Shown in pieces: positions 1 to 64,000 of a stretch of DNA of 64,000 bases. Numbering within the stretch: position 1 is the first letter of the stretch; each line of letters starts with the position of its first letter. The DNA is from Candidatus Culexmicrobium cathedralense (GTDB lineage: Archaea > Thermoproteota > Methanomethylicia > Culexarchaeales > Culexmicrobiaceae). Location of the stretch: the NCBI GenBank assembly GCA_025061115.1, contig JANZKC010000001.1, positions 448,001 to 512,000 on the forward strand, given 5' to 3'. The notes beneath the pieces were generated by a model, which worked only from the letters and a program-made list of their open reading frames with translations, ran no database searches and was not told the DNA's origin. A program made the position numbers and the translations under genes.

Positions 1-446
1 CGTTATTAAGCGAATCAAAGGGGGAGTTTAAGGCATCCGACAAATCAATTAACTTGATAAGAAAAATATGGAGAATCAAGGCAAAGTTCCTTGAAGCCAT
101 GGACGACGACTTCAACACGCCAGTTGCAGTTTCAGCACTTCACAGCTTAACATCCCTAGTTAATAGGGAAATAATACCATCATCAGACCTAGCTTCAGCT
201 CTAGCTGCAATCAAAGTCTTTGAAGATGCGAGCAGAATACTAGGAGTATTTGAGGAAAGCCTTAGAGGCGAAGGAGAACTTCAGCTAGTTACATCCCTCA
301 TAAACCTAGTTTTAGCAGTTAGGCAAAAGCACAGAGAAAGAAAGGAGTGGGACATAGCAGACTGGATAGCCAGCGAACTAAGAAAATTGGGAATTGAACT
401 TTCAGACATGAAAGACAAAACACTGTGGAGAATAATAGGGAAGTAG
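1..446 (+). CDS. cysS: Cysteinyl-tRNA synthetase, C-terminal part (5'-truncated by window)
   Basis: FLEAMDDDFNTPVAVSAL and R..R..KEWDIADWIASELRKLGIELSD..T.WR match the CysRS DALR/anticodon-binding region; frame is open back to the window start. Confidence 0.9.
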   Translation, partial: LLSESKGEFKASDKSINLIRKIWRIKAKFLEAMDDDFNTPVAVSALHSLTSLVNREIIPSSDLASALAAIKVFEDASRILGVFEESLRGEGELQLVTSLINLVLAVRQKHRERKEWDIADWIASELRKLGIELSDMKDKTLWRIIGK

Positions 447-448
447 AA

Positions 449-883
449 TTAGGCTTCCTCGCTAAATGCTGATATGAATTTTTCATTAACGTAAACGTCA
501 GCGCCGGACAACAAAGCCAAAACTATTGCGCTGCTCGGAACCATAATCCTCCTGATAGTATTCCCATCGATTTTTATTTTAACATTAGCACAGTACACAT
601 AGCCACTCCTATGCTGAAGCACATCATCTATAACCACTTCCTCCACAGAGCCTTTAAGCGCACTTTCTACTGAAGGAATTTCAGCCAAAATTAGTGGCAA
701 CACCATTCTTGGGTCGGAAGTTATATCAACACCATTAGCTAAGCGCTCAATAGCGATAGCAGCATCAATTGGAATTGCACTCATGTCGAAAAACTCGCCA
801 TTCTCCAATTCGCAACGAAGAGAAGGAAGCGGATAGTGCGGGTGGATTAAAACCTTATAACCTACAACTTTAACTTTACCCAA
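449..883 (-). CDS. Bifunctional nuclease (DUF151)-like protein, divergent
   Basis: EEVVIDD...YCANVKI...PSSAIVLAL..GADVYVNE resembles the DUF151 pattern. Confidence 0.6.
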   Translation of the reverse strand: MGKVKVVGYKVLIHPHYPLPSLRCELENGEFFDMSAIPIDAAIAIERLANGVDITSDPRMVLPLILAEIPSVESALKGSVEEVVIDDVLQHRSGYVYCANVKIKIDGNTIRRIMVPSSAIVLALLSGADVYVNEKFISAFSEEA

Positions 884-918
884 AGATACCCCTCAAATTA
901 ACTTTAAAACCACGATAT

Positions 919-1881
919 TTAAGTGTGCCCACCGCATTCAACAGCCTCATAAACTGAAGCCAGTAGAAGAGGAAGAATTATCGTGGCATCCCCATAAACC
1001 GTCACTCGCTTAGCTTCAGGCTTAACTTTACCCCAACTTATGGCTTCCTTAACTCTAGCACCGCTCAAGCTGCCATCATACTCAAGTGCAGTAGTTATGT
1101 ATATAGCATATTCAAGCCCACCCTTAAATTGATTCCACCAAATAGTATGATGCTTAGATATTCCACCTCCAATCACCAAAGCACCGGTCCTAACAGCGTC
1201 AAACACTATATCGGAAAGCTCCTTCATGTCGGCTAGAGGATCTAAGGAAAAACTCTTAGACTGAGAGTACATGAACAGTTGCGTTCCAAAGGAGGAGTCA
1301 AGTATGCCTGGGACGTAAACCGGCACATTCCTAAGGTATGCTTGCCTAAGAAACGAATTCTCATCATCAATTCTCCTTCCAAATTCTGCAAGAAGCTCTC
1401 TAACGCCCCACACGTGCTTTTCCTTTACAAGCTCATCAAGAATTTTCCAAGTAACAGACTCAATAACGGCACCATAAGACTCGAGCGGAACGAGCACGTT
1501 TCCAAGCCTATGAACGCTCAGCTTGCTGAGCATGACGTCATCCAAGTCGAAGCTCCCATGATAGTACTTCCCTCCAAAGCTTCGGGCAATATCGTGGTCA
1601 ATTGCACCGCCAGTAGTTATTATCACATCAACATACCCTCTCGAAATTAGATCAGCAATTACGCCGCGAAGGCCTGTTGCAATGAGGTTACCAGTAAATG
1701 ACAGAAAGACTGTGCAATCATCATCCATGAACATGGAGCACGCAATTTTATGCGCTTCCGCAAGGTGTTTAGCCGTGAAGCCGCCCATCAAATCGTAAAC
1801 TTGAATCAGCTGCAAAGCGCTCATCTTACTACTCAACTTTACATCCTTAACTTCTACTTTCAACAAATCCTGCAAATTCAA
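919..1881 (-). CDS. dys: Deoxyhypusine synthase
   Basis: FLSFTGNLIATGLRG, TTGGAIDHD, GGGISKHH, DGSLSGARVKEAISWGK motifs. Confidence 0.95.
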   Translation of the reverse strand: MNLQDLLKVEVKDVKLSSKMSALQLIQVYDLMGGFTAKHLAEAHKIACSMFMDDDCTVFLSFTGNLIATGLRGVIADLISRGYVDVIITTGGAIDHDIARSFGGKYYHGSFDLDDVMLSKLSVHRLGNVLVPLESYGAVIESVTWKILDELVKEKHVWGVRELLAEFGRRIDDENSFLRQAYLRNVPVYVPGILDSSFGTQLFMYSQSKSFSLDPLADMKELSDIVFDAVRTGALVIGGGISKHHTIWWNQFKGGLEYAIYITTALEYDGSLSGARVKEAISWGKVKPEAKRVTVYGDATIILPLLLASVYEAVECGGHT

Positions 1882-1891
1882 GGTTAACCCC

Positions 1892-2134
1892 TCAACTTAG
1901 AGGCAAACCCCTACAATAAACCTTTCCACTAACTCTTCTCACAAAATTCTTACAGGAAAAGCAAACTAGAAATGGAGTTAACTTTCCGGTAACCGGGCAA
2001 TTAACTGCATCCAACTTCATCCTCCTAATCAACTTCCTCCCCAATGCACCTTTAATTTGCTCAACAACTTCCCTAGGAACCCTCATGGGCTTTTCCAGCG
2101 TCATCACATCAACCAAGTACTTGTAATCGCTCAT
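1892..2134 (-). CDS. Small Cys-rich hypothetical protein (probable metal binding)
   Basis: 80 aa, CP...CFSC...C, GGTGG RBS-like sequence upstream, co-oriented with dys. Confidence 0.65.
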   Translation of the reverse strand: MSDYKYLVDVMTLEKPMRVPREVVEQIKGALGRKLIRRMKLDAVNCPVTGKLTPFLVCFSCKNFVRRVSGKVYCRGLPLS

Positions 2135-2231
2135 CCAACCACCAAAGCATCCATATTATGCCAGCGCAGATATTAACGTTTGCCAGAGAGCATTTTAAGT
2201 AGCCTTTCACTACTAACATAGGTGAGGAGCC

Positions 2232-2588
2232 TTGAGCAAGCGCATATCCCCCATAGACGTCGCATCGAAAGATTACAACGCATCCAAAAGCTACGCAATA
2301 TACCTATATGTGGAGGGCATAGGAATAGCACTTGAAGCAGCTAAAAAAGCTAAGGAAAAGTATAGCTTAAGCGAGCACGAGTACTTCACAGTCTTCGAAA
2401 AACTACTGGACAAGGTTCTAGGTCCCCTAAAATACGTACTTCAAGAATTTGAATACCTTCCGGAAGATGTCAAGAACTTATTTAGAACCGCCGAAGAGAG
2501 GAAAATAGAGGAAGAGCTATCTAGGCTTGTAAGTGAAAGAATAGCGAAGATGATCGAGGAAGCTGAAAGGCTTGGAAAAGAAAAATGA
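2232..2588 (+). CDS. Hypothetical helical protein
   Basis: 118 aa ORF, GGTGAGG RBS before TTG, overlaps the start of the UDG gene. Confidence 0.6.
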   Translation: MSKRISPIDVASKDYNASKSYAIYLYVEGIGIALEAAKKAKEKYSLSEHEYFTVFEKLLDKVLGPLKYVLQEFEYLPEDVKNLFRTAEERKIEEELSRLVSERIAKMIEEAERLGKEK

Positions 2589-3216
2589 AAGCCCGGAACA
2601 ACAAATGGAAAAAGTAGTAGAGGAAATTATGAAGTGCAGAAAGTGCACTCTCTGGAAAACTAGAAAGAACCCAGTGCCAGGCGAAGGAAACATCAAAGCT
2701 GAAGTAATGTTCATAGGAGAAGCGCCAGGCAAAAGCGAAGACGAGCAAGGGAGACCATTTGTAGGCGCTGCAGGAAAACTTCTAACAAGACTAATTGAAA
2801 GCATAGGCTTGAAAAGAGAAGATGTCTATATAGCAAACATCCTAAAGTGTAGGCCACCCCAAAATAGAGATCCACTGCCAGAGGAAATAGAGAAGTGTAC
2901 GCCATATCTCGATAGGCAGATCCAAATAATTAAGCCCAAGATAATAGTCACGCTCGGAAGACACTCGACAAGCTACATACTAGGGAAATTAAAGGTAAGC
3001 GTCCCAGGAATAATGAAAATCAGGGGAAAAACCTACAGCGGAACAATACTTGGATTGAAAGTCATAATCCTCCCAACCCTACACCCTGCAGCAGCCCTCT
3101 ACAACCCAAAAATGAGAAGCCTAATAGAAGCTGACTTCAAAAATCTAAAAAGAATCCTAGAAGGAAACCTTAAACAAGTAGATTTACTCAAGTTCCTATC
3201 CTCCAAAGCGCAATAA
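2572..3216 (+). CDS. udg: Uracil-DNA glycosylase family 4 (4Fe-4S)
   Basis: CRKC, GEAPG..ED..GRPFVGAAG, KCRPPQNRDP, HPAAALY; C-terminal PIP-like QVDLLKFL. Confidence 0.95.
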   Translation: MEKKNESPEQQMEKVVEEIMKCRKCTLWKTRKNPVPGEGNIKAEVMFIGEAPGKSEDEQGRPFVGAAGKLLTRLIESIGLKREDVYIANILKCRPPQNRDPLPEEIEKCTPYLDRQIQIIKPKIIVTLGRHSTSYILGKLKVSVPGIMKIRGKTYSGTILGLKVIILPTLHPAAALYNPKMRSLIEADFKNLKRILEGNLKQVDLLKFLSSKAQ

Positions 3217-3270
3217 AGTGCCAAAGCCAGTGGATTTATCTACCAATCATAAGCCGTAAATAAGGGGTAC

Positions 3271-4956
3271 ATGCCAAAAATCCAGAGCAAAATTTCCATT
3301 AAAGACCTCATCACACTTACACTTCTATTCACAATCATGACAATCATACTAGCTAAAAAGACAGCAACAAATCCGGAGAAACTTGCAACTTTTCAAACTG
3401 CAATTAAAAGCATCTCAAATCCAAGTATCCTAGCGATGTTGACGCTAATCACACTAACTTTAACGGCATACTCACTGAAAAACGCGCTTTTCACCAAAGA
3501 CAAAATCCTCATAGGCTTCAACGGACCCCTTCCAGCATACATAGACCTATCAACACCCAGACACGTAGTCATATTTGGAATGACAGGAAGCGGAAAAACG
3601 GAAACTGCAAAGCGAATAGCGCTTAACTCTAAGAAGAAAAAATTAATAATCGACTGGGCGGGAGAATATCAACACGGCTTAACAGCAACCCCCAAACTTC
3701 TAACCTTAAACCTAAAACCACACGAAATCGTAGACTCAATTGCAAGCGCATTCCACCTCTCAATGCCCCAACAAGCAGTCCTCTACGAAGCATCCAAAGA
3801 AGCTAAAAACCTATCAGACATCATCAAGAAAATAAGGGAAATAAAGCCTGCAACCGAAACACAACGAGAAATAAGAGATGCAATATTGAGAAGGCTACTG
3901 CCACTTGAAAGCATGAAACTATTTAGTGGAGAATTAAATCTAAGTGAAATCGACACTCTCGACCTATCATCATTAACGTATGAAGCAAAAAAGCTAGTGG
4001 CAAACATCGTGCTAAGAATGTTCTACAACTCACCTGAGCCACGAGTTCTCGTAGTAGAGGAAGCGCAAAACATCATTCCAAGGCAGCCCCCCGGAAATCC
4101 CCCAACCTCAGCAGAGCTAATAATCAATGAGCTGAGAAAGAGGGGAGTTAGCGTCATACTTGTAGCTCAAACTCCAAGCCAGATATCTTTGGCGTTTAGA
4201 AACGCGGACTACATAATCATGCACAGATTACAGCTAACCCCATCCGAAGCTCAAGTTCTAGGAATAAGTAAGGATGAAGCTGAAAGGCTAGCTCAACTTG
4301 AAACGGGGCACTGCCTAATAATAGAAAGAGGAAGAAAAAGGTGGATTAAAATACTAATAGCCAAAAAGCGAAAATCAAGCCCAATCAACATAAAAACAAA
4401 ATCACAAATCAGCATGACAGTTAAAGAACCATTAAAAAATCGAGAATCCAACAGTGATCGCGAAAGTAAGAAAGAAATAATCGACGAGCTAATAGAGGAT
4501 TTAACATCCATATTGAAGTGGAAAAGAGAAGCATCAACTAAAATTGAGAAGCTGGAGGAAATAGTCAGTAAGCTAACCCAAGACATCCAAGAACTAAGCG
4601 AAGCCTGGGAAGCTGCCAAACACGCTGAAATAGCCTCAAACCCCACATACATAAGCAACTTCATTAAAAGAACTAGCGAAAAACTCGCCCAACTATCAGT
4701 AGCAATAGCCGTACTAAGAAGAAGGTACGCTGAACTTCAGAAAAAACAGGAAGAAGAAAGGGGCAATGAAAGCGCTTACATCAAAGAAATTGAGAAAAAA
4801 ATCTCTCTATTAAATGAAAAGGTTGAATATCTTGAAAATGCAGCTAAGAGGCATGGCAGAGCCATACTAGAAGTGCGTAAGAAGCTTTCAACCCTACACT
4901 ACAAGCTCATAGACTTTGAGCGATGGATCAAGGAGGAACTTAGCACCATTGCCTAG
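3271..4956 (+). CDS. Membrane-anchored HerA/FtsK/VirB4-family (DUF87-like) ATPase with C-terminal coiled coil
   Basis: Two N-terminal hydrophobic segments; HVVIFGMTGSGKT Walker A; IIDWAGEY; VLVVEEAQN Walker B; ELRKRGVSVILVAQ Arg-finger/Gln sensor; ~150 aa heptad-rich tail. Confidence 0.8.
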   Translation: MPKIQSKISIKDLITLTLLFTIMTIILAKKTATNPEKLATFQTAIKSISNPSILAMLTLITLTLTAYSLKNALFTKDKILIGFNGPLPAYIDLSTPRHVVIFGMTGSGKTETAKRIALNSKKKKLIIDWAGEYQHGLTATPKLLTLNLKPHEIVDSIASAFHLSMPQQAVLYEASKEAKNLSDIIKKIREIKPATETQREIRDAILRRLLPLESMKLFSGELNLSEIDTLDLSSLTYEAKKLVANIVLRMFYNSPEPRVLVVEEAQNIIPRQPPGNPPTSAELIINELRKRGVSVILVAQTPSQISLAFRNADYIIMHRLQLTPSEAQVLGISKDEAERLAQLETGHCLIIERGRKRWIKILIAKKRKSSPINIKTKSQISMTVKEPLKNRESNSDRESKKEIIDELIEDLTSILKWKREASTKIEKLEEIVSKLTQDIQELSEAWEAAKHAEIASNPTYISNFIKRTSEKLAQLSVAIAVLRRRYAELQKKQEEERGNESAYIKEIEKKISLLNEKVEYLENAAKRHGRAILEVRKKLSTLHYKLIDFERWIKEELSTIA

Positions 4957-6766
4957 CAACTTCAAGTACTTTCCATACGAGAAATTAAGATATAATCAGG
5001 CAGAACTCATAAGATCAGCAAAGGAAGCAATAATCAACAAAAAGCACTTAATTGTTAGAGCACCTGCTGGATTTGGAAAAACGCCATGCATATTAGCCGC
5101 AGCCCTCCAAGCAGCTGAAAAATTAAATCTAAAAATAATGTGGATATGCAGAACACATAGAGAGTCGGATAGAGTCATAGATGAAGTAAAGAAAATCAGC
5201 ACCAAACATACTTGGATAAGCGGCTTAAGCATTAGAGCAAGATCAGAAATGTGCCTACTGCCAATCGACAGCGAAATTAGAAGAGAAGTTGAAGCGTTCT
5301 CAATAATGTGCTCAGAGTTGAAGAAGGCCGGCAAATGCCCATATTACAACGAAACCAAGAAAAAAGTTAAAGTTTATTTGCCTAAAGTCACATCAGCCTC
5401 AGAAATAATCGAAATATGCAGCAAACACAGCACATGCCCATATGAAATGGCGAGAAGACAACTGCCAAAGTCCACCATCATAGCACTAAACTACCTATAC
5501 GCACTTAAGCCAGAAATATTCAACAAACTCCAATTAAATGGAAGTAGCTACATTCTAATAATTGACGAAGCCCACAACCTACCTGAAATTGCAACACAAA
5601 TACTCAGCGAAAAAATAACTGCAAACAGCTTAAGGCAAACAGTAGCAGAGGCCGAAAAACACGGCGCGGAACTAGCCATTAACATAGGCACTCAACTACT
5701 CAAATTCATCGAGAAAGCAACAGAAGAAAAAATTATCAGTAAAAAGCAGCTCACAAACCTAATCAAAAAATCCGTCCAAATGGAATTGAGCGACATAGCA
5801 AATGCACTCTTAATAAAGGGACTGGAAATAAGAAGAAAACTTGCCCTCAAAGGCAAACTGCCAAGATCACATATACATCACTTAGGAAAGTTCATAGCAC
5901 TACTCCAAACCTCACTCAAAAAGCCGGAACATACAATCATACTTCGAAGTGGCGAGCTGGAGCTAGTATGCTTCGACCCGAGAAGACTAACACGAAAACT
6001 ATATAAAAAATTCCACTCAACCATCAGCCTATCCGGAACTATAAACGCAGATTATGGTGAAATCGTTGGAATTAAAAGCTCAAAGTACATGGAGCTCTCC
6101 TTCAACTACAGCTCGGATCAAGTGCTGCCAATAGTAGCGACCAACGTCACAAGCGACTACGACATGAGAAGCCCAACAATGTATAGGAAAATGGCAGAAT
6201 ACATCATTGTCACAGCAGAGGTAGTTAACAGCGGCATAGGCGTATTCACAGCCTCCTATGAAGTTTTAAATGGATTAATCAATGCAGGAGTAATCAACAT
6301 CAAAAAACCAATGTTCATTGAAAGAGAAGGGCTCCCCTCAAGAATGAGTGAGCACCAAATAAGGCAATTCAAGGAAAAGGCAAAACGAGGAGGAGCAATA
6401 TACTTGGGAGTATGCGGTGGAAGAGCAAGTGAAGGAGAAGACTTTCCAGGAAGCGAAATGGACGTGGTAATTCTTGCAGGCATACCATTTCCAGAACCAA
6501 CCTTAACCTTAAAAGCAAAGGTAGAATACTACGAAAAGCGCTTCCCACGTAAAGCCAGGCTTTACAGCTACATCCTACCATCACTATGGAAAGCCGCTCA
6601 AGCAGCTGGCAGAGTAATGCGTGGACCAGACGATAGAGGAGCCATAATATACTTAGATAAACGCTACTTGAAGTACGGAAATCTAATGCCAACATGGATG
6701 AGGCCGCGAAAAACAATAAAAGAAGCAGCAGAACTCAAGGAAGAACTATGCCTTTTCTTCGCTTAG
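4916..6766 (+). CDS. xpd: XPD/Rad3/DinG-family Fe-S DNA helicase
   Basis: APAGFGKT, four Fe-S cysteines, IIDEAHN, LSGT, SEGEDFPG, QAAGRVMRG. Confidence 0.9.
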   Translation: MSDGSRRNLAPLPSNFKYFPYEKLRYNQAELIRSAKEAIINKKHLIVRAPAGFGKTPCILAAALQAAEKLNLKIMWICRTHRESDRVIDEVKKISTKHTWISGLSIRARSEMCLLPIDSEIRREVEAFSIMCSELKKAGKCPYYNETKKKVKVYLPKVTSASEIIEICSKHSTCPYEMARRQLPKSTIIALNYLYALKPEIFNKLQLNGSSYILIIDEAHNLPEIATQILSEKITANSLRQTVAEAEKHGAELAINIGTQLLKFIEKATEEKIISKKQLTNLIKKSVQMELSDIANALLIKGLEIRRKLALKGKLPRSHIHHLGKFIALLQTSLKKPEHTIILRSGELELVCFDPRRLTRKLYKKFHSTISLSGTINADYGEIVGIKSSKYMELSFNYSSDQVLPIVATNVTSDYDMRSPTMYRKMAEYIIVTAEVVNSGIGVFTASYEVLNGLINAGVINIKKPMFIEREGLPSRMSEHQIRQFKEKAKRGGAIYLGVCGGRASEGEDFPGSEMDVVILAGIPFPEPTLTLKAKVEYYEKRFPRKARLYSYILPSLWKAAQAAGRVMRGPDDRGAIIYLDKRYLKYGNLMPTWMRPRKTIKEAAELKEELCLFFA

Positions 6767-6803
6767 CAAAGCTTTAAAATTTAATCACGTCAAAACTAAT
6801 ACT

Positions 6804-7187
6804 GTGATAGAAGAGCTTGAGGAATACTTACTAGACATCGAATTGCCAGGAAACCAATCAGCTAAAATCAAACTTATAAGAATACTTGCTCCAATAACAA
6901 TACAACAAATAGTTAAAAGACTCCCAATATCAACAAGAATAGTCAAGTTTGGAAAGCAACTCCTAATAAATCTCCCCCTAAAAGTAAAAATCGACAAAAC
7001 CTCCAAAAACGTCAAAGCGGGAGACGTAGCATACTGGCCAATAAGTCAAGCCCTATGCATATATTTGGAGGAAACTAAAATTCCCAGCCCAGTAATAATC
7101 GTAGGTAAAGTTGTTGAAGGAATGGAAATCCTCAAACAAATTCCAAGCGGAGCTGGAGTAACTCTCAAGAAGGGTAGAGCAGCATGA
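6804..7187 (+). CDS. Cyclophilin-like fold protein (TM1367/DUF369-like)
   Basis: APITIQQIVKRLPI...VKAGDVAYWP..ALCIY...PVIIVGKV. Confidence 0.7.
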   Translation: MIEELEEYLLDIELPGNQSAKIKLIRILAPITIQQIVKRLPISTRIVKFGKQLLINLPLKVKIDKTSKNVKAGDVAYWPISQALCIYLEETKIPSPVIIVGKVVEGMEILKQIPSGAGVTLKKGRAA

Positions 7188-7999
7188 AAGCCTACTTAGC
7201 TGGATTTAAAGAGCTAAGCCTCGTAGACTACCCGAACAAGCCCTCCTGCGTTTTCTGGCTTGCAGGATGCAACTTTAGATGCCCATACTGCTACAATCAC
7301 TCCATGTGGAACATGAATAGTGGACAGCTAATTGAAATTAGCCAACTAAAAAGGCTAATGAAAAAAGCTTCAATAGTTTCGGAAGCATGCAAAGTCACAG
7401 GAGGAGAACCCACGCTTCAACCTGAAGTTCTAATAGAACTCGGATTGGAAGCCCACAAAATAGGCATGGAATTCGGAATAGATTCCAACGGCTCAAATCC
7501 AAGCGTAATCATAGACCTAATAAGCAAATATAACTGCCTAGACGCCATCGCCATAGACATCAAGGCGCCACTAAATCCAAAAGACTACAGCAAAGCAACT
7601 GGAATAAGCATTAGCAGCCAGCAAATCAACAAAATAAAGACATCACTTAAAGAGGCATTGAAATCTGAGATAAAACTCGAAATAAGAATTCCACTCATTC
7701 CATCAGTTAACGACTGCCCTGAAGCCCTTCAAAAAATAGCTTCTACACTTCTCGAGCTCGGCTACCTAGACAGGTGCAACAATAATGAAGCCTCAATAAT
7801 TATTGCAGAAGTAATAACAGATGAAAGTGCGGATCAAACATTAAAGAACGCAGAAAAATTGAGCCCACAAGAGCTAGTTAAGCTAGCCTCATCAATGAAG
7901 CTGCCAAACATATTCGTTAGGCATAGAAAATTAGGGGTAAAAGTACCCATTAGCCAAGCAATTAAAATTCTGAAATTGGAGTCCGATATCTATCCATGA
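7184..7999 (+). CDS. nrdG: Anaerobic ribonucleoside-triphosphate reductase activating enzyme (radical SAM)
   Basis: SLVDYP..S..F..GCNFRCPYCYN, TGGEPTLQ, IDSNGS, AIDIKAP; adjacent to nrdD. Confidence 0.85.
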   Translation: MKAYLAGFKELSLVDYPNKPSCVFWLAGCNFRCPYCYNHSMWNMNSGQLIEISQLKRLMKKASIVSEACKVTGGEPTLQPEVLIELGLEAHKIGMEFGIDSNGSNPSVIIDLISKYNCLDAIAIDIKAPLNPKDYSKATGISISSQQINKIKTSLKEALKSEIKLEIRIPLIPSVNDCPEALQKIASTLLELGYLDRCNNNEASIIIAEVITDESADQTLKNAEKLSPQELVKLASSMKLPNIFVRHRKLGVKVPISQAIKILKLESDIYP

Positions 8000-10226
8000 G
8001 CTCTCGCTTCTTAGCCTCATTCCAACCACTAACATCCTGATAGTAGCCAGTAACCCTACTCCACCATCGCACGTCATTGGAGCCGCAACTTGGGCACTCC
8101 TCATGAAGCATCGGGGAAACTCTTCCACACGAATTGCACACCGTCAAGTCCTTAGTGTAAGCGAAGTAGCCAACCTGCGTTTTCGTAGCAATTTTTTGCG
8201 TAACTCTAAGTAGCGCGTGAGGATCCGGATAAGCCTCGCCAAGCCAAATATGGAAAATATTTCCTCCAGATAGCAATGGGAAGAACTTGTGTTCAATTAA
8301 TAGCCGCCTACTTAACGGGATTTTAGCACCAACATAAACATGAGTGCCATTACTGTAATAGACTGGGACATCCCTCTCACCTTCAGCCAGCATTTTCCTA
8401 GCTAAATTGACATCCCCCTTAACAGTTGCTCTAGCCATAGAGCCAAACTCCCTAGACATGAGATCGCATACAGCTAGCCTCTGAGCACAGCTTTCTGCAG
8501 GCGTTCTAGCTAAAGCTAATTTAATGCCGTGCTTAGCCTCAAGCTCCCTCCTATACTTCTGCATGTAAAGTAGAACCTTAACAAGCAACTTGACAGCTTC
8601 GTCCGATTCATGCAGCTGATAGCCAGTATGCCACTGAGCCATCTCGTTTCCACCAACAAGCCCTATAACGAATACCAGCTCATTGAAATCAACTGCAGGG
8701 GGACCTCTCTCACCAGTTCTTGGATCCCTAGGCCTCTGAGTAGCAAATGGCAGCCTACCGTTTTTAATCATCAGATCCATCCAGTGCATTTTACACTTAA
8801 ACACCTCTACAGCCAAGTCCATTAACCTAAAGATCTCCTCTATTAGCTTATCATCATCGCCTCTAGCCTTATAGGCAGCCCTGGGAAGGTTGAGTGTTAC
8901 AACTTGCCAAGCACCCATGCTAAAGTGCTTTCCATTAACGAAGTACATTTTATCGTAAAACTCAGGGTCGCTATCAGGCGTCTCAGTAAAGGCGTAAGCG
9001 CAGCACTGATAGCAAGAAACGCCTTTGCCATAACCGCGATACGGAGGAATAGCATTATCAAAGTATGGGGTGCCAAACTTGGCAACAACCTTGTGAACTG
9101 CAAGCCACTCTTCATAGTACTCGTCATTAAAGAACTCGGGTGTAATGTAGGTCTCTAGCTTCGGAAAGTTAAAAGGCTTCCCCCAATAGTCACCTTCAAG
9201 AGCAACTTCATAAATTGCTCTAAAGAATAGACGAGCTTCATCTTCATAATCCCCATACGTATCTGGCCCCACTTGCCCCCTCAAAACTACAGGCTTATCC
9301 CTCCAAACCTTCGGTATGCCTGGAGAAAGTTGAATATTGGAGAAAACTAGTTGCCCTCCTCGAGCAACATAGCATTGAGTTAATTCGTAAAACATCATTT
9401 GCGCTAACTGCTTAATTTGCCGGTAACTTAAACCCCTCATAAACGGAGCTAAAAACACGTTGTAGTTGTAAAAGCCTTGTCCGCCAGCAAAGTTTGTTTG
9501 CGCAGCAGCCAAAACCTTAACTGAATGTAGAATGGCTACTTCAGGGTGCTTGGCGGGTCCAGCCACGCTAGTCTTAAATCCAGTTCCATCAGGCATCAAC
9601 CCATAATATAGGTAGTATCGCAGGTCGTGATCCTGACAGAACGGTCTAGTTCCGAAATACTCCAAATCATGTATGTGAATCTCGCCCTTCAAATGGGCGT
9701 CAGCCACGTGCATTGGAAGAAGTAGAAGATATTGCTCCTTAGAAAGCTTGTCAGCCTTCTTCTTATGCGAAGTCTCTGGATTAGGCTGTAAGTTAGCATT
9801 CTCCTTAGCTTCGAATCCTAATCCAATATCAATCAAGTACGAGTCATATACTGGCGTTCCAACCCTCGTTAGGACATTTCTATAAACAATGTACTGGGGC
9901 TTATCGGTGGACCATTCAAGCAAAATGTTGTTAACCACTTCACGTATTAATGGTGCACTTACAAAACGCGCATTCATGCTAAGTATTCTGCGCTCAGCCT
10001 CAAGCGCAATTGCCTCAGCCTCCTCTCTGGATATTGGAGGAATGTCAAAGAACTTCTCTGCCAACCGAGTTTCCTTTAGAAGCTGCTTGACGATCTTACT
10101 TCTATCCCAAGGCTCAAAAAAGCCGCTACTTGTTCTAACCATAATTCCATTTGGGGAAGCCGCTTTAACGGATTTTAACCAACCATTATACCTTTCAAGC
10201 CACTCAAGCTTACCCATAAATCTCAA
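7962..10226 (-). CDS. nrdD: Class III (anaerobic) ribonucleoside-triphosphate reductase
   Basis: N-terminal ATP cone, AHLKGEIHIHDL, GGQG, FNFPK, YQCC, TPAES, YYSNGTH, CNSC/CPSC Zn site, SRVTGYY glycyl-radical loop. Confidence 0.95.
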   Translation of the reverse strand: MRFMGKLEWLERYNGWLKSVKAASPNGIMVRTSSGFFEPWDRSKIVKQLLKETRLAEKFFDIPPISREEAEAIALEAERRILSMNARFVSAPLIREVVNNILLEWSTDKPQYIVYRNVLTRVGTPVYDSYLIDIGLGFEAKENANLQPNPETSHKKKADKLSKEQYLLLLPMHVADAHLKGEIHIHDLEYFGTRPFCQDHDLRYYLYYGLMPDGTGFKTSVAGPAKHPEVAILHSVKVLAAAQTNFAGGQGFYNYNVFLAPFMRGLSYRQIKQLAQMMFYELTQCYVARGGQLVFSNIQLSPGIPKVWRDKPVVLRGQVGPDTYGDYEDEARLFFRAIYEVALEGDYWGKPFNFPKLETYITPEFFNDEYYEEWLAVHKVVAKFGTPYFDNAIPPYRGYGKGVSCYQCCAYAFTETPDSDPEFYDKMYFVNGKHFSMGAWQVVTLNLPRAAYKARGDDDKLIEEIFRLMDLAVEVFKCKMHWMDLMIKNGRLPFATQRPRDPRTGERGPPAVDFNELVFVIGLVGGNEMAQWHTGYQLHESDEAVKLLVKVLLYMQKYRRELEAKHGIKLALARTPAESCAQRLAVCDLMSREFGSMARATVKGDVNLARKMLAEGERDVPVYYSNGTHVYVGAKIPLSRRLLIEHKFFPLLSGGNIFHIWLGEAYPDPHALLRVTQKIATKTQVGYFAYTKDLTVCNSCGRVSPMLHEECPSCGSNDVRWWSRVTGYYQDVSGWNEAKKRELMDRYRTPISEF

Positions 10227-10495
10227 CTCTCCACCAATTTTGATAAAAGAGCTTCATTAAGCGAATCTCCATTAAACAGCTCTTCCTCCGAGTAGAAGTT
10301 GCCATTTACTTCCAAAATTGGAGCAGACATGATGAAAACATCCCTCATAACAAGTTCAGCCATAACATCAGGATCCGAAAGATCCCTCTCTTCAAACGGT
10401 ATGTTCCTGCTCTTAAGCCAACTCTTCACTATTAAGCACCTTGGGCAACGAGGCGTGGTGTACAATATGACTTTAAAACTTGACATAGCTGACAA
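10223..10495 (-). CDS. Glutaredoxin/NrdH-like redoxin
   Basis: LYTTPRCPRC...SAPIL; overlaps the nrdD start by 4 nt. Confidence 0.85.
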   Translation of the reverse strand: MSAMSSFKVILYTTPRCPRCLIVKSWLKSRNIPFEERDLSDPDVMAELVMRDVFIMSAPILEVNGNFYSEEELFNGDSLNEALLSKLVES

Positions 10496-10618
10496 AAATG
10501 TTAAGCACTAGAAGGATATAAGCTTAAATTGAGTTTTCTATCGAAAAGTGTTGATAACGAACTTCCATCAAATTTTACACTTTGCATGAAAAATTGAAGG
10601 ACATAAAATTTAAATTAG

Positions 10619-10984
10619 CTATATCAGTATGAAGGGAGGCTTCTCCTTCAACCTTATAATGGGAACAGCAATCCATCCAGGCCTAACCCCCTCAGCCAGC
10701 ACAACTCTTTCACCCCTTTCCTCAGCTTTAACTAGGAAGTACTTGCCTTTAACCTCCTCATCACTCTCATAATAGTAGAATATGGGCATCCCATAGAATT
10801 TGTAGTAATCCCTATAAATTGCAATAATGCCGAGAATGTCCTTGCCTCCATGCTTAAAGTGGAGCACGTAGGTGGGCTGCCCCAAAGCAGCAATGTTAGC
10901 TACAAATCGAGCTAAATCCTCAATGCTATCAACTCTCAAAGAGAAGGGAGGATCAACCTTAGGTTGAGCGCCAATTTCAGCCAT
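10619..10984 (-). CDS. Conserved hypothetical protein (crenarchaeal type)
   Basis: 121 aa, S.EDLARF...DYY..YG.PIFYY pattern; GGTGAGGTGA RBS. Confidence 0.65.
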   Translation of the reverse strand: MAEIGAQPKVDPPFSLRVDSIEDLARFVANIAALGQPTYVLHFKHGGKDILGIIAIYRDYYKFYGMPIFYYYESDEEVKGKYFLVKAEERGERVVLAEGVRPGWIAVPIIRLKEKPPFILI

Positions 10985-11024
10985 TCACCTCACCAAATAG
11001 ATTATGTATAATTAATGTATTTAA

Positions 11025-12290
11025 TTGGATTGGAGAGAATACATGGTCAAGCTAAGCTTAATCCCCACAGCCTCGCCAATACACCCAAAAAGCAGATGGG
11101 CGAGGAAAATAGATGAAATTGTTAAGAAAATATCTCAAGCAAACATCGAATTCGAATTAACTAAGTGCATCACCAGCCTAGAAGAGGCCCTAAAATTTAA
11201 GATGGAAACGGATGCAGCCGGAACGATCATTATAGTCTTGACTGGGGGAACATCAACCATCGCTAAGGAAGTAGCTTTAAGATCAAAAAAGCCAGTAGCA
11301 TTTTTAGCTCATGGAGAAGACAACTCGCTGCCATCAGCAATTGAAGCAAGAGAGAAATTGAAAATTGAAGGAATTTACTCCAAGCTAATTTATGTCGATC
11401 TGGAGCAAAAAACACTGAATAAGGAGCTTAAAGTATTTGCAAATGTAGCTAAAGCATACGATTACCTAAGCAACTTCAAGATCATAGGAATAGAAACAAA
11501 TCTAAACAACTACATCAGTATAGGAGAAATCAAAATTAAAATCATCAATGTAAGCGAAGAGGAGCTCTCAAGCACAGTGAAATCCATAAACGACATCGAG
11601 GTCGCCCAACTCGAAGAGGAGCTTACTAAACGAACTGAGATTACGGACATATCTGAAAGCGACTTGAAAAAGTCGATTAAACTTTACTTAGCAATTAGAA
11701 GGCTAATGAAAAAATATGGAGCCAATGGAGTTACTTTCAACTGCTTCAAATTCATATTAAAATATAAGATAACACCCTGCCTAACCATCAGCCTAACAAA
11801 CTCAAATGGCTTTATAGGAGCCTGCGAAGCGGAGGTTCCAGCAGCCATAGCTATGATTATTGGCAGCTCACTGTCCACAAAACCATCATTCATGGGCAAC
11901 TTATCGGCTTTCAACATTAAGAGCAATACAATAACGCTCGCACACTGCACAGCTCCACTCAATATAGCTGAAGGTAAGGCGAGGCTAGTGAGGCACTTTG
12001 AAACTGGCTTAAGCGTCAGCTTGGACGTCCCCATGAGCAGACAAGACGTAACTTTGCTATCCCTAAGTAAGGATTTAAGTCAATTAATGGCTATCGAAGG
12101 AGAAATCCTGCAATCGTCCATGAAAAATCCAAGCATGTGCAGAACCCAAGTCAAAGTAAAACTCAGCGTACCAGTTGAAAAATTCATGGAAAAAGCTCTT
12201 GGAAACCACCAAACAATAGTTTTCTGTAAAGTAAGAGAGGTTATTGAGGAGCTAGCTAAAAACCTGGGGGTAGAGTTCGTCAGCCCATAA
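11025..12290 (+). CDS. L-fucose/L-arabinose isomerase-like protein
   Basis: TGGT, NSLPSAIE, CF...TPCL, CEAE, LAHCTAP, HFETG, CRTQ, GNH. Confidence 0.75.
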   Translation: MDWREYMVKLSLIPTASPIHPKSRWARKIDEIVKKISQANIEFELTKCITSLEEALKFKMETDAAGTIIIVLTGGTSTIAKEVALRSKKPVAFLAHGEDNSLPSAIEAREKLKIEGIYSKLIYVDLEQKTLNKELKVFANVAKAYDYLSNFKIIGIETNLNNYISIGEIKIKIINVSEEELSSTVKSINDIEVAQLEEELTKRTEITDISESDLKKSIKLYLAIRRLMKKYGANGVTFNCFKFILKYKITPCLTISLTNSNGFIGACEAEVPAAIAMIIGSSLSTKPSFMGNLSAFNIKSNTITLAHCTAPLNIAEGKARLVRHFETGLSVSLDVPMSRQDVTLLSLSKDLSQLMAIEGEILQSSMKNPSMCRTQVKVKLSVPVEKFMEKALGNHQTIVFCKVREVIEELAKNLGVEFVSP

Positions 12291-13452
12291 CCTCCTCAAC
12301 GAACCTCCTAATTCTATTAGCTCCCTCCCTTATCTGATCAATGGATGAGGCAAAGCAAATCCTTAAATGATGCTCTCCTCCAGCGCCAAACACGCTTCCA
12401 GGAACAGTGCAAACACCAGCTTTAGCTAGCAGCTCACTAGCCAACTCCACCGAGCTCATTCCCAAAGCGGACATTTCAGGAAAAGCGTAGAAAGCACCCT
12501 TGGGAGCAGTGCACCTAACACCCTCAATAGAGTTTAAAGCTTCAACCAGGAACCTGCGCCTCTCATCATACTTCTTAACCATTTCGAGAACACAGCTTTG
12601 ATCACCCTTTAATGCAGCAACGCCAGCATACTGCACAAAAGCTGTTGGGCAAGTTGTAGCGTTTTGCTGCACTTTATTGATGCAGTCAATTACGCTTTTA
12701 GGCGCAATGGTGAATCCAAGCCTCCACCCAGTCATGGCCCAAGCCTTAGAGAAGCCATCAACAACTATCAATCTATCCCGAACCTCAGAAAATGAGAGCA
12801 TAGTATGCGGCTCCACTTCGTCGTAAACAATGAGGCGATAAATTTCATCTGAAATAATGTACAAGTCATGATCTAGAGCTAGGTCAGCAATTACCTTCAA
12901 GTCCCTTTTAGATAACACTCCGCCAGTTGGATTATTCGGCGAATTCACCAGAATAACCTTCGACTTATCGCTGATCGCATTCTTCAACTTCTCTTCATCA
13001 AGAACAAAACCATCGCCACAAGATACTTCAACAACTCTACCTCCAGCCAGCTCCACGCAAGACCAGTAAGTAGGCCATGCTGGCGTTAAGACTATCACTT
13101 CATCTCCGCTGTCAACTAGAGATTGAATTGCTGCGAAAATGGCAAATTTAGAGCCGGGAGTAACTATAACTTCACTTTTAGCATCAACATCCACCTTGAA
13201 CCTTTCATGGTAATAGTCTGCAATAGCCTCCCTCAACTCAGGAATACCGCGAGATGGAGTGTAGTGAGTATAGCCTCTTTCAAGCGCTTCAATAGCCGCC
13301 TTCCTAATGTGCTCCGGAGTTTCGAAAACCGGTTCGCCAATGTCAAGCCTAATAATCTTTTCTCCACGAGCTTCAAGTTGCCGCGCCTTCTCAGCTATGC
13401 TTAGTGTGGGAGAAGGCTTTAACCGCTTAATCCTACTTGAAAAACCCCTCAT
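12280..13452 (-). CDS. PLP-dependent class I aminotransferase (aspartate aminotransferase-like)
   Basis: YTPSRGIPELREAIA, NSPNNPTG, SDEIY, GFSKAWAMTGWRLG. Confidence 0.95.
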   Translation of the reverse strand: MRGFSSRIKRLKPSPTLSIAEKARQLEARGEKIIRLDIGEPVFETPEHIRKAAIEALERGYTHYTPSRGIPELREAIADYYHERFKVDVDAKSEVIVTPGSKFAIFAAIQSLVDSGDEVIVLTPAWPTYWSCVELAGGRVVEVSCGDGFVLDEEKLKNAISDKSKVILVNSPNNPTGGVLSKRDLKVIADLALDHDLYIISDEIYRLIVYDEVEPHTMLSFSEVRDRLIVVDGFSKAWAMTGWRLGFTIAPKSVIDCINKVQQNATTCPTAFVQYAGVAALKGDQSCVLEMVKKYDERRRFLVEALNSIEGVRCTAPKGAFYAFPEMSALGMSSVELASELLAKAGVCTVPGSVFGAGGEHHLRICFASSIDQIREGANRIRRFVEEVMG

Positions 13453-13565
13453 GCACTAGCACCCCTCAATGACGGTAAGAATTACATGACAATCAAACTT
13501 AAATTTTTAGGTCTGGAAAGCCGCGTAAAAGCATGTAAAAAGAAGAAGAAACACTGAAGTTTCGC

Positions 13566-13859
13566 TTAGCTCTTTCGCGCTAGCACTATTTCGATCGTTG
13601 AAACGTTGCGCGCTTGATCGCCACTTCCCACTAGCTCAGTGCCAATATTTACGCTTTTAACCTCCACTTGGTCTGGCAAGAAACGCGTCTTCACAATTTC
13701 AGCTACATCAACAGCCTTGCTTATGGCTCTGCCCCTAGCTTTGATAACTACTTCATTGGCTCCTTGATTGAACTGTATAATTGCTGCTAGCACGTAGTTC
13801 ATTGTTCCCTTTTTACCTACCAACACTACATTTCCTGTCTGACTTTGCGCTGAAGCCAC
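13566..13859 (-). CDS. albA: DNA/RNA-binding protein Alba
   Basis: [35 protein letters not shown]. Confidence 0.97.
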
Positions 13860-13955
13860 TTACAACCCTCCGACCTACTCGTGCGATGAAGTCGTATTTA
13901 AGTGAGTGATGATCAAGGATTTAAGTCTTACTACAAGTGTAAATGAGAATTTTAT

Positions 13956-14261
13956 CTAATCTTCAAATAACTCTTCCCTAATCGTGTTTATGAATAACTT
14001 CGCCTTTTCAAAAGCCTCAACACCCTTTTCAGTTAAAGAGTAGTAAGTGTCGCCGTTCCTCTTAACCTTCTTTATCAATCCTTCCTTAGACAACTTGTAC
14101 AGCACAGCATAAACAGTCACGGTTGATGGCGAAAACTTAAACTTCTCCTTTATAGCCTTCTTAACCTCATACCCGTACATCGGCTTATTCTTCAATACCT
14201 TTATGACATATAGCCACAAGTTTTCCTTAGTTAGCTTCTTCACGAGCCTTTCATAGGCCAT
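13956..14261 (-). CDS. PadR-family winged-helix transcriptional regulator
   Basis: PMYGYEV...TVYAVLYKL..EGLI...YYSLTEKG. Confidence 0.9.
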   Translation of the reverse strand: MAYERLVKKLTKENLWLYVIKVLKNKPMYGYEVKKAIKEKFKFSPSTVTVYAVLYKLSKEGLIKKVKRNGDTYYSLTEKGVEAFEKAKLFINTIREELFED

Positions 14262-14268
14262 TTAGTCG

Positions 14269-14293
14269 TCGCTCCACAATATTTACGGAGCGA
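14269..14293. promoter_or_regulatory. Inverted repeat TCGCTCC-N11-GGAGCGA just upstream of the PadR gene (putative operator)
   Basis: Perfect 7-bp arms between an AT-rich TATA-like tract (~14294-14310) and the ATG at 14261. Confidence 0.5.
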
Positions 14294-14332
14294 AATATAT
14301 TTATACTTTACATAGCACCACAAGCCCTTCAA

Positions 14333-14360
14333 GAAAGCTCGTTATAACGACTTTCGAAAG
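14333..14360. promoter_or_regulatory. Palindromic element GAAAG-C-TCGTTATAACGA-CTTTC(GAAAG) in divergent intergenic region
   Basis: 12-bp perfect palindrome (14339-14350) extended by GAAAG/CTTTC arms, followed by palindrome CTTTCGAAAG. Confidence 0.4.
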
Positions 14361-14477
14361 CGGCTTCCAAGATATCAAGCGCCCGCCACGATGTCAGCAA
14401 CAATGGTTGAAGGATTTATTAGGGAAGAAAGCAAAATGTAAAAGCGAATTCAGCCAAGCAAAGCGCAAGGTGGAATT

Positions 14478-14942
14478 GTGGCTGAGAAAGAAAGAGAATT
14501 AGATAGAATTAGAAAGTTAATTGAAGAAAAAATAAATGAATTAAATAGAGAATTAGAAGCTTGGAAGCTCTGCCTAAAGCTCCTTGAAAAATCAGTTAAA
14601 GTTGAGGAGAAACCCGAAGAGAAAGCTAAACTTTTAGTTGAAATCAAAGATGACTTGGGAAATCCATTAGCCAAAATCTACAGCGATAACCAAAACTTGA
14701 TAATACTCCCTGAAGAAAACGTCTCAATAAACACCGCATCAAGGGAGTTTAAGCAGTTCTTCGTCAGAAAAGTGTTGGATGGCATTAAAAAGGAGAATCC
14801 TCTAGCAGACTACGAGATAGATGAGGAGAATGGAGTACTACGTAAAGTTATAGTTAAAAACGTTTCAGGAACGAGGGAAATTAGGAGAATTCAAGGAGCT
14901 GTCAAATGGACTTTTAAGAAATTCATCAAAACTAGGCTTTAA
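14478..14942 (+). CDS. Hypothetical protein, N-terminal coiled coil (paralogue of 33503-34048)
   Basis: Shares LA..Y, F..F...VL, IVKN/IIKN and KWTF motifs with ORF 33503-34048. Confidence 0.7.
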   Translation: MAEKERELDRIRKLIEEKINELNRELEAWKLCLKLLEKSVKVEEKPEEKAKLLVEIKDDLGNPLAKIYSDNQNLIILPEENVSINTASREFKQFFVRKVLDGIKKENPLADYEIDEENGVLRKVIVKNVSGTREIRRIQGAVKWTFKKFIKTRL

Positions 14943-15492
14943 ACCACTTAAACATAAAGTAGGAAACCTCCTTGGTCTCCGGATTTGTAACTGCAATGAT
15001 AAACCTCTTCCTAACGCTGTGAGAAAGCCTGCCAGCCCTAACAATTTCTATTGGATCAAGCTTGCTGTTCATGGGCAACACATCAACGAGGAAGGGCGCA
15101 TGATCAATGCCAGGGCCAAATTCGTAAACTGCAAAGTCAGCTCCAAACTTCATTCCTGGCCTAACAACGAAACCCCTTTCCCTCAAATCCCTATAAACCC
15201 TATAAATATCGTCAAATAAACTATAAGTTTCTCTAGCGATTTTCAGAAGTTCATCGCGAGTTAGCTCCGCACCCTGAACGTCAACAACCCTAATTCTACC
15301 CTTCTCTAGCAAGTAAAGCGCTTCAAAGAGGGATAACTCAAGAGGCGCGTCAAATAACATGTCCTTAGGCTTCCTAATTCCCACAGGCTTACCATAAAAT
15401 CCTTCTCGATATAAGCGGCGAGAAGCTTCAACATCCCATACTACAACTCTTCCATTCATAAGAACTGCAACCGCAATTTCATTGTCACTCAT
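14932..15492 (-). CDS. endA: tRNA-splicing endonuclease, catalytic subunit
   Basis: LELSLFEALYL, VYRDLRERG..VRPGMKFGADFAVY, DHAP, RLSHSVRK (Tyr-His-Lys triad). Confidence 0.95.
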   Translation of the reverse strand: MSDNEIAVAVLMNGRVVVWDVEASRRLYREGFYGKPVGIRKPKDMLFDAPLELSLFEALYLLEKGRIRVVDVQGAELTRDELLKIARETYSLFDDIYRVYRDLRERGFVVRPGMKFGADFAVYEFGPGIDHAPFLVDVLPMNSKLDPIEIVRAGRLSHSVRKRFIIAVTNPETKEVSYFMFKWFKA

Positions 15493-15567
15493 ACCAAATC
15501 ACCCAACTGCACGCAACGGTTATTTACGAAATGCTACCTATAACTCCCTCAGCTGGGCGGTGAACTA

Positions 15568-16635
15568 ATGCTTCGACAGTTAAACAAGCGCAAAGACAAA
15601 CTTATAATAGTAGCGTCCTATGCCGTTGGAATTGCAATAATTATATTACTTCTACACTTTGCTGGATTCGGCAAGGTCTCATCGATCATCATGAAAATTA
15701 GCCTGCAATTCTTCATTATAACATTAGCTTTAGATCTAGCTGGACTAATATTCTACGCATTAACTTGGCACATACTATTAAGAGGACTAGAATGTCAAAT
15801 TAACTTCAAAACAACACTTACTATTTCGCTTGCAGGCATATTCATGTGCTACGTGACCCCATCAGGATTGCTACTTGAACTACTAAGAATCGTACTTGCC
15901 AATAAGGAGGCTAAAGTTCCAATAGGCTACGGCGCAGCAACCGTCGTAATGCACAGAATACTATACACACTTGGATTCGTGCTCTGCGCCCTATCGAGCT
16001 ACGTAGCGATATATGGAAAATACACCTTGATTGGAGCTGCAGGATCCCTCCTACTACTCATAATATTATTCTCACTTGGATTTGCGGCAGGCATGTTCTA
16101 CCTAAGCCAAAGAGCGGACATATTGGAAAAAATCATCACAAAAATATACGAAAAATATGAAGACAAAATAAGCGGACTAATTAAAAAGTACGAGCCGGAG
16201 AAAGTAGTTAACTCGCTCGCAAACACAATTTCAGACTTCAAGAATTCATTCCTCAAATTGAGAAATAAGCCAGTACACCTATTTACAGCATTTATGGCCG
16301 TCCTATTAACATGGATAGTTGATATAGGAATATTCTACGTAGTTTTCCTAGCCCTCAACTTCAAGATATCAATCTGGGCCATAGCACTAACAATAGTCGT
16401 GGGAGACTTCATACAAATGACTCCAATAATGATTCCAGGAATGCTTGGAATACTGGAAACCGTATTTACAACAACCCTGCTAGCATTCGGAGTGCCAATC
16501 GACGTAGCGACCTCAGCAGTCATCCTAGCTAGAATAGCTACATTCTGGTTCGACATGCCAGTCACAGCAGTAGCCGCCTCCTACTACGGCATAAAATACC
16601 TTATGCGAGGAGCTGAAGCGCTGAAAACAACCTAA
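15568..16635 (+). CDS. UPF0104/lysylphosphatidylglycerol synthase TM-domain (flippase-like) membrane protein
   Basis: Multi-TM; W..LL, TPSG, PGMLGILE, ILAR..TFW. Confidence 0.8.
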   Translation: MLRQLNKRKDKLIIVASYAVGIAIIILLLHFAGFGKVSSIIMKISLQFFIITLALDLAGLIFYALTWHILLRGLECQINFKTTLTISLAGIFMCYVTPSGLLLELLRIVLANKEAKVPIGYGAATVVMHRILYTLGFVLCALSSYVAIYGKYTLIGAAGSLLLLIILFSLGFAAGMFYLSQRADILEKIITKIYEKYEDKISGLIKKYEPEKVVNSLANTISDFKNSFLKLRNKPVHLFTAFMAVLLTWIVDIGIFYVVFLALNFKISIWAIALTIVVGDFIQMTPIMIPGMLGILETVFTTTLLAFGVPIDVATSAVILARIATFWFDMPVTAVAASYYGIKYLMRGAEALKTT

Positions 16636-18239
16636 TCAACAATTAAACCTTCAACAGCCCTTTCAGAAACCACCCGCACAATCCTAATTTTAACAATTCT
16701 ACCCACAAGCCCCTCAGCCATACGCTCATTTTTTATCCGAATAACAGGCCCGTGCCTAAACGGGTAAGCTATAAACCGCATGCCCTTAAATTGGGATCTA
16801 ACAACTATAGCCTCAACAACCCTGCCTACAAGCTTCAGCTTCAACTGCGAATTAACCTTATTAGCGGCACTCCAAATCATGAAGCTAACTGGATCCCTAT
16901 GAGCTGGTGGAGCTTTAGGAAAATCTCCAAATGCAGACATTGGAAGAGGCTGAAAGCGATAAACAGTTATTTTTTCAACGCCAATTGCAGCTGACTTCTC
17001 AATAAAGCCAACCGTTGCTTTAGCTGTTTCAATAGTCTGACCAGGAAGGCCGTGAATAAAGTACAGGCATGGTCTTAAGCCAAACCGCTTTAAAATTCTC
17101 GCTGCCTTCAGTGCTTCTTCAGGCGATGAAGGCCTGCCAAGCGCATATGAATGCTCAGCAGATCCAGTTTCACATCCAATATGCACGGGCGAATCCTTCA
17201 AGTACCTCCCAAGAATCCTTGCAACCTCATCAGTCACCAAGCAAGGTTTAACATTTTCAATTCCCACAAACACCCGCTCTCCACTTTCCTTAATAACAGA
17301 CGAAATTTCTGAGAGAAGATGTTCAATTTCATTTAAATTAGGCGGAGGCTCTCTAGGGTCAGTTAGCGGCTTAGGCTCAACCAGCATATCTCGCCCATAG
17401 TCAAGAAAATCAGAGCCACTTAAAATAAGCCTCTTAACTCCAACTTTTATTAAGCCCCTAACCTCCTCAACAATCGACTCGATTGACCTGCTCCTGGACG
17501 GACCGAACAAACTTGGAACCGAGCAATATCCACATCCAGGAGGAATGTTTTGAGGGCAGTAGTATCTCTCCTCCAGGGAGCCTTCTCTGCAAAGCCCGCA
17601 ATCAATGCACCTCCTTCCATCGGGAAGCGGCATTGAAGTCCTATAATAATTGCTACACCCTCTAACCACTTCCACGTAAACTCTGCAGGCATAGTAATTC
17701 GGATAGCCCTTCACAGCACTTATAGACGGCTTGTAAGAACTAAGCTTAATTCTACTCATCACTGGCCTCAACGAATTGACTCTAACGCCGGAGCTATCAA
17801 GATAAGCTAATCCTTTAATTTCGGAAAGCTTCTCAGGCGACAGTTCTCCAGCCATAATTAATGGTAAAAGTTCATCTAAAGTTTCCTCACCTTCACCTAT
17901 AACAGATATCGAAAAACCAGCTCTAATTAAAGCATCATAGGGATCAGCTGCAATTGGCCCACCAATCACTGCAACTCCACCGGAATGCCTATCCCAAATA
18001 GACTTCACCTTCCTTGCAGTAGGCAAGTCGACGGTCATAGCGCTCACAAGGAGAATTGAAGCCTTAGCCAGAAGCTCAGGTCTAGAGAGAACCACGTGTG
18101 CAGGGTAAACTCTAACATTCAGGTTATGCTTTTCCAGAACTCCAGCTACGGCTCTCGGTCCAGCCCCTATAACATCTACTGTTGCAAATCTCCGTCCGCG
18201 ACCAGCTCCTAAAGCGTCGACAACTACTGCTTCCATCAA
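16632..18239 (-). CDS. Radical SAM protein with B12-binding-like N-domain and TRAM-like C-domain
   Basis: VIGGP, IGEGE, EVVRGC...GCGYC, G.ETGS, YFIHGLPGQT, VG..V.IRI. Confidence 0.85.
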   Translation of the reverse strand: MMEAVVVDALGAGRGRRFATVDVIGAGPRAVAGVLEKHNLNVRVYPAHVVLSRPELLAKASILLVSAMTVDLPTARKVKSIWDRHSGGVAVIGGPIAADPYDALIRAGFSISVIGEGEETLDELLPLIMAGELSPEKLSEIKGLAYLDSSGVRVNSLRPVMSRIKLSSYKPSISAVKGYPNYYACRVYVEVVRGCSNYYRTSMPLPDGRRCIDCGLCREGSLEERYYCPQNIPPGCGYCSVPSLFGPSRSRSIESIVEEVRGLIKVGVKRLILSGSDFLDYGRDMLVEPKPLTDPREPPPNLNEIEHLLSEISSVIKESGERVFVGIENVKPCLVTDEVARILGRYLKDSPVHIGCETGSAEHSYALGRPSSPEEALKAARILKRFGLRPCLYFIHGLPGQTIETAKATVGFIEKSAAIGVEKITVYRFQPLPMSAFGDFPKAPPAHRDPVSFMIWSAANKVNSQLKLKLVGRVVEAIVVRSQFKGMRFIAYPFRHGPVIRIKNERMAEGLVGRIVKIRIVRVVSERAVEGLIVD

Positions 18240-18250
18240 TTATCTCCTAG

Positions 18251-18538
18251 CTACCTTAAAGGCCTCCTAATAGTTGCAATTGAATTATCCGCAATGCCCA
18301 GCTCCCGCATTTCCTCAGCGCTAGCCCAAACTTCCCTTAAAGGCACTTTGCCGTCAGGCCTAACGCTTAAGATGCACTTGCGCTTTCCACTAATCACAAC
18401 TTCAATCTCATCAGCAATTTGAAGCTCCTGCATCATTTGGGGGTTCATCTTGGCATTTCCAGGCTCAATTTCAGGCTTCCGCCTAACCCTCAGCCTGCGC
18501 TCGGGAGGTCTATTCACATCGATCACCAGCTTAAACAT
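18251..18538 (-). CDS. Small double-psi beta-barrel-like protein (resembles CDC48 N-domain)
   Basis: RLRV...GNAKMNPQMMQELQI.D.IEV and its internal repeat VW.SAEEMRELGI.D...TIR. Confidence 0.55.
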   Translation of the reverse strand: MFKLVIDVNRPPERRLRVRRKPEIEPGNAKMNPQMMQELQIADEIEVVISGKRKCILSVRPDGKVPLREVWASAEEMRELGIADNSIATIRRPLR

Positions 18539-18560
18539 TTAATTTACAGTAATATTTTAA

Positions 18561-18800
18561 TTGAACGCTGGTGGAAGCTTGAGGAGACAGCGCCGTAAAA
18601 TCAGAATTGGAGATCGAGTGGAATATCAAGTGACTGGAACAAGAGGAGTTGTTGTAAAGCTGAAGCGAATTAAAGGCAAATATTGGGCGCTAATTGATCC
18701 AATAAAAATGTGGATTGACACTTCGAAGCTAGTGCTAATAGAAGAAGCTAAAGGGGAGCTCCAAGCTCGTGAAACTCAAGCTGGCCCGAAAGATACTTGA
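18561..18800 (+). CDS. Small KOW/SH3-like protein, DUF2098-like
   Basis: IRIGDRVEY.VTGTRGVVV..K...GK.WALID; overlaps the glyS 3' end. Confidence 0.55.
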   Translation: MNAGGSLRRQRRKIRIGDRVEYQVTGTRGVVVKLKRIKGKYWALIDPIKMWIDTSKLVLIEEAKGELQARETQAGPKDT

Positions 18801-20484
18801 GAATTAAATTCTCTAGACCCTCCACCTTAACTCTAACCTGCTTCCAAGAATCTCTATCTCTCAGCGTTACAGTCTCATCTTCAAGAGACTGATAATCTAT
18901 GGTGACGGCAATTGGAACTCCAACCTCATCAGCCCTCGCATACCTCCTACCTATCGAGCCGGACTCGTCGTACTCAACTCTTAAGCCACTTCTTCTAAGG
19001 CGCTCATAAACCATGCGAGCAAACTCGGGAAGACCATTCCTACTTACAAGTGGAAATACGCACACCTGTATTGGCGCAACATCCCTAGGAAGCTTCAACA
19101 CAACTCGCCCCTCCTTCTCCGAGTAAGCATATTCAAGCGTTGCATACACTATCCTATCAGCACCAAACGATGGCTCAACAACTTGTGGAATAAAACGCCT
19201 ACCCTTAACTTCATTAACTTCCTTAGAAATTATCAAGCCATCCCTACCAAGCTTAAATCCAGCTACCTCAACAAAACCCTTTTCCTCAAGCTCTTTAACC
19301 ACATATTCCGGATCGATCGCCTTAAGAGCCTCAGCAATCCTCTTAGCTTCAGACCTAAACTTTCTACCCAAAATGCTCATGTTAGGCTTGACCACCGTAA
19401 CTTCAATTTTCATAGGCTTAGGGTAAGGCTTAAACACCCTCAAGTCAACTCCACTATACTCCATGTGCCTCCTTAAGTCATAGTCGGTTCGATGCGAATA
19501 ACCTGCAATTTCAACCCACCCCCACCTCTCCAATTTCACCACTTGATCATAGGTTTGAGCTGAGTAGTGCGCTCGCTCCTCCGGCAATTTTTCAATAAAC
19601 ATTTGACACTTCTCTGGAATGCCTAAGCTCTCAGCAAATTGCTTGCCTAGAACCATGAAGTAGGCTCCCCACTCATTCAGAATTAAACCAGTTTCAACAG
19701 CTTCCCCCGCAGTTACAAATCTAGGTTCCTTCACTCCAGCTCTAATGTCAGCCTCCGGAAGAAGCGGAAGAACCTCATCTCTATAATCTCCAAAAAGCGG
19801 GCATTTAGGCTCCTTAGGGTCGAAAAACAACTCCAATTCCATAATCGTAAATTCCCTAAGCCTAATTGGACCCTGCCTTGGAGAAATCTCATTCCTCAAA
19901 ACCTTACCAACCTGCGCTATTCCAAGTGGAAGCTTATTTCGCATAACCTCATAAACCCTCTTAAAAGCTAAAAACATGCCTTGCGCAGCTTCGGGCCTGG
20001 CATAGCCTACATTTTCACTATAAGGACCAATAGTCGTTTTAAACAGCAAATTGAAAGCCTTAACTTCTCCAAGCTTCCCTCCGCACTCGGGACACACAAC
20101 CCCCTTCTCAATTATTATGGAGGTAAGCTCGTCAGCCGATAAAGCTTCAACACCCTTAATGCCGGCTTGCTCCTCAATTAAGTGGTCAGCTCTAAACATC
20201 CTATGGCATACAGTGCACTCGACAATATAGTCAGTGAAATGCTCCAAGTGCCCTGAAGCCTCAAAGACTTTCGAGGGCATAACAATCGGAGTTTCAATTT
20301 CAACTATGAAATCCTGATGCCTAAGAACAAACCACCTTCTCCACTTCTCCTCAATATTCCTCTTCAATAAGGCGCCTAAAGGCCCGAAATCCATGAAGCC
20401 CCTAACTCCTCCATAAAGCTCAGATGCGGGCCAGAGGAAGCCCCTCCTCCTAGCTAGCTCCATAATCTTATCATACTTGTCCAA
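18748..20484 (-). CDS. glyS: Glycyl-tRNA synthetase (alpha2 type)
   Basis: RRGFLWP..ELYGG, RPEAAQG, RNEISPRQG..RLREF, EPSFGADR, IGRRYARADE. Confidence 0.97.
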   Translation of the reverse strand: MDKYDKIMELARRRGFLWPASELYGGVRGFMDFGPLGALLKRNIEEKWRRWFVLRHQDFIVEIETPIVMPSKVFEASGHLEHFTDYIVECTVCHRMFRADHLIEEQAGIKGVEALSADELTSIIIEKGVVCPECGGKLGEVKAFNLLFKTTIGPYSENVGYARPEAAQGMFLAFKRVYEVMRNKLPLGIAQVGKVLRNEISPRQGPIRLREFTIMELELFFDPKEPKCPLFGDYRDEVLPLLPEADIRAGVKEPRFVTAGEAVETGLILNEWGAYFMVLGKQFAESLGIPEKCQMFIEKLPEERAHYSAQTYDQVVKLERWGWVEIAGYSHRTDYDLRRHMEYSGVDLRVFKPYPKPMKIEVTVVKPNMSILGRKFRSEAKRIAEALKAIDPEYVVKELEEKGFVEVAGFKLGRDGLIISKEVNEVKGRRFIPQVVEPSFGADRIVYATLEYAYSEKEGRVVLKLPRDVAPIQVCVFPLVSRNGLPEFARMVYERLRRSGLRVEYDESGSIGRRYARADEVGVPIAVTIDYQSLEDETVTLRDRDSWKQVRVKVEGLENLILKYLSGQLEFHELGAPL

Positions 20485-20516
20485 GGCTTGCTACCCCACA
20501 CCCTAAGCACTTCAAT

Positions 20517-20855
20517 TTAATTGGGAAGAGGAAGTTTTAATGGTTTTTGAAAGTCCTTAAGCTTAGACTCATCAGCCTCAATTTCAAGAACATCTCTGGA
20601 GGCACTTAGCTTAACAATGCAACTCGACGCTAATGACCATGCCAAGTATAAGCTTAACCTACTAAATTCAGGAAATAACATCTCAATAATAAATTTCCTC
20701 AAATAACTGCTACCTGACAGCACGAGGAAGGCGAATCCGGAGCTCACAAACTCCCTTACATATAGCTCGCTCTTAAATTCAGGCAAATGCCTCTCCAAAA
20801 GCCACTCTTCAAAGTCCTTCAAGCTCACCTTCAACCTCTTCAATTCACTCCCCAA
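20517..20855 (-). CDS. Hypothetical protein
   Basis: 112 aa ORF filling the gap, co-oriented with glyS. Confidence 0.5.
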   Translation of the reverse strand: MGSELKRLKVSLKDFEEWLLERHLPEFKSELYVREFVSSGFAFLVLSGSSYLRKFIIEMLFPEFSRLSLYLAWSLASSCIVKLSASRDVLEIEADESKLKDFQKPLKLPLPN

Positions 20856-20909
20856 AGCACAAAAAAGGAGAAGTTAAATATTTTTATCTGAACATTAGCT
20901 GTAAGAGCG

Positions 20910-21815
20910 ATGAAAGCAATAGAATTCTACTTAAGCAAAAGCAACATGCTCTTCGGAGGATTCGAGAGCAATTTGGAAGAAGCTGAATTCGTGGTTTTTG
21001 GAGTGCCATTCGACGCCACATCAACCTACAGGCCTGGGTCGAGGTTCGCTCCATTAGCAATTAGAAATGCAGCATTAAACCTCGAAACCTACAGCTTCAG
21101 ATCAGGCATCGACGCCCAAGAATTAAAAATACACGACGCTGGAGACATAATATCAATCAACGACATCCAAAGCACAATTAAAAGCGTAAGTGAAGTGACA
21201 AGAGAACTACTTAACCTAGGCAAAGTCCCAGTAATAATCGGCGGAGAGCACACGATAACCTACGGAGCGGTAAAGGCCATCCAAAACGTAGGAGCAGTAA
21301 TTTTCGACGCGCACTTAGACTTAAGAGACCAATATCCAATAGGAGTTAAGTGGAGCCACGCAACAGTTACGCGAAGAATCACCGAACTCATTGGAAGCAG
21401 CAAAGTGGTATGTGTAGGGGTGAGGGCAGTATGCAGGGAGGAGTATGAACATGCAGCTCGAAATGAACTGCTATACGTGACTTCCCATGAAGTAATTGAA
21501 GAAGGAGTCAAAGCCACAGCAGAGAAAGTTAAGGAATTAATAGATAAAAATGAATTCGAAAAAATATGGCTTTCAATAGACTTAGACGTGCTAGACCCAT
21601 CAAGCGCCCCAGGAGTTGCAAATCCAGAGCCAGAAGGTTTGACAGTTAAGCAGCTTCTAGACTTCATAAGTGAAATCATAAACAATAAAATTGTGGGATT
21701 CGACGTGGTTGAAGCCACACCAGCATTCGACCTAGGAATAACTGCAATTCAAGCAGCAAAAATAATTCTAGAAACCTGTTGCTTAATTCACAGAACTAGA
21801 CTTTCAACCTCTTAA
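20910..21815 (+). CDS. speB: Agmatinase
   Basis: GVPFD.T..RPGSRFAP, GGEHTIT, DAHLD, SHAT, SIDLDVLDP..APG. Confidence 0.93.
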   Translation: MKAIEFYLSKSNMLFGGFESNLEEAEFVVFGVPFDATSTYRPGSRFAPLAIRNAALNLETYSFRSGIDAQELKIHDAGDIISINDIQSTIKSVSEVTRELLNLGKVPVIIGGEHTITYGAVKAIQNVGAVIFDAHLDLRDQYPIGVKWSHATVTRRITELIGSSKVVCVGVRAVCREEYEHAARNELLYVTSHEVIEEGVKATAEKVKELIDKNEFEKIWLSIDLDVLDPSSAPGVANPEPEGLTVKQLLDFISEIINNKIVGFDVVEATPAFDLGITAIQAAKIILETCCLIHRTRLSTS

Positions 21816-21939
21816 CAATTGGAGGCCTAACCTTATAGAAAATCCTGTAATTGCATATCGGGCAACGCATGCCAGGTATAGATTCAAACTCCCTCAAGTC
21901 ACTTATAACATACCCGCACCTACCACACTTATACGGCAT
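21796..21939 (-). CDS. rpoP: DNA-directed RNA polymerase subunit Rpo12 (RpoP), not in the ORF track
   Basis: Manual translation MPYKCGRCGYVISDLREFESIPGMRCPICNYRIFYKVRPPIVKRLKV* (47 aa), two CxxC, GGTGAGGTGA RBS. Confidence 0.93.
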   Translation of the reverse strand: MPYKCGRCGYVISDLREFESIPGMRCPICNYRIFYKVRPPIVKRLKV

Positions 21940-22050
21940 TCACCTCACCACACTATGACTGCAGCAAGTCGAATATATCTCTGACGTTTATGCAAGTAAA
22001 GGCTTATAAGAGGTAAGTGCAAGTAATTTTCACTGGAGCTTGAGAGATAT

Positions 22051-22365
22051 ATGCCTACGAGCGACATATGCCCAATTTGCGGGCTGCCAAAGGACCTGTG
22101 CGTTTGCCAATCAATAGCAAGGGAACAGCAGAGAATCAAAGTTAAAGTTGAGAAGAGAAAGTGGGGTAGGGAAGTCACAATAATAGATGGCATCATGGAC
22201 AAAGACGTTGACCTCTATGAAATCGCAGCCATCCTAAAAAGCAAGCTAGCATGCGGCGGAACAGCAAAAAACGGCAGAATTGAGCTACAGGGAAATCACA
22301 AAGCCAGAGTAAAGGAACTGCTAATTGAACTTGGATTTCCAGCAGAAAACATAGACATAGAGTAG
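22051..22365 (+). CDS. Translation initiation factor aIF1/SUI1
   Basis: CPICGLPKDLCVC, LKSKLACGGTAK, IELQGNH. Confidence 0.95.
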   Translation: MPTSDICPICGLPKDLCVCQSIAREQQRIKVKVEKRKWGREVTIIDGIMDKDVDLYEIAAILKSKLACGGTAKNGRIELQGNHKARVKELLIELGFPAENIDIE

Positions 22366-22401
22366 ATTTAAACCAGCAACGAGCTCGAGCAAAGCAGTAG
22401 T

Positions 22402-23865
22402 TTACATGCTAGACCTATGAAACTCCCCAGGCAAGTAAATTCCGTGGGGCTTCATCTCCTCAGCGCCTAAATGCGTAAGCCAAGCAACCCTAGCTTTTTC
22501 CCAAAGCTCTGCAATACTTCTACAGCCAGCATAGCCCATCGCAGCTTTCAGCCCAGCAACAAGCTCAGCCACAACGCTCGCTACATCACCTCTATAGGGA
22601 ACCCAGCCCTCAACGCCTTCAGCAATATCCTTGGAAGGCACGGAATACCTATCCAACGCGTACCGCTTAGCTCTCGCCGACCTACTAGCCATCCCCCTAT
22701 ACTGCTTATAATACCTACCGCCAATAGCAACTAAAGTTCCAGGAGCCTCCCTACAGCCCGCAAAGAGGTTTCCCATCATGGCAGCCCAAGCCCCCAGCGC
22801 AAGCGCCAATGCAATGTCTCCCGACGACCTAATTCCACCATCAGCTATTATTGGAAGCTTAACGCCATAGTCTTCAAGCGCGTCGGCAACCTGAACAGTA
22901 GCAAAGAGCGTTGGAGCCCCAGCTTTAGTCACCTCATACGTAGAGCATATCGATCCCGACGCGATGCCCACCCTCAAACCAGCTACCCCGTCAATTCCAG
23001 TTATAACGTCAACGGCAGCCTCATAGGTACCTATGTTGCCCACAATCACATCAGCATTCACATTCTTAACGAGCTTCTTCGTTGCACGCATTACGTTCTC
23101 ATTATGGAAGTGAGCTACATCAACCACCAAAATGTCAACGTACTTATCCAAAGCTTTGGCTCTCTCCAAGTCGAAAGGCGAAATGGCAGCTGCGCATAAA
23201 AGTTGACCTTCCTCATTTCTAGCTGCATTGGGAAACTTCTCCCTAGCCCTTATGTCCTTGAAGGTTATTAAGCCAACAAGCCTGCCATCATCATCAACAA
23301 CTGGAAGCTTCTCAATCCTATACTTATGAAGAAGCTTCTTAGCCTCCTCAATAGTTATTGAAGGCGATGCAGTTACAACTTCTCTAGTCATCACCTCCCT
23401 AATTTTCAGCTTAGGATCAGCAAAGCGAACATCCCTTCCAGTAAGTATACCCACAAGCTTACCATCATCAACTACGGGAAAGCCGGAAATGGAGAAGCGC
23501 CTCATCAACTCAAGAGCCCGCTCAACCTCATCATCAGGACTAACGGTGATAACATCCCTAATAATGAAAGACTCAGCCCTCCTAACCTGCCTAGCCATCT
23601 CAACTTGCTCTTCAACGCTGCAATTCCTGTGAAGCACCCCCAAACCACCAAGCCTAGCTAAAGCTATTGCCATCTCACTTTCAGTCACAGTATCCATGGG
23701 AGATGAGACAAACGGAATGTTCAATTGATAATTCGTAGTCACCATCGTCTTCAGGTCAACTTCCCTAGGCTCGAAGTAAGCCTTACCCGGCAAAATTATT
23801 AGATCCCTAAATGTGAAGGCTACCTGCGCACCCTTAACCTTGTCGCTAAAGCGCATGGCAAACAC
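22402..23865 (-). CDS. guaB: Inosine-5'-monophosphate dehydrogenase with CBS pair
   Basis: SSPMDTVTE, GIASGSICST, IIADGGIR, YRGMAS, EGVEG. Confidence 0.95.
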   Translation of the reverse strand: MFAMRFSDKVKGAQVAFTFRDLIILPGKAYFEPREVDLKTMVTTNYQLNIPFVSSPMDTVTESEMAIALARLGGLGVLHRNCSVEEQVEMARQVRRAESFIIRDVITVSPDDEVERALELMRRFSISGFPVVDDGKLVGILTGRDVRFADPKLKIREVMTREVVTASPSITIEEAKKLLHKYRIEKLPVVDDDGRLVGLITFKDIRAREKFPNAARNEEGQLLCAAAISPFDLERAKALDKYVDILVVDVAHFHNENVMRATKKLVKNVNADVIVGNIGTYEAAVDVITGIDGVAGLRVGIASGSICSTYEVTKAGAPTLFATVQVADALEDYGVKLPIIADGGIRSSGDIALALALGAWAAMMGNLFAGCREAPGTLVAIGGRYYKQYRGMASRSARAKRYALDRYSVPSKDIAEGVEGWVPYRGDVASVVAELVAGLKAAMGYAGCRSIAELWEKARVAWLTHLGAEEMKPHGIYLPGEFHRSSM

Positions 23866-23909
23866 CCTAATTTTTTAAAGTAGGAACCACATTTTCGCTT
23901 ATTAAGATA

Positions 23910-25208
23910 GTGGTTCCACCGCTTCATGGGGGAACCTCAACAATGAAAGTTGAGATGCCCTTCAACGTTATGAAAGAGAACATTACAGTAGAGCTCCCAG
24001 ACGATCAACACGTACAAGTAATAACGCCCAAGCCAATTGAAGCCAGAAGCATTGAAAGCGAAGTGAAAAGAGCATTAAGAAACAGCTACTTTAAAAGAAT
24101 CATGAAAAAAGTGGGTGAGGGCAGTAGAGTAGCAATACTCATAGATGACCACACCCGCCCAACTCCAACCAAGGAAGTTCTACCAATAATCATCAATGAA
24201 ATTGAAGCTAGAGGAGGAAGCGTCGAAGTAATTTATGCAAAAGGAACCCACGACCCACCACCTCCACACTTCCTAGAGAAGAAGGTAAGCCGGGAAATAC
24301 TGGAAAAATACAGCTTCACCATGCACGACGCATATCACGGCGACTACACTTTCAAAGGCCTAACCAGCCTTGGAACGCCAGTGTGGATAAACAGCTTAGC
24401 TGCAAACGCGGATATAAGGATAGGCATAGGATCAATATTTCCCTCCGAAGTCGCAGGATTTACCGGCGGCTGCAAAATTCTCCTCCCAGGAATATCATCG
24501 TACTTAACAATAAATAGGAATCACTCCCTCTTCATATCCCCAAAAGCAAAAATCGGAAGCATGACTGAAAACCCAGTACGCAAAGACATCGACGAAGCAG
24601 GGTTAATCGGCGAATTAAATGCGATAATAAACTTCGTAATGACGGCAGACGGAAGAGTCGTAAAGGCATTCTCAGGACATCCCATCAAAGCCCATCGATC
24701 CGGAGTAAAACTGTGCAGAGAAATATATGAGAGGAAAATCGAATGCAAAGCAGATCTCATAATTATCTCCCCTGGTGGAACCGAAGACATAGACTTTGTC
24801 CAGGCGGTTAAAGCAATATTCATGGCAGACGCAATATGCAAAGATGGAGGAACAATAATTCTCGTGGCAGCATGTCCGCTCGGCACCCAATGGCCCGAGC
24901 TGGAAGAGTACCTCCATGAAGTGCGCAGCAAGAACAAGAGCCGCGAGCAAATTTTAAAGGACATCATAAGCGGAAAAATTGAAAGCATCATGGGCGCAAT
25001 ACTTTACAAAAAATATCACCTAATAATTGAAAAAAGAAAGAAGATACTCGTATACACTAAAGGCCTAAACCGCGAGCAGATAAGCAACCTAGGATTCGAA
25101 CCAATAGAAGACCTACAAAGCACCGTGAATGAAGAAGTAAAAAATAAGCGCAGAATTTTAGTTCTACCTTATGGTGCCTACAATTGGGTTAAAGTGGAGG
25201 GAGATTAA
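23910..25208 (+). CDS. LarA-family nickel-pincer racemase/epimerase (probable start ATG 23943)
   Basis: DDHTRPTP, GTH, G.TSLGTPV, AGFTGGCKILLPG, NH, GGTIILVAACP.G. Confidence 0.85.
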   Translation: MVPPLHGGTSTMKVEMPFNVMKENITVELPDDQHVQVITPKPIEARSIESEVKRALRNSYFKRIMKKVGEGSRVAILIDDHTRPTPTKEVLPIIINEIEARGGSVEVIYAKGTHDPPPPHFLEKKVSREILEKYSFTMHDAYHGDYTFKGLTSLGTPVWINSLAANADIRIGIGSIFPSEVAGFTGGCKILLPGISSYLTINRNHSLFISPKAKIGSMTENPVRKDIDEAGLIGELNAIINFVMTADGRVVKAFSGHPIKAHRSGVKLCREIYERKIECKADLIIISPGGTEDIDFVQAVKAIFMADAICKDGGTIILVAACPLGTQWPELEEYLHEVRSKNKSREQILKDIISGKIESIMGAILYKKYHLIIEKRKKILVYTKGLNREQISNLGFEPIEDLQSTVNEEVKNKRRILVLPYGAYNWVKVEGD

Positions 25209-26557
25209 TGGCAGTTACAATTAGGGAAGTAGGATTCATAAGAGTTGGAGCTCACAGCCACATCAAAGGATTAGGGCTGAAAAACGGAAAAGCACTCATG
25301 AAAGCAGATGGAATGGTTGGACAAATAGAAGCTAGAGAAGCAGCGGGAATAATCGTCGAACTAATAAAACAAGGCAAAATGGCGGGAAGAGGCATACTGC
25401 TAGCTGGCCCCCCAGGCACTGGAAAAACCGCAATTGCAGTTGCAATAGCAAAAGAATTGGGTGAAGACGTGCCATTCATAGCAATTTCCGGCTCAGAAAT
25501 ATATTCAAGCGAGCTAAAAAAGACGGAAGTGCTGATGCAAGCCATGAGAAAAGCAATAGGAGTTAGAATTCATGAATTCAGAAAGGTCTATGAAGGAATG
25601 GTATCAGACCTAGACCTAAAAATGACAAGACACCCATACAACCCATATCAGCAAATACCTGAAAGCGCCAAACTAAAACTAAAAACCAAAAGTGAAGAAA
25701 AAACATTAACAGTAGGATCATCAATAGCAATGGAACTAATATCCCGCGGAATAAGCGTTGGAGACGTAATATGGATCGACGCAGAAACAGGCAGGGTAAC
25801 CAAGCTTGGAAAATGCAAGGACTATGAAGGCCCAAAATACGACATTGAGGCAGAAGCACAAGTATCAATGCCGGAAGGCGCAGTCCTCAAGGAAAAGGAG
25901 TTCGTCTACACAATTACTCTCCACGACCTAGATGTGAGGATGCACAGCAGGTCAGGGGGAATATTCAGCCTACTATTCGGAGGAAGAGAAGAAAAGGAGA
26001 TACCGCCAGACGTAAGGCAGGAAGTAGACAACCTAGTTAAAAAGTGGGTTGATGAAGGAAGAGCAGAAATAATTCCAGGAGTCATGTTCATAGATGAAGC
26101 TTCAGCCCTAGACATTGAAGCATTCTCATTCCTAGGCAGAGCAATGGAAGGCGAGCTAGCGCCAATAATAATACTAGCAACCAACAGAGGAATAACCAAA
26201 ATAAGAGGAACAGACATAAAATCCCCCCACGGCATACCGTTGGACATACTCGACAGGTTGATGATAATAACGACAAGAAAGTACGAAGCTGAAGAAATCA
26301 GAGAAATACTCAAGATAAGAGCCAGCGAAGAAGGAGTTAAGCTAAGTGAAAAAGCCCTGGAAGAGCTAACTAAAATAGGAGAAGAAACCTCCCTAAGATA
26401 CGTCGTCCAAATGCTCACACCCGCCCAAATAGTAGCCCGAAGAAATAGAAGAGAAGAAGTGCTGCCTGAAGATGTGGAGGAAGTTAGAAAACTATTTGCT
26501 GACGTTAAGCAATCAACAAAATACTTGAAGGAGCACGAGGAAGAGATGCTGAAGTAG
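25208..26557 (+). CDS. TIP49/RuvB-like AAA+ ATPase
   Basis: AHSHIKGLGL, GPPGTGKT, GSEIYS.ELKKTE, FIDE, ATNRG, HGIPLDILDRL. Confidence 0.95.
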   Translation: MAVTIREVGFIRVGAHSHIKGLGLKNGKALMKADGMVGQIEAREAAGIIVELIKQGKMAGRGILLAGPPGTGKTAIAVAIAKELGEDVPFIAISGSEIYSSELKKTEVLMQAMRKAIGVRIHEFRKVYEGMVSDLDLKMTRHPYNPYQQIPESAKLKLKTKSEEKTLTVGSSIAMELISRGISVGDVIWIDAETGRVTKLGKCKDYEGPKYDIEAEAQVSMPEGAVLKEKEFVYTITLHDLDVRMHSRSGGIFSLLFGGREEKEIPPDVRQEVDNLVKKWVDEGRAEIIPGVMFIDEASALDIEAFSFLGRAMEGELAPIIILATNRGITKIRGTDIKSPHGIPLDILDRLMIITTRKYEAEEIREILKIRASEEGVKLSEKALEELTKIGEETSLRYVVQMLTPAQIVARRNRREEVLPEDVEEVRKLFADVKQSTKYLKEHEEEMLK

Positions 26558-26562
26558 GAGGA

Positions 26563-27117
26563 ATGAAAATAAACTTCAGTGGGAAACCGATAACAATAAA
26601 ATCCAAAACCATACCAGAAGCCATTCTGAAAACCCTAAAAATAGCGATGAAGGCAATTAAAAGCGGAACCTCAAAGCTAAGCAACTTACTAATAGAGGTT
26701 AGAAATCCAGAAGTACGCCCATTAAGCTGCATTCAATTAAACATCACCGATGAAGAAATAATAGAAGAATACTACAGGGCAGTCACGGAGAAAAGCAGTG
26801 CGAAAAACGCGCTGACCTCAGCAATCTCAACGCTCAAAGTAGGAGAAGAGGCAGAAATACCTTTAAATGCACTTAGCAAAGCAACTGGATTAATAACATT
26901 AAGAATCCAAGAAACTTCAATACAACCAACAATAATAATACTCAACTGCAAATCGCTAAAACAACTAAACATGCAACTAGGAATCACACAAATACTGCAA
27001 GAAGACTTGTCAATATCATTAGGGCTCGAACCAAGCTTCATAGTATCTTTTCTACCTACACTCAAACTAAGCATCCATGAAATTCGGCAAACATCATCCA
27101 AACGCAGTGAAAGCTAG
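26563..27117 (+). CDS. Hypothetical protein, possibly a degenerate thymidylate synthase-like fold
   Basis: I.SKTIPEA...NLLIEVRNP start and N...G...LQE.L...LGLE end echo archaeal ThyA; no PC or RS.D motif. Confidence 0.45.
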   Translation: MKINFSGKPITIKSKTIPEAILKTLKIAMKAIKSGTSKLSNLLIEVRNPEVRPLSCIQLNITDEEIIEEYYRAVTEKSSAKNALTSAISTLKVGEEAEIPLNALSKATGLITLRIQETSIQPTIIILNCKSLKQLNMQLGITQILQEDLSISLGLEPSFIVSFLPTLKLSIHEIRQTSSKRSES

Positions 27118-28338
27118 TCCAACAACGCTAATAACTGAAATGATTATCGTTATAAACCAGCAAAAAGCCTTCACCAAGCCGGCGTGAACATCCTCTGGAA
27201 AACGAATGCCGGTGAAGAGCAGTGAAAGGAAGATCAGTGGAATAGGCGAGAGCACGCATGTGAGAGCAGAAGCATTAATCACCAATTTAAGCGGAGAAGC
27301 GCCAAACGCGAGAAATAGAGGTGCTATTAAAAAGCTTACAGAAGCAAGAATAATTTTCCAGCCAGACAAAATTGCAGCTCTAATTCGAAGCACTTCAGCC
27401 AAGTCATCAACAAGCTCATCTAATATTTTAAGATTGGATATCGCGGCAACAGCAGATCGCAAAAATGATGAAGCCACAGCTCCAAAGGCAAGCATATATA
27501 CTACCACGTCGCCTAAAGCAGGCTTCAAAGCGAGGATCGCCTCCTCAACACTATCAATAACCAAACCTTTAGGATAAAGCTGGGAGGCACATGTAATTAA
27601 TATTGAGGCGTCAACCAAAATACCCATAAACACGCCCACCATCATCCCAACAAATTCCAGCGTCAACACGCCATAGCCCTTAGGCTTCTTAGAAGCCTCC
27701 GAAGCTTCAAACAATAGGGAATCCCCTGAAATTTGAGTTCCAATAATAGCCATGAGAGTAAGCATGAAGTCCCTTGAAGGGTGAAACTCAACCGACAAGA
27801 AGCCCCTTACGAGGCCCCCTAATGGGGGACTAGAAAGAATTGCAGCAGGCACGCACACTATCATTATAAAACTAGTCATCACCAAGACGTTTTTAATAGT
27901 TTGAGAATAACTCTTAACTGAAAGAACGCAGATTAGAAGTGAAAGTAAAGGAGCCCACAAAGTTATAGAAAACCCGACAATGGATGATAAAAGCGAGGAG
28001 CTGCCAGCAATTTCAGCAGTAATTATAGCTACATTAGCTGATGAAATCAGGAAAGCAACAAAAACAGCAACAAAATGGCCATACCGCATCTTAATATTAG
28101 AGAGAAAACCGCACTTGGTAGCCAAACCTACTTGAGCAGTAATCTGCAATATGAAAAATGAGAAGAAGAACAGAAGAACCAAAGACCATAAAAGTGAGAA
28201 GCCATAAGCTGACCCAGCATACCCAAAAGTAGCCAAATCCACGATGCCCACACAAGACACGCCGGCAATCAATGCCGGCACAATTAACCTCAAATAATTA
28301 GCAGAGTCGGAGGGCTCCGTCCCGCACAAAAAAATCAC
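27094..28338 (-). CDS. NRAMP-family-like transporter, divergent
   Basis: About 11 TM; AT...AGS.YGFSLLW, VGLAT..G, TAEIAG, A..AL.P.LG; DPGN-type motif absent. Confidence 0.7.
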   Translation of the reverse strand: MIFLCGTEPSDSANYLRLIVPALIAGVSCVGIVDLATFGYAGSAYGFSLLWSLVLLFFFSFFILQITAQVGLATKCGFLSNIKMRYGHFVAVFVAFLISSANVAIITAEIAGSSSLLSSIVGFSITLWAPLLSLLICVLSVKSYSQTIKNVLVMTSFIMIVCVPAAILSSPPLGGLVRGFLSVEFHPSRDFMLTLMAIIGTQISGDSLLFEASEASKKPKGYGVLTLEFVGMMVGVFMGILVDASILITCASQLYPKGLVIDSVEEAILALKPALGDVVVYMLAFGAVASSFLRSAVAAISNLKILDELVDDLAEVLRIRAAILSGWKIILASVSFLIAPLFLAFGASPLKLVINASALTCVLSPIPLIFLSLLFTGIRFPEDVHAGLVKAFCWFITIIISVISVVGLAFTAFG

Positions 28339-28340
28339 CT

Positions 28341-28643
28341 CTACTGCTGCTTTTTATCTGAGAAAAGCTTTATCAGCGCATCTTCATCTATCACGAGATT
28401 CAAGTAAATTCTCCCCTCCCTAACCGCTACATTTTCAACTCTGAAGTTTACGTGGAGATCATCCGCAGCAAGATTACGCGTTGAAATCAGCTGCTTCGAC
28501 TTCTCCGACCCATCACTACTCGAAATCACTTTAACTGCATACCTCTTCGCAAGCCTTCTAGCTATAGCGTAGTTATAGGCTACTGGGAAAGCGCCTGCGA
28601 CCAGGTATGTCAATAAGAGAGCTGCATCCTCCAGCAATTCCAT
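28341..28643 (-). CDS. Small hypothetical protein with N-terminal hydrophobic helix (ORF track start 28664; ATG 28643 preferred)
   Basis: GGTG directly before ATG 28643; stop lies 2 nt before the NRAMP-like start. Confidence 0.6.
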   Translation of the reverse strand: MELLEDAALLLTYLVAGAFPVAYNYAIARRLAKRYAVKVISSSDGSEKSKQLISTRNLAADDLHVNFRVENVAVREGRIYLNLVIDEDALIKLFSDKKQQ

Positions 28644-28672
28644 CACCAAGTTAATTTTATGCACTGGAAAGC

Positions 28673-28741
28673 TATTGCCTTTATGAATTTACTTTTGTAA
28701 ATCAACGCAGAAGAATACGGAGCGAATACACCTTGAAACTG
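28673..28741 (-). repeat. Copy A of ~70-bp inverted repeat / duplicated promoter module
   Basis: Reverse complement aligns to 30830-30899 at 58/70 positions, including 30 bp identical (ATTTACAAAAGTAAATTCATAAAGGCAATA; 28673-28702). Confidence 0.9.
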
Positions 28742-28815
28742 CAAGCGAAGTCATACGCGTATAACCTAACTTAAATAAGGAAAATAAGTGAAAATAGCTA
28801 GCGAGTGGTGAAACG

Positions 28816-30027
28816 GTGAGGAAAGCCCGCCTTCACTTCATGCTAATAACAATTTTAATTGTAATTTTAACAGCCAACTCGACAGTCGCCCTTACAGCTA
28901 AATCAATCTCTCAAAAATATGTCGTCGGCTACGAAATAACAATCGTAAATGAAGGAAACAAAACCTACCCACTAGAAGACATGGAAAAATTGACTTTAAT
29001 ACCAGAAGACAATCATCAAAAGCTGATTTCAGTCACGCTTAAAATCAATGGAAATGAAGTAGACTGGAAATTCGCGGGCATTAACGATGAAGGAAACTGG
29101 GAGATAGAAATATTAAATCCACCGGAAAACCTACCACCAAACTCACGAATAAGCCTAGAAACTCAATTCGAAGTTGAAATTTCGCAGCTAAGCCCTCCAA
29201 CCATAAGCGTGGAAGAATCTGGAGACATCAGCGACATCCCTCAAAACCTAGTAAGGCAGTACTGCAAAATGGAGGGGATCTGGGCCAAAAGCGCGAATGC
29301 GAGCTTACTAGCCAACAGGCTGAAGGGAAATGAAACAAATATTTTGAAAATAGTATTCAAATTCATCAAGTGGATTGAAAACAACATCAAATACCCAATG
29401 GGATTAACCCCCAAGTTACCAACATATCCAGACGAAACAATAGCCTTAGGAGAGGGAGACTGCGATGACCAAGCAAATCTACTAGTTGCAATGTGCAGAT
29501 CAATAGGAATACCAGCGTACACTCAACTATCATTCCTATACATGAAGGGAGAGGAGCCGGTGCGAAGAACCCTTCTAGAAGGACGCTTAACAATTGAAGC
29601 AGTAAACGTCGCTGGACATGGATGGGCAGTTATCTACGTCCCGCCATGGGGATGGATACCGGTGGACATGACGTACTTTGAGGGCGAAAAGCTGGTTTCA
29701 GGGAGGATAATTAGCATAAATATAGAGGATCACATACGGGGAGCAGCATTATTCCACGTCGCAGCCCTAGTAACAGAAAACATCGTGAAGAGCGATTACA
29801 TTAAAGAACTCAAAGAATGGATGAGCGAACTCAAAGAGTACAATTTAAAATGGAGCGAAAAATATTACATGCTAATTAAGGAGCCCAAAAAACCTAGAGA
29901 TGGCATGATAATTGCATCAGCAATCGGCCTCATAGCTCTAACATCAGCAACCTTCGCAGTGTACTTTTACGTGAAGAAAAGAAGAACAACAAGCTTAGCG
30001 CCAACAACAATTAATAAGGTGAATTAG
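28816..30027 (+). CDS. Secreted, membrane-anchored transglutaminase-like (Cys-His-Asp) protein
   Basis: Signal peptide; GDCDDQANLLVAMCRSIGIPA, GHGW, WIPVD; C-terminal TM followed by KKRR. Confidence 0.85.
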   Translation: MRKARLHFMLITILIVILTANSTVALTAKSISQKYVVGYEITIVNEGNKTYPLEDMEKLTLIPEDNHQKLISVTLKINGNEVDWKFAGINDEGNWEIEILNPPENLPPNSRISLETQFEVEISQLSPPTISVEESGDISDIPQNLVRQYCKMEGIWAKSANASLLANRLKGNETNILKIVFKFIKWIENNIKYPMGLTPKLPTYPDETIALGEGDCDDQANLLVAMCRSIGIPAYTQLSFLYMKGEEPVRRTLLEGRLTIEAVNVAGHGWAVIYVPPWGWIPVDMTYFEGEKLVSGRIISINIEDHIRGAALFHVAALVTENIVKSDYIKELKEWMSELKEYNLKWSEKYYMLIKEPKKPRDGMIIASAIGLIALTSATFAVYFYVKKRRTTSLAPTTINKVN

Positions 30028-30043
30028 GTCAAAATAATACGGT

Positions 30044-30571
30044 GTGACCATGGATTTATTCGAAGCTATTAAAGGCAGGAGGAGCATTAGGAGATTCGTA
30101 AGAAAAGAGGTGCCGGAAGAGCATGTAAAACGAATTTTAGAAGCAGCCATCTGGGCGCCCTCAGCAGGTAATCTTCAACCCTGGGAGTTCATCATCATAA
30201 GAGATGAAAAAGTGAAGACTGAAATTGCAAGAGCAGCCCTAGGTCAAATGTGGATCACAGAAGCACCCGTAGTAGTTGTTGTATGCGCAAATGAGCTTAG
30301 AAGCGCAAGACACTACGGGGAAAGAGGAAGAAGCCTATACTGCATCCAAGATACGGCAGCAGCCACTCAAAACATGCTATTAGCAGCACACGCACTTGGC
30401 TATGGAACTTGCTGGGTTGGAGCATTCCTGGAGAATGAAGTTAAGCAAGTACTAAATCTACCAGAACACGTCCGCCCAGTAGCAATCATACCCATAGGAG
30501 TCCCAGGAGAGAAGCCAGCTCCAAGACCTAGAATTCCACTCAACCAAGTAGTACACTACGAAAAGTACTAG
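30044..30571 (+). CDS. Nitroreductase family protein
   Basis: RRSIRRF, APSAGNLQPWEF, QNMLLAAHALGYGTCWVG. Confidence 0.93.
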   Translation: MTMDLFEAIKGRRSIRRFVRKEVPEEHVKRILEAAIWAPSAGNLQPWEFIIIRDEKVKTEIARAALGQMWITEAPVVVVVCANELRSARHYGERGRSLYCIQDTAAATQNMLLAAHALGYGTCWVGAFLENEVKQVLNLPEHVRPVAIIPIGVPGEKPAPRPRIPLNQVVHYEKY

Positions 30572-30584
30572 ACTACTCACTTGC

Positions 30585-30800
30585 TAGAGACCTGGAGCAC
30601 TATGGTAACTATGGAAACTTTGTGTTCATAAACTCGAGAACTGAATTAATTTCGGAAGTCATCATGCATTCGCTGAGGATGGCAAACCCTTAACTTGCAA
30701 CCTGTGATGCGCGGGGATGCAGTTCTCAATGGACCCCCAACAAATGAAGGAATGTTACAGGAAAGCCCGTGAAAGCTATCAAAGTTCCACAGTATCCAAA
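30585..30800 (+). pseudogene. Possible decayed remnant of a 4Fe-4S dicluster protein gene
   Basis: Fragments in shifting frames: GALW/YGNFVFIN, FG-VIM, EDGKPLTCNL*C, DPQ..EC, PVKAIK. Confidence 0.3.
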
Positions 30801-30829
30801 AGATAAAACGCATGCAACATGCCATCGAC

Positions 30830-30899
30830 CAGTATTCGAAGCGTATTCGCCCAGTATTCTCCCAAGATAATTTACAAAAGTAAATTCATAAAGGCAATA
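30830..30899 (+). repeat. Copy B of ~70-bp inverted repeat / duplicated promoter module
   Basis: GTATTC at 30832, 30843 and 30854 (11-bp period); palindrome AATTTAC-AAAA-GTAAATT; TTCATAAA at 30885-30892; 30 bp identical to copy A. Confidence 0.9.
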
Positions 30900-30933
30900 C
30901 TTCTAAAGCACATTAGAATTAAAAGGTAAAAGC

Positions 30934-32262
30934 ATGCAAACAAGTAGCGCAGCTGAAACCAAAACACTCACAAGTAAAGTCAACATCCACAAAAAATTAG
31001 CAAGAAAGGTAGTAGGAGACATAGGAAATTGGAGAGAAATGGCCATTTTCACCTATGAAAACACAATACTAAAGAAATTCAGAGTAATTCCAGAAATACT
31101 GGCACTAGCAATAGCACACGAAGCCTGGAGACAGCGAAAAACGCGCTCGATAGTAATACTAAATACAAATCACATTGACCCAGACGTAGCTCTAGAGATT
31201 ATCGATGAATTTGAAAGCCCTCCATCAATATTCGAATTCGGAATTGAAAACATCAGCTTCAATACTCTTCCCAGAATTAAAATAAGCTTCGAAAGGCTGA
31301 AAACGCGAGGAGAAATTCTTGGAAAAATAATTAAAGGCATTGCCCCCGAAAAAAACCACAAAATCAGCGAACAACAATTCGAAAAAGTGGAGAGCGTAAA
31401 TGAGCTCAGCGAACTCTTAATTAAAACCTTAAAGCCCCCAAGCATTAGCGAGATTCTGGAAGATAAACTTCGTCAAAATAAGAATAAAGGGAAGTTGACG
31501 ACAGTAGCACAAGCAGTAGGAATTATAGGAGGACTCATTTTCCAGCCGCTGGCAGTAGCTCCACATGGATTAAAGATGGTTCAAGAACTCGTAAAAGCAA
31601 TCCAAAACGGAAAGGAAATGCATTATAAGGACTGGGAAAAAGCAATTGAAAAGGGATTTAGCGCAGAAAAGGTAAAGCAAATAGTAGACCTGAGAGGTAT
31701 GACACCTCTTGTAGAGGGAATAGAGGATAGCGGATGGGCAGTAGTTCTAAACACAACTGCAGAAACCATGTACGAGCCACTATCCCTATACATGACTTGG
31801 AATGCCATAGAAACAGTTTCAAGAGAACTTGGAGAAGCACTTGGAGTCCTAGCTGATGGAGATAGCCTCATACAGATTCCAGCAGCAGGAGAGGTAATTA
31901 GAGAACTAGTGGAGAGTGAAATGAGTATTAGACTAGCATACATATTCAGGTGCAAAGGCAGAAAACACCCTGAAAATATAATGCACATAAAAAAGTACAT
32001 AAGCGATAGAGTCGTCATATTCGACATGCCAACTCAAATGCTAGCAAAGCTGTTTGAAAACGAAAGCGCCACATCAACTGCCATTCTAACCAAAAACCTG
32101 CTAGAGGTAGTCAAAGCAGAAAAGCGCGGAGAAATAGCATTCACCTCAAGAAACTTCGGCTATAAGGGCCGCTGGAAAGTCGAAAAAGTGGCTTTGGAAA
32201 CAGGATTCAAAGCAAGATTGAAGCGAATCATAATAAAGATAATTGAATTACTAAACATTTAA
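30934..32262 (+). CDS. Hypothetical protein (possible inactive HerA/VirB4-like ATPase fold)
   Basis: 442 aa ORF; strand order resembles P-loop ATPases but no Walker A. Confidence 0.6.
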   Translation: MQTSSAAETKTLTSKVNIHKKLARKVVGDIGNWREMAIFTYENTILKKFRVIPEILALAIAHEAWRQRKTRSIVILNTNHIDPDVALEIIDEFESPPSIFEFGIENISFNTLPRIKISFERLKTRGEILGKIIKGIAPEKNHKISEQQFEKVESVNELSELLIKTLKPPSISEILEDKLRQNKNKGKLTTVAQAVGIIGGLIFQPLAVAPHGLKMVQELVKAIQNGKEMHYKDWEKAIEKGFSAEKVKQIVDLRGMTPLVEGIEDSGWAVVLNTTAETMYEPLSLYMTWNAIETVSRELGEALGVLADGDSLIQIPAAGEVIRELVESEMSIRLAYIFRCKGRKHPENIMHIKKYISDRVVIFDMPTQMLAKLFENESATSTAILTKNLLEVVKAEKRGEIAFTSRNFGYKGRWKVEKVALETGFKARLKRIIIKIIELLNI

Positions 32263-32901
32263 TATTTCAAGCAGATCTGCAACACTTTCAATAACCACGT
32301 CAGCACCACACTTCACGAGCTTCTCAGCAGGCATCAATCCAGTAAGCACCCCAACAACAAGCTTTGCACCCACCTCCTTACCGGAAATAATGTCAGCCCA
32401 ATAATCTCCAACCACAACACACTCTTCGATGGAAACCCCTAAAAGCTCAGCTGCTCTACGCAAAATACGCTTCTTCGAGAAAAGTTCACCATCCAAAAAG
32501 TTCTTGCCAGTTACAATGCAATCCACGTAGGCTTCCATACCATACATTCTAAGCTCCCTCCAGACCTCCAGCTCATCAACAGCCCTACCAGTAACCACTG
32601 CCACTTTAAAGCCGCGCCTCTTCAAAGCCCTCAAGACTTCAATAGCTCCTGGAATTGGAGAATCCAATGGAGAGAAAAGCTCATTATACCTCTTCAGAAA
32701 AATCCTCCAAAAAACCTCTCTAGAAATGCTTTTAGGAACAAATTCGTCGAGAGCATCATCAGCATAATACTTGACGAAAACGCTCCACTCAAGCTCCTTC
32801 TCACCATAATCCCTAAGGAGCCTATTCAAAACCTCGAAGAAGCGCCTCAACGTATACACAAGAGTCTGATCCAAATCGAAGATCACAGCCTTCATGCACA
32901 T
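32251..32901 (-). CDS. HAD-superfamily hydrolase (phosphoglycolate phosphatase-like)
   Basis: VIFDLDQTL, VVTGR, VVGD..ADI. Confidence 0.9.
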   Translation of the reverse strand: MCMKAVIFDLDQTLVYTLRRFFEVLNRLLRDYGEKELEWSVFVKYYADDALDEFVPKSISREVFWRIFLKRYNELFSPLDSPIPGAIEVLRALKRRGFKVAVVTGRAVDELEVWRELRMYGMEAYVDCIVTGKNFLDGELFSKKRILRRAAELLGVSIEECVVVGDYWADIISGKEVGAKLVVGVLTGLMPAEKLVKCGADVVIESVADLLEILNV

Positions 32902-32962
32902 AACCTCAAAGCAAAATTTTTCAAAAAATACGGAAATTTAAGTTTAGCTCTTCGGTGAAAAC

Positions 32963-33277
32963 ATGAAGGACAAATGGCAAACAGGAATCCTAGTAATATG
33001 CTGGCTTAAGAATCCCAGCAAACTAACAAGAAGAAAAGTCATCTCTGCACTCATAGATGAGCAAACTGGAAATTTAAAATTCCTAAAAGCAGTGAAGTCA
33101 AACCTAGTGATCTACGCCGCTAGGAACATGAAGTCAAATGAAGTTGAAAAAAGAGCTGAAAAAGCACTGACACTGAAATTTAAGGTTCCAGTTAAAGTTG
33201 AAGCCCTACCAACATTAACGCTAACCAAAGCACTTAATGAAGCCCTAATAGCTTATAAGGAGCTAAAATCTAGGTGA
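32963..33277 (+). CDS. Hypothetical protein
   Basis: GGTGA RBS; first gene of an overlapping operon. Confidence 0.55.
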   Translation: MKDKWQTGILVICWLKNPSKLTRRKVISALIDEQTGNLKFLKAVKSNLVIYAARNMKSNEVEKRAEKALTLKFKVPVKVEALPTLTLTKALNEALIAYKELKSR

Positions 33278-33291
33278 AACTGGGAAATGAA

Positions 33292-33534
33292 ATGCCAACA
33301 ATAATAGTAAATTCAAAGTACTGTAAGGGCTGCGGAATATGCGTTGAAATGTGCCCCGCAAAGGTATTCGAACTTTCCAAGGAAATTAATGAAAAAGGCT
33401 ACCACCAAGCAATACCAGTGAAACAGGACAAATGCACGCTATGCCACCTATGTGAACTCTACTGCCCAGACCAAGCAATCACCATAATAGGAGAGGGAGA
33501 AATTGAAAGAGGAGGAGCTAAAGCAACTCGCTGA
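33292..33534 (+). CDS. 2x[4Fe-4S] ferredoxin (2-oxoacid oxidoreductase delta-like)
   Basis: CKGCGICVEMCP and CTLCHLCELYCPDQAI. Confidence 0.9.
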   Translation: MPTIIVNSKYCKGCGICVEMCPAKVFELSKEINEKGYHQAIPVKQDKCTLCHLCELYCPDQAITIIGEGEIERGGAKATR

Positions 33535-34048
33535 AGCCAAGAAAACCCTAACAAGCCTAATAAAGAAACTTGAAAAGGAACTTGAACTACTTCAAGCATG
33601 CATATCCATAGTCGACCAAGCACTCATCAAAAGAAGCTTCACAACCGCAGAAAAACTGATTGAGCGCGAAAAGCCCAAGAAGGAAATCGTTGAATTAGAG
33701 TGGAAGGAACTCCCCCCAATAGCTTACCGCATAGGTAGAAGCGAGGTAACCCTAGCAAGAGTATATGAAAAAGACAAAGACTTACGAATTGTCCCAAAAA
33801 TAAAATTCAACATCAACACACCTCCCTTCGAGTCATTCCTCATCAAAAGAGTACTGGAAAAAATGAAGGAAAAAGATGCTGAATTAGCACTACCACCAGA
33901 CAAGGCCATCGACTTTGAAGTTAAACTTGACGGAGACATAATAAAGGAGTTAATCATCAAAAACATTATGGACGAAGACAGAAAAGTAAGCATTAGAAAC
34001 GCTGCAAAATGGACCTTCGCCAGAATGTATGAAAAGCTTTTGAGGTGA
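33503..34048 (+). CDS. Conserved hypothetical coiled-coil protein (paralogue of 14478-14942)
   Basis: N-terminal coiled coil, SFTTA, TPPFESFLIKRVL..MK.KD, AKWTFARM. Confidence 0.75.
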   Translation: MKEEELKQLAEAKKTLTSLIKKLEKELELLQACISIVDQALIKRSFTTAEKLIEREKPKKEIVELEWKELPPIAYRIGRSEVTLARVYEKDKDLRIVPKIKFNINTPPFESFLIKRVLEKMKEKDAELALPPDKAIDFEVKLDGDIIKELIIKNIMDEDRKVSIRNAAKWTFARMYEKLLR

Positions 34049-35109
34049 AATCCATGCTCCCAACATTAAAGCAAAATGAAATGTATCTAAAGGCCATTGA
34101 AACGCCAAAACACTTGGAAAGAGCTCTAAACCAGCTAGAAATTCAAGGCATGGTTGAGGGAGAAGTAGATAACATCGTCATAGCTGGAATGGGCGGATCT
34201 GGAGTTATAGGAAACATAATTCTAGACTGGCTTGAAGACAGCTCCCCAATTCCAATAATCACTTGGAAGAACTACGGTCTACCCGCATGGGCAGACACCA
34301 AAACATATGTTCTAGCAATAAGCTACTCAGGAAATACCGAAGAAGTAATATCAGCAGTAGCAGAGGCCCTGAAAAGAAAATGCAAATTAACACTCATAAC
34401 AAGCAATGGAATCCTCGAGAACCTCGCATCCTCAAGGAAAATACCAATAATAAGAATACCAAAAGGATACCAACCGAGAGAAGCCCTACCATACCTACTA
34501 ACAGCAGCAATAATCGCACTAGACAACCTCGAAATCATAGGAAATTGGCGCGAGGAAATGCAAAAAACCATAGAAACGCTGAAGCGCATAAAAGAAGAAC
34601 TTGAAAACAAACCTGAAATAGCAAGGCAAATTGCAGAGAAAATAAAAGACCACCAAGCAATCATATACGCTTACAAGCCCTTAAGAGGAGCAGCCCTAAG
34701 ATTTAAGCAACAACTAAATGAAAACGGCAAAAGCTGGGCTAAAGTAGAAATCATCCCCGAAGCAGGACACAACGAAATAGTAGGATGGAGAGCCGAGAAA
34801 AACTCGCTAACAAACTTAAAAGCCATATTCATTAGGGATGTATTTGAAAGCAAGATGATGAACGCAAGAATAAGTGCATTTAAAGAGGAAATTGAAAGGG
34901 CTGGAGTTGAGGCAATCGACATCAAGGCTAGGGGGCGAGAAGTATTAAGCAGAATAATGTCGGTCATCTACCTGTGCGATCTAACCTCAATATACCTAGC
35001 TTTAATAAAGGGAGTTGACCCATCAAACATCGAGCCAATCAAAAACTTAAAGGAAAAAATCAAATCCACGGGGTATCTGCAGGAGCTCATGAAGCAGTTA
35101 GAATATTGA
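34045..35109 (+). CDS. Bifunctional phosphoglucose/phosphomannose isomerase
   Basis: GMGGSG, SYSGNTEE, QPREA, RFKQQLNENGK, PEAGHNEI. Confidence 0.92.
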   Translation: MKSMLPTLKQNEMYLKAIETPKHLERALNQLEIQGMVEGEVDNIVIAGMGGSGVIGNIILDWLEDSSPIPIITWKNYGLPAWADTKTYVLAISYSGNTEEVISAVAEALKRKCKLTLITSNGILENLASSRKIPIIRIPKGYQPREALPYLLTAAIIALDNLEIIGNWREEMQKTIETLKRIKEELENKPEIARQIAEKIKDHQAIIYAYKPLRGAALRFKQQLNENGKSWAKVEIIPEAGHNEIVGWRAEKNSLTNLKAIFIRDVFESKMMNARISAFKEEIERAGVEAIDIKARGREVLSRIMSVIYLCDLTSIYLALIKGVDPSNIEPIKNLKEKIKSTGYLQELMKQLEY

Positions 35110-35166
35110 TAGCCATAAATATTAATCTTTATAAATATAACTTAGCAAAACTATAATGGTGATTAC

Positions 35167-36201
35167 ATGCCAAAGCCAATAGTAAAGGTAGGCGTAAATG
35201 GCTATGGAGTTATAGGTAAGCGCGTCGCCGACGCAATATCAATTCAAGACGATATGAAGCTAATCGGAATCTCAGACATAGCTTCCGACTGGAGAGTGAA
35301 AATGGCAGCTAAAAAGAATTACTCAATCTACTGCTCTATCCCCGAAAAAATCGAGGAAATGAAGAATGCGGGAATCGAAGTTGAAGGAACGCTTGAAGAC
35401 CTACTAAAGCAAGTCGACGTAATAATTGACTGCACCCCCAAAAACATTGGAGCCAAAAACAAGTCCATATACGAGAAATTCGGAGTCAAAGCAGTGTTTC
35501 AGGGAGGAGAAAAGCATGAAGTTGCAGGAGTAAGCTTCGTTGCCCAGTGCAACTATGAAGAAGCACTTGGAAAACAATTCGTAAGAGTAGTAAGCTGCAA
35601 TACAACCGCCCTATGCAGAGTGCTGGGAGCAATTAAAAATGAAATTGGAATTAAAAAGGCAAGAGCATTCATAGTGAGAAGAGCAGTAGACGTATGGGAA
35701 AGCGGCAAAAGTGGCATAATGAACACCGTAGTACCCACAATGGGAATAAGCCACCACGCCCCAGACGTTAAAACCGTCCTCCACGACTTAGACATAGTAA
35801 GCATGGCAGTTAAAGCATCCCACAACCTATTCCACCTCCACTTCTGCCTAGTTGAAGCGGAAAAGAACGTTGAAGCTGGAGAGGTCATAGAGGCTTTAGA
35901 AAAAGCTCCAAGAATAGCATTTGTCAGCACACAAGATGGAATCGATGGACTGCACGCAGTTTTCGAACTAGGACGAGACCTAGGTAGAAGCCGCGGAGAC
36001 ATCTACGAAATACCAGTTTGGAGAGACAGCATCACAGTAATTGGAAATGAAGTATACGTAGCTTGGAGCACTCCCAATGAAAGCAATGTAATTCCAGAAA
36101 ATGTGGATGCAGTTAGAGCCATAATGGAAGTAGAGGAGGATTGGCGCAAAAGCGTTGAGAAAACCGATAAAGCGCTAGGAATAATTAAGAAGTTCTACTA
36201 A
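35167..36201 (+). CDS. gap: Type II (archaeal) glyceraldehyde-3-phosphate dehydrogenase
   Basis: NGYGVIGKRVADA, DCTP, FQGGEK, RVVSCNTT, SHH.PDV, VIPENVDA. Confidence 0.96.
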   Translation: MPKPIVKVGVNGYGVIGKRVADAISIQDDMKLIGISDIASDWRVKMAAKKNYSIYCSIPEKIEEMKNAGIEVEGTLEDLLKQVDVIIDCTPKNIGAKNKSIYEKFGVKAVFQGGEKHEVAGVSFVAQCNYEEALGKQFVRVVSCNTTALCRVLGAIKNEIGIKKARAFIVRRAVDVWESGKSGIMNTVVPTMGISHHAPDVKTVLHDLDIVSMAVKASHNLFHLHFCLVEAEKNVEAGEVIEALEKAPRIAFVSTQDGIDGLHAVFELGRDLGRSRGDIYEIPVWRDSITVIGNEVYVAWSTPNESNVIPENVDAVRAIMEVEEDWRKSVEKTDKALGIIKKFY

Positions 36202-36274
36202 ATATCTTAATTCCCAATTTTTCACTTAAGCAAGATTTAATTCTCCGGACATTAAAGTGATTTAGTGATCAGCC

Positions 36275-38056
36275 TTGGAATACTCGGCAATCGTAGATGT
36301 TTATGAAAAAATTGAAGCAACTACAAAAAGGCTTGAAATGACAGATTTACTTGTAAGCCTACTAAGCAAAACCCCGAAAGAAATCATAGACAAGGTGATT
36401 TACTTAACCCAAGGAAAGCTCTACCCAGATTACGTAGGTATTGAGCTTGGAGTTGCAGAAAAGCTTGCAATGCGTGCACTAGCACTAGCAACTGGATTAC
36501 CATTAAGGGAAATTGAAAGCGAGCTCAAAAGAACAGGGGATATTGGAACAGCGGCAGAAATATCCTTAAAGCGTAGGAAAACTAAAACTTTAATGGAGTT
36601 TTTCGGAGCCCCAGCCAAAGTTGAAAGGCTATCAGTCCAAAACGTCTACAGCACACTTGAAAGAATAGCCAAAGCGGCAGGCGAGGGATCTCAAGAAACA
36701 AAAATAAAACTACTAGTAAGCCTGTTGCGAAGAGCCTCGCCAAAGGAAGCCAAGTACCTGCTTAGAACGGTTACTGGAAAATTGAGGCTAGGAATAGCTG
36801 ACATGACAATACTGGATGCACTGGCAATAGCATTTTGCAAAACCAAGGAGGTAAGGCCAATTATTGAAAGAGCCTACAACATATCTTCGGATTTAGGTGC
36901 AGTAGCTAAAGCACTAGCATATGAAGGAATTGAGGGCGTAAAGAAGTTTAAGATAACCGTTGGAAGGCCAATTAGGCCCATGCTCGCTGAAAGGTTATCT
37001 TCACCCCAAGAAATTCTCGAAAAGCTCGGCGGAAAATGCGCTGCAGAGTACAAGTACGATGGGGAGAGAATACAGGCACACAAGAAAGCTGATGAAGTGA
37101 TTCTCTTCTCAAGAAGACTCGAAAACATCACCCATCACTATCCAGACGCCTGCGAACTCATAAGAAGCAATATTAAAGCTGAAGAGGCAATAGTGGAGGG
37201 CGAATGCGTAGCAATAAATCCGGAGACTGGCGAAATGCAGCCATTTCAGGAATTAATGCACAGAAGAAGGAAGTACGGAATTGAGGAAGCCATGAAGCTA
37301 TATCCAGTTACGCTGTTCATGTTCGACGCCCTATACGTTGATGGAGAAGACTTAACCCTAAAACCATATCCGCAAAGGAGGGAAATTCTAAGTAAAATAG
37401 TTGAAGAAGGAGAGAGAATTAAGCTTTCAAACTTCAGGATAGTCGATAACGCTAAAGAATTAGAAGAATTCTTCCTCGAGGCAGTGGAAGAAGGATGTGA
37501 AGGCCTCGTCTGCAAATCCCTAAATCCAGACTCAATTTATCAGGCAGGCTCAAGAGGGTGGCTTTGGATCAAGTACAAGAGAGACTACAAGTCCGAAATG
37601 ACGGACACCGTCGACCTAGTGGTGGTGGGAGCATTCTGGGGTAAAGGTAGAAGAGCAGGAACCTATGGAGCACTATTAATGGCAGCCTACGACCCAAGCG
37701 CAGATATGTTCCGAACCATATGCAAAGTAGGCAGCGGATTCACCGATGAAGACTTAAGGAAGCTGCCAGAAATCCTTGAACCATACAGGATACCCCACAT
37801 CCATCCAAGAGTCGACTCAAAAATAGAGGCAGACGTGTGGTTTGTGCCTGCAGTGGTGCTTGAAATAATAGGAGCAGAAATCACGCTAAGCCCACTTCAC
37901 ACATGCGGGTTAAATGCAATAAGAGAGGGAGCAGGACTCGCAATAAGATTCCCGAGATTCACAGGCAGGTATAGAACCGACAAGAAACCTGAAGACGCAA
38001 CGACAATCAAAGAAATAATTGAAATGTACAAAGCACAGCTCAAGAAATTCGCGTAG
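36275..38056 (+). CDS. lig: ATP-dependent DNA ligase
   Basis: EYKYDGER, EGLVCK, WIKYKRDY, DLVVVGA, IRFPRF. Confidence 0.97.
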   Translation: MEYSAIVDVYEKIEATTKRLEMTDLLVSLLSKTPKEIIDKVIYLTQGKLYPDYVGIELGVAEKLAMRALALATGLPLREIESELKRTGDIGTAAEISLKRRKTKTLMEFFGAPAKVERLSVQNVYSTLERIAKAAGEGSQETKIKLLVSLLRRASPKEAKYLLRTVTGKLRLGIADMTILDALAIAFCKTKEVRPIIERAYNISSDLGAVAKALAYEGIEGVKKFKITVGRPIRPMLAERLSSPQEILEKLGGKCAAEYKYDGERIQAHKKADEVILFSRRLENITHHYPDACELIRSNIKAEEAIVEGECVAINPETGEMQPFQELMHRRRKYGIEEAMKLYPVTLFMFDALYVDGEDLTLKPYPQRREILSKIVEEGERIKLSNFRIVDNAKELEEFFLEAVEEGCEGLVCKSLNPDSIYQAGSRGWLWIKYKRDYKSEMTDTVDLVVVGAFWGKGRRAGTYGALLMAAYDPSADMFRTICKVGSGFTDEDLRKLPEILEPYRIPHIHPRVDSKIEADVWFVPAVVLEIIGAEITLSPLHTCGLNAIREGAGLAIRFPRFTGRYRTDKKPEDATTIKEIIEMYKAQLKKFA

Positions 38057-38058
38057 TA

Positions 38059-39738
38059 GTGGAGAACAAAATGAAAAAAAGAAGAGATCAGTGGTGGAGG
38101 CAATACCTAGCATACCTAGACAACAGCCCCCAATCAGTAAGAAGACTAGTTGAAAAGCTCACCCCCAAACATCCAATTCAAGTTAAAGAGAAAGTCTACA
38201 TAGAGAAAAACTACCAGTTATGGCCATTCCAAGAAGAAATCCTGCGCAAACTCCTCCGCCACAAGAAGGCGCTCATACTAGGACTCCCAACAGGACTAGG
38301 TAAAACCTTCGTTGCAGGAGCATATTTAGATGAAGTATCTAAGCCCCATGGAATAAGGGTCCTCTTCCTAGTACCATCAGTTCCACTAGGAGTGCAGCAA
38401 ACAATATTTGCTAGGAAGAGGCTGAAAGTTGAAAGTGCATACTTCATTTCAGGCGCAATACCGCCAGACAAGAGAAAAGCCCTGAAAGTCTGGAATGCAG
38501 GGTTCGTAGTAACCACACCACAAACCTTCGCAAACGACCACCTCTACGCCTTCGAGCCAATGCTAAAGGAAGCAAGAGAAATGAGAAACCCAATACCCTA
38601 CCTAGCTGAAGTACTAAGCGACGCCGAATTCAAATTCCCATACGACGTAGTTGTAGCAGACGAGTGCCAGAGATACATTGGAGAGACGGACGGCTACTCG
38701 ATACTTCTAGTAGCTGCAGCATGCAAAGTTGCCATTCTAGCTCTAAGCGCAACCCCCCACCTACACGCTCCTCACAGACTTGAAGAGCTCCAAAAGATCT
38801 TTGATAAGATACAGGTCTTCTCAGTCGAGGAACCCAGCATAAGCAAGTACATTCCAAGCAGAGTACTCTACGTTGTGAGAATACCAACTCCAGAGGACCT
38901 ACTAGAGGTTTATAGGGGATTAGATGCAGTGATAGGTAAGATCGAGAAAGCCATCAAGGACAAGTACGGGGCAAGCCACTTAAAGACAAACTGCAACGAA
39001 CATCAACTCTGCAGAAAGCGCATGGTAATCAAATTATTGAAGTTTAGAATGGTGGAGGATGGAGCCAGCAGCGTCCTAAGATACGCCACATGGAGACTTA
39101 AAGAGCTCAAAGAGCCGCTTGAAGAGCTAAACGGCAAAAGCATAATCAAGGCATACAGAGAGGCCTTGAAAAAGTGCTTCAACCACAAAATGAACGTAGC
39201 CGCAAAAATTTTGGAGAGAGAAATCTACGACAAAGCGATAATATTTGCAGAGGCGGTCGAAGCTGTAAAGCAAATGGGAAGACAACTTCAAAAGACGTAT
39301 GGAGTAGATAACGTTGCAATTCTAATCGGCAAAGGACACATGACCTTAGAGCAGCAAGCATCAGCACTAATGCAGTTCAGGGAGAAAGCTAAAATTCTAG
39401 TAGCATCATCCGTCGGCGAAGAAGGCCTAGATATACCCACGGCAGATATAGAGATTTGGATAGACCCGCCGAGCAGTCCGAGAAAGTGGATTCAGAGGTT
39501 TGGCAGAGTATTAAGGCAGCCCTCAGGAAGGAAAGTAGCTAGAATCTACGCTCTAATATCCATGAGAACACATGAAAAAAATAAGCTGCTAAGCGTGATG
39601 AAAAAGGCGGAGAGAATCTATGGATTCACGCAGAAAGTCGTCTATGAAGACCTTGACAAAATTGAAAGTGGGCAGAGAACCCTAACAAGCTTCCTAGGCA
39701 AATCATTTAACCAATCAAAAACACGCGAGAGCCAATAG
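38059..39738 (+). CDS. SF2 DEAD/DEAH helicase, Hef/FANCM-like, no nuclease domain
   Basis: LPTGLGKT, TTPQT, DECQR, SATP, SSVGEEGLDIP, IQRFGR. Confidence 0.85.
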   Translation: MENKMKKRRDQWWRQYLAYLDNSPQSVRRLVEKLTPKHPIQVKEKVYIEKNYQLWPFQEEILRKLLRHKKALILGLPTGLGKTFVAGAYLDEVSKPHGIRVLFLVPSVPLGVQQTIFARKRLKVESAYFISGAIPPDKRKALKVWNAGFVVTTPQTFANDHLYAFEPMLKEAREMRNPIPYLAEVLSDAEFKFPYDVVVADECQRYIGETDGYSILLVAAACKVAILALSATPHLHAPHRLEELQKIFDKIQVFSVEEPSISKYIPSRVLYVVRIPTPEDLLEVYRGLDAVIGKIEKAIKDKYGASHLKTNCNEHQLCRKRMVIKLLKFRMVEDGASSVLRYATWRLKELKEPLEELNGKSIIKAYREALKKCFNHKMNVAAKILEREIYDKAIIFAEAVEAVKQMGRQLQKTYGVDNVAILIGKGHMTLEQQASALMQFREKAKILVASSVGEEGLDIPTADIEIWIDPPSSPRKWIQRFGRVLRQPSGRKVARIYALISMRTHEKNKLLSVMKKAERIYGFTQKVVYEDLDKIESGQRTLTSFLGKSFNQSKTRESQ

Positions 39739-39991
39739 CCTGCCCGGGAAGAGGCCTTCTAAATCTAGCTATAACAACCCCCTTATTCCCATGCGTTTTG
39801 AGAATGCTCCCAATAACCTTCAACCCACCACTACTTCGCCAAACAACCTTCCTACCAATAAGCCTGGAGGCAGAGCTTTTTGAATGGAAATTCCTGAACT
39901 TCAAGTAAACGTAATTGGTATACTGCCTCTTCAAGCCCCGCCTATAACCCAAAATTACTCCATCAAGCCCAACAACCGCCATGAACACCAC
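39707..39991 (-). CDS. rpl35ae: 50S ribosomal protein L35Ae
   Basis: GYRRG...Q, LIGRKVVW, G.I..THGNKGVV.ARF...LPGQAIG. Confidence 0.93.
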   Translation of the reverse strand: MVFMAVVGLDGVILGYRRGLKRQYTNYVYLKFRNFHSKSSASRLIGRKVVWRSSGGLKVIGSILKTHGNKGVVIARFRRPLPGQAIGSRVFLIG

Positions 39992-40067
39992 CCACAGCAG
40001 TTGAGGGGCAGAAAAGAGTTAAACAAACTTCCTTATCAATATTACTGGCAAACTAAGCCAGCTTAAC

Positions 40068-40967
40068 CTACATGTAAACTCTAGTTCCTATGGGATCAAC
40101 TTCAGACACTAAGATGCCCTCGCACGGAAAGAAGTCCAGCAATAAGTCAACGAACCTAACTACGTCATCACTTCGAACGAGGGCATAAACTGTTTTACCG
40201 TCAAAGCTAAAGCCATAAGCCAGCGGACTCAACTTGCCAAGCTCAATTAAAACTTCACTTGAACCCTTAAAGTTGCACATCATCTTGACAGTAAAGGTCT
40301 TCGCCAACTCCAAAATTTCCTCAAAACTCAATTTTGGAAGCTTGCTTTCTAAATCCTCGCACTCCATAGTCATGGCATCCCAGCTGAACTTTCTAAATAC
40401 AACCTGAGCTGTAGCAGGACCTCCAATTACAATCTTCAAGTCCTCAGGTCCCGCTAACTTAACATACCTAGCCCTGCTGGGGGGAGCAGCGTTCACAAGT
40501 AAAGTCACTCCTCCAACAAGTTGGGGAAGAGAAGAGCCGCACCCAATTTCATACTCAATCTCCACGCTGTGGGCAATATCCCCAACAATTTCAGGACTTA
40601 AGTTAAGATTAAGTGCCTTGTGAACTGCAGCTAAAGCGGAAATCACCGATGCCGTTGCAACGCTTAAACCAAGATTTAGTGGCACTTCAAAATTGAAATC
40701 GAGCACGCCCCTAACGCCATTAAGTTCCGATGCTTCCGCCATGCGCTTAACAGCCTCTTCAATCCAGGGAAGATTCAGCTGCCTCTTACCATAAACCATG
40801 TTCAGCTTAACGCAATTGGAAGGCTGAACTCTAGCTAAGCAGGAAACACCTCTTAAAAGGCAAAGGCCAGCTCCAACAAATCCACACTCCTCAATGCGAG
40901 AAGACCTCTTGAAGCTGAAGAGCAGCGGGATAAACGATGGAGTGAAAGCCTTGCCAACATACTTCAA
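40068..40967 (-). CDS. Pantoate kinase-like GHMP-family protein, catalytic motifs altered
   Basis: KAFTP, G..GAG..L..GV, VPL.LGL, AH.VE....G.G...Q..GG. Confidence 0.65.
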   Translation of the reverse strand: MKYVGKAFTPSFIPLLFSFKRSSRIEECGFVGAGLCLLRGVSCLARVQPSNCVKLNMVYGKRQLNLPWIEEAVKRMAEASELNGVRGVLDFNFEVPLNLGLSVATASVISALAAVHKALNLNLSPEIVGDIAHSVEIEYEIGCGSSLPQLVGGVTLLVNAAPPSRARYVKLAGPEDLKIVIGGPATAQVVFRKFSWDAMTMECEDLESKLPKLSFEEILELAKTFTVKMMCNFKGSSEVLIELGKLSPLAYGFSFDGKTVYALVRSDDVVRFVDLLLDFFPCEGILVSEVDPIGTRVYM

Positions 40968-40968
40968 A

Positions 40969-42192
40969 TTACTTCCCCCAAGCTAGATTAACTGCAAGCT
41001 CAGCTGCACGCTTAGCCCCATCCATCTTCAGCGCTAATTCTTGAAGTAATTTAACACTCCTCTTAACTTTTCCGCAAGTCAACAGGTATTCTATTGACTC
41101 TAAAACCGAGCTCACTGTAAGCTCATCATACATCAACACTCTAGCAACCCCCAAAGCCTGAGAAGTAATAGCATTACTTATCCTCTCAGTATGCCCCCTA
41201 GCAGGTATTAGGAGCATGGGAACTCCAAAGCAAATGCCCTCCAAAATGCTCGTGTGCCCAGCATGATTAATATTGACGTCGCAGGCCTTCAAGTAGGCAT
41301 GATAGTCGTCAACCCAACTTAAAACCCTAAATCTACCATCATCAAAAAACACTGGAGCCCCCGTTGGATTCGATAAAGTTAAAACCACCTGATAGCCTTC
41401 ATCACACAAAATTCTAAAAGCCTTAACGAGCACCTTCGCCAAAAAGTGCTTTTCAAAGCCAACTCCGCTTATTGAAGCAAAAACAATTGGAGCTCCAACA
41501 TTCAACTTCAAACTTCTCCTCAGCTCAGCCCTACTTGGAAGCTCTTCAGGTCTAACTCCAATTATTGGACCTATAAACTCGACTTTATCCTCAATGAACT
41601 CAATGCTCTCAACATGCCTCCGGCAAATCGCAAATTTCTCCTCAAGGTCTGGAATCAAAATCCTACTGGAAAACCTCCACATCGAGGCTAATACTTGAGA
41701 TATCATCCTTTCCGCAATAGTCTTAACAACTCTTATTGATGGCGTCATCGGCCTAGTCCTAGGAATTATTAAAGCAATCTGATTCGTCACCAGCAAGGAA
41801 GGCTTACCCAAAATCTTAGATGCAATAACGGTTGAAAGGCGTGAGTCCGAAATAACCACATCTGGATCAAACCTTGAAATGAACTTGAGCTCCAAAGCCA
41901 CCTGCTTCCATAGGGTCTTTAGGTGCTTAGCTCCGCGGCTCATGGTTTGCTTGAAGTCGAAGGTGCCATCAGGCTTTTGAAAGTAATTTATAGAGGGGAC
42001 CTGGCAAACTGGATAGTTCTCTCTAGCCACCAGCGACACTGCAGAGCCATAGGTGGAGAAGAGAATTACTGGCTTTACATCGAGCTTCTCAGCTAAATCA
42101 ACAATCCTTCTACCTATGCGAAGAGACCTACTAGCATGCCCAAGCCCCAATCCACATGGAGCAATGTAGACCTTTATGAGCTCCATCAACAT
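40969..42192 (-). CDS. GT-B glycosyltransferase (MurG/GT28-like)
   Basis: GLGLGHASR, PDVVISD, HAGHTSILE, IPARGHTE. Confidence 0.85.
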   Translation of the reverse strand: MLMELIKVYIAPCGLGLGHASRSLRIGRRIVDLAEKLDVKPVILFSTYGSAVSLVARENYPVCQVPSINYFQKPDGTFDFKQTMSRGAKHLKTLWKQVALELKFISRFDPDVVISDSRLSTVIASKILGKPSLLVTNQIALIIPRTRPMTPSIRVVKTIAERMISQVLASMWRFSSRILIPDLEEKFAICRRHVESIEFIEDKVEFIGPIIGVRPEELPSRAELRRSLKLNVGAPIVFASISGVGFEKHFLAKVLVKAFRILCDEGYQVVLTLSNPTGAPVFFDDGRFRVLSWVDDYHAYLKACDVNINHAGHTSILEGICFGVPMLLIPARGHTERISNAITSQALGVARVLMYDELTVSSVLESIEYLLTCGKVKRSVKLLQELALKMDGAKRAAELAVNLAWGK

Positions 42193-42839
42193 TACCTTGA
42201 AGCGCTATGCCAATGAAGCTCCTTCTTTATCACTTCACCTCCAGGCTCCAGCTCCTCAAAGATTTCAGCTTGAAACCTATAAATCCTTGTTTCCTCCTCA
42301 AGCCAAGCGTCCGGCATCAATCCAGCTTTAATGCAGCAGTTGCTCAAGAATTCCTCCGGCGTCCAATTCCACTCAACAGCAACTTGAGGTAGCAACAGTC
42401 CCTTGAACAACCCTCTCTCAACAATTAATCCATCAATTCCAATCCTAATTTTTGAGGGATAATTTCTTGGGTGGTCAACCTTAATTAGCTCTGGAACAGT
42501 TAGCACGCTCACCTCAAATGTTACGGAGCTAAGCTCATGAATCTCCAATGGCCTAAACCTTGGATCAGCAGTTGCAGCACTTATGGCAGATTCAATTGTA
42601 GCTTCCACAAGTGGCATAATTGGCATTGGAAAGCCTATGCAGCCCCTAAGCCGCTTCACCCTCTCCCTTTCAATCATCATCACTAGATTAATTGTAACGA
42701 AAACCCCCCTCTTCTCCTTCAACTTCTCCGGCACATTATTGGGCGGCTTAATCTGCATTCCTCTCTTCAAATACTCCTCAACAGCTCTCCTCGCAAGCTT
42801 AACTAGAAATTTTCCCTCCTCAAGATTTAAAGAGCACAT
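42192..42839 (-). CDS. AMMECR1-domain protein
   Basis: GVFVT, LRGCIG, DPRF, EVSVLT, GLLLPQV. Confidence 0.93.
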   Translation of the reverse strand: MCSLNLEEGKFLVKLARRAVEEYLKRGMQIKPPNNVPEKLKEKRGVFVTINLVMMIERERVKRLRGCIGFPMPIMPLVEATIESAISAATADPRFRPLEIHELSSVTFEVSVLTVPELIKVDHPRNYPSKIRIGIDGLIVERGLFKGLLLPQVAVEWNWTPEEFLSNCCIKAGLMPDAWLEEETRIYRFQAEIFEELEPGGEVIKKELHWHSASR

Positions 42840-42858
42840 GCGAGCACACCGCCTTTCA

Positions 42859-43371
42859 CTAATAGTTTATGCCCTTAAGTGAAATAAGGTCCTTAGGATA
42901 CTTAACCTCAACTACTAAATTCACCACATCAGCCCTATCTATCAACTCCGGCGGAGCATATCTTCCAGTTAATACAACGTGCGTTTCCTCAGGAATCTTT
43001 GAAAGCAGCGAAAGCACGTCTTCAACTGAAATTAAATTAGCAGCTACAGCCAAATTCACCTCATCTAGAATGAGCAGGAAAGGCTTCTTTTCAATAGCTA
43101 TTTTCTCCGCAAAAATAAGGGCCTCCTTAGCCAAACGCCTATCCTCTTCACTTGGCTTTTTCAGATCAACCCAATCCGGCCTGCCAAACTGATATATTTC
43201 ATACTCTGGGCTCAACCTATCCTTCACAATGTACTCGCCGACATCTTTCCTCCCCTTCATGAATTGAATAACAACCACTTTAAGGCCGTGTCCAATGCAC
43301 CTCAAAGCTAAGCCAAGGGCACTAGTAGTTTTTCCAGCTCCAGTTCCAGTATAAAGGAATATGAAGCCCAT
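42859..43371 (-). CDS. cobO: Cob(I)alamin/cob(I)yrinate adenosyltransferase (CobO/BtuR type)
   Basis: YTGTGAGKTTSALG, IQFMKG, LILDE, VLTGR.AP. Confidence 0.92.
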   Translation of the reverse strand: MGFIFLYTGTGAGKTTSALGLALRCIGHGLKVVVIQFMKGRKDVGEYIVKDRLSPEYEIYQFGRPDWVDLKKPSEEDRRLAKEALIFAEKIAIEKKPFLLILDEVNLAVAANLISVEDVLSLLSKIPEETHVVLTGRYAPPELIDRADVVNLVVEVKYPKDLISLKGINY

Positions 43372-43381
43372 AATTAATCAC

Positions 43382-46300
43382 CTAAATCCTACAAACTCCC
43401 TTCGGGCATGAACCCGTATCCTCCGGGCCTAGCTCAATAACGCCTCGAGGCTTCTTCTTTGTCGGCTTCCCAATGTAAAGCACCTGCTCGCCCTTACTTC
43501 CATACCTATAAACGGTAATTCCCTTGCACTTCAACTCGTATGCTAGAATGAAAGCTCTCTTGACATCTTCAGGAGAAGCTTCATAACGCAAGTTAATGGT
43601 TTTAGACACAGCATTGTCGGTGAACTCTTGAAATGCAGCTTGCATCCTGACGTGCCAGTCAACATCAATATCCAACGCAGTTACGAAAATCCTCTTAATG
43701 TCTTCAGGCATGCCCTCCACGTACCTTATGGAGCCAACTCTGGCTATCTCCCGCATAAGTTCATCGCTATAGAGCCCTCGCTCCTTCAAGAACTCTTCAA
43801 AGACAGAGTTGACCTCAAATAAGCTCACTCCACCTAGAACTCTCCTAAAGAATGCCAAGGCAAATAGGGGCTCAATTCCACTTGAAGTTCCAGCTATTAT
43901 GCTAATGGTTCCAGTTGGAGCTATAGTAGTGGTCGTAGCATTCCTAATGCCATACTTTTTAATTTTAGCCCTAAGGTCATCCCACTTCAAAGTATACTGC
44001 TTCTCCTCATCATCAGCCTCAAAGGGGAAGCGCGGTTGATCGCCATCATATATTGAACCCTTAAATGCTGGAAAGCTGCCCCTCACCTTAGCCAAGTTTA
44101 TGGACTCAACCTTGCTGTAGTAATTTATGTACTCCATAATTCTCCTAGCTAAATTAAGCGCCTCCTCAGAGTCGTAAGGTATTTGAAGCTTAAATAGAAG
44201 CTCAGCCCAACCCATAACGCCAAGCCCAATTTTCCTAGTTAAAAGCGTCTTCTCCTCAACTTGCGGCAGCGGATAGTTATTCGCATCTATTACATTGTCC
44301 AGAAAGTGAACTGCAATTCTAACCACTTCCCTCAACTTCTTCCAATCAATTTCATATCTCCCATCCCTCCTACGCTTAACCATAAGTGAAAGATTCACCG
44401 AGCCTAGATTGCAAGATTCAAAGGGCAGTAAGGGCTGTTCTCCGCAATTGTGAACGATAAATCCATTTGCAATGAAGGAGTGGGTGAGAGGTTCTGTCAC
44501 ATCATAAACTGGCTCTTCACCAACATACTCAATCTTCTGCACCGTAACCTCGAACCTGCCACGATAGAATTTAGACTGAGATCTCCTGTGAAATTCTGAA
44601 ATCTTCCTCTCATCGCTAAATCCAATCTTTTCAATAAACCGTTCCCTACTGTCCCTTGAAATTACAAGTTCATAATAGTCTCCACCAACATATCTCCTCA
44701 CCTTCCCTTCTGAGTCGATGTATGCGGAGACTCTCTTCTTCGACCTTTTACGCTCATAGATTTTAGACTTTATTCCGAAGTTCAGCAATAATAATTGTAC
44801 ATCCTTCAGCAATCTTAGGGACGTTGAAGACAATCTTATTGATGACCCCTCTTCAGCCTTTCCTTGAACAGAGCCATCAGCAGTGAACAACCCTCTCAAA
44901 AAGCCTCTTACAGCAAATTCCGGAGCCATGAAGATACTCCATGGAACTCGCTTCTCCTCAGCCTTCCACTCGCCTACACCTAACTTCTTGAAGAACTCTA
45001 TGAATGCCTTGGCGTGATATGATAGATGATAAGTACCATTCCTACGCTTAACCGGCTTGACGCAGCCATACCACTTCGAAATTATCTCTCGAGCCCTCTT
45101 AAGCAAGTCTAATTTTTGACTTGAGAAGGTAAATCCAACTCTATCTTTCCTGAGCCACCCGCCCCCTATAAGTAGGCCAATGACGAAGCCGAGGTCTTCA
45201 GACCACTCTTTTGGCAAGTTTAGCTTCTTCCTCTTGGTCAGGTTATTTAACTTGTCAATTTCCTCCTTTATTGGTAGTTCAATTGAGTTAGAGAAGCATC
45301 CGCAACTTTGAATTAGCAGAGTGTCGTCCTCTTTCAATTCGCCTAGCTTCTTCCATCCACTTGGAGTTAAGAACATGTGGTCTATAGTTGCTTTAATCTC
45401 ATAACCTTCCCTTGTTATGAGCCTATAAACTGGCTTTATTCCGGTAAATACGTACCTAGTGGGCTTTGATTTTACGATGCCTCTGCTTTTAATAGCTCTT
45501 AAATCGACGATTAATGAGGTTGAAAGTGACTTGGGATTATTTCTAGTTAAATTCTCAATTGGTATCAAACCTTTTTCAGTGACTACTAATGTATCTCCAG
45601 TTACACATGGGTTAGTACTCTCTATTTCGCCGAGTTGAGGCGTTGGATTATGCTTGTTGATTCGGTCGATGAATACTAGGCCTGGATCTCCTGTTCTCCA
45701 AGCATTATAAACAATCATGTCGAAAAGGTATTTTGCATTTATCTTGCCTTGAGGCTCGCCTGTCCTCGGATTGATCAAGTTTATTTCCTTCTCCTCCTCA
45801 ACAGCCTTCATAAATTCATCCGTAACCGCTACCGAGATATTGAAGTTTGTCAGCACACCCTCCTTAGTCTTAGCATAAATGAAATCCATAATATCGGGGT
45901 GATCAACCCTTAAAATACCCATATTAGCACCGCGACGCTTATTATGAACTAAGATTCCATTTGCGACGAAACACCCTGATATTGTTTCTATGTCCATCGT
46001 ATATTTTCGATCTTCCTTTATTTCGACAACTCTTGTGTAGTAATATTTTGGATCACACAATTTGACTAACCTTTCATCTTCCTTAAGAAATGGAAATTCT
46101 TCTAAAAGTTTAATTAGGCGCTTACGAGTTAGATTTCTCCTATGTTTTTCATTCCTTGTAATGTAATGATAAATCGCTCTAAAGAATTTTTGATTAGCAC
46201 CACGCTTAGACCTTCCCTTGCCGCAACCTCTTCCAACAAAGCTATAATGAGACATCAGTATTCTTTCCGCATTTGGTATGACATCCACGTACTCAAACTT

Positions 46301-49300
46301 CTTTTCATGGAATCTCCTCAACAGCTTTTCATTTTTCTTCTCGGTTAGGAAGCCTATATGCTCAATGAATAACTTTATGCTTCTTTCAGGAATTATGGTC
46401 AGGTGATATATTGGTGATCTGCCGAACCTATTTTCACCCTTCTCATACTTCTTAATGGAGGAGACTATTCCTAAGCTTAAAAGCAACTGTTGAACTTCTC
46501 TGACTAATCTTTCTGATGACACTTGAAGCCTTGGATAACCATCTTCATGAACATCCCCATCACCCTCAAACAGCCCCCGCAAGAAGCCATAAGCAACTTC
46601 TTTTGATGACGTAAATATTTCTCTAGGTATGAAAGCTTCCCGAGAATTCTTTTTAATCCAATTCATGGACTTGAAAAATCTCTGCAAATCTACTGAGTAA
46701 AAAACCAAGTCAACATAACCTTCTTTTCTTCGCTTATAACCAACCTTTAAGTTGAAAACTTTCAGCATTAAGTCCTCTATTATCTTTTCAAGTTCCTTAT
46801 CATCATTTGAAACTGAGAAAATAAGTCTACCATCAGCGCTGATACAGCCATCAGACATATACAGACCAAGAATTTCAGCAAGTTCAGGAGTGATTCTTTC
46901 TGGAATTCTTATCTTATTTGCATTAAAATGCTGTTTTTCAATTCTTAGAAGAGGCGCATCTGGAAGATCAGGATGACCTCCAAGTACAACAACCAGCCAG
47001 TCACCAACCCTTATGTCTTGAGCCTCTTTCCATATTATTTCTCCTTCTTGAGAAACAACCGCAACTTTATGATTATACGTTACATCAAGTTCTAGACCAA
47101 GATCAGTTTTAATTTTCAAAACATCAGCCACACCATTATCCGCCGCCAAGAAAGCATGAATGAAAGCGTCTCCATCAAAGACAAGGTAATTAGTTGGATT
47201 TTCAGAGTGTGATGGGCAGTCAAGTAATTCAGCTAATGGCAGTATACCTTTATTCGTCCTAACCAAACTATCAACAGCTATACATCCACCCTGCTTAATG
47301 ACGTCGGTTGCAACGTCAAATATCCTCATGAAGCTTACCGGGCCGGATGCAACGCCCATAGTAGTTCTAACCACGTCGCCCTTCGGCCTGAGCCTTGAAA
47401 ATGAGAAGCCAGTGTTATGAACTATCATGAAGCCATTCTGTCCAGCTAGATATGTTTCGGTTTCATCAACCGTTAAGTCATACATAACCACCTTATCAGT
47501 ACCATGCAATCTTTCAATGCGTATAATAGGGACAGAATGTAACATTGCGTGTAACATAGTTCTTATCTTTTCAGCATCACTGAAGAATCCATTCCTCTCT
47601 AGGGCATCAGCTAGCTTAGTCATTAACATTTCAAATTTAACGGCACTGATCCCATGTCCCCACATCCATCTGTGAACCCATATCTTTGCGCCTCCGAGGA
47701 TCAATGGCTTCCTGTGCAATGAGGATACATTTATTCCCAATTTTTCTAAGAAGCCTCTAATCGTCTCAAAACTTAATTTTACACTTCTCCTATACGATGA
47801 CTTTCCAACTACTTTAAGCAATAAACTTGCTTTACGCTTTATACTCATTCTAGATGCAATCTCCCTGGCAAAATATGAAAATTCAGGTGAGCTCTCAACG
47901 CAAATTACGTAAAGTTCCTTCTTCTCTTTAGATCTCTTCGGCTTTCTAACTCTAAATCTTATCTTTAATCCCAGAGCAGTTAGCAGCAGTGCTAATTGCC
48001 TCATAACGCTATGTGAAGTACAAGTAATGCATAACCTCGCCCTATCCTTAGAAACTTCACCTTCAGCATCTATGAAACCAGCTATAAATGACAGAACAAC
48101 GCTCAAAGGCGACTTAAATATCTGCTCAGGTATCCTCCAAGCATCACCGTCAGTTGCTCTTAGATTTCTTAAAACGAAATCAATGACTCTCTTATCACAT
48201 GTTTGAAAAATCCACATGTCACATCTTTTCTCTTTGTAAATGCAGCCAACATCATCATTGAAGACTTCACTTAAAATGCTCTTGAGAAGTTCGAGAGGTT
48301 CCCTTTCACGATCGAAAGCTCTCACCCTATGCGGTTCAGCGCAACCGTCACCAATCAAGTACCCTATGGCCCACGCCAACTTCTCGGATAATTTGAAACC
48401 ATCAATTTTTTGATATTCAGTGAAAATCCAGTTGCTTGGTTTAGGTGGAAGTAGCAGTAAGTCCCCTTCCTTAAGTTCATCAGCCCTCTTTTCTACAATT
48501 TCGCCCCTCTCATTTACAACAATAAATGGATGCCATTCACTTACAACAACTTCTAAGCCATTTCCAGCTTTAATCTTAAGTAACTTATTTCGAGGAAGAA
48601 TGTACTTCCATACTCTTGTAACTTTTCTAAAGTTAACTCTATTATCGGTTTTATCGTAAGTCAAAACTCTAATGTCAAGATTTGAAACATCAATTGAAAC
48701 GGTCTCATCCGAATTTTTCAAATGTACTGGTATGAGGGGTTCAACAATGTTTTCAATTGGAGCTATTCCACAAACATTAGTGTAAATGTAGGTTCCCTTA
48801 GCTACACAACCACCTCCGCTCTTGTGAATTAAGGCGGCGTATTTTAGTGCATCGAATATGCTCTCTATAGAGTCTTCTACTGGAATTACGAAGCAGGCCG
48901 ACAATTGACCTAAGGGTGCACCTGCATTCATTAAGGTGGGAGAGTTTGGCAGGAAGTACTTGTTAACCATGATCTTGTAGAATGTATCTATGACGTCTTC
49001 GTAGAGCTCATCCCACTTCTCGTCAAGAAATCTGAGTAAGTCATTAAATGAAACCTTCATCTTACCCTCTTTGCCAAGCCTATTGTAAACTCTCTTCAGC
49101 ATTTCGAAGTCATACTCGTTTATAACAGCCCTCTTAAGCTTATAAGTAGGCTCTTCGGCTTGCCTCTTAGGCTGCCTACCAGCCTTATCGTAAACTTCAC
49201 TGTAGTAGAAAATGTCTACCAAGCCTACATGCCTAGCAACTCTCATGAACATTTGCTTTGGTGTTTCAATAACCTTGCCAGATTCGTCTTTAAGTAAATA

Positions 49301-49684
49301 TCTATTCTTCAAGACTGTTACAGCGTTTACAGACAACTTCATGTCGTCAACTACGCCAAGCATCTTCTTAATTTCCCTAATTTCACTCCTCTGCTGCCTG
49401 TAGAGAATGTAAGCTTTAGCCACTTCATAGAGACCATTTTTAACAAGTACTTTCTCCACAATGTCTTGAATCTCCTCTACGTGAGGAATCTTCTTATCCC
49501 CAAATTCAGACTCCAAAATTGCGACAACTTCATCAGTTAGCTTTGCAGCTAACTTCCTAGAGCCTGTTCCAACAGACTCCATAGCCTTCCAAATAGCTCT
49601 CTCAATTCTTTCCCTATCGAAAGCTACAACTCTTCCATCTCTCTTGATGACTTTTGATACTTTAGAATGCACATTAATCACCAC
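43382..49684 (-). CDS. nrdJ: Class II adenosylcobalamin-dependent ribonucleotide reductase with ATP cone and three inteins (800 aa extein)
   Basis: VIKRDG ATP cone, PNSPTLMNAG, LSACF, GGG|TG, RRGANM, TNP|CGE, CNLGS, TIAPTG, SKTINL, KGITVYR, C-terminal Cys pair. Confidence 0.97.
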   Translation of the reverse strand: MVINVHSKVSKVIKRDGRVVAFDRERIERAIWKAMESVGTGSRKLAAKLTDEVVAILESEFGDKKIPHVEEIQDIVEKVLVKNGLYEVAKAYILYRQQRSEIREIKKMLGVVDDMKLSVNAVTVLKNRYLLKDESGKVIETPKQMFMRVARHVGLVDIFYYSEVYDKAGRQPKRQAEEPTYKLKRAVINEYDFEMLKRVYNRLGKEGKMKVSFNDLLRFLDEKWDELYEDVIDTFYKIMVNKYFLPNSPTLMNAGAPLGQLSACFVIPVEDSIESIFDALKYAALIHKSGGGCVAKGTYIYTNVCGIAPIENIVEPLIPVHLKNSDETVSIDVSNLDIRVLTYDKTDNRVNFRKVTRVWKYILPRNKLLKIKAGNGLEVVVSEWHPFIVVNERGEIVEKRADELKEGDLLLLPPKPSNWIFTEYQKIDGFKLSEKLAWAIGYLIGDGCAEPHRVRAFDREREPLELLKSILSEVFNDDVGCIYKEKRCDMWIFQTCDKRVIDFVLRNLRATDGDAWRIPEQIFKSPLSVVLSFIAGFIDAEGEVSKDRARLCITCTSHSVMRQLALLLTALGLKIRFRVRKPKRSKEKKELYVICVESSPEFSYFAREIASRMSIKRKASLLLKVVGKSSYRRSVKLSFETIRGFLEKLGINVSSLHRKPLILGGAKIWVHRWMWGHGISAVKFEMLMTKLADALERNGFFSDAEKIRTMLHAMLHSVPIIRIERLHGTDKVVMYDLTVDETETYLAGQNGFMIVHNTGFSFSRLRPKGDVVRTTMGVASGPVSFMRIFDVATDVIKQGGCIAVDSLVRTNKGILPLAELLDCPSHSENPTNYLVFDGDAFIHAFLAADNGVADVLKIKTDLGLELDVTYNHKVAVVSQEGEIIWKEAQDIRVGDWLVVVLGGHPDLPDAPLLRIEKQHFNANKIRIPERITPELAEILGLYMSDGCISADGRLIFSVSNDDKELEKIIEDLMLKVFNLKVGYKRRKEGYVDLVFYSVDLQRFFKSMNWIKKNSREAFIPREIFTSSKEVAYGFLRGLFEGDGDVHEDGYPRLQVSSERLVREVQQLLLSLGIVSSIKKYEKGENRFGRSPIYHLTIIPERSIKLFIEHIGFLTEKKNEKLLRRFHEKKFEYVDVIPNAERILMSHYSFVGRGCGKGRSKRGANQKFFRAIYHYITRNEKHRRNLTRKRLIKLLEEFPFLKEDERLVKLCDPKYYYTRVVEIKEDRKYTMDIETISGCFVANGILVHNKRRGANMGILRVDHPDIMDFIYAKTKEGVLTNFNISVAVTDEFMKAVEEEKEINLINPRTGEPQGKINAKYLFDMIVYNAWRTGDPGLVFIDRINKHNPTPQLGEIESTNPCVTGDTLVVTEKGLIPIENLTRNNPKSLSTSLIVDLRAIKSRGIVKSKPTRYVFTGIKPVYRLITREGYEIKATIDHMFLTPSGWKKLGELKEDDTLLIQSCGCFSNSIELPIKEEIDKLNNLTKRKKLNLPKEWSEDLGFVIGLLIGGGWLRKDRVGFTFSSQKLDLLKRAREIISKWYGCVKPVKRRNGTYHLSYHAKAFIEFFKKLGVGEWKAEEKRVPWSIFMAPEFAVRGFLRGLFTADGSVQGKAEEGSSIRLSSTSLRLLKDVQLLLLNFGIKSKIYERKRSKKRVSAYIDSEGKVRRYVGGDYYELVISRDSRERFIEKIGFSDERKISEFHRRSQSKFYRGRFEVTVQKIEYVGEEPVYDVTEPLTHSFIANGFIVHNCGEQPLLPFESCNLGSVNLSLMVKRRRDGRYEIDWKKLREVVRIAVHFLDNVIDANNYPLPQVEEKTLLTRKIGLGVMGWAELLFKLQIPYDSEEALNLARRIMEYINYYSKVESINLAKVRGSFPAFKGSIYDGDQPRFPFEADDEEKQYTLKWDDLRAKIKKYGIRNATTTTIAPTGTISIIAGTSSGIEPLFALAFFRRVLGGVSLFEVNSVFEEFLKERGLYSDELMREIARVGSIRYVEGMPEDIKRIFVTALDIDVDWHVRMQAAFQEFTDNAVSKTINLRYEASPEDVKRAFILAYELKCKGITVYRYGSKGEQVLYIGKPTKKKPRGVIELGPEDTGSCPKGVCRI
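44447..45607 (-). mobile_element. Intein 3 in NrdJ (387 aa, residues 1360-1746) at the active-site Cys
   Basis: STNP|CVTGDT...ATIDH...VYDV...ANGFIVHN|CGEQ; GLLIGGG and RGLFTADG motifs. Confidence 0.93.
45941..47284 (-). mobile_element. Intein 2 in NrdJ (448 aa, residues 801-1248) with LAGLIDADG endonuclease and Lys at +1
   Basis: KQGG|CIAVDS...VTYNH...TMDI...ANGILVHN|KRRGANM; GLYMSDG and RGLFEGDG motifs. Confidence 0.92.
47414..48808 (-). mobile_element. Intein 1 in NrdJ (465 aa, residues 293-757) with LAGLIDADG homing endonuclease
   Basis: SGGG|CVAKG...MYDLTV...IVHN|TGFSF; GYLIGDG and AGFIDAEG motifs. Confidence 0.93.
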
Positions 49685-49695
49685 TCACAACTAAT

Positions 49696-50238
49696 TCAAT
49701 AATAGCTAAACTCTACTTCTAAGCTTTTTGTGCTTTCATGCCTAGCCAGCCGCCTAGCCTTCAGAAGCCTAGCCTTAATGGACTTCCAGTGCTTGCCAAT
49801 CCAGTAAAGCTTACCACAATGACTACAAATCCAAAAGCGATCATTATCTGAAGGTATACTGAGTGAAGTTATCTTCAAAAACTCCTCTCGACTAATCGCC
49901 TTGAGCGGATGATTGCATACTGGGCATCGAGTATTTTCAAAGTCAACCTCAATTTTAATCAAGCCAATAGCAGCAAGTTGAGCTAAGTCCTCCTCTAAAT
50001 TAGCTCCTCTAAGCATTAGAACCTCCACGCCAGCAAACTTAGCTCTCCTATACAATTCGAAGTCTTTAGTCAGCAATACTCGACAGCTGTTTTTGGCGAG
50101 TTCAACAAGTTTCTCATCAGACAAGTCCTTGCAGTATTCGACGTCATAGCCTAAGAGCCTAAGCCACCTAGCTAACTTGCCGAGCATGCCATCAGCAATA
50201 AACTTGCTTTGCCTTGACGACTCTCCCTGCAGGCTCAA
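49696..50238 (-). CDS. Mut7-C RNase (PIN-like, DUF82) domain protein
   Basis: FIADGMLGKLARWLRLLGYD, LLTKD, RCPVCN, C..CGKLYW.G.HW. Confidence 0.9.
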   Translation of the reverse strand: MSLQGESSRQSKFIADGMLGKLARWLRLLGYDVEYCKDLSDEKLVELAKNSCRVLLTKDFELYRRAKFAGVEVLMLRGANLEEDLAQLAAIGLIKIEVDFENTRCPVCNHPLKAISREEFLKITSLSIPSDNDRFWICSHCGKLYWIGKHWKSIKARLLKARRLARHESTKSLEVEFSYY

Positions 50239-51544
50239 TCACCTCTCCGCGCTCAGCAACCAAAACGCCAGAAACGAAAGTAGCTATTGGCATGCCCACA
50301 ACTCTAAACCCCTCAAATGGGCTGTACTTAGCCTTAGACTTAAAGGTTGCTGGATCAACAACGTACTCCCTACTTAAATCCAATATGACGATGTCAGCGT
50401 CGAATCCAGCTTCTATTCTACCCTTACCCTCCAACTTGAAAATGCGTGATGGAGACTCACACATCAGCTCCACCAACCTTCTAAGCGATATTCGCCCCAT
50501 CGAAACAGCATTTAACATTAAGGGAAGAATTGTCTCCAGCCCAGGAATTCCAGGCCTAACATGCCAAACGTCGGTTGAAGACTTCTCCTCAATTGTGTGA
50601 GGAGCATGATCACTTGCAATCAAATCAACCAGACCATTAATCACTCCACCCCATAGAGCCTCCAAGTCCTCCTTGGACCGTAGAGGAGGCTCCATAACCG
50701 CAAAGCCACCGAACTTTTCTACAGCACTGGAAGTCAAGTATAAGTGGTGGGGAGTTACTTCACACGACGCATAAGCCCTATTATTCGAAATAATCCTCAA
50801 CCCATCGCCCGTACTTACGTGAGCGAAGTGCACTTTTAACCCAACATGCCTAGCAATCTTAATTGCTCTTTCAATAGCTTTAACCTCAGCTTCAGGGGGA
50901 TGGGATTTTAGGAAAGCATCAAAATCTCCAATACCGCGTCTCTTAAACTCCTCCTCAAATTCGGATACAGTTAAGCGATCCTCAGCATGAATCGAAACCG
51001 GAACTCCAAACTTCTTAACTTCATTAAAAGCCCCTTCAATTGCACTATCATCATCAACGTCCAGGGAGCCAATCTGCCTACTCAAATTCAACTTAAAGCC
51101 AACAGCGCCTACACGTACAATATCCCCAATTTCATCCAAATCTCTTGGAAAAGCACTGTAGAAGCCAACGTTAACGTATATCCTCCCATCAGCCAAAGCC
51201 ATTCTTTTAAGTAGTGCATCTGCCGAGTCAGTAACTGGCCTATTGTTAGGCATGTCCAGAACCGTAGTTACGCCTCCAACAGCTGCAGCCATCGTTCCAG
51301 TTTCAAATGTCTCCTTGTACGAGAGCTCTTGATCCCTCAAATGAACATGAACGTCAATTACCCCGGGAATAGCAATTTTCCCTGGAAAACTGTGTCTTTT
51401 AATTGATGGAGGCATCACTCCCTCCTTGCCCACCTTAACTATCTTTCCAGAATCAATCGCTATTGAAGCCTCAACGAGTTCTCCCTTAAAGTAAACCTTG
51501 CAGCCACTGATAATTAGGTCGACAACCCCCAATTCAAGCACCAC
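50192..51544 (-). CDS. pyrC: Dihydroorotase (amidohydrolase superfamily)
   Basis: PGVIDVHVHLRD, DMPN, HAED, HVST, EVTPHHL, PPLR, ASDHAPH, SPFEG. Confidence 0.85.
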   Translation of the reverse strand: MVLELGVVDLIISGCKVYFKGELVEASIAIDSGKIVKVGKEGVMPPSIKRHSFPGKIAIPGVIDVHVHLRDQELSYKETFETGTMAAAVGGVTTVLDMPNNRPVTDSADALLKRMALADGRIYVNVGFYSAFPRDLDEIGDIVRVGAVGFKLNLSRQIGSLDVDDDSAIEGAFNEVKKFGVPVSIHAEDRLTVSEFEEEFKRRGIGDFDAFLKSHPPEAEVKAIERAIKIARHVGLKVHFAHVSTGDGLRIISNNRAYASCEVTPHHLYLTSSAVEKFGGFAVMEPPLRSKEDLEALWGGVINGLVDLIASDHAPHTIEEKSSTDVWHVRPGIPGLETILPLMLNAVSMGRISLRRLVELMCESPSRIFKLEGKGRIEAGFDADIVILDLSREYVVDPATFKSKAKYSPFEGFRVVGMPIATFVSGVLVAERGEVIEPAGRVVKAKQVYC

Positions 51545-52334
51545 CTAAAGCCAAGAACTTTATGAAATCCCTCAACTGAACAACGCTCTTCAAATCACCC
51601 TTAAAGTCCGTAACCACCAGCCCCCTCAGTTGATTTTCAATAATCAATTTGGCTGCTTCACCTACGGTGGAGTCCTCCAAAACATGTGGAGGAGCGCGCC
51701 TCATAGCATCTGAAACAAAGAGGAATTTTATTCGCCTCCTCCTATGCTTCTCAGGCGTTCTCTCATGAAATAAGCGTAAAGCCTTGATCAAGTCCCAGTC
51801 CGACACTAAGCCAACTAATCGCCCATCATTATTTAAAACCGGCAAAGCCTGCAAACCACTCTCGATCATAGTAGCTCTTGCATGTAAAACTCTATCATCA
51901 GGTTTAAGCGCAACAAAATCACTTGAAGGAATAATTCTAACAGGAAAAGACTTGTCCAAGTAAAACTTTATCAAGTCCTCCTCAGTAACCAATCCAACCA
52001 GATCTCCACTATCGTCAACCACTGGCACTCCACAAACGTCTCCAAGGGCGATGAACTTAGCTGCTTCATAGATATCCGCATCAGGAGAAGTGGTCCGCAA
52101 ATTGATGCTCATGACGCTAGAGGCATAAAGGCTCGAAAAGGACATAAGCCTAACTCTTTCGCTCCAAATGCGCTCTAAAACATTTCTCAAAGTAATTAAT
52201 CCAATAAGCCTCTTTTCATCAGTTACGGCGATGCAACTAACACCTAAATCTTCCATCAAGTCCAGCACGTATGAAAGAGGCCTATCCTTATCGACTTGAG
52301 GCGGAGCTCTCATGTAATTCCTAACGAGGACCAT
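51534..52334 (-). CDS. CBS-domain protein (two CBS pairs)
   Basis: Repeated P-V-V-D..G.LVG.V motifs. Confidence 0.85.
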   Translation of the reverse strand: MVLVRNYMRAPPQVDKDRPLSYVLDLMEDLGVSCIAVTDEKRLIGLITLRNVLERIWSERVRLMSFSSLYASSVMSINLRTTSPDADIYEAAKFIALGDVCGVPVVDDSGDLVGLVTEEDLIKFYLDKSFPVRIIPSSDFVALKPDDRVLHARATMIESGLQALPVLNNDGRLVGLVSDWDLIKALRLFHERTPEKHRRRRIKFLFVSDAMRRAPPHVLEDSTVGEAAKLIIENQLRGLVVTDFKGDLKSVVQLRDFIKFLALGGA

Positions 52335-52338
52335 GATG

Positions 52339-53211
52339 TCACCTCGAATCCATCTTCGCCATTGCCTTTACAATGTCAGTTTTAGTAATTATGCCAGTTA
52401 ATTCTCCATCCGAATTCACAACCGGCAACCCGCTTATTCCATTTCTAATCATAATTTCAGCAGCCTTGGCCGAATCCTCATCTTCAAGAATCGTAATTGG
52501 GTTAGATGTCATCATATCAGCTACTATTGGAATTCTAAAAATCTTAACTACTCTACTCACTTTGCCCTCGCTAGCAATTGCCTTGACGAACTTCAACCGC
52601 CTAGGGTGAGTCGTTAATGTTATGAAAGTCAGATCCGTCTTTGTAATTACACCAATAGGCACTTTACCATCAACCACCACAACTCTACTTATGCCATGCT
52701 CCTTCATCAACCTACCAACCCTATAAACTGTGTGAGCAGGATTAACCGTAACGACAGGAGTAGACATTATATCTGAAACCTTGAAGTAACCAGAATAGTA
52801 AAGCGCATAAGCCCTAGTCAAGTCGGTCTTGGTAACTATTCCGAGAAGTCTGCCTGAACTATCAGTGACGGGCAAACCGCTAATCTTCCTCTTAACCATA
52901 ATTCTAGCAGCATTCTTCAAGTAAGTTCTAGGTCCAATAGTTATTACTGGAGAAGACATAACCTCCTCCACCAATATTTCATCAATCGTCCTAGCAATCC
53001 TCCCTCCACTTTCCTCCCAAACCTTCATTGCAATGTTAGTTTCAGTTAAAATGCCAATAGGCTTTAGAGTTTCATCGACAACTACGAGCCTACTAATATC
53101 GTGGTGAAGCATTAAGTTTCTAGCCCTAGCAAGCGTGTCCTTAGGAGAAATGACGACTACTTGAGGAGTCATAACATCAGAAACTCTAAGTGTCAAAGTT
53201 AACCCCCACAT
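52339..53211 (-). CDS. CBS-domain protein (two CBS pairs)
   Basis: ISRLVVVD, ISGLPV..GIVTKTD repeats. Confidence 0.9.
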   Translation of the reverse strand: MWGLTLTLRVSDVMTPQVVVISPKDTLARARNLMLHHDISRLVVVDETLKPIGILTETNIAMKVWEESGGRIARTIDEILVEEVMSSPVITIGPRTYLKNAARIMVKRKISGLPVTDSSGRLLGIVTKTDLTRAYALYYSGYFKVSDIMSTPVVTVNPAHTVYRVGRLMKEHGISRVVVVDGKVPIGVITKTDLTFITLTTHPRRLKFVKAIASEGKVSRVVKIFRIPIVADMMTSNPITILEDEDSAKAAEIMIRNGISGLPVVNSDGELTGIITKTDIVKAMAKMDSR

Positions 53212-53255
53212 CTATATGGTTTTTAGAGATTAAAGTGTAATGTTAAATTAATGTT

Positions 53256-53816
53256 TTAAGTAGACCTGCAATCCGGACAGAGGAAGCGTCCATCAACCTC
53301 CAATAAGGAGTCAGACCACTCCCCACATTCATCACAATATCCAGCTAGGAGCTCCTCACCCACGTAAGCGCTTTCAGGTTCAGATATCCTTGCAGATTCA
53401 ATTAAAATTTCAATGATTTCCGGAGCTACCTTCAAAATGTCTCTCGCAGTGATTATTCCAACTAGCTTGCCTTCATCAATTACAACTAGCCTCCTAATGT
53501 TCTTCCTAGCCATAAGCCTTGCAGCTTCAGTTAGGCTCGTTTTAGGAGAAATAGTGATGAGCGGTGAAGACATTATCTCTGAAACTTTAACTTTAGATGG
53601 AACTCTACCTTCAGCGATTACTTGAATCGTCAAATCCCTCTCAGTTACAATGCCAATTGGACTGTTATCGCCGCTAGCAACTACAATTACACTTCCAATC
53701 TCATGATCCCTCATCAACTTAGCAACCACATCAACGGTAGTGCCCTGAGACACCGTAATTGGATTTTTAGTCATCACATCTTCAACGCGAATGCGCTCAA
53801 CCCTTGGATACGGCAA
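53256..53816 (-). CDS. CBS-pair protein with C-terminal Zn ribbon
   Basis: GIVTERD, IRRLVV, GYCDECG...LCPDC. Confidence 0.9.
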   Translation of the reverse strand: MPYPRVERIRVEDVMTKNPITVSQGTTVDVVAKLMRDHEIGSVIVVASGDNSPIGIVTERDLTIQVIAEGRVPSKVKVSEIMSSPLITISPKTSLTEAARLMARKNIRRLVVIDEGKLVGIITARDILKVAPEIIEILIESARISEPESAYVGEELLAGYCDECGEWSDSLLEVDGRFLCPDCRST

Positions 53817-53865
53817 TTCAACACACCTTTACTGAAATAATATTTGAGCCCAGCTAAATAATACT

Positions 53866-55890
53866 TTACTTCTCCCTACTGGAGAGAATTCTAAATCCAC
53901 CCTTCGGCATGAAACTAGCAATGCCTGAAATAGAAAGCTTCTTCAAGCACGCTCTAACAGCTTCATCGCAATCATCCATAAGTAAATGCTTAACCTTCTT
54001 AGCAGCAACATCCCTACTAATAGAGCCCGGAGCAAGAACCACAAACTTTGAAGCCATCTTCCTAATTGCACTTGGAGGGCCGGCGACCAGCTGAGCAGCA
54101 TCACCCTCAAATTTAATTCCAATAGCAACTCTCAATGGAATGTCATGCAAGTAGTTGCGCTTCCCATACACCATAAATGCGCCCCTAGCCAAGTACTCGC
54201 CCGACGGAGGCCTTTTAGAAACTTGACTTCCATAAACCCAGTATGCTGAAGCAGCTTCCAAACCAGCAGTCCAAGCTCTGGAGTATGAAACTGCCAGTTG
54301 AGCAGCCTCCATAAGAGTCTGATTTGGTACAGGCTTACCCTCACACTTTACAATTACGGCCGGGCCGCCATGAATGTCTGCATGAATAAAAATGTCATCA
54401 GGTTTCATCCACTTCCTAACTAGCGCTTCATTCTGAGATGCATCTCTCCCACCAACAACCAGAAATTCATCAGATGAAATAAACCACCTAAAGTTCTCAT
54501 ACCACTTCCTCTTCCTGACAACTCCAATAACCTTAACCGGCTTAACTACAGCCTTCTTCAAGGCCTTTTCAACTTCAGATTCAATCTTCAATCTAACCTC
54601 CTCGATAGCAGCTCTAGCTCTCTCAGCCCTCCTAGAAAGATCCTTAGCCTCATCATAGAAAGCCGATGCATTAGCAGCAGCCGATTTAAGCACATTAAGC
54701 GGCAAAACTTCATCGCCAAACTTCAAATACAGCATCCTACTCTTAGGGTCAAAATCAATAATTGCACGAGCCAACATTTCATCTTCAATTTCGGAAATTC
54801 TTTCAGCAACCTCACCCCATGAAAATCCCGACCTCACGAGATCATTAACCAAGCTGATGGCTCTCTGAGCTAAATCCAAGTTTCTCATTATAAGATCAGC
54901 CCAAACCCTAAACTTTAAAGCCTCAGACTCAAGCTCCGAAAGCCTTTTCAACTGCCTATCCAAAATAACTTTAAACTTCCCCTCAACCTCCCTCCGCACC
55001 TTAGCCCTTAACTCATTCTCCTCAAATTTCACTAGCCTACTAAAGTACTCATCTAGAGCTTCATTGAAGCTCTCGAAGTACTCTGCCTTAAACCCATCAT
55101 ATAATTTAAAGTCTATTGGCGTAACTGAAACTATGCTGCCATCGTCATCCAATATTATTTGGGGATTTAAGCTGCCCTCCCTAATTGAATTCACCATATC
55201 TAGAAATTCGCATAAAATTAATTCAACTTCATCATCACTGAGCAACTTAGCTTTCCGACCCCTATCAATATTAGCTCTTGCACAAACTTCCTCAGCAAGC
55301 TCTCCTGAGAGATTTAATAATCTAGTTAAAGCCTGAACCACATTACCTCTAAAGCTTTTGAAGCTCTCTAAAATAGCCGACTTCTGCGCCTCAAGGGGAT
55401 TTAAACCTCTAAGAGGAGGAAAAGCGTATAATTCACCTGGAATTAAGCTCCTATCCCTCATCCTCAAACGCTTAAGTGCAGCGCGAATTCTAAGAGAGCT
55501 GTCGGCTACGATCAAATTCCCATTGCCAACCAGCTCCAAAATGAGAAGTAAGTGACCATCCATTTTGGTATTAACTTTAATAATGAGAACCCTATCAAAG
55601 TCGTATTGATTGAGCTCAACCACCCTCATCCTATTAAAATTCTTCCTGATAAACGTGCAGAGCGGCGAGGGCATCCTAGGCTTCTCAAAGTCAAACTTCG
55701 TTAGATGAATTCTCCGGCCGGCTTCAAACACCAAGTTTAGAGTTTCCTCACCTCTAAACTTGAATAGGAAGAAGTTCTCAGACAAGTGATACGCGTTGTT
55801 AAAGTAGGAGCTTATAAGCTTAGGCTTCAACTCCTCCGCAACGCACATCAAGTCTAAGGCATTCATCTCCCGCTTAACCTTAAAGTTCAC
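53866..55890 (-). CDS. rqcH: Ribosome quality-control factor Rqc2/RqcH (NEMF/NFACT family)
   Basis: FDRV, EL.GNGN, NA..FY..AK, WYENFRWF.SS..FLVVGGRDA.QNE, HADIHG, QVSK..PSGEYL..GAF. Confidence 0.93.
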   Translation of the reverse strand: MNFKVKREMNALDLMCVAEELKPKLISSYFNNAYHLSENFFLFKFRGEETLNLVFEAGRRIHLTKFDFEKPRMPSPLCTFIRKNFNRMRVVELNQYDFDRVLIIKVNTKMDGHLLLILELVGNGNLIVADSSLRIRAALKRLRMRDRSLIPGELYAFPPLRGLNPLEAQKSAILESFKSFRGNVVQALTRLLNLSGELAEEVCARANIDRGRKAKLLSDDEVELILCEFLDMVNSIREGSLNPQIILDDDGSIVSVTPIDFKLYDGFKAEYFESFNEALDEYFSRLVKFEENELRAKVRREVEGKFKVILDRQLKRLSELESEALKFRVWADLIMRNLDLAQRAISLVNDLVRSGFSWGEVAERISEIEDEMLARAIIDFDPKSRMLYLKFGDEVLPLNVLKSAAANASAFYDEAKDLSRRAERARAAIEEVRLKIESEVEKALKKAVVKPVKVIGVVRKRKWYENFRWFISSDEFLVVGGRDASQNEALVRKWMKPDDIFIHADIHGGPAVIVKCEGKPVPNQTLMEAAQLAVSYSRAWTAGLEAASAYWVYGSQVSKRPPSGEYLARGAFMVYGKRNYLHDIPLRVAIGIKFEGDAAQLVAGPPSAIRKMASKFVVLAPGSISRDVAAKKVKHLLMDDCDEAVRACLKKLSISGIASFMPKGGFRILSSREK

Positions 55891-55947
55891 AGCTCTTCAC
55901 CAGCGATAAGCTTATGAGAATGGTATAATCACGTAAATTTAAGCGCT

Positions 55948-56241
55948 ATGGATGGTGAATGGATGAACCCCGCAACCAAAGTTTATCTGCTTAGAGGAAT
56001 TCTAGGACTCATCGCCTCAACCATATGCATAGCCCTTAACTTAACTGGAACTCTAGGATTAGCAGTAGGAATATTCCTCTACGGATTCTCATTTCCAATC
56101 ATGAAGCACGTAATGAAGCTGAGCGAATTGGACTTCAAAGGGCCAGAAGAAATATACTTCAACGGCTTAGCGCCATTCCTCGCACTATGGATAATTCCAT
56201 GGGTAATAATCTACAACTTCCTCTACGCTGCAAAGCCATAA
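55948..56241 (+). CDS. EMC6/Rab5ip-like three-TM membrane protein
   Basis: Y..R..LG.......L.LTG..G; FK....I...GL..F...W...YN pattern. Confidence 0.6.
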   Translation: MDGEWMNPATKVYLLRGILGLIASTICIALNLTGTLGLAVGIFLYGFSFPIMKHVMKLSELDFKGPEEIYFNGLAPFLALWIIPWVIIYNFLYAAKP

Positions 56242-56242
56242 A

Positions 56243-56878
56243 CTAAAAATCTTTTCTAAAAGTACTGCACTTGATAAGCAATTCTTCATCCTCGACTATT
56301 TCATTAGACTTCAAATACTCGATCAATCCAGGAGCTACTAGAGGGGAGCCATCAACAAGAGGGTAAGCGTAGGGGAGGTAAATTTCATGGTGCTCTCCAT
56401 CTTTAATTGTAAATCCAACTTGAATGGGAACTTCACTTAATTCCGCTCCCCCATAAACTTTAAGAGCAACGTAAACTGCCCCATCAATGGAAAATTGATG
56501 GGGGCCAAGGCTCCTGGCAACGCACATAGGAAGCCTACTCGTCAAGAAATACCTCGTCCTACTCCTAGGAGGATAATCACCCAATATCCCGCCAACAATA
56601 ACTCCACGCCTACAACTAAAATCCCGCCGACAAAGAAGCGCGGGAGAATTTGGATCCAAAATTATGAAATCATCATGGCTAAAAACCCCTTCTCCAATTA
56701 ACTCCACAACGCTATTCCTCTCAACCCTCCCAAGCTCGCTAAGCTTCTCACATTCCCAATCACCTCTAACATTAGTGAAAATCAGATTATCCCAGCCGAC
56801 CATTTGAGAAACATGCCGGTACTCCAGCCAAAGCCACCTACTTAGAAACGGCTCCAAATGCTCTATAACAACCTCCAT
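56243..56878 (-). CDS. SPOUT methyltransferase, Sfm1/DUF431-like
   Basis: IEHLE...W..LEY, ILDP, VGGILGDYPPR.RT, RSLG.HQFSIDGA, LPY.YP. Confidence 0.85.
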   Translation of the reverse strand: MEVVIEHLEPFLSRWLWLEYRHVSQMVGWDNLIFTNVRGDWECEKLSELGRVERNSVVELIGEGVFSHDDFIILDPNSPALLCRRDFSCRRGVIVGGILGDYPPRSRTRYFLTSRLPMCVARSLGPHQFSIDGAVYVALKVYGGAELSEVPIQVGFTIKDGEHHEIYLPYAYPLVDGSPLVAPGLIEYLKSNEIVEDEELLIKCSTFRKDF

Positions 56879-57283
56879 TCACCTTACACCCTTCATGGAC
56901 TTCTTAACTTGAATTATGGTATCTATGATCGTGAGCCAAGCATGAAGAAAGCCGGCCTCGAAGTCATCGATATTCTCCCTAGCCAAATCCTTCACAATAG
57001 ACTCCCTCATCCCAGCAAGAGAATTTAAATCAGCATTTCTAACTTTCCAAAAGAAAGTTATCGGCGCTCCCTCCCTGCCAGCTGCAATCATCCCCCTCGC
57101 AGCAACATAGCAGCCTTCACCCCAAACGCCCCTCCTCCTAATCTCATCTTTAACCTCATTTAGAAGCCTCTCAGCAGCACTATAATTTTCAAAGTACGAG
57201 TAGCGAGCTAATGTAGCTATGTGCTTTAGCACTGCCCTCCTACTCCTACTAATTATAGGCATCAAGCCACCCCATACAGGCAA
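56879..57283 (-). CDS. Hypothetical helical protein
   Basis: 134 aa ORF abutting the SPOUT gene; DDFEAGF..AW. Confidence 0.6.
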   Translation of the reverse strand: MPVWGGLMPIISRSRRAVLKHIATLARYSYFENYSAAERLLNEVKDEIRRRGVWGEGCYVAARGMIAAGREGAPITFFWKVRNADLNSLAGMRESIVKDLARENIDDFEAGFLHAWLTIIDTIIQVKKSMKGVR

Positions 57284-57345
57284 GCACTTAATTTCCCATT
57301 AACTTTGAGCAGCATAACGTAATTAAATTATTTTCTTAATACTTT

Positions 57346-58770
57346 GTGCGGTGGAAGGCAATGACCACAGCGGAGCTGAAGGCCTTCTTCAACCCCAAAA
57401 GCATAGCCGTGATAGGCGCATCAAGAAATCCAGCTAAAATAGGATACCAACTGCTAAGGTCAATAATATTAGCCGGATACGAAGGGCCAGTTTACCCAGT
57501 AAACCCCAAAGCCAACGAAATAATGGGCCTAAAAGCATATCCAAGCGTGCTTGAAATCAAAGACGAAGTCGACCTCGCAGTCATAGCAGTACCAGCAAAG
57601 ATAGTTCCAAAGATAGCTGAGGAATGCGGCAGGAAAGGCGTGAAATGCATCATAGTAATTTCAGGGGGATTCAAGGAAGTAGGAGAGGAAGGAGCTAAAC
57701 TCGAAGAGGAAGTCGTGAAAATCGTTAAGAAGTACAACATGAGGTTGATGGGGCCGAACTGCATAGGAGTATATGATCCCCACACCAAAGTAGACACGCT
57801 CTTCCTACCGCCCGAGAGGGCTTTAAGGCCAAAAGCTGGAAAAATAGCATTCATCTCGCAGAGCGGAGCAATGGGAGTAGCATTTCTAGATTGGCTAGCC
57901 ATGGAGGAAATTGGAATAAGCGCCTTCATAAGCTATGGAAATAAGGCGGACGTCGACGAGATCGACCTGCTGGAATACCTGATGGAAGACGAGCAGACAA
58001 GAGTAATAACTATGTACATTGAAGAAATAAGCAAAGGCAGAGAGTTCATAGAAGTCGCAAGAAAGGTCTCAATGAAAAAGCCGATAGTAGCCATTAAAGC
58101 TGGAAGAACCCAAGCCGGAGCAAAAGCAGTATCATCCCACACAGGCGCACTAGCAGGCAAAGATGAAATCATACAAGCAGCATTCAAGAAAGCAGGCATA
58201 ATAAGAGCATACGAAACCCACGAGCTATTCGACTACGCAAGAGCCCTTGCCGCAGAGAAAATCGCGTGGGGAGATAATATTGCAATAGTAACGGATGGAG
58301 GAGGAGCAGGAGTGATGGCAACGGACAAGCTAACGGACAAAACTCGCGGAGCCGGACTAAAATTAGCAAAGCTCAGCGAGGAAACAATTGAAAAGCTCAA
58401 GGAAATATTACCTCCATACGCCATACCTCACAACCCAGTGGACCTAACTGGAAATGCAACGCCAGAAATGTACAGGGAAGCCCTAGAAGTAGTTTCCAAG
58501 GATGAAGGAGTAGATGGAATAGTAACCATAGTCCTAATACACCCCCCGGGAATGAATGAAAAAATCGTGGACGAAGTAAGCAAGGTATTTGAAAAGTCGG
58601 ATAAACCAATGCTAATTGCAGCTACAGGTGGGCCGCCAACCCAAAAAGTACTACTTGAATTCCAGAGGAGAGGCATTCCATCATACCCTGAAGTTGAAAG
58701 AGCAGTAAAAGCCATGGCAGCACTAGTCGAGAGAGGCAAATTTTTAAGAAAAACTATTTTTAAAACTTGA
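57346..58770 (+). CDS. acdA: ADP-forming acetate/acyl-CoA synthetase alpha subunit (probable start ATG 57361)
   Basis: PKSIAVIGAS, GGFKE, GPNCIG, SQSGA, GNKAD, SHTGALAG, NPVDLTG. Confidence 0.9.
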   Translation: MRWKAMTTAELKAFFNPKSIAVIGASRNPAKIGYQLLRSIILAGYEGPVYPVNPKANEIMGLKAYPSVLEIKDEVDLAVIAVPAKIVPKIAEECGRKGVKCIIVISGGFKEVGEEGAKLEEEVVKIVKKYNMRLMGPNCIGVYDPHTKVDTLFLPPERALRPKAGKIAFISQSGAMGVAFLDWLAMEEIGISAFISYGNKADVDEIDLLEYLMEDEQTRVITMYIEEISKGREFIEVARKVSMKKPIVAIKAGRTQAGAKAVSSHTGALAGKDEIIQAAFKKAGIIRAYETHELFDYARALAAEKIAWGDNIAIVTDGGGAGVMATDKLTDKTRGAGLKLAKLSEETIEKLKEILPPYAIPHNPVDLTGNATPEMYREALEVVSKDEGVDGIVTIVLIHPPGMNEKIVDEVSKVFEKSDKPMLIAATGGPPTQKVLLEFQRRGIPSYPEVERAVKAMAALVERGKFLRKTIFKT

Positions 58771-58840
58771 GTTTAACTTCATTAACGCTTATATTATGAA
58801 AAAAGGCATAATAAATTTGAATGCTCAGGAGGTCATTTAG

Positions 58841-59185
58841 TTGAAAGCCAGAGTAGCCTTTGAAACTAAGCAATACGTGATTGTACTGACAGATGAAAAG
58901 TTGGAAGTCGACTTAAAGGAAGGACCTAAGGCATTTCTGGAATACATGGTTGAAGAGCATAAGAGCCTTGAAAGAATATTGGGATGGGCTATGAAGCACT
59001 TATTCCCAAAAGACATATACGTTGAAAATATTGAGAGGGCATACCTAACACCGGAAGGAGAAGTAGTAGTTGAAGAAAAAACCCCCGAAGGAACAAAGGC
59101 AATCAAAATCCCAGAGCTAACAAAGGAGCAGGGAGAAATACTAGTAGATGCGATCAAAAAGTTGCTGGAAGAAAAGGGAAAGTAG
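58841..59185 (+). CDS. Hypothetical protein (PH-like beta-rich)
   Basis: GGAGGT RBS before TTG; 114 aa. Confidence 0.55.
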   Translation: MKARVAFETKQYVIVLTDEKLEVDLKEGPKAFLEYMVEEHKSLERILGWAMKHLFPKDIYVENIERAYLTPEGEVVVEEKTPEGTKAIKIPELTKEQGEILVDAIKKLLEEKGK

Positions 59186-59211
59186 CATAAGTCCACCCTC
59201 CAATTTCATTT

Positions 59212-59745
59212 TTATTTTACATTTCCACCATTTTTATCCGGCCTCCTCAACGACAATGGGCATTTAGAAGGCAAGCTAGCGTTAAAGAAATCAGCATACT
59301 TTAGAAGAGTTGAGCAGTACTTGTAACGTGAAATAAGTTCACAGTAATTGCTGCAGCTTAGCATTGCCAAGTCAACTAGGGAGGCCAAGTCACGCATTGA
59401 GACAAGCATTGGAGAGCCGTCAATCACGTGGCCGCACTTCAGACACTCATAATTTCCATCAACAAAAACAAGCTTCTCACCACAGTAGGGGCACTTCAAA
59501 GTAAATGGAGGCTTAGGAATCCTGCGCTTAGGAGGAAAAATTATTGGAGCAACAAAACTCGCAATGGATAAAGCCAACATAATCAAACCAACATAATACG
59601 CATAGCTTGGACTACCAACCCCACTTGAAACCCTAATTTCATAATCAACATAAACTATCAAGTAAACCCCCACAACCCCCAGCAGGGCTGCAAACACCAA
59701 GCTGAAGCGCCTAACACCCACCCTACTTAAAATCCAACCGCTCAA
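59212..59745 (-). CDS. Two-TM membrane protein with Zn ribbon and Cys-rich tail
   Basis: Two hydrophobic helices, CPYCG...CLKCG, then four further Cys. Confidence 0.6.
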   Translation of the reverse strand: MSGWILSRVGVRRFSLVFAALLGVVGVYLIVYVDYEIRVSSGVGSPSYAYYVGLIMLALSIASFVAPIIFPPKRRIPKPPFTLKCPYCGEKLVFVDGNYECLKCGHVIDGSPMLVSMRDLASLVDLAMLSCSNYCELISRYKYCSTLLKYADFFNASLPSKCPLSLRRPDKNGGNVK

Positions 59746-59827
59746 TCAGCACACCATCAGATACTCACACAAATGTCCTATATAAAGGAATTAGCTCAAC
59801 ATAATATCCACTCATTCCAAATAAATG

Positions 59828-59857
59828 CAAAGAAAAGGGGAGTTTTAGCCGCCGCCC
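59828..59857 (-). terminator. Putative terminator after the large surface-protein gene
   Basis: On - strand directly after the stop: GGG..CCCC short stem followed by TTTTCTTTG. Confidence 0.45.
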
Positions 59858-62800
59858 CTAAGTTGGGGTTGGCGGAGGAACTACCGCTACCCGCCGCCTC
59901 CTCCAAGCGTAGTACTCGTAAGCCACTAAGTAGACTATGATTGCAACCACTATTGGCAGGAGCACTACCTCGCCGAAGAACTCGGCAGTTCTAAATGGCC
60001 TGCCAAGAATCGTTGCAAATACGTCTAACCTGAACTCCTCGGTCATATCTCCAGTCAATGTTATTGACTTCTCATCTTCAATGCCTCTGTAATTGACGTG
60101 AATCGTGTAGCTTCCCTCTGGAAGCTCAACGGTAACTACACCTGACTCGTCAGTGACGACCTCCATCTCCACCGGCGAAATCGTCACAGTTGATGGGCCG
60201 AGGCCCTGCCCTCTAGCTCCCTTAACAACCACCGTTAACAGGTAGACGTTGGTTGAAGTGAAGTAGTATGTTCCAGTCTTATCGACATCTACAGAGTTTG
60301 GAGACACCGTTATTGGGCGGCCCATCCAAGTTACACTTACAACCTCCAGCGTACCAACTGGCACCTGCGTGAACAGTATCTCGCCGTTCTGGTCGGTTGT
60401 AGCTGAGTGCTCAGTGCCGTCCGGATACTTGACAGTGACGTCGGCAGCAGTCATAATTGTTCCTCTCTTAGTCTTTAAGTTGAACATCACGTCGTAGACC
60501 CTGCACTTAATTGGAAGCTCGACAATGTTCTTGTCAATGGTCATCTTGTAGTCGGTCAAGATGTCTATAACGCCATCAGTCCACTTCGCAGAAAGTATGT
60601 AGTCGCCCTTTGGCACGAGCAGAGCAGTGAACGTTCCGTCAACGCCAGTGTTGCCGCTAATCATGTAGTCAATGTCTCCTGCACCCACAAACGTGTAGAA
60701 CACTCCCTTCAAAGGCCTGTTAACGTCGTCGGTCAGCTTGATCGTCACATCATACACATCAGTGAATGCAGTGTAGAACACAGTTGGCGAAACAATCTTG
60801 TACTCGGTCATCTCCTTCTCATAGCTGTCATAAACGTTTACACCTAGCCATTGGGTCCTAATAGTATACTTGCCATCATCTGCTGCAAATGGCAGGTATA
60901 CATAGCCATGCTCGTCGACCCAGCCGAATGCTGCAACTGTGCCAGCGTCAGCATCACCGTAAGCTCTATACCTAACAGCATATACTAATGCCCTCTTGAC
61001 AGTTCCGAAATCATGATATAGCGGCCTACCGGTTGAACTTAGCATTTGGACACCAATGTAATAATCAAATGTTAGTTGTACTTGATGATCATCAGCTTTA
61101 CCCTCTTCAGCTAACTCTTTTACATCGACAGGTTTGTTAGCTTTTACGTCATCAGCGATCTTTGTCTTATTATAGATAGCTGATGGTAATTCGTCAGGCT
61201 TCGGCTCGTAGTAAGCCTTAAACAGGTACTTAGTTTCATTACCCCAGAATACTGTATCATCAAATCTTGCAACACCATTCTCATTAGTTGTAGATGAAGC
61301 TACGAATACATTAGCAGTGTCGCTTAGCGGAGATGTCCAATACACTTTAACCGTGTAACCTGCAAGTCCTTCGCCGCGCCAGTCTTTTACAACTGCAGTC
61401 ATATTGTAAGCTGCTAACTTAAAGTCGAATACCCTCGTAACGTTGTCATATGACCATACTTCGCCCCAACTAAACGGCATGAAGCCAGTGAAATTGTATA
61501 CGCCATAGTCACTCCAGTATGGCAAATCCTTAACCACTGGTTTGTCTTTGAATGTGCTTGAGCCATTAATGAATTCTCCACTCGTTGTCAAACAGCCAAC
61601 TGTAACATTTTCAGTTCCCGCTGGAGCATCCTTGGTTGTACCTGCAATAGTGTTAATAGTTATAGTGATTGGAGTTCCATTTACATCCTTTATACTCCAA
61701 ACTGGTATGTAAACAAGTGTTTCATCTGGAACTATTATCGTTATATTGTATACGTAAGCGTTCTCTCCTCTCGAGTAATCGTTGCCGCTGAATATTATAG
61801 CATATGCTTTGTCTTCAGGAATTACATTGCGATAATCTTCTGATGCATTTAGCCATGTCATGTTCAGCCCTAACCATGATACGTTGATCATTAAGTTGTA
61901 ACTGTTAATTATTTTGCTGTGTTTCCAGTCATATAGCTCAAATGTTACTGGGTATACTCTCATTTGTGCAGTTGCTACTGGATTTACAACGTCTGGGTCA
62001 GTTACTAATGGAACATGGACAGATCCTGTTCCGTTAAATACTCTTACTCCTGCCCAATATATTTCAAAGGTGTAGTTTTGTCCTCCAACGAAAAGGTGAC
62101 TTCCATTTATGCTATAGAACATTATTGAGTTATAAGCAGTAGTATTTCCGTAGGCTTCCTCGAAGTCGTGTACTGCTATTGATGCGTTTGCGTAGGGTAG
62201 GACTTCTGGCATTTCATTTCCAGTTATGTCGAGTAATTTGAGTATAAAGTCATAGATGTATACGTGGTGTGTTCCGGTATAGTTTTCTGCAGCTAATGTG
62301 AGCTTGTTTTCATATGGACCTACATATACATTGTCTTTGCCGCCGAAGTGCTTGTGCTTATCCTCGTGTGTATATGCTTTAATGGTTATTTCTATTCCTG
62401 CTGGTATTTGTGTGAAGTTTGCCCAACCATAGCCGTTTGTTGTGTTCCAGTCTTCGGTCCAAGTGCCAGTGTCGCCAGTTATTGTTGCGTTTCCTTCCCA
62501 GCTTAGCGTGACATTTATGCCTGCAATGCCATAGTCGTCAGTTCCCCACTTGACCATCCGTAGCTTAGCGTCTACGAAAGCGAACTTGAATGCAACTGCC
62601 TCGTAAATGTTGTCAGTTACATTGAATATGTCTGACATTCCATATGGCTTGACATGTAGGTTCTTGTATACTACACCTACATGCCAAACGCCACCTGGTA
62701 CCTGTATTAAGGTCAATGTGCCTGTTGCAGTAGCTGGAACTGTTGAGACTGCTCCAGATGGGTGTTCTAGAACTACTACTGCATTTGGAAGTGGGTTACC

Positions 62801-64000
62801 ATTTAGGTCAACCACTGTTAGGTGAGCATCATATACTTCACATACTAAATTGTAGGTTATTATTTGGTCATAATCATCTTTGACAATTTCTTCATCAACG
62901 TAGAAGTCAACCGCTCCATAAGTTGTGGAGGCATTTTCAACTGTAAATGTTACGGACTTAACTTTAACCCATGATGCTGGATCCTCTGGAGTTATTGACC
63001 AGTAAACTTCAATTTTAGTATCACCGAATGGAATGTAACCTGCAGCCTTTCTTCCTGTTAAAGTCACATATTTACTAGTTGGAGGATCTTCAGATACTAA
63101 TGGTGGCAGTTGGATGAGGCCTTCAGACTCATCGCTTCTAGTGTTAAATGATATGAGGTTTGGCCATGTAATTACAACTTTAGCGTTTAGTAGTTTGCCT
63201 GCAGTTGGTCTTTTATCGAGTAAAGTTACATTAAATGGCACTAGCTGGCAATATACTTTTAATCCGTCATCGCTGTAATCAGATGGGTCATCAAGTATTG
63301 TTGTATTTACTTGAATCTCGTGTGTTAGCCAGTATACAGTTAATACTGACGGTACATTTGGATATTGATCTATTGAAACTTCGCCATTTTCAGTTGCTAA
63401 TGCTGTTGCCAATAATTTTTCTGGATTTTCCTTATCGTTTAGTGAAACTTTCACTATGCTGTATCCTGACGTTGTTGATTTTAGTGGATTTCCTAACCAG
63501 TCGTATAGCGTTATGTATAGTGGATAAACATCTGTGGAAACGTTGAAGTATCCAACACCTTCACTTGGAATTTCGATGTCTGCCTCTGCACCCACTTCAG
63601 TTGGCTTGGATATCTTAAGTATAACGGCGTCTTCTTTAATGTCCCCTTCTGGAGAATATCCTTCTACAATTGTGCCGTCGAACTTATTTACATCCCGCAG
63701 TACAAGGTACTCATAGTCCCAGTATACTTTTAATGTCCAATTGCCTTTTGACCAACTTACATCAATTGGTATTCGAGCAGTTAGATTTAATGACTGATCG
63801 TCAGATACCAGATATCCGGATACAGAATATATCTTGTCTGTGTAATTGTAGTAGAATGTTACTTTATGATACTTTAGCGTTCTATCGCCGTAGTCTGTTG
63901 CTGTGAGGTTAACCTCCCAGACAGACGTATAAATGTTCGTTTCATTAATATTTGATAGTTCATTCCCATAGATGGTGCTGTTTTCATAAACTGTAAAAGC
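59858..64000 (-). CDS. Very large cell-surface/S-layer-like glycoprotein with tandem beta-sandwich (carboxypeptidase regulatory-like) repeats; 5' end outside window (>=1380 aa)
   Basis: No stop between 63595 and 64000 by manual translation; repeated D..G.PL..A.V...TD..G motifs; many N-x-S/T sequons; C-terminal TM + RRRR. Confidence 0.85.
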   Translation of the reverse strand, partial: AFTVYENSTIYGNELSNINETNIYTSVWEVNLTATDYGDRTLKYHKVTFYYNYTDKIYSVSGYLVSDDQSLNLTARIPIDVSWSKGNWTLKVYWDYEYLVLRDVNKFDGTIVEGYSPEGDIKEDAVILKISKPTEVGAEADIEIPSEGVGYFNVSTDVYPLYITLYDWLGNPLKSTTSGYSIVKVSLNDKENPEKLLATALATENGEVSIDQYPNVPSVLTVYWLTHEIQVNTTILDDPSDYSDDGLKVYCQLVPFNVTLLDKRPTAGKLLNAKVVITWPNLISFNTRSDESEGLIQLPPLVSEDPPTSKYVTLTGRKAAGYIPFGDTKIEVYWSITPEDPASWVKVKSVTFTVENASTTYGAVDFYVDEEIVKDDYDQIITYNLVCEVYDAHLTVVDLNGNPLPNAVVVLEHPSGAVSTVPATATGTLTLIQVPGGVWHVGVVYKNLHVKPYGMSDIFNVTDNIYEAVAFKFAFVDAKLRMVKWGTDDYGIAGINVTLSWEGNATITGDTGTWTEDWNTTNGYGWANFTQIPAGIEITIKAYTHEDKHKHFGGKDNVYVGPYENKLTLAAENYTGTHHVYIYDFILKLLDITGNEMPEVLPYANASIAVHDFEEAYGNTTAYNSIMFYSINGSHLFVGGQNYTFEIYWAGVRVFNGTGSVHVPLVTDPDVVNPVATAQMRVYPVTFELYDWKHSKIINSYNLMINVSWLGLNMTWLNASEDYRNVIPEDKAYAIIFSGNDYSRGENAYVYNITIIVPDETLVYIPVWSIKDVNGTPITITINTIAGTTKDAPAGTENVTVGCLTTSGEFINGSSTFKDKPVVKDLPYWSDYGVYNFTGFMPFSWGEVWSYDNVTRVFDFKLAAYNMTAVVKDWRGEGLAGYTVKVYWTSPLSDTANVFVASSTTNENGVARFDDTVFWGNETKYLFKAYYEPKPDELPSAIYNKTKIADDVKANKPVDVKELAEEGKADDHQVQLTFDYYIGVQMLSSTGRPLYHDFGTVKRALVYAVRYRAYGDADAGTVAAFGWVDEHGYVYLPFAADDGKYTIRTQWLGVNVYDSYEKEMTEYKIVSPTVFYTAFTDVYDVTIKLTDDVNRPLKGVFYTFVGAGDIDYMISGNTGVDGTFTALLVPKGDYILSAKWTDGVIDILTDYKMTIDKNIVELPIKCRVYDVMFNLKTKRGTIMTAADVTVKYPDGTEHSATTDQNGEILFTQVPVGTLEVVSVTWMGRPITVSPNSVDVDKTGTYYFTSTNVYLLTVVVKGARGQGLGPSTVTISPVEMEVVTDESGVVTVELPEGSYTIHVNYRGIEDEKSITLTGDMTEEFRLDVFATILGRPFRTAEFFGEVVLLPIVVAIIVYLVAYEYYAWRRRRVAVVPPPTPT

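Follow-up and report, generated by a model that had tools for sequence, protein, structure and literature searches.

The window is a 64,000-nt stretch of the genome of the archaeon Candidatus Culexmicrobium cathedralense (G000), and the locus described here consists of two units that face outward from a pair of internal genes. On the minus strand, the gene for a small membrane protein (28341..28643) comes first in an operon whose second gene (27094..28338) encodes a 414-aa transporter related to the NRAMP/SLC11 family. On the plus strand, a single-gene unit (30934..32262) encodes a 442-aa protein. The genes bracketed by these units (28816..30571) are also on the plus strand and encode a membrane-anchored transglutaminase-like protein (28816-30027; PF01841, E 5.7e-16) and a nitroreductase (30044-30571; PF00881, E 6.7e-41). 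Two related sequence modules in opposite orientation separate the units from the internal genes. Module A (28673..28741, minus strand) is the predicted promoter/operator of the operon, and module B (30830..30900, plus strand) is that of the 442-aa gene. The transglutaminase-like gene and module A point away from each other, while the nitroreductase gene terminates upstream of module B. Pfam searches agree with the gene content given in the original prediction, namely an Nramp (PF01566) transporter, a 107-aa ORF, a 442-aa ORF, and the transglutaminase-like and nitroreductase genes.

The inverted repeat and its module

The inverted repeat is real. A repeat search gives arms at 28673-28737 and 30835-30899, each of 65 nt and 83% complementary, with a gap of 2097 nt between them. 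The arms had been said to match at 58 of 70 positions; this holds when one 1-nt gap is placed after the first four bases, whereas the ungapped comparison (reverse complement of 28673-28742 against 30830-30899) gives 54/70. The 30-bp identical core was found as described, since 28673-28702, when reversed, equals 30870-30899. This is the longest exact inverted repeat in positions 27500-32000, compared with 16 bp in 200 dinucleotide shuffles of that region. The genome scan suggested along with the original prediction located the core at the two arms only, with no third copy in the 1.98-Mb genome at a tolerance of up to 6 mismatches, and it gave no further targets.

Each arm carries the same succession of elements. 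In module B, GTATTC boxes at 30832-30837, 30843-30848 and 30854-30859 have the exact 11-bp period that had been claimed for them. They are followed by an 11-nt spacer, by TTTAC-AAAA-GTAAA (30871-30884), by the TATA-like octamer TTCATAAA (30886-30893) and by GCAATAC (30894-30900). In module A, the boxes read GAATAC on the plus strand, with two exact copies (28713-28718 and 28724-28729) and a degenerate third (about 28734-28740), and the octamer TTCATAAA lies at 28680-28687. The longer palindrome ATTTAC-N4-GTAAAT is present in both arms, at 28687-28702 and 30870-30885. The octamers end 37 nt upstream of ATG 28643 and 41 nt upstream of ATG 30934, in keeping with the predicted 36-41 nt. The mismatches between the arms do fall mainly between the motifs: of the 11 substitutions on the proximal side of the first box, every one (11/11) is in a spacer, and boxes 2-3, the palindrome and the octamer have none. 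The pair GTATTC-N5-GTATTC has 3 occurrences in the genome, every one in the arms, against 0.29 expected, and the full composite pattern is likewise restricted to the two arms.

In archaeal promoters, the transcription start site (TSS) lies about 26 nt downstream of an A/T-rich TATA element, which is itself preceded by a purine-rich BRE. In 910 upstream regions of G000, the Shine-Dalgarno signal peaks at -15..-6, and there is an excess of TTTA[AT]A in the range -50..-30 and a mild excess of GTAAA in the range -55..-35. The 442-aa gene has TTCATAAA at -48..-41, preceded by AGTAAA, and GTAAA at -54..-50, in agreement with these ranges. The octamers of several relatives do not resemble a TATA element. 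Promoter function and the direction of regulation are predictions from position and conservation.

Conservation, history and orientation of the module

Besides G000, 9 genomes have the architecture of module B before the 442-aa orthologue, and 8 have that of module A before the orthologous operon. In total, the module is present in 19 promoters of 10 genomes, which belong to three families of the order; both genes carry it in 9 genomes and one gene only in the tenth, and these counts come from related genomes and are not independent. This footprint strongly supports the claim of a promoter module shared by two outward-facing units. The consensus architecture is [GTATTC]-N5-[GTATTC]-N11-TTTAC-N4-GTAAA. 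TTTAC is exact in 19/19 promoters, and the proximal box has at most one mismatch to GTATTC in 15/19 and at most two in all 19. The second box, 11 bp further upstream, has direct orientation in 13/19 promoters and inverted orientation (GAATAC) in 6/19. The N11 spacing is kept in the 19-promoter alignment while the spacer letters vary. The GTAAA half is exact in 12/19 promoters. In the promoters of the 442-aa gene in family f3 (G006, G007 and G008), the right half of the palindrome has 3 mismatches, so a dimeric site is not universal there. The operon copy of G005 is degenerate and was excluded from the alignment of module sites. The two units are adjacent and divergent in G000, G003, G005, G006, G007, G008 and G009.

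All 12 genomes of the order were searched with a profile built from 18 sites (R1). Module B scored 44.0 bits (E 3.6e-11) and module A 39.4 bits (E 1.1e-9). R1 recovered its 18 training sites together with the 442-gene promoter of G008, which is outside the training set (E 8.7e-6), and did not find the degenerate G005 copy. The weakest true site scored 26.5 bits and the best other match in the 12 genomes 18.8 bits. The matches are these promoters only, two in most genomes, and the wider regulon that had been claimed did not appear in the 12 genomes. The short pattern GTATTC-N11-TTTAC is unspecific by itself, with 25 matches against 34 for a reversed control in the same genomes. Scans of G000 with the palindrome, the composite pattern or relaxed boxes gave no convincing further target. 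Palindromes of the AATAC-N4-GTATT type at C3:185512 and C3:196396 were considered as targets and dropped, as they are without the module architecture.

These observations bear on two readings in which the arms would not be operators on DNA. According to the first, they are a neutral local duplication or an assembly artefact and have no function. G000 does hold only two copies, but the module stands at both genes in most of the genomes that have it, its motif columns are invariant while the spacers are free, and R1 found a promoter on which it had not been trained. The same arrangement was also assembled independently in a contig from another study (X2), which speaks against an artefact. We regard this reading as extremely improbable. 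According to the second, the module acts at the RNA level, in the form of a hairpin in the leader or of a small RNA. A transcript of TTTAC-N4-GTAAA could fold into a 5-bp hairpin, but there is no compensation between the two halves of the sequence, the left being invariant while the right varies. Moreover, the window has no Rfam match at gathering score, and the module lies upstream of the expected start, given the usual distances from TATA to start codon in this genome. An RNA element is thus very unlikely.

More distant relatives give some insight into the history of the module. The NRAMP-related operon is present in families f1, f2, f3, f4 and f8 of the class and was not found in families f5, f6, f7 and f9. 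In five distant genomes (f4 and f8), 9 forward RTATTY boxes lie within -130..-1 of the orthologous operon, where 0.62 would be expected; two of the five have them at spacings of 11 and 13 bp, with a TATA box behind them. The boxes are kept in these relatives and the palindrome is absent, and the 442-aa family was found in none of the five genomes (0/5). The transglutaminase-like gene is divergent from the operon in 5/5 of them too. We suggest that the box array was original to the transporter operon, where it would have been present at class level, and that the 442-aa gene gained the same module in the ancestor of the order. Outside the motifs, the two copies have an identity of 0.68 in G000, against 0.30-0.51 within 8 other genomes; when copies of different type from different genomes are paired, the mean is 0.38-0.43 and no pair exceeds 0.53. 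The two copies in G000 may therefore have been homogenised recently, probably by gene conversion, which would have produced the 30-bp identical core.

A different function for the arms had been raised in the original prediction, namely that they are recombination sites and that the 2.1-kb segment, with its transglutaminase-like and nitroreductase genes, is flipped to work as a switch. The inverted repeat is genuine, its 30-bp identical core would be enough for occasional homologous exchange, and the identity of the copies in G000 indicates past sequence exchange between the arms. However, in G003, G005, G006 and G009 the internal genes keep the same order and face the same way with respect to the flanks, and the arms are kept as promoter modules in genomes whose copies share little beyond the motifs. 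The X2 contig, of 10.9 kb, is colinear over 27800-31800 with 20 differences in 4001 nt, and short contigs of X3 and X4 span each arm in the reference arrangement; no inversion joints are reported in the X contigs, although contigs drop rare variants. The parts from TATA to start lie at the outer ends of the arms and point outward, so inversion could not switch the outward genes. As had been noted, no recombinase is nearby, with none by Pfam among the 19 window ORFs at 18.2-35.1 kb. In switches of the Hin/Gin and Fim types, inverted repeats also bracket a segment of a few kilobases, but the promoter is inside the segment; here the promoters would be in the arms and face outward, and the orientation is fixed. 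We therefore reject an invertible segment as most improbable, because the orientation is constant across the order, an independent contig is colinear and the promoter cores are outermost. That the arms are instead a conserved cis-regulatory module is strongly supported by the comparison of genomes.

Products of the two units

The small protein has about 100 residues (107-aa ORF), with its start at ATG 28643 or TTG 28637 and GGTGA just upstream. Its sequence reads as one N-terminal membrane helix, a basic stretch and a tail of about 60 aa. It has no Pfam match, and its orthologues at 5 loci share an invariant P-x-x-Y-N-Y-x-I-A motif. The transporter has a full-length match to Nramp (PF01566, residues 36-374, E 3.2e-35) and scores below the NCBIfam cut-offs. 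Classical NRAMP members have DPGN at the ion site in TM1. The closest solved relative of the transporter is 7qia (E 1.9e-17, against about 1e-4 for classical MntH). This is the structure of EleNRMT, an NRAMP-related magnesium transporter of the SLC11 family, and its report calls Asp55 universally conserved in SLC11 (PMC8806188). In a HMMER alignment, the residue at Asp55 of 7qia is a Gly in the transporter, and the column is Gly or Ser in 6/6 orthologues, although the alignment here may be off by a few residues, as there is an Asp or Asn 3 positions later. The transporter is thus predicted to be a non-canonical SLC11 member with a non-canonical ion site. It resembles EleNRMT as its best solved match and differs from it in the change of Asp55 to Gly. 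In a further difference from SLC11/NRAMP-related magnesium transporters, it is always preceded by a gene for a one-helix partner.

The 442-aa protein has no Pfam or NCBIfam match, and 10 distant representatives are also without a Pfam family. Its AF2 model (pLDDT 80, pTM 0.83) was compared with known structures by VIA-align, with Z scores of 16.4 for VirB4, 15.0 for DndH-C, and 14.7 and 13.8 for two HerA structures, over residues ~20-424; the alignment with VirB4 has 287 residues aligned at an rmsd of 4.2. Foldseek gave E values from 5.6e-5 to 1e-3. The model thus points to a RecA-like P-loop fold of the HerA/VirB4/FtsK type (4ag5, 7es4, 7f6d and 4d2i). P-loop ATPases have the Walker A motif GxxxxGK[ST]. 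In this family, [AG]xxxxGK[ST] is absent from 9/9 members and 14/14 distant representatives; the loop that follows the first core strand has the sequence ILNTNHID, and 2/9 members have Asn in place of the Walker-B-like Asp. The family is tiny, with 35 representatives among 1.84 billion proteins, and a word-indexed search with the 442-aa protein found only 2 close proteins. It is therefore like the HerA/VirB4/FtsK clade of ATPases in its predicted fold, and unlike it in the absence of Walker A, the lack of a Pfam match and its small size. Look-alikes in the Atlas, with scores of at most 0.77, were uninformative. A complex prediction for the 442-aa and small membrane proteins scored 0.00 in a run without controls, which speaks neither for nor against binding.

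Proposed regulation and relation to known operators

We consider it highly probable that the arms are two copies of one conserved control module, each serving an outward-facing archaeal promoter, and that they couple the two units. The module consists, in order, of two or three GTATTC boxes in 11-bp phase, a fixed 11-nt spacer, the invariant TTTAC and, usually, the 14-bp palindrome TTTAC-N4-GTAAA, the right half of which could double as a BRE-like purine stretch directly before a weak TATA-like octamer. We hypothesize that the boxes and the palindrome are bound by one dedicated factor that recognises their DNA sequence, or by two such factors, and that the bound factor couples the operon of the small membrane protein and NRAMP-related transporter with the gene of the HerA/VirB4-fold protein. 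Bound at the boxes, it would help to recruit TBP/TFB (activation), and an occupied palindrome could block TFB (repression). These roles are suggested because the sites lie just upstream of, and overlap, the BRE/TATA region and the TATA box is poor. The two-input scheme of the original prediction, with an activator array and a separate dimeric regulator, would fit no better than a single factor that has a core site plus auxiliary half-sites.

Related arrangements are known from the activating sequences of Ptr2 (Methanocaldococcus) and GvpE (the divergent gvp promoters of Halobacterium), where repeated short boxes stand immediately upstream of BRE/TATA and the TATA is weak. The position of the boxes and the weak TATA are alike here, whereas the box sequences differ. 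In gvp, two divergent promoters also have related elements; in our locus, the second promoter is 2.1 kb away and there is no common intergenic region.

The regulator was sought in several places. By Pfam, there is no DNA-binding domain in either unit or in the neighbours examined (19 window ORFs), and no conserved DNA-binding neighbour among the flanking ORFs of the f4/f8 loci, where a single winged-helix match occurs in G030 only. Relaxed motif scans of G000 gave no regulator candidate, and our search of the literature on GTATTC in archaeal promoters found no archaeal operator with the hexamer. AmzR, a cryptic archaeal regulator, was considered as a related protein and set aside as unrelated, since it is a PAS-GAF protein (10.1101/2025.05.05.652248). 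In an improbable but more novel scheme, the module marks an order-wide system of two units that had gone unrecognised. A factor lacking any recognisable DNA-binding domain would read GTATTC in either orientation and couple the non-canonical SLC11 transporter, which would lack the 'universal' aspartate and work together with its one-helix partner, with an inactivated HerA/VirB4-like ring protein. This factor might itself be one of the regulated proteins, and the 442-aa protein, with its conserved N-terminal helix, could be the candidate. If true, the locus would represent a new module for sensing or transport that carries a cryptic regulator of its own.

To our knowledge, almost nothing has been learned about how uncultured hydrothermal archaea regulate their genes, and outside model species only a few operator motifs of archaea are defined. 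What appears to be new here is the motif and its mini-regulon; the proposed mechanism is not of a new kind. The motif, of about 50 bp, is sharply defined and its spacing is fixed; most genomes have exactly two targets for it, and its evolutionary history is clear. Since it is so defined and has so few targets, it is usable directly as bait for the cognate regulator. In addition, the NRAMP relative, which is non-canonical, and the HerA-like protein, which is degenerate, are both orphans, and the predicted functional tie between them offers a starting hypothesis for each.

A close match in architecture is the operator of YtrASa, which was defined by phylogenetic footprinting; YtrASa is a GntR/YtrA regulator of Sulfolobus acidocaldarius with a two-locus regulon of membrane proteins (PMC6746942). 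It is possible, though doubtful, that a single YtrA-like repressor acts here as well. A dimeric winged-helix protein would bind TTTAC-N4-GTAAA and spread cooperatively to the GTATTC boxes, and a ligand would release both units. The boxes and the palindrome share the trinucleotide GTA, the boxes occur in either orientation, and GAATAC-N4-GTATTC in G009 and G010 has the TAC-N4-GTA core of the proximal palindrome. However, the best match to the GntR family in G000 (PF00392) reaches 25.8 bits against the 27-bit cut-off and is located elsewhere in the genome. The distant relatives have the boxes and no palindrome, so the boxes are likely to be the primary, older element. The study of YtrASa also places its gene, which is autoregulated, within one of the target operons, while there is no DNA-binding gene in either unit here, and it places the YtrA site over the TSS, while our module is upstream of and over BRE/TATA (PMC6746942). 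The sequence motifs are unrelated. We favor a conserved control module that couples two units and resembles the YtrASa operator, as described there, in architecture only: both have a very small regulon of two membrane-protein loci, a core formed by a 14-bp semi-palindrome with weak base pairs in its A/T-rich centre, and additional half-sites (PMC6746942).

A conserved composite site at two co-located promoters

We show here that two co-located promoters carry a composite site that is conserved and constrained in its spacing. Module A (28673-28741, minus strand) precedes an operon of a small ORF and an NRAMP-related gene, and module B (30830-30900, plus strand) precedes a gene for a 442-aa protein. 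The inverted duplication described in the original prediction was confirmed by a repeat search, a core scan and shuffles. In the repeat search the arms (28673-28737 and 30835-30899) are 65 nt long and 83% complementary, with 2097 nt between them. Their gapless alignment has 54/70 matches, and the 58/70 first reported is reproduced once a single 1-nt gap is placed in the distal part. The 30-bp core has the same sequence in both arms, and no third copy is found in the genome containing the window (G000; 1.98 Mb, 25 contigs) with up to 6 mismatches allowed. It is also the longest exact inverted repeat of 27500-32000; when this region was dinucleotide-shuffled 200 times, the maximum was 16 bp. G000 has three occurrences of GTATTC-N5-GTATTC, all within the two arms (0.29 expected), and proximal to the first GTATTC box 11/11 arm substitutions fall in spacers.

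Orthologs of the 442-aa protein are present in 10 of the 12 genomes of the order and the NRAMP-related protein in 11. A single-protein search of 29 further genomes of the class did not find the former, nor did a profile search of five selected ones. The two genes are divergent and 2.5-4 kb apart in G000, G003, G005, G006, G007, G008 and G009. In the DNA upstream of the orthologs, both units have the same module. Nineteen such promoters, in ten genomes of three families, align without gaps save one 1-nt shift, with the common form [GTATTC]-N5-[GTATTC]-N11-TTTAC-N4-GTAAA. TTTAC is exact in 19/19 promoters and GTAAA in 12/19. The proximal box has at most one mismatch to GTATTC in 15/19 and at most two in 19/19. 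The second box, 11 bp further upstream, is direct in 13/19 and inverted (GAATAC) in 6/19, the latter being the 442-gene promoters of family f3. These counts omit the operon copy of G005, which is degenerate and in which no register was found. A sequence-only profile of 18 sites (R1), searched against all 12 genomes, matched all its training sites and the 442-gene promoter of G008, which is outside the training set (E 8.7e-6). Since all true sites score at least 26.5 bits and no other match exceeds 18.8 bits, there are two sites in most genomes and no further target.

Promoter layout and fixed orientation

Motif positions in G000 were taken from 910 upstream regions with crude ORF calls. GGTGA and GGAGG peak at -15..-6, a position that indicates leadered mRNAs. 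Enrichment is seen for TTTA[AT]A at -50..-30 and, mildly, for GTAAA at -55..-35. Module B has the BRE-like AGTAAA and TTCATAAA at -55..-41 relative to the ATG, and its gene has AAGGT 7 nt 5' of the ATG. The promoter elements originally assigned fit the genome-wide positions, which supports that assignment, and transcription is predicted to start near 30916 (+) and 28657 (-). In several relatives the octamer that follows GTAAA matches a TATA box poorly, as expected if the promoter is factor-dependent; alternatively, TTTACAWW itself may be the TATA box. A search for RNA runs containing this DNA gave no match.

The arms could instead bound an invertible segment, as the original prediction allowed, and we reject this alternative; the observations below also count against an artifact. 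The order TIP49, 184-aa ORF, NRAMP-related (-), small ORF (-), transglutaminase-like (+), nitroreductase (+) and 442-aa gene (+) keeps its internal orientation in G003, G005, G006 and G009. A 10.9-kb contig from a run of another study is colinear over 27800-31800, with 20 single-base differences, none in the arms. In two further runs short contigs span each arm in the window arrangement and no joints were reported, though contigs can miss rare variants. Each arm has its TATA-to-start part at its outer end; therefore, exchange in the core would swap only the box arrays together with the internal genes, and the outward genes would not be switched. The 19 window ORFs run through Pfam yielded no recombinase domain. 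Elsewhere in G000 (contig C3:195645-197364), an ORF resembling a serine recombinase by eye precedes a 283-aa ORF whose C-terminal repeats are helix-turn-helix-like. The gap between them holds an AATAC-N4-GTATT palindrome, which is without the module architecture.

Genes and proteins at the locus

The first gene facing module A is the small ORF (~100 aa), whose product has a single hydrophobic helix at its N terminus and matches no Pfam family. Abutting it is the 414-aa Nramp-family gene (27094-28338; PF01566, E 3e-35). Its best solved relative is 7qia (E 1.9e-17; MntH proteins about 1e-4), which is EleNRMT, an NRAMP-related Mg transporter (PMC8806188). That account calls Asp55 universally conserved in SLC11; Gly or Ser is aligned to it in 6/6 orthologs, so that this family (27094-28338, L090-L094) has Gly/Ser at the site of the conserved TM1 aspartate. 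At the same loci, the ~100-aa one-helix protein always precedes the transporter gene and has an invariant PxxYNYxIA motif.

The 442-aa ORF facing module B has no Pfam match. Its predicted structure (pLDDT 80, pTM 0.83) has a fold of the HerA/VirB4/FtsK clade in structure comparison (Z 16.4, 15.0, 14.7). The Walker A motif is absent in 9/9 members of the family and 14/14 distant representatives, and 1.84 billion proteins yielded 35 representatives of the family.

Between the arms are the transglutaminase-like and nitroreductase genes. The 259 nt from the nitroreductase stop to module B (30572-30830) are peculiar to G000; in relatives the module begins roughly 10-40 nt past the stop. This stretch has no match elsewhere in G000 or in the fetched loci, and its sole ORF is 59 aa on the minus strand. 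A LarA-like gene (23910-25208; E 4e-43 for the lactate racemase N- and C-terminal domains) ends at the start of an archaeal TIP49/RuvB-like gene (PF06068, E 1e-144), which is followed after 6 nt by the conserved 184-aa ORF without a Pfam match (25208-27117 for the pair). Synteny of this pair extends to G003, G005 and G009.

Probable origin of the module and its proposed control

In five genomes from f4 and f8, two further families of the class, the operon and the transglutaminase-like gene remain divergent, and a DUF72 gene follows the small ORF and NRAMP-related gene. This third gene is ~255 aa in L096, L097, L098, L023 and L099 (G030, G032, G022, G012 and G015), and is DUF72 in the three copies run through Pfam (PF01904, E 4e-44 to 3e-39). 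The window operon has no such gene immediately downstream. The five upstream regions (-130..-1) have 9 forward RTATTY boxes versus 0.62 expected, with at least one in 4/5. Two genomes have three boxes at spacings of 11 and 13 bp, then CTTATTAATC, a clear TATA box ~28 nt past the last box. TTTAC-N4-GTAAA was not found in these five regions. We infer that the box array is an old element linked to the transporter operon, and that the TTTAC palindrome is a novelty of this order. The 442-aa gene, limited to the order, would have been placed under this control in the ancestor of the order.

Outside motif columns, modules A and B are 0.68 identical in G000 versus 0.30-0.51 within eight other genomes; thus, the identical core is a trait of this lineage. 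Cross-genome, cross-type pairs have a mean of 0.38-0.43 and a maximum of 0.53. The core is best explained by a presumed recent gene conversion between the inverted copies, over an ancient common architecture.

The comparative evidence supports the main original reading, i.e., a common control region of a co-regulated, undescribed pair of units. We suggest that both units are co-regulated by a dedicated factor with binding sites in the phased boxes and in the palindrome. The position of the boxes just upstream of the BRE would favor activation via recruitment, and that of the palindrome over the BRE would favor repression. No DNA-binding domain was found in the neighbor genes run through Pfam, and no G000 match to the GntR family is above the cut-off. 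Two proteins may be involved, and one protein that uses a core site and auxiliary half-sites would fit about as well. Boxes and palindrome have a common GTA/TAC core, and boxes occur direct or inverted among the 19 promoters. The architecture is comparable to that of Sulfolobus YtrA, as outlined in PMC6746942, where a core site has auxiliary half-sites. The motif and the mini-regulon are new, and the type of system is already known.

Follow-up and report, generated by a model that had tools for sequence, protein, structure and literature searches.

The question raised by this locus is how an intein can be processed when the residue that follows it offers no side-chain nucleophile. Inteins are in practice defined partly by the Cys, Ser or Thr that opens the C-extein (+1), and this residue, being left behind at each ligation, is also the main practical limit in intein-based protein engineering. 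This residue serves as the nucleophile of splicing steps 2 and 4, as laid out in passages of PMC4031507. In the window analyzed here (a stretch of 64,000 nucleotides from Candidatus Culexmicrobium cathedralense, assembly GCA_025061115.1, contig JANZKC010000001.1, positions 448,001 to 512,000), the second of three inteins in an nrdJ-type ribonucleotide reductase (RNR) gene is followed by Lys (Table 1). The minus-strand DNA at its two junctions (slashes) reads CAG GGT GGA/TGT ... GTT CAT AAT/AAG CGT CGC GGT GCT and translates as QGG/C...VHN/KRRGA, exactly as in the initial annotation, whose description of Cys1, TYNH, the block F Asp, the His-Asn terminus and both LAGLIDADG motifs as intact also holds in the translation. 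A shifted boundary giving Cys, Ser or Thr at +1 was ruled out, the downstream residues being K-R-R-G-A-N-M-G and the intein-less alleles reading QGG-KRRGA with an equal residue count.

Table 1 Features of the intein-bearing nrdJ locus (positions within the window)
Feature	Position	Strand	Basis
nrdJ-type class II RNR precursor, 2100 aa, three LAGLIDADG inteins	43382..49684	-	ORF, translation, Pfam
Intein 1, residues 293-757, SGGG/C...VHN/TGFSF, canonical +1 Thr	47414..48808	-	translation, Pfam
Gly-Gly codons at -2/-1, end of N-extein of intein 2	47285..47290	-	
Intein 2, 448 aa, residues 801-1248, HINT with nested LAGLIDADG endonuclease, site QGG/KRRGA	45941..47284	-	Pfam, AF2
Cys1 (TGT) of intein 2	47282..47284	-	
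Block B, T-Y-N-H, intein residues 69-72	47069..47080	-	
LAGLIDADG motif 1, AEILGLYMSDG	46847..46879	-	
LAGLIDADG motif 2, FLRGLFEGDG	46556..46585	-	
Blocks F and G, T-M-D-I-E ... F-V-A-N-G-I-L-V-H-N, His-Asn terminus	45941..46000	-	
+1 codon AAG (Lys), first C-extein residue, not Cys/Ser/Thr	45938..45940	-	reading frame
Intein 3, residues 1360-1746, STNP/C...VHN/CGEQ, canonical +1 Cys	44447..45607	-	translation, Pfam
ATP:corrinoid adenosyltransferase gene (CobA/BtuR family), 10 bases downstream of nrdJ	42859..43371	-	Pfam PF02572, E 8.7e-47

The host gene is otherwise undamaged, as had been claimed: the frame stays open across its whole length with zero stop codons and complete motifs, and in a Pfam search of the product the exteins match Ribonuc_red_lgC (PF02867, 6e-136), Ribonuc_red_lgN (PF00317) and ATP-cone (PF03477). 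Both the barrel and the N-terminal domains are intact once the inteins are removed, and the source of one homologue labels it an adenosylcobalamin-dependent reductase; the host protein is a predicted class II (adenosylcobalamin) RNR.

Intein 2 is a real, mobile intein. It matches Intein_splicing and, in two stretches, LAGLIDADG_3, while Pretoxin-HINT (PF07591) found no match in the nrdJ product at E <= 0.001. Its AlphaFold2 model (pLDDT 92, pTM 0.92) has as best structural matches in the PDB the endonuclease-bearing inteins 7QSS, 1DQ3, 7QST and 2CW7 (Foldseek E 2.5e-29 to 5.6e-22, TM up to 0.73), and intein 2 clusters with true inteins by sequence and by fold. With class 1 inteins such as TliVMA (7QSS) and PI-PfuI of a Pyrococcus reductase (1DQ3), and with a sister clade that has Thr or Ser at +1 (T/S sister, see below), it shares the fold, a nested endonuclease with both LAGLIDADG motifs (common in the class, not obligatory), in-frame insertion into an essential enzyme at a conserved host site that is uninterrupted in orthologues, and a sporadic presence and absence; blocks A, B, F and G with Cys1, TxxH, Asp and His-Asn (C1, T69-Y-N-H72, D431 and H447-N448 in intein 2) are likewise common to it and to both of these. 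It departs from class 1 in having Lys instead of Cys, Ser or Thr as first C-extein residue, so that the branched intermediate cannot form.

The empty site KQGG/KRRGA is present in 20 of the 22 other genomes of the same class that have a match, which bears out the initial annotation, where QGGKRRGA was given as the usual NrdJ sequence in the absence of an intein. One of the intein-less alleles comes from a genome of the same genus, with 96% extein identity to the window nrdJ; the 1344-base insert is absent there, the insertion is precise, and the loop residues flanking the site are identical between intein-bearing and intein-less alleles. Judging from these alleles, the Lys at +1 is the native residue of the host.

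Could the Lys codon be a sequencing or assembly error, or mark a dead allele heading for loss, as the initial annotation also considered? AAG is only one base away from ACG (Thr), and the source is a metagenome-assembled genome (MAG) with an estimated contamination of 7.65% that holds other reductases, namely two NrdD genes and, on a short contig, part of a second reductase. Against this, the codon is the same, without any difference, in Logan contigs of four public runs (X1-X4), assemblies that may hide minor variants and of which X1 may be the origin of the window DNA and X2, X3 and X4 are other samples, i.e., AAG recurs in three further runs; the open frame and the intact motifs speak in the same direction.

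A further objection to an error is that such residues recur. An intein occupies the QGG/xRRGA site in 174 of 262 fetched related proteins, and its +1 residue is Lys, Arg, Ile or Val in 126 of them (K 94, including the window's own protein, R 18, I 12, V 2) and Thr or Ser in 48 (T 30, S 18). Species-representative genomes add at least 119 loci with at least 19 K, 15 R, 3 I and 1 V (at least 38 species genomes with a non-nucleophile), next to at least 73 T and 8 S. Six different Arg codons stand at +1 among the species-genome matches listed, where the four CGN codons account for 13 of the 15 Arg occurrences, and CGC, CGT, CGA and CGG are all two changes from any Thr codon. As a control, these proteins also carry HN/x junctions at seven other RNR sites, and there x is Cys, Ser or Thr in 86 of 86 cases. 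Three complete genomes with an intein of this kind, moreover, yielded no reductase besides the gene that contains it (see below). On the agreement of the contigs across runs, the variety of Arg codons and these complete genomes we reject an error or dead allele, which we now regard as very improbable.

Among the matches listed, the hosts of these K/R/I/V inteins are unrelated archaeal phyla and some Chloroflexota. A survey of 300 genomes of the same phylum as the window yielded one other genome with an intein at QGG/xRRGA, at 45% identity, and the only viral carriers retrieved by the junction pattern were two giant-virus MAG contigs, both with Ser at +1.

The K/R/I/V inteins at this site form, by their sequences, one distinct lineage. 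In a FastTree phylogeny of 131 non-redundant inteins, 85 rows (84 K/R/I/V and one Ser) separate from 46 T/S rows with a support of 97, and a 53-row subset analyzed with IQ-TREE requires the same two changes. The central claim made for the window, that an undamaged intein stands before a non-nucleophile and is a candidate for non-canonical splicing, is thereby supported and widened, as K/R/I/V at +1 defines a whole clade; in sequence terms, this lineage occupies the QGG/xRRGA site of class II RNR in hosts that natively have Lys, Arg, Ile or Val as x. Within it Cys1, His447 and Asn448 are invariant (84/84 each), block B keeps Thr in 84/84 and His in 80/84, and the endonuclease retains Gly140 (84/84) and Asp145 (80/84) of LAGLIDADG motif 1 and Asp242 (81/84) and Gly243 (82/84) of motif 2. 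The thioester-forming and Asn-cyclizing residues are under selection here. The invariant Cys1, together with the block F position of Asp431 (D 67/84, E 15/84), also separates the lineage from class 3 inteins, whose signature is Trp-Cys-Thr, with Cys at block F position 4 and no nucleophile at position 1.

The clade and its T/S sister differ at several positions of the splicing domain. Arg9 is present in 75 of the 84 rows, unlike in the sister, the block F His-Thr pair of the sister is missing, the His having been lost at position 437 (G23/A18/E15/S13 vs. H33/N11 in the sister), and the third residue from the intein end is Val where the sister has Ser or Thr. These differences could be taken, indirectly, to favor some other ligation route, in which a trans-acting factor or an unrecognized nucleophile joins or processes the exteins. 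No clade-specific extra conserved Cys, Ser or Thr was seen within the splicing blocks of the clade alignment, however, the clade-specific Cys147 belonging to LAGLIDADG motif 1, and a host factor is unlikely for a mobile intein with hosts as unrelated as those above; we consider such a route improbable.

Because the +1 residue has no side-chain nucleophile, the transesterification of canonical splicing cannot occur, and because Lys, Arg, Ile and Val interchange within the clade, the +1 side chain appears to be irrelevant. This bears directly on the proposal that the Lys epsilon-amine attacks the thioester to give a branched Gly-Lys isopeptide. Lys is indeed the commonest +1 residue (94/174), but it is interleaved with Arg, Ile and Val in one clade of close relatives, a Lys-specific chemistry cannot serve these three, and the product would differ from the normal reductase chain; this proposal is disfavored and we give it almost no credence.

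We consider the most likely route for the lineage, at somewhat better than even chances, to be one of thioester formation, Asn cyclization and alpha-amine aminolysis. Cys1 would undergo an N-S acyl shift to give a Gly-thioester, the terminal Asn would cyclize and free the C-extein, and the alpha-amine thus exposed on the +1 residue would attack the thioester, forming a normal Gly-Lys peptide bond, while the intein and the already folded reductase barrel could keep this amine near the thioester. Here the aminolysis step and the ligated product are what we infer and favor. This order of events, thioester, Asn cyclization and free-amine attack, is the one put forward in passages of PMC4031507 for bacterial intein-like domains (BILs) of type A, where cleavage products are said to predominate; by analogy, the reaction may be inefficient in intein 2 as well. 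Two further points count against aminolysis: the conservation of Cys1 and of the terminal Asn would be equally selected if both junctions were merely cleaved, and beta-branched Ile or Val at +1 would present a hindered amine.

The main rival is cleavage only, with thioester hydrolysis and Asn cyclization freeing the intein and leaving the exteins unjoined. The product would be a two-chain RNR, nicked in the loop QGG/KRRGA and held together by its barrel. The conserved Cys1, block B and His-Asn fit this as well as they fit splicing, and it is the dominant outcome described for type A BILs (PMC4031507, in part). On the other side, the flanking loop is the same in both allele types and thus shows nothing that would suit it to a nick; gain and loss of the intein take place inside a single genus, and hosts would therefore need to survive an abrupt break in a reductase that is often the only one they have. 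Moreover, we take the QGG/KRRGA loop to carry the allosteric specificity signal, a role that would call for continuity of the chain. A two-polypeptide reductase can be fully active, as with NrdA-a/NrdA-b of phage Aeh1, but there the protein is split elsewhere and activity requires added tails (PMC3045599, in part). Altogether we hold cleavage only to be possible but clearly less probable than aminolysis.

The dependence of hosts on the gene also bears on the aminolysis that we prefer. In 25 of the 38 K/R/I/V-intein genomes among the matches listed, most of the 38 being incomplete MAGs, all Ribonuc_red_lgC matches lie within the intein-bearing gene and NrdD was not found, so a working enzyme must be produced from it; hosts appear to depend on the intein-bearing nrdJ. 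The window's own organism, given its two NrdD genes and partial second reductase, need not rely on NrdJ, which counts against this argument. Three of the 25 are complete genomes as labelled in their records, and one of these, a Nanoarchaeota genome of 0.77 Mb, belongs to an organism that might take deoxynucleotides from its own host.

The closest known systems each differ from this one. BILs are bacterial domains of small size that lack an endonuclease and occur in variable, often secreted proteins; they are not known to move into conserved positions of housekeeping enzymes. Intein 2 differs from them in its length of 448 aa, its LAGLIDADG domain, its conserved reductase site and its mostly archaeal distribution; it is alike to type A BILs in its N-terminal Cys, C-terminal His-Asn and missing +1 nucleophile (PMC4031507, in part). 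Lineages without an N-terminal nucleophile, each thought to have a single origin, are likewise natural inteins that splice despite one missing canonical nucleophile (PMC4031507, in part), but they keep the +1 Cys, Ser or Thr, and the intein 2 clade, with its invariant Cys1, is the reverse. NrdA of phage Aeh1 resembles our prediction in that a mobile endonuclease element interrupts a reductase which is still active, and differs from it in that the gene itself is divided, at a different place and with fragment-assembling tails, with no HINT domain or protein-level processing in what PMC3045599 describes in its available part. The available part of a preprint on non-canonical phage inteins deals with endonuclease architecture, not with +1. 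In full-text searches of the literature we found no report of a true intein without a +1 nucleophile, although intein registries or survey supplements might list cases.

We put forward, with the odds evenly balanced, that a widespread mobile lineage of true inteins splices an essential enzyme through an amine that attacks the Cys1 thioester directly, joining Gly to Lys, Arg, Ile or Val without a +1 side-chain nucleophile in Asgard, DPANN, Thermoplasmata-like and other archaea and in some Chloroflexota. If true, nucleophile-free splicing, so far bound to BILs with cleavage dominant, would extend to true mobile inteins as a fourth mechanistic class, it would explain how an intein colonizes alleles that have no nucleophile at the target site, and such a natural, scar-free protein ligase would be a starting point for traceless ligation. 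If the junctions are only cleaved, the gene would yield a natural two-chain reductase through protein-level processing, of which we found no report either.

Finally, the gene directly downstream of nrdJ encodes a predicted corrinoid adenosyltransferase, an enzyme that makes adenosylcobalamin, the cofactor used by class II RNR; we counted this adjacency in favor of a functional product.

The class II ribonucleotide reductase gene (nrdJ) is a single open frame whose exteins match the Ribonuc_red_lgC barrel (6e-136), an all-alpha N-domain and an ATP-cone in Pfam, while three stretches of the frame match Intein_splicing and three LAGLIDADG_3. The middle intein (intein 2) is directly followed by lysine, as the initial annotation had it, and the splicing and endonuclease motifs named there are all present, i.e., Cys1, block B T-Y-N-H, block F Asp, the terminal His-Asn and both LAGLIDADG motifs. 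An AlphaFold2 model built from a 40-row alignment (pLDDT 92, pTM 0.92) has as its best structural matches the solved endonuclease-bearing inteins 7QSS, 7QSU, 1DQ3, 7QST and 2CW7, followed by PI-SceI entries. The fold, motifs, endonuclease, host site and mobility of the element are those of an intein, and it lacks one defining intein feature, the nucleophile at +1 (the first C-extein residue).

Coordinates of the nrdJ gene, its inteins and related reductase genes (a slash marks a splice junction; G000 is the window's own genome)
Feature	Position	Strand	Remarks
nrdJ ORF	43382-49684	-	single open frame, 2100 codons
Intein 1	residues 293-757	-	SGGG/C...VHN/TGFSF; canonical, +1 Thr (translation)
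Intein 2	45941-47284, residues 801-1248	-	KQGG/C...LVHN/KRRGA (translation)
Intein 3	residues 1360-1746	-	STNP/C...VHN/CGEQ; canonical, +1 Cys (translation)
+1 codon of intein 2	45938-45940	-	AAG (Lys)
ATP:corrinoid adenosyltransferase gene	42859-43371	-	10 bases past nrdJ stop
NrdD with ATP-cone (class III anaerobic reductase)	7962-10226	-	Pfam E 3.8e-148
Second NrdD	G000:C1:807897-809462		same contig as window
Partial class I/II-type reductase (L002/L161)	G000:C11:4858-5859		377-aa frame ended by contig edge

Intein 2 is not an isolated case. Searching by word index with the intein and its flanks brought up 120 clusters (90% identity), each of which has an intein at QGG/xRRGA. From a homologue set of 262 proteins besides the query (90% clusters plus the best 150 representatives from an exhaustive search of 50%-identity clusters), both junctions at this site could be placed in 174, the other 88 having inteins elsewhere, being truncated or carrying no intein there. 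The +1 residue in these 174 inteins was Lys in 94 (including the window's own protein), Arg in 18, Ile in 12 and Val in 2, with Thr in 30 and Ser in 18. When species-representative genomes were scanned for the pattern His-Asn-x-Arg-Arg-Gly-Ala-Asn-Met-Gly, at least 119 genomic loci matched, and among the matches listed +1 was T 73, S 8, K 19, R 15, I 3 and V 1. The Arg codons in these listed matches (CGC 6, CGT 5, CGA, CGG, AGA and AGG 1 each) mean that most lie two changes from any Thr codon. Judged by record titles, hosts among the matches listed include Heimdall-, Hod- and Hermod-archaeota, Aenigmatarchaeota, Woesearchaeota, Nanoarchaeota, Thermoplasmata, Methanomassiliicoccales, Methanoperedens, Thermococci and a few Anaerolineae/Caldilineae. 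FLVHN/RRRGA and FLIHN/RRRGA junctions were seen at four loci (L016, L039, L055, L032) in MAGs titled Anaerolineae, Caldilineae and Candidatus Subteraquimicrobium, so the lineage appears to cross the boundary between archaea and bacteria. Two giant-virus MAG contigs (L162, L163) carry an intein at the same reductase site with Ser at +1 and Val, not Ser/Thr, at position -3. In a motif-based count, which leaves junctions with unusual flanks uncounted, all 86 His-Asn-x junctions at seven other reductase sites of the same proteins carried C, S or T, against K/R/I/V in 131 of 180 at the QGG site. The reductase frames of two Heimdallarchaeum chromosomes (L136, L137) hold a further intein ending in Y-V-S-N/S, with Ser-Asn replacing His-Asn.

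After removal of near-duplicates with identical +1, the 174 inteins were thinned to 131 rows, which FastTree split (support 97) into 46 T/S rows and 85 others, i.e., 84 with K/R/I/V and a single Ser. Only two changes between nucleophile and non-nucleophile are needed on this tree, while K, R, I and V swap several times inside the clade. IQ-TREE (LG+G4, short search) gave the same two changes on 53 rows, comprising every third K/R/I/V row and every second T/S row with three very long branches left out; as the root is not known, the trees do not give the direction of change. The sole Ser row, protein P0129, reads KQG/C...LVHN/SFRRGA; measured against the host loop, its junction appears to have slipped by one residue, and it may have regained a nucleophile via an indel. 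Within the 84 non-nucleophile rows, Cys1, block B Thr and the terminal His and Asn are invariant (84/84 each), block B His is kept in 80, and block F has Asp in 67 and Glu in 15, so selection maintains the residues that would make the N-junction thioester and cyclise the Asn at the C-junction. In the LAGLIDADG motifs, Asp and Gly are retained in 80-84 of the 84 rows, and the endonuclease looks active. Other positions set the clade apart: Arg9 occurs in 75 of 84 rows and is absent from the four commonest residues in the 46 T/S rows, and Val replaces Ser/Thr at position -3 from the intein end in 77 of 84 versus 2 of 46. The block F His-Thr pair is also lost, position 437 being G23/A18/E15/S13 versus H33/N11 in T/S rows and position 438 being variable versus T35. 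Such changes could reflect an active site that has been re-tuned.

The C-extein segment was matched in 22 of 60 other genomes of the class, 20 of which read KQGG/KRRGA without an intein, including a same-genus (96% identity) and a same-family genome (91%); the remaining two were a same-family genome with the intein and a cut locus where the motif is not visible. The lysine is thus the host's own residue at this site. Compared with the same-genus empty allele (L139), intein 2 adds exactly 1344 bases where GGA meets AAG. Flank identity is 86/90 on the N-extein side (47285-47374) and 69/90 on the C-extein side (45850-45940), an inequality that could be a homing co-conversion tract or chance. Of 300 further genomes sampled from the phylum, a single one gave a full-length intein match. 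The pattern is that of a homing element that would have invaded an allele never having had a +1 nucleophile. Codon 45938-45940 is unchanged in assembled contigs (not raw reads) from four public sequencing runs, of which X1 may be the source of the window DNA, and X2, X3 and X4 are other samples that differ nearby (45914, 45971). In contigs of other organisms from the same runs, the extein match has the C-extein running straight into ...KQGG across the insertion point, and their loose ends, read by eye, show Lys, Arg, Val or Thr at the +1 position; intein-less non-nucleophile alleles therefore exist in the same habitats. At a loose end in X1 (window 47286), a pair of short contigs (160 bases, depth 7-11) follows the N-extein over 38 bases, with 2 mismatches, before passing straight into K-R-R-G-A-N-M-G-I; the sample therefore also contains a close relative whose allele has no intein.

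How far hosts depend on such a reductase was examined in 38 species genomes with K/R/I/V junctions (from the at least 119 loci), searched for both reductase catalytic families. In 25, every Ribonuc_red_lgC match fell in one intein-bearing gene (sometimes split over contigs) and NrdD was not found; nine others have NrdD, three carry additional full-length reductase genes and the last is ambiguous. By title, three of the 25 are complete, namely two Heimdallarchaeum chromosomes (3.1 and 3.3 Mb) and a 0.77-Mb Nanoarchaeota genome, and their single reductase frames (2564, 2498 and 1664 aa) contain no stops and carry QGG/C...HN/R or K. Single cases are weakened by MAG incompleteness and by possible nucleotide scavenging in the small Nanoarchaeota genome; the two Heimdallarchaeum chromosomes are not affected. 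The suggestion that the lysine marks a dead allele or an error is contradicted by these essential-looking contexts, as well as by the codon agreement across four runs, the recurrence of K/R/I/V, their shared lineage and the residue conservation.

In canonical splicing, Cys, Ser or Thr at +1 is the nucleophile of steps 2 and 4, and for type A bacterial intein-like domains (BILs), which lack it, the same source describes a proposed route by N-terminal thioester, Asn cyclisation and attack of the freed amine on the thioester, with cleavage products dominating (PMC4031507). The canonical step 2 is impossible for intein 2. A thioester would form at Cys1, the terminal Asn would cyclise and free the C-extein amino group, and the freed +1 alpha-amine would attack the thioester, joining the exteins; on general chemical grounds, the invariant Gly at -1 would leave the thioester unhindered. 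We lean towards this amine attack for the whole lineage, since Cys1, Thr, His and the His-Asn end are kept, the +1 side chain is indifferent and the product is evidently needed. The earlier idea of a Gly-Lys isopeptide through the Lys epsilon-amine is disfavoured, as Ile, Val and Arg occupy +1 too. The main rival, which we hold to be rather unlikely, is that both junctions are only cut and the reductase works as two chains. The QGG/KRRGA insertion point lies in what we take to be the loop carrying the specificity signal between allosteric and catalytic sites, a role that would argue for chain continuity. In phage Aeh1 a reductase made of two chains can reach full activity, but there the split lies at another site and has assembly tails (PMC3045599).

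Amine attack on the thioester would give intein 2 the same proposed chemistry as type A BILs, from which it differs in its nested endonuclease, conserved housekeeping site and mostly archaeal hosts. These differences, together with the lack of a pretoxin-HINT match to the nrdJ protein in Pfam (E <= 0.001), rule out that it is itself a type A BIL. A non-nucleophile intein lineage contradicts the textbook +1 requirement and is backed by hundreds of natural sequences; our search of article full texts, mostly from outside subscription journals, turned up no account of a true intein that lacks the +1 nucleophile.

In the window, nrdJ and the adjoining corrinoid adenosyltransferase gene look like an operon that would couple the reductase to synthesis of its cofactor. 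Despite this, the organism need not rely on NrdJ, as its MAG has two NrdD genes, and thus at least two reductase classes, plus a partial second reductase. The latter is 56% identical to the window C-extein and may be a paralogue or contamination (contig 5.9 kb; MAG contamination 7.65%). Unrelated to the intein, a 1245-aa ORF at 59858-63595 (- strand) probably encodes a surface protein, its domains being CarboxypepD_reg, Ig-like and prealbumin-like.
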